A DNA stretch of 63,529 nt, the filler included, from Olpidium bornovanus S191 (Eukaryota > Fungi > Olpidiomycota): NCBI GenBank assembly GCA_017911155.1. It is 26 parts of 26 records of this genome, joined end to end, with 100 filler letters (N's around TTAATTAATTAA, not from the genome) between each part and the next. Parts side by side here need not be neighbours in the genome. Positions count along the whole stretch, not along the records: positions 4,980 to 9,003 come from JAEFCI010003735.1; 25 more parts are not named here. One strand, 5' to 3'. Both the position numbers and the translations under genes were made by a program. The first letter of the stretch is position 1; each line of letters opens with the position of its first letter. The notes below the pieces were generated by a model that saw nothing but the letters and a program-made list of their open reading frames with translations, was not told where the DNA came from and did not search any database. This document shows positions 1-63,529 of the stretch, one piece after another.

Positions 1-267
1 GCATGCGACGGTATTGGTTTCGCGGTGACGGCAGAGGGCGGCTGGTCCTTGAGGCACGTCGTTTACTCTCTCTCGATGAGAAGAACGGGATGAGAAGAAG
101 ACGAGCAAGAGCAGGAGGGAGAGCTCACGTGACTTAATGCGCTTGACGGAAGAAGGGCCGCGGGCGGGGACGGGGCCAAAGCGTCCAAAAGAGCGAGACA
201 GAAAAAAATAAAATAAAATAAAAAACAAAACAAGAAAGAAAGAGGGAAAACGCGACATCGTAGAACC

Positions 268-1002
268 ATGCCGTCGTTTCCCCGGTCGCAGGGACTAGCC
301 ATCGCGGCGGCTTCGCTGTTCGCCTTTGCGTTGACGCTCTGCAGGCGCTACTTCTCCGGCCACCGACCGCACGGTCATTCTTACGCGACAGCCGCGCCCA
401 ATCCCAGCGTGGATGCCTACGAACCGAGTCACGCGACGACTGCAACGGCTCCCGGCGCTGACGCCTACGGACCGTGTTGTGGGGTGACCGCGGCGGGCCC
501 CGAGGCTGACGCGCTTGGACCACGATGGACGACGAGCGGCGGGAGGGGCTGCGGCGCTGAGAAGAAGCAATATCACAGGCCGTCCGCCTACCTCGCGTGG
601 GGTCAAGGCAAACCCGTTGGCGGTCACCTCCCGCCCTGGCGGGCGGGCGCTCGCCGGCCGCAGAGGCGTCGACGTGACCGCGGGTCCCACCAGAATGCCG
701 CCGGCCCTTAAACGACGGACGAGTGCCGGTTCAATGAGTCCCCGCAGGCCAGAAGCCGAAGGGCCACCAGATCAACGGGTGCCCGCTCGTCCACGGCGCG
801 CCTCGCGAAACGCCGAAAACGCAGGAGGGCGGGAAGGTTTGTGGAAGCGACGCGCGGCCGTTTCGCGATCAGGTAAGAACTGGGCGGGATGCTGAACACC
901 TGCGGAAACGCGGGCACCATCGCGAAGGGTCGGGGGGGGACGCGGTCGTATTGCACGCGTGTTGACGGTGGGGGGGGGGGGGGGGGCGGGGGGCGGCGGG
1001 GG

Positions 1003-1035
<33 letters not shown>

Positions 1036-1037
1036 GG

Positions 1038-1075
<38 letters not shown>

Positions 1076-1918
1076 GAGCGGACGCGATCGTTTTGCACGC
1101 GTTTTGACAAGCGAGGGAACGGACGCTGCCGTTTCGCACCGCGTGCTGACGGATCAAAACACCAACAACGCAGGTGATTTGTTCCGTTTGAAACTTGGAC
1201 CAGCCCCGAGCCGACGTCGACGGTCATCTGCCGCGCAAGCGCAACCAGGCGCCCTGCGGTTACGACGTTTACGGAGAACCCGGCCTCGCGACGGTCCAGA
1301 GGACCCGACCGCCACAGCTTTTCCGGAGAAGAGCCGAGGGCTGGCGCAAATTCGTCCGACCGCCTGTTGAAACGCCAGGGGTTCGCAGAAGAGGACCCCA
1401 ACCACCTGAAGAATGTCAAGCAAGGATTATCGCAGTCCGCCGGTCGGCGGACGCGGCGTAAGGCCCAGAAGGGGCGGAATCCCCTCAGCGCAACGATTAA
1501 AGATTTGGCCTTTACGTGCGATCCGCAACAGCGTTGGAAACATCACGAGATGTTCTCCATTCCCGCTGACAAGCGCTGCGCCATAGGGCCCGTCGTCGTC
1601 CCGAACGAGGTACCACAAATTTATACAGATGAGCGTGCTGACAAACTAACGTTGGTGCGTGGCAATTTGGCCGGCTAACGCTATTCTAACCGGTTTGCAC
1701 CGCAACGAATGACCTCTTTCACACTGGCCAGCTACCCGGAATCTTGGCAGTTGAAGAATGCACGTCTGGGGAAATAGCCGACGTGGCCTTTCCTGCTCCT
1801 CAGGACCGCGAATCGGGCAATCAGGACGAGGACAAGTTTATTGCGGCGTTCGGCGGACGTATGCACGTGGAAGCACTCGACGCCACTCTTCCTGCCTCTC
1901 CAAAGCAGGAGCCCGGCC
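268..1918 (+). CDS. Hypothetical multi-exon protein, 3' partial; possible N-terminal membrane anchor
   Basis: ORF 268 starts MPSFPRSQGLAIAAASLFAFALTLCRR (hydrophobic). Later exon-like segments ...HHEMFSIPADKRCAIGPVVVPNE|gtacc...ccag|LPGILAVEECTSGEIADVAF are joined by a GT-AG intron. No family recognised, and the link between the 268 ORF and the later exons is unproven. Confidence 0.35.
968..1073. repeat. About 105-nt near-pure poly-G tract (G-quadruplex-forming or sequencing artefact)
   Basis: Direct reading; one of many long G/C homopolymers in the window. Confidence 0.9.
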
Positions 1919-2018
1919 NNNNNNNNNNNNNNNNNNNNNNNNNNNNNNNNNNNNNNNNNNNNTTAATTAATTAANNNNNNNNNNNNNNNNNNNNNNNNNN
2001 NNNNNNNNNNNNNNNNNN
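1919..2018. other. Artificial contig spacer (44 N + TTAATTAATTAA six-frame stop linker + 44 N); first of 25 identical spacers
   Basis: The same 100-nt structure starts at 1919, 4880, 9004, 10380, 12110, 14689, 16580, 19318, 22287, 24172, 26133, 29583, 32168, 34091, 35765, 36984, 40224, 41649, 45080, 49247, 50883, 55197, 57368, 58585 and 61460. All ORFs containing X...LIN are artefacts of it. Confidence 0.99.
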
Positions 2019-2600
2019 CATGGATAATGGACCTCAGCCAGACGGTTTCCTGGGCCGCTGCCGAACCCGCGACGAACCTCTGCCTCACAGGTAGACGTGG
2101 CGACACGCTTCTGTCGCGCTGGTCTCCATGATACGGGCCCCTCGCCGTAAAGCACGATTAAACCGGTCGTTGACGGGCGGGTCAGGCGACGTCCGGCCCA
2201 GTCTGCGTCGCTGAACGCGATTAGTTTGGACTCCCCTTTTTTTGAATTGGATCCCGCAGTTTGAAGTCCCCGCGAGGTAGCGCAGCATCCGTTTGACGGC
2301 TCCGCAGTGCTTGGTGCTTGGGGATGCAACGAATCGAGACAGGAAGGGCACTGTTAACGCCAAGTCGGGTTTGGTCATGTTTGCTAACCCCATGAGCGAT
2401 CCAACCGTTCGGGTGCACCCTTCCTCCTCTTTGTCGCCCGTCATGGTCGTAGTCAGTGTCTCGAGAGCTCCCGTTTCTAAAGGGGGTTGCGACTAGTTTT
2501 GCGTTCGCCAGGTTGAATTTTTCAAAAAATTTCTTGATGAAATGCTTTTCATCCAACGTTTTGTCCTCCCTCACTCGTTGTTGCCCTGACGCCGAGGGTG
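2019..2600 (-). mobile_element. Ty1/copia reverse transcriptase-RNase H remnant, frameshifted
   Basis: Three successive frames give KHFIKKFFEKFNLANAKLVATPF, LMGLANMTKPDLALTVPFLSRFVASPSTKHCGAVKRMLRYLAGT and LIAFSDADWAG...STTG...GPVSWRPARQKRVATSTCEAE. These are the canonical copia RT C-terminus and RNase H motifs (YxDADWAG, STxEAE). Confidence 0.9.
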
Positions 2601-3764
2601 AAGGAGAGGTTCCCCGCCCTCGGACATCTTTTAATCTTTTAGCGGGTATTCCTTCTATCCTTTCGATGCCTTTTGGCGTCAGGCCCCGTCAGGAGGATGT
2701 CGTCCAAGTAAACCGCCATGACACGTCGCCGGCGGCCTCGTGCCGGGAGCCTTTGACGGCCGGGGCGGCGCAAACTGGTCGGTTGACCTCCCGCGCGTTC
2801 GCCCGCCTGGAGCGGACAAACTCGCCGGCAGGCCGGCTTACGGCACCGACCGAGGGCGGTTTTTGCGGACGGTTGCCAGCAAAACGGTGGGGGAAGGGCG
2901 GGGGGGCGGGGGTCGGTGTGTCGGCAGCAGAGCCGCCCGAGATTTTGACCTCGAGGGTACGCCGTCGTTCGCGCGGGGGCCCCGCCGGCGCTGCAGGAAC
3001 ACTTGAGCCAGGGGGGTCACCCCGTCTTTTCCTGCGCGCGTGGGCCCCCGCACGGGTTGGTTTGTTCGCCGACCTCAAAACGTCGCTTTCATTCTCAGAC
3101 TTCGCGTTCCCGAAAGGGTCGAAAGGAGGGGGGGGGGGGGGGGGGCGGGGGGGGTTGAGCAGCAACAGAACCCCGGAAGGAAGAAGGAGGAGAACCAGGA
3201 GAACCCGCAGTGGAGAGAGCGCGCGAGAAGGAAGACTGTACTCGGAGCGTAAACGCCGTTCGTTATCTACTCTAGACCTCTTTTGTATGACGGAGAACCC
3301 AGAAAGTCTACAAAGGGGGCAACGGGTGCGCGCAGTGCGTCTTCGCCCCGCCCCATTTCCCCCCTTTATTTCCAACATACCGTACGGGGGGGAGAGGAAG
3401 GGGGGGTGGGGGTTGGGGCATTCCCGAGAAAGGGGGTGGTGTTGCTCTCCAAGGGCAGACGGCCGAGACGGTTCGCCGTCATCTGCCTTTAGAGGCCCGG
3501 TGCTTCCCGGCAGCAGCGGCCGTGGCGGTCGACGGGCTTCTGCTCGAGGACCTCATTCGCCCAAAAAACTCGCCGAAATGCGCACTCCGGGCTTGCGGTT
3601 GGTTCCGCTCCCTCGGCGGAGTCTGAGAGTCGTTGGCGCCGTGACGGCGAAAACGTGGAGAACGGCGCGCGCGGACGACGGACAGTGTGGAAGACGCCGC
3701 GGAAGATTGCGCACGGCGCGGGGAACGGGCGGGGCCGTCTCTTTTTCCTTTTCTTTTTATTGTT

Positions 3765-3797
<33 letters not shown>

Positions 3798-4070
3798 CCC
3801 TTCCCGACGCAGAGTCGGTTTTGTTTGTGGCGCGGACGGAAAAGCTCGGTGGGGCACAGCGTATCAAACCAGCGTGGTGCGTTTATGAAATGAAAAACGC
3901 ACCGAGATAGCGGAATCAGTCCTTTCCCGCAGGGTAAAATTAAAAAAACCAAACCTTTCTCCCGACGCAATTCGATTCTTTTAGAAAACAAACCGCATCT
4001 GTAATCCCCAATTTCTTCGCGCGCGCGTGTGAGTGTGTAGAGAGATGTTTATATCTTACACAGATCTGAG

Positions 4071-4103
<33 letters not shown>

Positions 4104-4230
4104 CCCCCCAACCCGTAAAAAATGATATCTATCACGGAGGAAAGCAAAAAAAAAGGAAAAAAAAGGAAATGGAAGAAGAAAAAAAAATCCGCATTAGTCG
4201 ATTGCGTGATCCTCTCCTAAGAGACGGAGG

Positions 4231-4638
4231 CTAATGTCCCGGCGGCTGCCAACAGCGCGAACAGGACGCCGGTCCGCTGAGGCGTGACGAGGGAGCCGGC
4301 GGACGACAAGACGGCGGCCGGCGCCTCGGGCCCGTGGTCCCCGCTTTCGCCGGGCAGACCCGCGGCGTCCTCCTCGGTCCGACCGGCGTCGGCAGATTCC
4401 GCGGGCGCGTCGGCGGCTTCCGCGGGCGCGTCAGCAGTTTCCGCGGGCGAGCCGTCCCTCTGGTTGGGCGTGGCATCGCTCTCCTCATGCCGATTGGCGT
4501 CGTCCTTTTCGGGAAGCGATTTGTAAAAAAAAAAATTCCAAAAAGAAAAAATATCACTAAGGCGGATCGAGAAATAGACGCTCTCTGAAGAGAAAAGAAA
4601 AGAATAACCGGGACAGAGGGTCTTGGGAGGAGGCGGGG

Positions 4639-4683
<45 letters not shown>

Positions 4684-4830
4684 AGCCGCGCAAGGTGAAT
4701 GAAAACAAAAAAAGGGGATTTGTCCGCGGGGGGCGTGGCGGCGGGAGTGGCGTCGGGTGCCGGTTCGGGGACGAACATGGAGTCGTACTTTGCCTTTGCC
4801 CGAACATCTCCGGCTTTGCAACTGATTCTG
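4231..4830 (-). CDS. C-terminal exons of a probable GPI-anchored or surface protein (5' partial)
   Basis: Low-complexity A/D/E/P stalk (AETADAPAEAADAPAESADA) followed by small residues and a terminal hydrophobic tail (SSAGSLVTPQRTGVLFALLAAAGTLASVS*), which is the pattern of a GPI signal. Confidence 0.5.
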
Positions 4831-5480
4831 GCGGAGAACAAATTAACTGGTTCTCCAGAAGCCTTATGGTTTGGCCACGNNNNNNNNNNNNNNNNNNNNN
4901 NNNNNNNNNNNNNNNNNNNNNNNTTAATTAATTAANNNNNNNNNNNNNNNNNNNNNNNNNNNNNNNNNNNNNNNNNNNNCCAATAGTGCACGTGACCCGG
5001 TGTACTCTATAAGAGACGCGCGCAGTGCGGACTGATTCCGAACTCTTGCTCGCGCAAAAAGGCAAAAACAAACAAAATAAGCTCACCATCCTCGTCGCGG
5101 CCGTCGGGCCCATTCGTTGCCTTTTTTTCCCGTCGGGGATTCTCGTCTGAGCGGGGGCGTCGGCTGCCCGCTCTGGTCCAGCAGCGTCAGCTGCTGCAGA
5201 CGGGAACGGTGCGGGGTGATCGGCGCGCTGAGAGGGTCTGTGCGTGGGATCAGCGGGAGGCGCGCTCGGAGACGGATTGATCGCCGTTCACGGGCCCGGC
5301 GCGCCTCGCGAACCAATGGGATCGCCCAGAGCCCCTGCGAGCCCGGAGCCAGTCCTGCTTAACTCCCCTCGCACCGGATCGGTCCGCTAGGCCGGCAGGC
5401 CAGATCGGTGCCGACACCGTCATGCTACCTGCAAACATCATCCCGTAGACACGCCGCTTTACGACTGTTACTCCTATCAT

Positions 5481-5726
5481 TGTTAGCGGCCTCCAATGGC
5501 TATAAGTAGAGAACTATCGTCGTCGGGTTCTGGGTTGCTTCCTCACTCAGATCAACAGAGTTCTTCTTTGTTCTCAACAGATCAAGAGTCCCACTCTCCA
5601 AAGTTAGCAAACAATCACCATAGCAACCTTCCTTCTACCAATCCAACCATGCCTACTCCGCAACTCACCATACTCGATTACGAGCCCCTCCTCTCCTCGG
5701 GCGAAAACTGTTTGTCCTGGAGATTG
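5481..5726 (+). mobile_element. Short 5' LTR (5481-5579, TGTTA...CAACA) plus gag N-terminus of a copia element, interrupted at 5726 by a second element
   Basis: 99-bp TG...CA unit containing TATAAG. ATG at 5649 gives MPTPQLTILDYEPLLSSGENCLSWRL, matching the copia gag N-terminal (L...G.NY.SW) motif and the copy at 33.4-33.7 kb. Confidence 0.6.
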
Positions 5727-5840
5727 TGTTAGATTGTATTCATCCCCGCTGTTGTACTATATGTAGTTTTTCTTTGAATAAAACTCTCCCCCCTCCTCAC
5801 GGAGTGGAAAAACAACGCAACGCAACAGGTTATGAGCCCA
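5727..5840 (+). mobile_element. 101-bp 5' LTR (5727-5827, TGTT...AACA) plus copia-type primer-binding site GGTTATGAGCCCA (5828-5840)
   Basis: Inverted termini TGTT/AACA, internal AATAAA, and an immediately following GGTTATG(A/G)GCCC, the PBS type used by copia elements primed by an internal tRNA-iMet fragment. Confidence 0.8.
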
Positions 5841-6390
5841 ACGGGATGCCCCTTCCCCTCCCGTTGACGCGTCGCCGCTCCCTCCGTCACCCCCCCACCC
5901 CGCCGCCGCTCACCGGCTGCTCATCGCCGCCGTCGCCGCCGCCACTCATCGCGGCCGCCGTCGCCGGCGCCGTCACCACCACCGTCGCCGGCGCCGTCGC
6001 AGCCACCGTCGCAGCCGCCATTTATCGTTGGCCATCGCCGGCCGCCGCCGCCGCCGCCGCCGCTCATCGCAGCCGCCGCTCACCGGCCGCCGCCGTCGCC
6101 GCCGGCCGCTCATTGCCGCCGCCGCTCACCGGCAGCTGCCGTCGCCGCCGCCGTCGCAGCCGCCGCAGCTGCCGCTCATCGCCGGCCATCGCCGGCCGCT
6201 CCTCGCCGCCGCCGCCGCCGCCGCCGTCGCCAGCAGCTGCTCATCGTCGCCGACTTCCCCGCAGCGGCGCCACACCCCGCCGCCGCCGACCGCCGCAGCC
6301 TACACCCAGCTGCCGCCTTCGTTGCCGACTTCCCTGCGTCGGCGCCACACACCGCCGACATTTCCGTGACCGACCACCACCGCTGACACC

Positions 6391-8450
6391 ATGTCCTTCG
6401 CCGACATCACTGAGAAAGGCCCAGCCAGGGCAAGCAAGCCAGGTCGGGGAGCCATTTTCTCCTCTACTCGCTTCACCGGCGTTCCTCACGAGGATGAGTA
6501 CGACGACGTCGTTCCCACCGAGACGGCCAACCCTCTTCCTCTCACGGAAGAGAATGAGATATTGAAAGCACAAGTGAAGTCCCTCCAATGCCAAGTTGAC
6601 CGCCTTACAACGAAAGCAACTGCTTCGTTTTCGTCCCCTTCCTCGACAGACGGATTGCGCCACACAGGCAGCGTACATAAGTATACGTTGCAATTCAACG
6701 CGCTCTCATCATTGATTACTGCTTGCCCGCCCGATGCCCTCATCCTCCAGTACCTCGAGAATCTCAAAGACATCGAGCAATCGCGGCTGTTCCGGGCAAC
6801 ACCGCCACTCTCCGCATGCCAAGCGGCTGCACTTCAGTATGACGCGCTTACCCGTGCAGTCACTGGTCAGGCCACGGCCGCTCTTGTCACTGGTCCGGCC
6901 ACACGGCCAGCACCTTCCTCAATCACCACGTCCCGCAACCGCCAACGCCCAAAGCTGACAACTTCCAATAATTCCCAGAAACGATCCAAGAATCAGCAGA
7001 ATCCACCGTGACAGGATCACTCCAAGTCACGCCAACCGTGCAAATTTTGCACCTTGTCAGACCACTTCACGAGTGATTGTCCACGCATTCCACAAGAGCT
7101 CCACGATGTCACTCGGCATAACCTCGCCGCCCGGCATCAGCATCATCCTCCTGCCGTCGATGTTGCTCGGAATAACCGCACGCCCCTGCCGGACAGCCTC
7201 GGCAAATCATTCCCTGGCGCCGATACCGATCGCCGCCGCCACACCAATCACCGCTGCCACATCGATATCATCATCGATTCTGGTGCAACGGAGCACATGT
7301 TTGTGGACGGCAAAATTTTCAACACCAAATTGACCGCCGCGACCGACATTGAAGTGGCAAATGGTTCCCTCCTCCCCTCTGCGGGAACGAGGACTGTTTT
7401 GCTTCATCAAGCAAGTTCACAACCTCTCTTGAATGTCCTTCACGTCCCCATCTTCCATTCCTCCCTGTTCTCAGTTGCTCGCGCGTGTGACCACGATGCC
7501 ATTGTCATCTTTGATGCACGTACCGTTCAATTCGCGATACAGCCACATCAGAGCTTTTCGCCACCGGATCTCGTCACGGAAATCTGTACCACCTCGACAC
7601 TCGTCCGCGCCTGCATCCTTTTTCTCCAGCACGCCCTTGCAACGACAGTGGATTGGCACCGCCGAATGACCCATCTGGGAAAAGACAATCTACTTCACCT
7701 CTCCAAGATTGACACTGCTGTCACCGTTCCGCCAGACATCAAGTGTGAACCCTGTCAGCTCGCCAAGGCCACACATCTGCTGCATCCTCCGAGCCTGATG
7801 CAGATTGACGAGCTTCTTGCGCTGATCCATACCGACATGGTTAGGCCACTCCTTCTGTCTCTGACCGGAGAAAAATACGTCATCAGCTGGATCAATCACG
7901 CTTCTCGTTATGCTGTTTCTCACGCCATTCCCAACAAGGAATTTGCCACAGTGCAGGCCTGTCTCGAAGCCATGAGAACCACAGCCGAGTGCCAGACCAG
8001 CAAGCTCATTAAGTGCCTCCGTTCCAATCCAGGAGGAAAATACCTGTCTGACATTTTCTGCCAATCCCTCATGGCCCAGGGAATTCAAATGCAATCGACG
8101 ATCCGGGATACGCCGGCACAGAATGGCCTATATGCTCATGTTCTGAAGTCTGAACGACGCGATAAGTTTGCCGAGGCAGCTCAAATCATGTACCTTGTTG
8201 GTTACGCTGCCACATCAAAAGGCTACCGTCTATGGGATCCCATCATGAATGTCGTTTGTAATCGATATGATGTCCACTTTGACGAGACTAAAACATATCG
8301 CGACAACCCCTTGTTCACATCGTCAGATCAATGTTTATCAATCGATTCAACCAATGAAGAGCACGTCATCGAACGAGTTTTGGATCATCAAGCTACCATC
8401 AATGGCATTTTCAAATTTCTCCTTATATGGCGAGGGTTTCCATCATCATC
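6391..8450 (+). mobile_element. Decayed LTR retrotransposon gag-pol: gypsy-like gag, CCHC knuckle, copia protease, GAG-pre-integrase, integrase (internally deleted), SH3-like domain, partial chromodomain
   Basis: LRHTGSVHKYTLQFNAL...LILQYLENLK; CKFCTLSDHFTSDC; IIDSGATEHM; DWHRRMTHLG...CEPCQLAK; LIHTDM...IKCLRSNPGGKY...TPAQNG; DKF...YLVGY...KGYRLWDP...DVHFDE; EHVIERVLDHQ...FKFLLIWRGF. ORFs 6391 and 7054 share a frame and are separated by one TGA (7009-7011). Confidence 0.9.
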
Positions 8451-8639
8451 GATGCGATGTGTGGGCGCCGCACCGCCCGCTCCCGCCGCCCGCTCCCGTA
8501 CTTCCCCCTCCGGCCCCCGGGCGCCACAACCACACCGCCCGCGCTCCCCAAACCAACAACGGAGCGGAAGCGCAGGCGAAGACAAAAGAGGACGCCGGAC
8601 CATGGAAGGCAAGAGCGCCGGAGCAAGCCCCGCCCATGC

Positions 8640-9000
8640 GGGTCAAGACCCGCAACCGCGGGGCAAGACTCGCCACCGCGGGGCAAGTCCCGCCACCGCG
8701 GGGCAAGACCCGCCCACGCGGGGCAGGTCCCGCCACCGCGGGGCAAGAACCGCCCACGCGGGGCAGGTCCCGCCACCGCGGGGCAAGACTCGCCCACGCG
8801 GGGCAGGTCCCGCCCCCGCGGGCCAAAGATCCGCCCATGCGGGGCAGGTCCCGCCACCGCGGGGCAAGAACCGCCCACGCGGGGCGGGTCCCGCCCCTGC
8901 GGGCCAAAGAACCGCCCACGCGGGGCAAGTCCCGCCACCGCGGGGCAAGAACCGCCCACGCGGGGCAAGTCCCGCCCTCGCGGGCCAAAAGACCCGGCCA
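8640..9000. repeat. GC-rich minisatellite with a 20-nt monomer (CGCCACCGCGGGGCAAGTCC-like) arranged as alternating A/B 40-nt dimers
   Basis: About 17-18 monomers read directly; runs into the contig end. Confidence 0.9.
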
Positions 9001-9103
9001 TGCNNNNNNNNNNNNNNNNNNNNNNNNNNNNNNNNNNNNNNNNNNNNTTAATTAATTAANNNNNNNNNNNNNNNNNNNNNNNNNNNNNNNNNNNNNNNNN
9101 NNN

Positions 9104-10098
9104 CAGCCGCGGAAGGAGCTGATCGTCAACGAGATCCTCGTGATGAAGGAGTCGTTACACCCTAACATTGTTAATTACCTGGATTCGTTCCTCGTCCGTG
9201 CGGCAGAGCTGTGGGTGGTCATGGAGTTCATGGAGGGCGGCGCGCTAACAGACGTTATCGACAACAACACCCTTGCGGAGGACCAAATCAGCGCGATATG
9301 CTTGGAGGTAATAAGCTGCGCCGGCGTGGATGCCTTGCGTCGTATCGTGTTCCGGTCGCGTTAACGTCTTTCCATCGGCTCGTAAAATTCACGACAGGCG
9401 TGCAGGGGCCTCGCGCACTTGCATTCCCGCAACATAATCCACCGGGACATCAAATCTGACAATGTTCTGCTCGACATCTCGGGCCGGGTGAAGCTGACCG
9501 ACTTCGGTTTCTGCGCCAAGCTGACGGACCGTCAGAAGAAGCGGGCGACCATGGTCGGCACGCCTTACTGGATGGCCCCGGAAGTGGTAAAGCAGAAGGA
9601 GTACGGCGCCAAAGTGGACATCTGGTCCCTGGGAATAATGGCCATCGAGATGATCGAAAACGAGCCGCCGTACCTCGACGAGGAGCCGCTAAAGGCGCTG
9701 TACCTCATCGCCACGAACGGAACGCCGACGCTCAAAAGGCCGGACCGCCTCAGCCGGGAGCTCAAGGCGTTCCTCGCGGTTTGCCTGTGCGTCGACGTCA
9801 AGAGCCGCGCGACGGCGAACGAGTTGCTGGAGGTGAGAGCGCGTCGCAAGTGAAAAAGCGGCGGCGGATAAGTTTTTTTAATTTTACCGTCGAAATCTGC
9901 GTTACGTCGTTCGTTTTTGATCGTGTACGTTGTTCTGACGTGCCCGACCCGCCTCCCACCCCCGCGGTAATTTCCTTTGGAAACCCACGCGGAATGACTA
10001 CCTGTCTTATTTAAATTCTGCAGCACGATTTTCTCCAGCGGGCGTGTTCCCGGGAGGCGCTGGCACCTCTGCTCCGCTTTAAAGTCAACAAGCACTGA
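9104..10098 (+). CDS. CLA4: PAK/STE20-family kinase of Cla4/Skm1 type, C-terminal kinase domain (5' partial; introns 9308-9397 and 9833-10023)
   Basis: [27 protein letters not shown]...[11 protein letters not shown]...DFGFCAKL...[63 protein letters not shown]; GT-AG introns restore the frame. Confidence 0.93.

Positions 10099-63529: not shown

Follow-up and report, generated by a model that had tools for sequence, protein, structure and literature searches.

A degenerate Ty1/copia retrotransposon combining a Ty3-like gag with an integrase chromodomain on a contig assigned to Olpidium bornovanus

The window analysed here is a 63,529-nucleotide stretch of 26 joined parts from Olpidium bornovanus S191, filler included, and one of these parts (JAEFCI010003735.1, positions 4,980–9,003) is an entire 4024-bp contig of this MAG. 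The best overall explanation of the contig, to which we assign a probability of roughly 0.9, is that it carries a degenerate LTR retrotransposon, of which the 5' two-thirds are present and which belongs to a distinct chromodomain-bearing clade of Ty1/copia (Pseudoviridae-order) elements, in which this architecture is an old trait. No host gene is present on the contig, and the attribution to Olpidium is that of the MAG label. Gag, a CCHC knuckle, a copia protease, an HHCC finger, an integrase core, an SH3 tail and half a chromodomain share a single frame, that of position 6391. The first-pass annotation had reported a copia pol, a Ty3-like gag and a chromodomain in one reading frame; this combination was confirmed, with every feature that it named in position and in the frame of 6391, although a TGA at 7009–7011 interrupts that frame. 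An integrase-chromodomain fusion is the textbook hallmark of Ty3/gypsy chromoviruses. The same annotation was correct in regarding it as rare at best in Ty1/copia: fusions of this kind have been reported only once, in the CoDi-A elements of diatoms (PMC2774666), and our literature search found no report of a chromodomain-bearing copia element in fungi.

The relatives of the element were retrieved by an exhaustive HMMER scan, which yielded 7330 matches headed by copia-order polyproteins. In the closest of them, P0002 (41% identity), P0003, P0005, P0008, P0049 and P0009, SH3_retrovirus is followed by a complete Chromo domain (E 1.8e-9 to 1.1e-18), and RVT_2 comes after Chromo wherever the protein reaches that far (E 1e-43 to 1e-72 in full-length relatives). 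All four closest relatives that include gag match PF03732, and P0002 additionally matches Ty3_capsid. The clade relatives are environmental sequences from ENA, Logan, JGI and SRC, and the intact ones encode a single-ORF polyprotein in the order PF03732/Ty3_capsid gag, CCHC, PR, IN, SH3, Chromo, RVT_2; copies with a reverse transcriptase after the chromodomain are therefore present among them. In an integrase tree of 159 rows the window element nests among copia elements, in a clade of eight with an SH-aLRT support of 99, seven members of which have both a chromodomain and a Ty3-like gag; P0008 joins this clade at a support of 97. In a tree of integrase plus RT (50 rows), a branch supported at 98 sets apart 15 rows that have a chromodomain, a PF03732-type gag or both. 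In a search with a region of P0008, PF00385 and PF03732 occurred together in 6 of 6 gag-including proteins, and PF03732 was found in none of about 110 proteins without PF00385, which had PF14223 or no gag match. Look-alikes in the ESM Atlas were limited to generic copia clusters with scores below 0.9. The closest relatives carry the whole combination in one intact ORF and group with the window element. The union of a pol in copia order with a PF03732/Ty3-like gag, and with a chromodomain placed behind the SH3 tail, is a real, heritable architecture and neither an assembly artefact nor a gypsy fragment inserted on its own.

The gag remnant occupies 6391–7008 on the plus strand and, as judged by BLASTP to P0002, consists of an N-terminal coiled coil (window residues 56–71 align to P0002 44–59) and the C-terminal part of a Ty3/PF03732-type capsid at 6655–7005. 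About 140 amino acids of the N-terminal half of the capsid are deleted, with the junction within 6604–6654. The window gag has no Pfam match of its own, and the clade gag HMM matches it at positions 71–110 only. The gypsy-type gag motif proposed in the first-pass annotation is nevertheless right by transitive homology, because window residues 89–205 align to P0002 215–330 (E 1e-14), a region that overlaps both the PF03732 and the Ty3_capsid matches of P0002. Among the clade relatives, the E-values of gag against PF03732 run from 5.5e-5 to 9e-13, with scores of up to 61 bits; against Ty3_capsid the scores likewise reach 61 bits (E 4e-10 in P0002), and the copia-type PF14223 is never matched. 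The inactivating in-frame TGA falls within gag, after the capsid and ahead of the zinc knuckle; P0002 aligns collinearly on either side of this stop (330/331), and each of the relatives has one ORF without interruption. The stop is followed by the nucleocapsid zinc knuckle C-x2-C-x4-H-x4-C (7039–7080, plus strand), which was read from the translation and aligns to the same motif of P0002; in P0004 and P0008 the knuckle is matched by PF00098.

Downstream, the protease (7270–7491) precedes the integrase (7627–8298), both on the plus strand, which is the copia order; RT has been lost from the window copy. In a Pfam run on the translation of 7012–8460, the copia-type modules anticipated by the first-pass annotation were recovered: the aspartic protease region with its DSG motif as Pol_BBD (E 1.1e-9, residues 87–160), the HHCC zinc-binding region of the integrase N-terminus (7627–7767, also aligned to P0002) as gag_pre-integrase, PF13976 (E 3.4e-6, at 27.2 bits against a cut-off of 28.4), and the SH3-like domain of the integrase C-terminus (8131–8298) as SH3_retrovirus, PF25597 (E 1.6e-13, and 2.5e-13 in a further Pfam search). 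The integrase core that it listed between them (7825–8130) is present but defective, and matches rve at an E-value of only 0.032. The first Asp is kept (HTD), the second catalytic Asp is replaced by Asn (SNPGG), and a deletion at 8130/8131 removes about 74 amino acids (P0002 738–811) where the catalytic Glu belongs; accordingly, the BLASTP HSPs against P0002 stop at 737 and restart at 812.

The N-terminal half of an HP1-like chromodomain follows at 8356–8450 on the plus strand, identified by Pfam Chromo, by a clade HMM and by collinearity with P0002. Positions 8365–8448 match Pfam Chromo positions 2–29 of 53 with 13.9–16.5 bits (E 0.05–0.008), below the gathering threshold for PF00385 of 25.1 bits, whereas the relatives score 38–67 bits; the window score is low because the domain is cut and half of it is present. 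An HMM built from the relatives' chromodomains alone matches the segment at E 8.9e-5. A single HSP (45% identity, E 1e-26) begins in the SH3 tail, crosses the linker and ends within the chromodomain, pairing window residues 374–476 with P0002 812–915, and P0002 has a full Pfam Chromo match at 890–939 (E 6e-14). The chromodomain reported in the first-pass annotation is thus collinear with those of intact relatives and no chance resemblance; its N-terminal half is present, ending after GFPSSS. In the predicted aromatic cage, the window sequence has His at the first position and keeps the Trp and Phe of W-x-G-F, while most relatives have Tyr/Phe, Trp and Phe/Tyr. The profile of the relatives' chromodomains matches HP1/CBX5 structures at E 1.5e-20.

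Beyond this point the contig (8451–9003) is GC-rich and non-coding for a retroelement: the alignment of the relatives stops at about 8450, GC rises from 46% to more than 70% at about 8451, and a 20/40/81-bp tandem array spans 8619–8989, up to the contig end. The junction is either a real rearrangement or a misassembly. No RT, RNase H, PPT or 3' LTR was found on the contig. With half of its capsid deleted, a premature TGA, a destroyed integrase active site and an end inside the chromodomain, the window copy is a fossil. It is also the one copy from which the element is known: a word-index search with the deposited gene model gave nothing closer than 29% identity, and a scan of JGI metagenome contigs found no further Olpidium copies. 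For annotation, this means that the deposited model, KAG5461390.1, joins a piece of a dead transposon to tandem repeats in translation and does not represent a host gene.

The 5' end of the element was delimited from its primer binding site, GGTTATGAGCCC (5829–5840, plus strand). The identical 12-mer was found in 4 of 4 fetched related contigs (L001, L002, L003 and L004, representing three different elements and drawn from ERZ27239022, SRR10938843, SRR10938823 and JGI 3300055048), each time just 5' of gag, and in L001 and L004 it adjoins the inferred 5' LTR end, in agreement with the copia-type PBS proposed at first. We take this 12-mer to be antisense to the anticodon stem-loop of initiator tRNA-Met (CAU anticodon); Ty5 and copia use such a half-tRNA primer. 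The 12-mer is contained in an oligonucleotide given in a paper on yeast Met-tRNAiMet (PMC11230868). A minimal candidate 5' LTR (TGTTAG...CAACA, plus strand) was read from the sequence at 5727–5828, its 3' end being set by the adjoining PBS; a TATA-like motif occurs in it at about 5757 and AATAAA at about 5780. An alternative start at 5482, where a second TGTTAG is followed by CCAAT and TATAAG, would give a length of 347 bp, and with one copy and no 3' LTR on the contig both starts are candidates. The LTRs of the relatives span roughly 300 bp in L001 and roughly 495 bp in L004 and have the ends TGTT...A(A/T)A; in both contigs the overlapping LTR ends are 98–100% identical and a purine tract precedes TGTT. 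Between the PBS and gag the window copy has a leader of 550 nt (5841–6390, plus strand) with about 80% GC and 12/46/75-bp repeats, compared with a distance from PBS to gag ATG of only 60–140 nt in the relatives. A small ORF at 5496–5732 (ending ...LSSGENCLSWR) was considered as the start of gag in an outer copia element disrupted by a nested insertion, and this reading was rejected; it has no Pfam match and no similarity to 306 copia polyproteins by phmmer or blastx. No tRNA gene was found within the contig.

How the clade came by its modules is a separate question. The first-pass annotation had suggested a recombinant copia-gypsy lineage, which the results do not support: the protease, integrase and SH3 tail, as well as the RVT_2 of the relatives, are all copia-type, and the architecture is an old trait of the clade, not the product of a recent copia-gypsy recombination in this genome. 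A more specific reading of the clade, which we put forward tentatively and at somewhat less than even odds, is that an undescribed deep Pseudoviridae clade, independent of CoDi-A and still active in uncultured soil or freshwater eukaryotes, has in the window its first copy assigned to a named host (Olpidium). Such a clade would unite half-tRNAiMet priming and an integrase chromodomain of HP1 type with a CCHC knuckle and a Ty3-like capsid. If true, 'chromoviruses' would have arisen convergently a second time, within Ty1/copia, and the clade could be evidence that gag modules were exchanged between the two great LTR-retrotransposon superfamilies.

An ancient form of modular exchange, in which recombination with a Ty3/gypsy chromovirus gave the founder of the clade its capsid gene, its chromodomain or both, and which shifts the first-pass idea to the base of the clade, we regard as unlikely, although it accounts for part of the data. 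It would agree with the absence of PF14223 from the clade gag and with the scores of that gag, up to 61 bits each for PF03732 and Ty3_capsid, and also with the PF14223 gag of the nearest chromodomain-less rows (P0042, P0091) in a 95-supported group of the integrase tree; in addition, the chromodomain of the gypsy chromovirus P0179 shows 52% identity to the P0002 region used as query, within the part that aligns. However, PF03732-type gag is also found in copia elements that have no chromodomain (P0015, P0018, P0067 and P0093), and because Ty3-like gag is thus common to the deep clade and to some chromodomain-less elements, any gag swap would be ancient. Moreover, so far as is known, the capsids of LTR retroelements all share one fold, so the PF03732-like score may reflect retained ancestral sequence instead of transfer. 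As for the chromodomain, it scores 76 bits against host HP1 and 60 bits against the single gypsy chromovirus at hand, a comparison that is uninformative, as the shortness and strong conservation of such domains do not allow a donor to be named; these scores do not point to a gypsy donor.

It is less probable still that the element is a plain member of the diatom CoDi-A group, in which case the contig would be a horizontal arrival or non-fungal. Among published copia groups, an integrase chromodomain is described for CoDi-A alone (PMC2774666, PMC5348765), and the look-alike that a language model ranked first for the SH3 and chromodomain region of P0008 is a cluster with Bacillariophyta as its sole phylum record (score 0.85, no more than a lead). 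Against this, CoDi-A was scored as having no CCHC knuckle (AF3A table of Llorens et al.), whereas the window clade has one, one cluster member comes from the SRC source, which is taken to be a soil catalogue, and the record of the contig names Olpidium. The word-search matches included no diatom-labelled protein. Finally, it is very improbable that 8356–8450 is a misassembly, or a stray fragment of a gypsy chromovirus that came by chance to lie next to an ordinary, truncated copia element: the domain is incomplete, scores below the Pfam threshold and is directly followed by unrelated GC-rich repeats, but the single HSP with P0002 crosses the supposed boundary, every close relative has the chromodomain at exactly the same place inside one ORF, and the composition is unchanged at 8340.

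For the intact members of this chromodomain-bearing copia clade, the domain order suggests how the element might work. One polyprotein supplies a Ty3/PF03732-like capsid, the CCHC knuckle, protease, integrase with its SH3 tail, the HP1-like chromodomain and RVT_2, with RNase H presumably after it. Reverse transcription would start from a fragment of initiator tRNA-Met whose anticodon stem-loop pairs with the complementary PBS. After processing by the protease, the chromodomain would probably stay on the integrase C-terminus. There it would anchor the integration complex at nucleosomes methylated on H3K9, so that insertions fall preferentially in heterochromatin, as they do for Ty3/gypsy chromoviruses. 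The heterochromatin targeting suggested in the first-pass annotation is therefore a reasonable inference for intact members, by analogy with the H3K9me readers HP1/CBX5 that their chromodomain profile matches; the window copy, as a dead relic, targets nothing. The Olpidium contig and its many intact environmental relatives show that the chromodomain-copia design is more widespread than diatoms. The clade also offers a second system in which to ask whether the capture of a chromatin reader evolved convergently in both superfamilies, and whether a chromodomain redirects copia integration to heterochromatin.

Among known systems, the most direct precedent is CoDi-A (CoDi-I), a Ty1/copia group from the diatom Phaeodactylum tricornutum (Llorens et al. 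2009, PMC2774666; Maumus et al. 2009, PMC2806351), whose chromodomain is regarded as acquired independently of gypsy chromoviruses. Compared by description only, CoDi-A and the window clade share the copia order, with integrase after protease and the chromodomain at the integrase C-terminus ahead of RT. They differ in the CCHC motif, scored absent from CoDi-A in the AF3A marker table and present as one knuckle at 7039–7080 and in the relatives of the window element, and in their hosts, which are diatoms for CoDi-A and, for the window clade, a contig labelled as the zoosporic fungus Olpidium together with environmental contigs. With Ty3/gypsy chromoviruses such as MAGGY and Tf1, so far as the work of Gao et al. 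2008 is relayed in PMC5348765, the clade has in common a canonical chromodomain fused to the integrase C-terminus. Both also have a PF03732/Ty3_capsid-type gag with a CCHC knuckle, and both presumably tether to H3K9-methylated chromatin. The gene order is PR-IN-chromo-RT in the window clade, in contrast to PR-RT-RH-IN-chromo in Ty3/gypsy chromoviruses, and the RT is RVT_2 instead of RVT_1; unlike those chromoviruses, the window clade has an integrase with copia gag_pre-integrase and SH3_retrovirus modules and a PBS that matches the anticodon arm of tRNAiMet.

Hemivirus-type priming of Ty5 and Drosophila copia was reportedly described by Ke and colleagues in 1999. In these elements, as in the window clade, the target of the PBS is the anticodon stem-loop of initiator tRNA-Met, to which it is complementary, and not the tRNA 3' end. 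The heterochromatin targeting of Ty5 likewise runs through the integrase C-terminus, where it depends on a short Sir4-binding motif and no chromodomain, and its gag type differs from that of the window clade. Chronos of oomycetes and ECR-1 of Ectocarpus are chromodomain-bearing gypsy lineages (PMC5348765; bioRxiv 10.1101/2024.05.11.593484 = PMC11541908), and like the window clade they represent independent integrase-chromodomain fusions in LTR retrotransposons; unlike it, they are Metaviridae with the gypsy gene order.

The copy in the piece 4980-9003 is a fossil from a genuine copia lineage that carries a chromodomain and has scarcely been described, and all results on it come from this single copy. 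The first-pass annotation placed its domains in one reading frame; all do lie in frame 1, but a TGA splits it into two ORFs, 6391-7008 and 7012 onward. Within 7012-8460 Pfam matched the DSG-bearing copia protease region (Pol_BBD, E 1.1e-9), gag_pre-integrs (E 3.4e-6), SH3_retrovirus (E 1.6e-13) and, at just E 0.032, rve, in agreement with the copia-type protease, GAG-pre-integrase, integrase and SH3-like tail noted earlier. The gag ORF returned no Pfam match. Its residues 89-205 align (E 1e-14) with residues 215-330 of our main reference, the copia polyprotein P0002, inside the PF03732 and Ty3_capsid matches of the latter; the gypsy-like gag motif reported previously is real.

HMMER, run exhaustively over 1.84 billion representatives, gave 7330 matches, only eight of which, besides the window's own model, reached the E 1e-30 level. 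The closest relatives were P0002 (41% identity), P0003, P0005, P0008, P0049 and P0009, each showing all the domains its length allows in the Pfam order Retrotrans_gag (PF03732), CCHC, Pol_BBD, gag_pre-integrs, rve, SH3_retrovirus, Chromo, RVT_2. Their Chromo matches (E 1.8e-9 to 1.1e-18) are full-length save in the truncated P0009, and alignment showed the aromatic cage to be intact in most of them. Intact environmental relatives with a reverse transcriptase after the chromodomain were found in P0002, P0003, P0005 and P0008, which are full-length single ORFs. Three of the relatives' proteins were located on four contigs of 5 kb, L001-L004, that hold complete elements (L002 and L003 both encode P0003). 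Terminal LTR overlaps, 98-100% identical, were seen in L001 (1-166 / 4860-5025) and L004 (1-127 / 4976-5102), where a purine tract is followed by TGTT at the start of the 3' LTR; starting and ending inside the LTR, these two are either young elements or assemblies through collapsed LTRs. Separately, two different clade members, P0004 with a chromodomain and P0007 without, are both reported from one ENA contig of 9063 bp and may be tandem or nested elements. The copia polyproteins P0197, P0205 and P0245 are filed in NCBI under bacterial MAGs (Gammaproteobacteria, Chitinophagaceae) and are most likely mis-binned eukaryotic transposon contigs.

In the integrase tree of 159 rows, the window falls in a clade of eight (SH-aLRT 99), seven of which combine the chromodomain with the Ty3-like gag; P0008 attaches to this clade with support 97, and support for a group of 14 rows is 95. 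In a second tree, built from integrase+RT of 50 full-length rows, a branch with support 98 sets apart 15 rows bearing a chromodomain, a PF03732-type gag or both, and nearly all of the remaining 35 have the classic copia gag, PF14223. In the list of 120 relatives of P0008, all six gag-including proteins have PF00385 together with PF03732, and none of the rest has PF03732. The pol is copia-type throughout, the Ty3-like gag occurs without a chromodomain in P0015, P0018, P0067 and P0093, and one clade member, P0007, has lost the chromodomain. Judging from these trees and domain distributions, the package of copia pol, Ty3-like gag and chromodomain is an old trait of the clade. An ancient module swap behind this architecture seems to us rather unlikely. 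The best PDB match of the clade chromodomain profile is to the HP1/CBX5 readers of H3K9me (E 1.5e-20, 76 bits), above the 60 bits against one gypsy chromovirus, and from this comparison with a single chromovirus no donor can be named. Recent copia-gypsy recombination in this genome is not supported, the pol being wholly copia and the gag and chromodomain common to a supported clade. The combination of domains first observed is confirmed, and the interpretation put on it partly supported.

The window's own chromodomain fits this clade trait. Pfam matched positions 2-29 of the 53-position Chromo profile to 8365-8448 with 14-16.5 bits (E 0.05-0.008), below threshold because only half a domain is present; taken alone, this match is suggestive. 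An HMM built from the relatives' chromodomains only found the segment at E 8.9e-5, and BLASTP showed the window to be collinear with P0002 from knuckle to chromodomain, a single HSP (window residues 374-476, P0002 812-915; 45% identity, E 1e-26) spanning the SH3 tail and the linker and extending into the chromodomain. By these alignments and the relatives' domain order, the segment is homologous to their chromodomain and in its native position, so the partial chromodomain claimed after the integrase holds. An inserted gypsy fragment and a chance match are both ruled out.

The PBS 12-mer GGTTATGAGCCC (5829-5840), proposed in the first-pass annotation, recurs exactly upstream of gag in all four contigs, and adjoins the inferred LTR end in L001 and L004. 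Its centre is ATG, complementary to a CAU anticodon. Ty5 and copia use a half-tRNA as primer, and an oligonucleotide with this 12-mer is antisense to tRNAiMet. One ending in it is listed in a paper on yeast Met-tRNAiMet (PMC11230868). The adjoining PBS sets the LTR end at 5828; for the start, read from one copy, there are two candidates: 5727 would give an LTR of 102 bp with TATA-like and AATAAA motifs, and 5482 one of 347 bp with CCAAT and TATAAG, nearer the relatives' 300-495 bp. The leader from PBS to gag ATG (5841-6390; 550 nt, ~80% GC) is built from 12-, 46- and 75-bp repeats and looks like a minisatellite expansion within the element, because relatives have only 60-140 nt there. As a copia gag N-terminus, the ORF at 5496-5732 (78 aa, ending in ILDYEPLLSSGENCLSWR) was rejected: it had no Pfam match, resembled none of 306 copia polyproteins, and is probably part of the LTR or its flank (CCAAT ~5494, TATAAG ~5505).

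Defects were mapped by BLASTP comparison with P0002. The N-half of the capsid has lost about 140 aa, window residues 72-88 replacing P0002 60-214. On P0002 the TGA (7009-7011) maps to the 330/331 boundary, immediately ahead of the CCHC knuckle (7039-7080). The integrase core keeps its first catalytic Asp and has Asn in place of the second, and a 74-aa deletion (P0002 738-811, junction 8130/8131) takes out the region where the catalytic Glu belongs. The chromodomain ends after GFPSSS at ~8450, where GC climbs from 46% to >70%, and is directly followed by a GC-rich region (8451-9003) with a tandem array at 8619-8989 (~75-80% GC; periods of 20, 40 and 81 bp nested in one another; 4.6 copies of the 81-bp unit with 90% matches) that reaches the contig end. 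The piece 4980-9003 contains no RT, RNase H, PPT or 3' LTR; the copy is dead.

Its deposited model, P0001 (849 aa), has the accession KAG5461390.1 and the title 'MAG: hypothetical protein BJ554DRAFT_6425, partial [Olpidium bornovanus]', and is 100% identical to the translation of the window. Residues 205-668 correspond to the 7012 frame, starting at residue 20 of that frame. In the region 7002-7069 the model evidently skips the TGA with an intron, which would cut part of the knuckle too and is probably an artefact of annotating a pseudogene; the last ~180 residues are translated tandem repeat, the model reading through the array after the chromodomain. Olpidium is a zoosporic fungus; the attribution rests on the MAG label, the piece carrying no host gene.

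Domain order, conserved PBS, HP1-like chromodomain and the dead state of the window copy were observed directly. Priming would be by a tRNAiMet fragment, and the chromodomain may be kept on the integrase after processing, where it could tether to H3K9-methylated nucleosomes by analogy with gypsy chromoviruses, for which Gao et al. 2008 are cited as having shown such tethering (PMC5348765). Full-text literature searches found no report of chromodomain-bearing copia in fungi, and in a survey of LTR elements from fungi chromodomains come up for gypsy only (PMC3248453). A putative chromodomain at the integrase C-terminus was described by Llorens et al. 2009 in the CoDi-A copia elements of the diatom Phaeodactylum, with its independent capture proposed (PMC2774666), and CoDi-A is still cited as the sole copia case in later papers (PMC5348765; bioRxiv 10.1101/2024.05.11.593484). 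Going by its published description, CoDi-A is listed without a CCHC knuckle (marker table, Llorens et al. 2009), whereas the window's clade has one.
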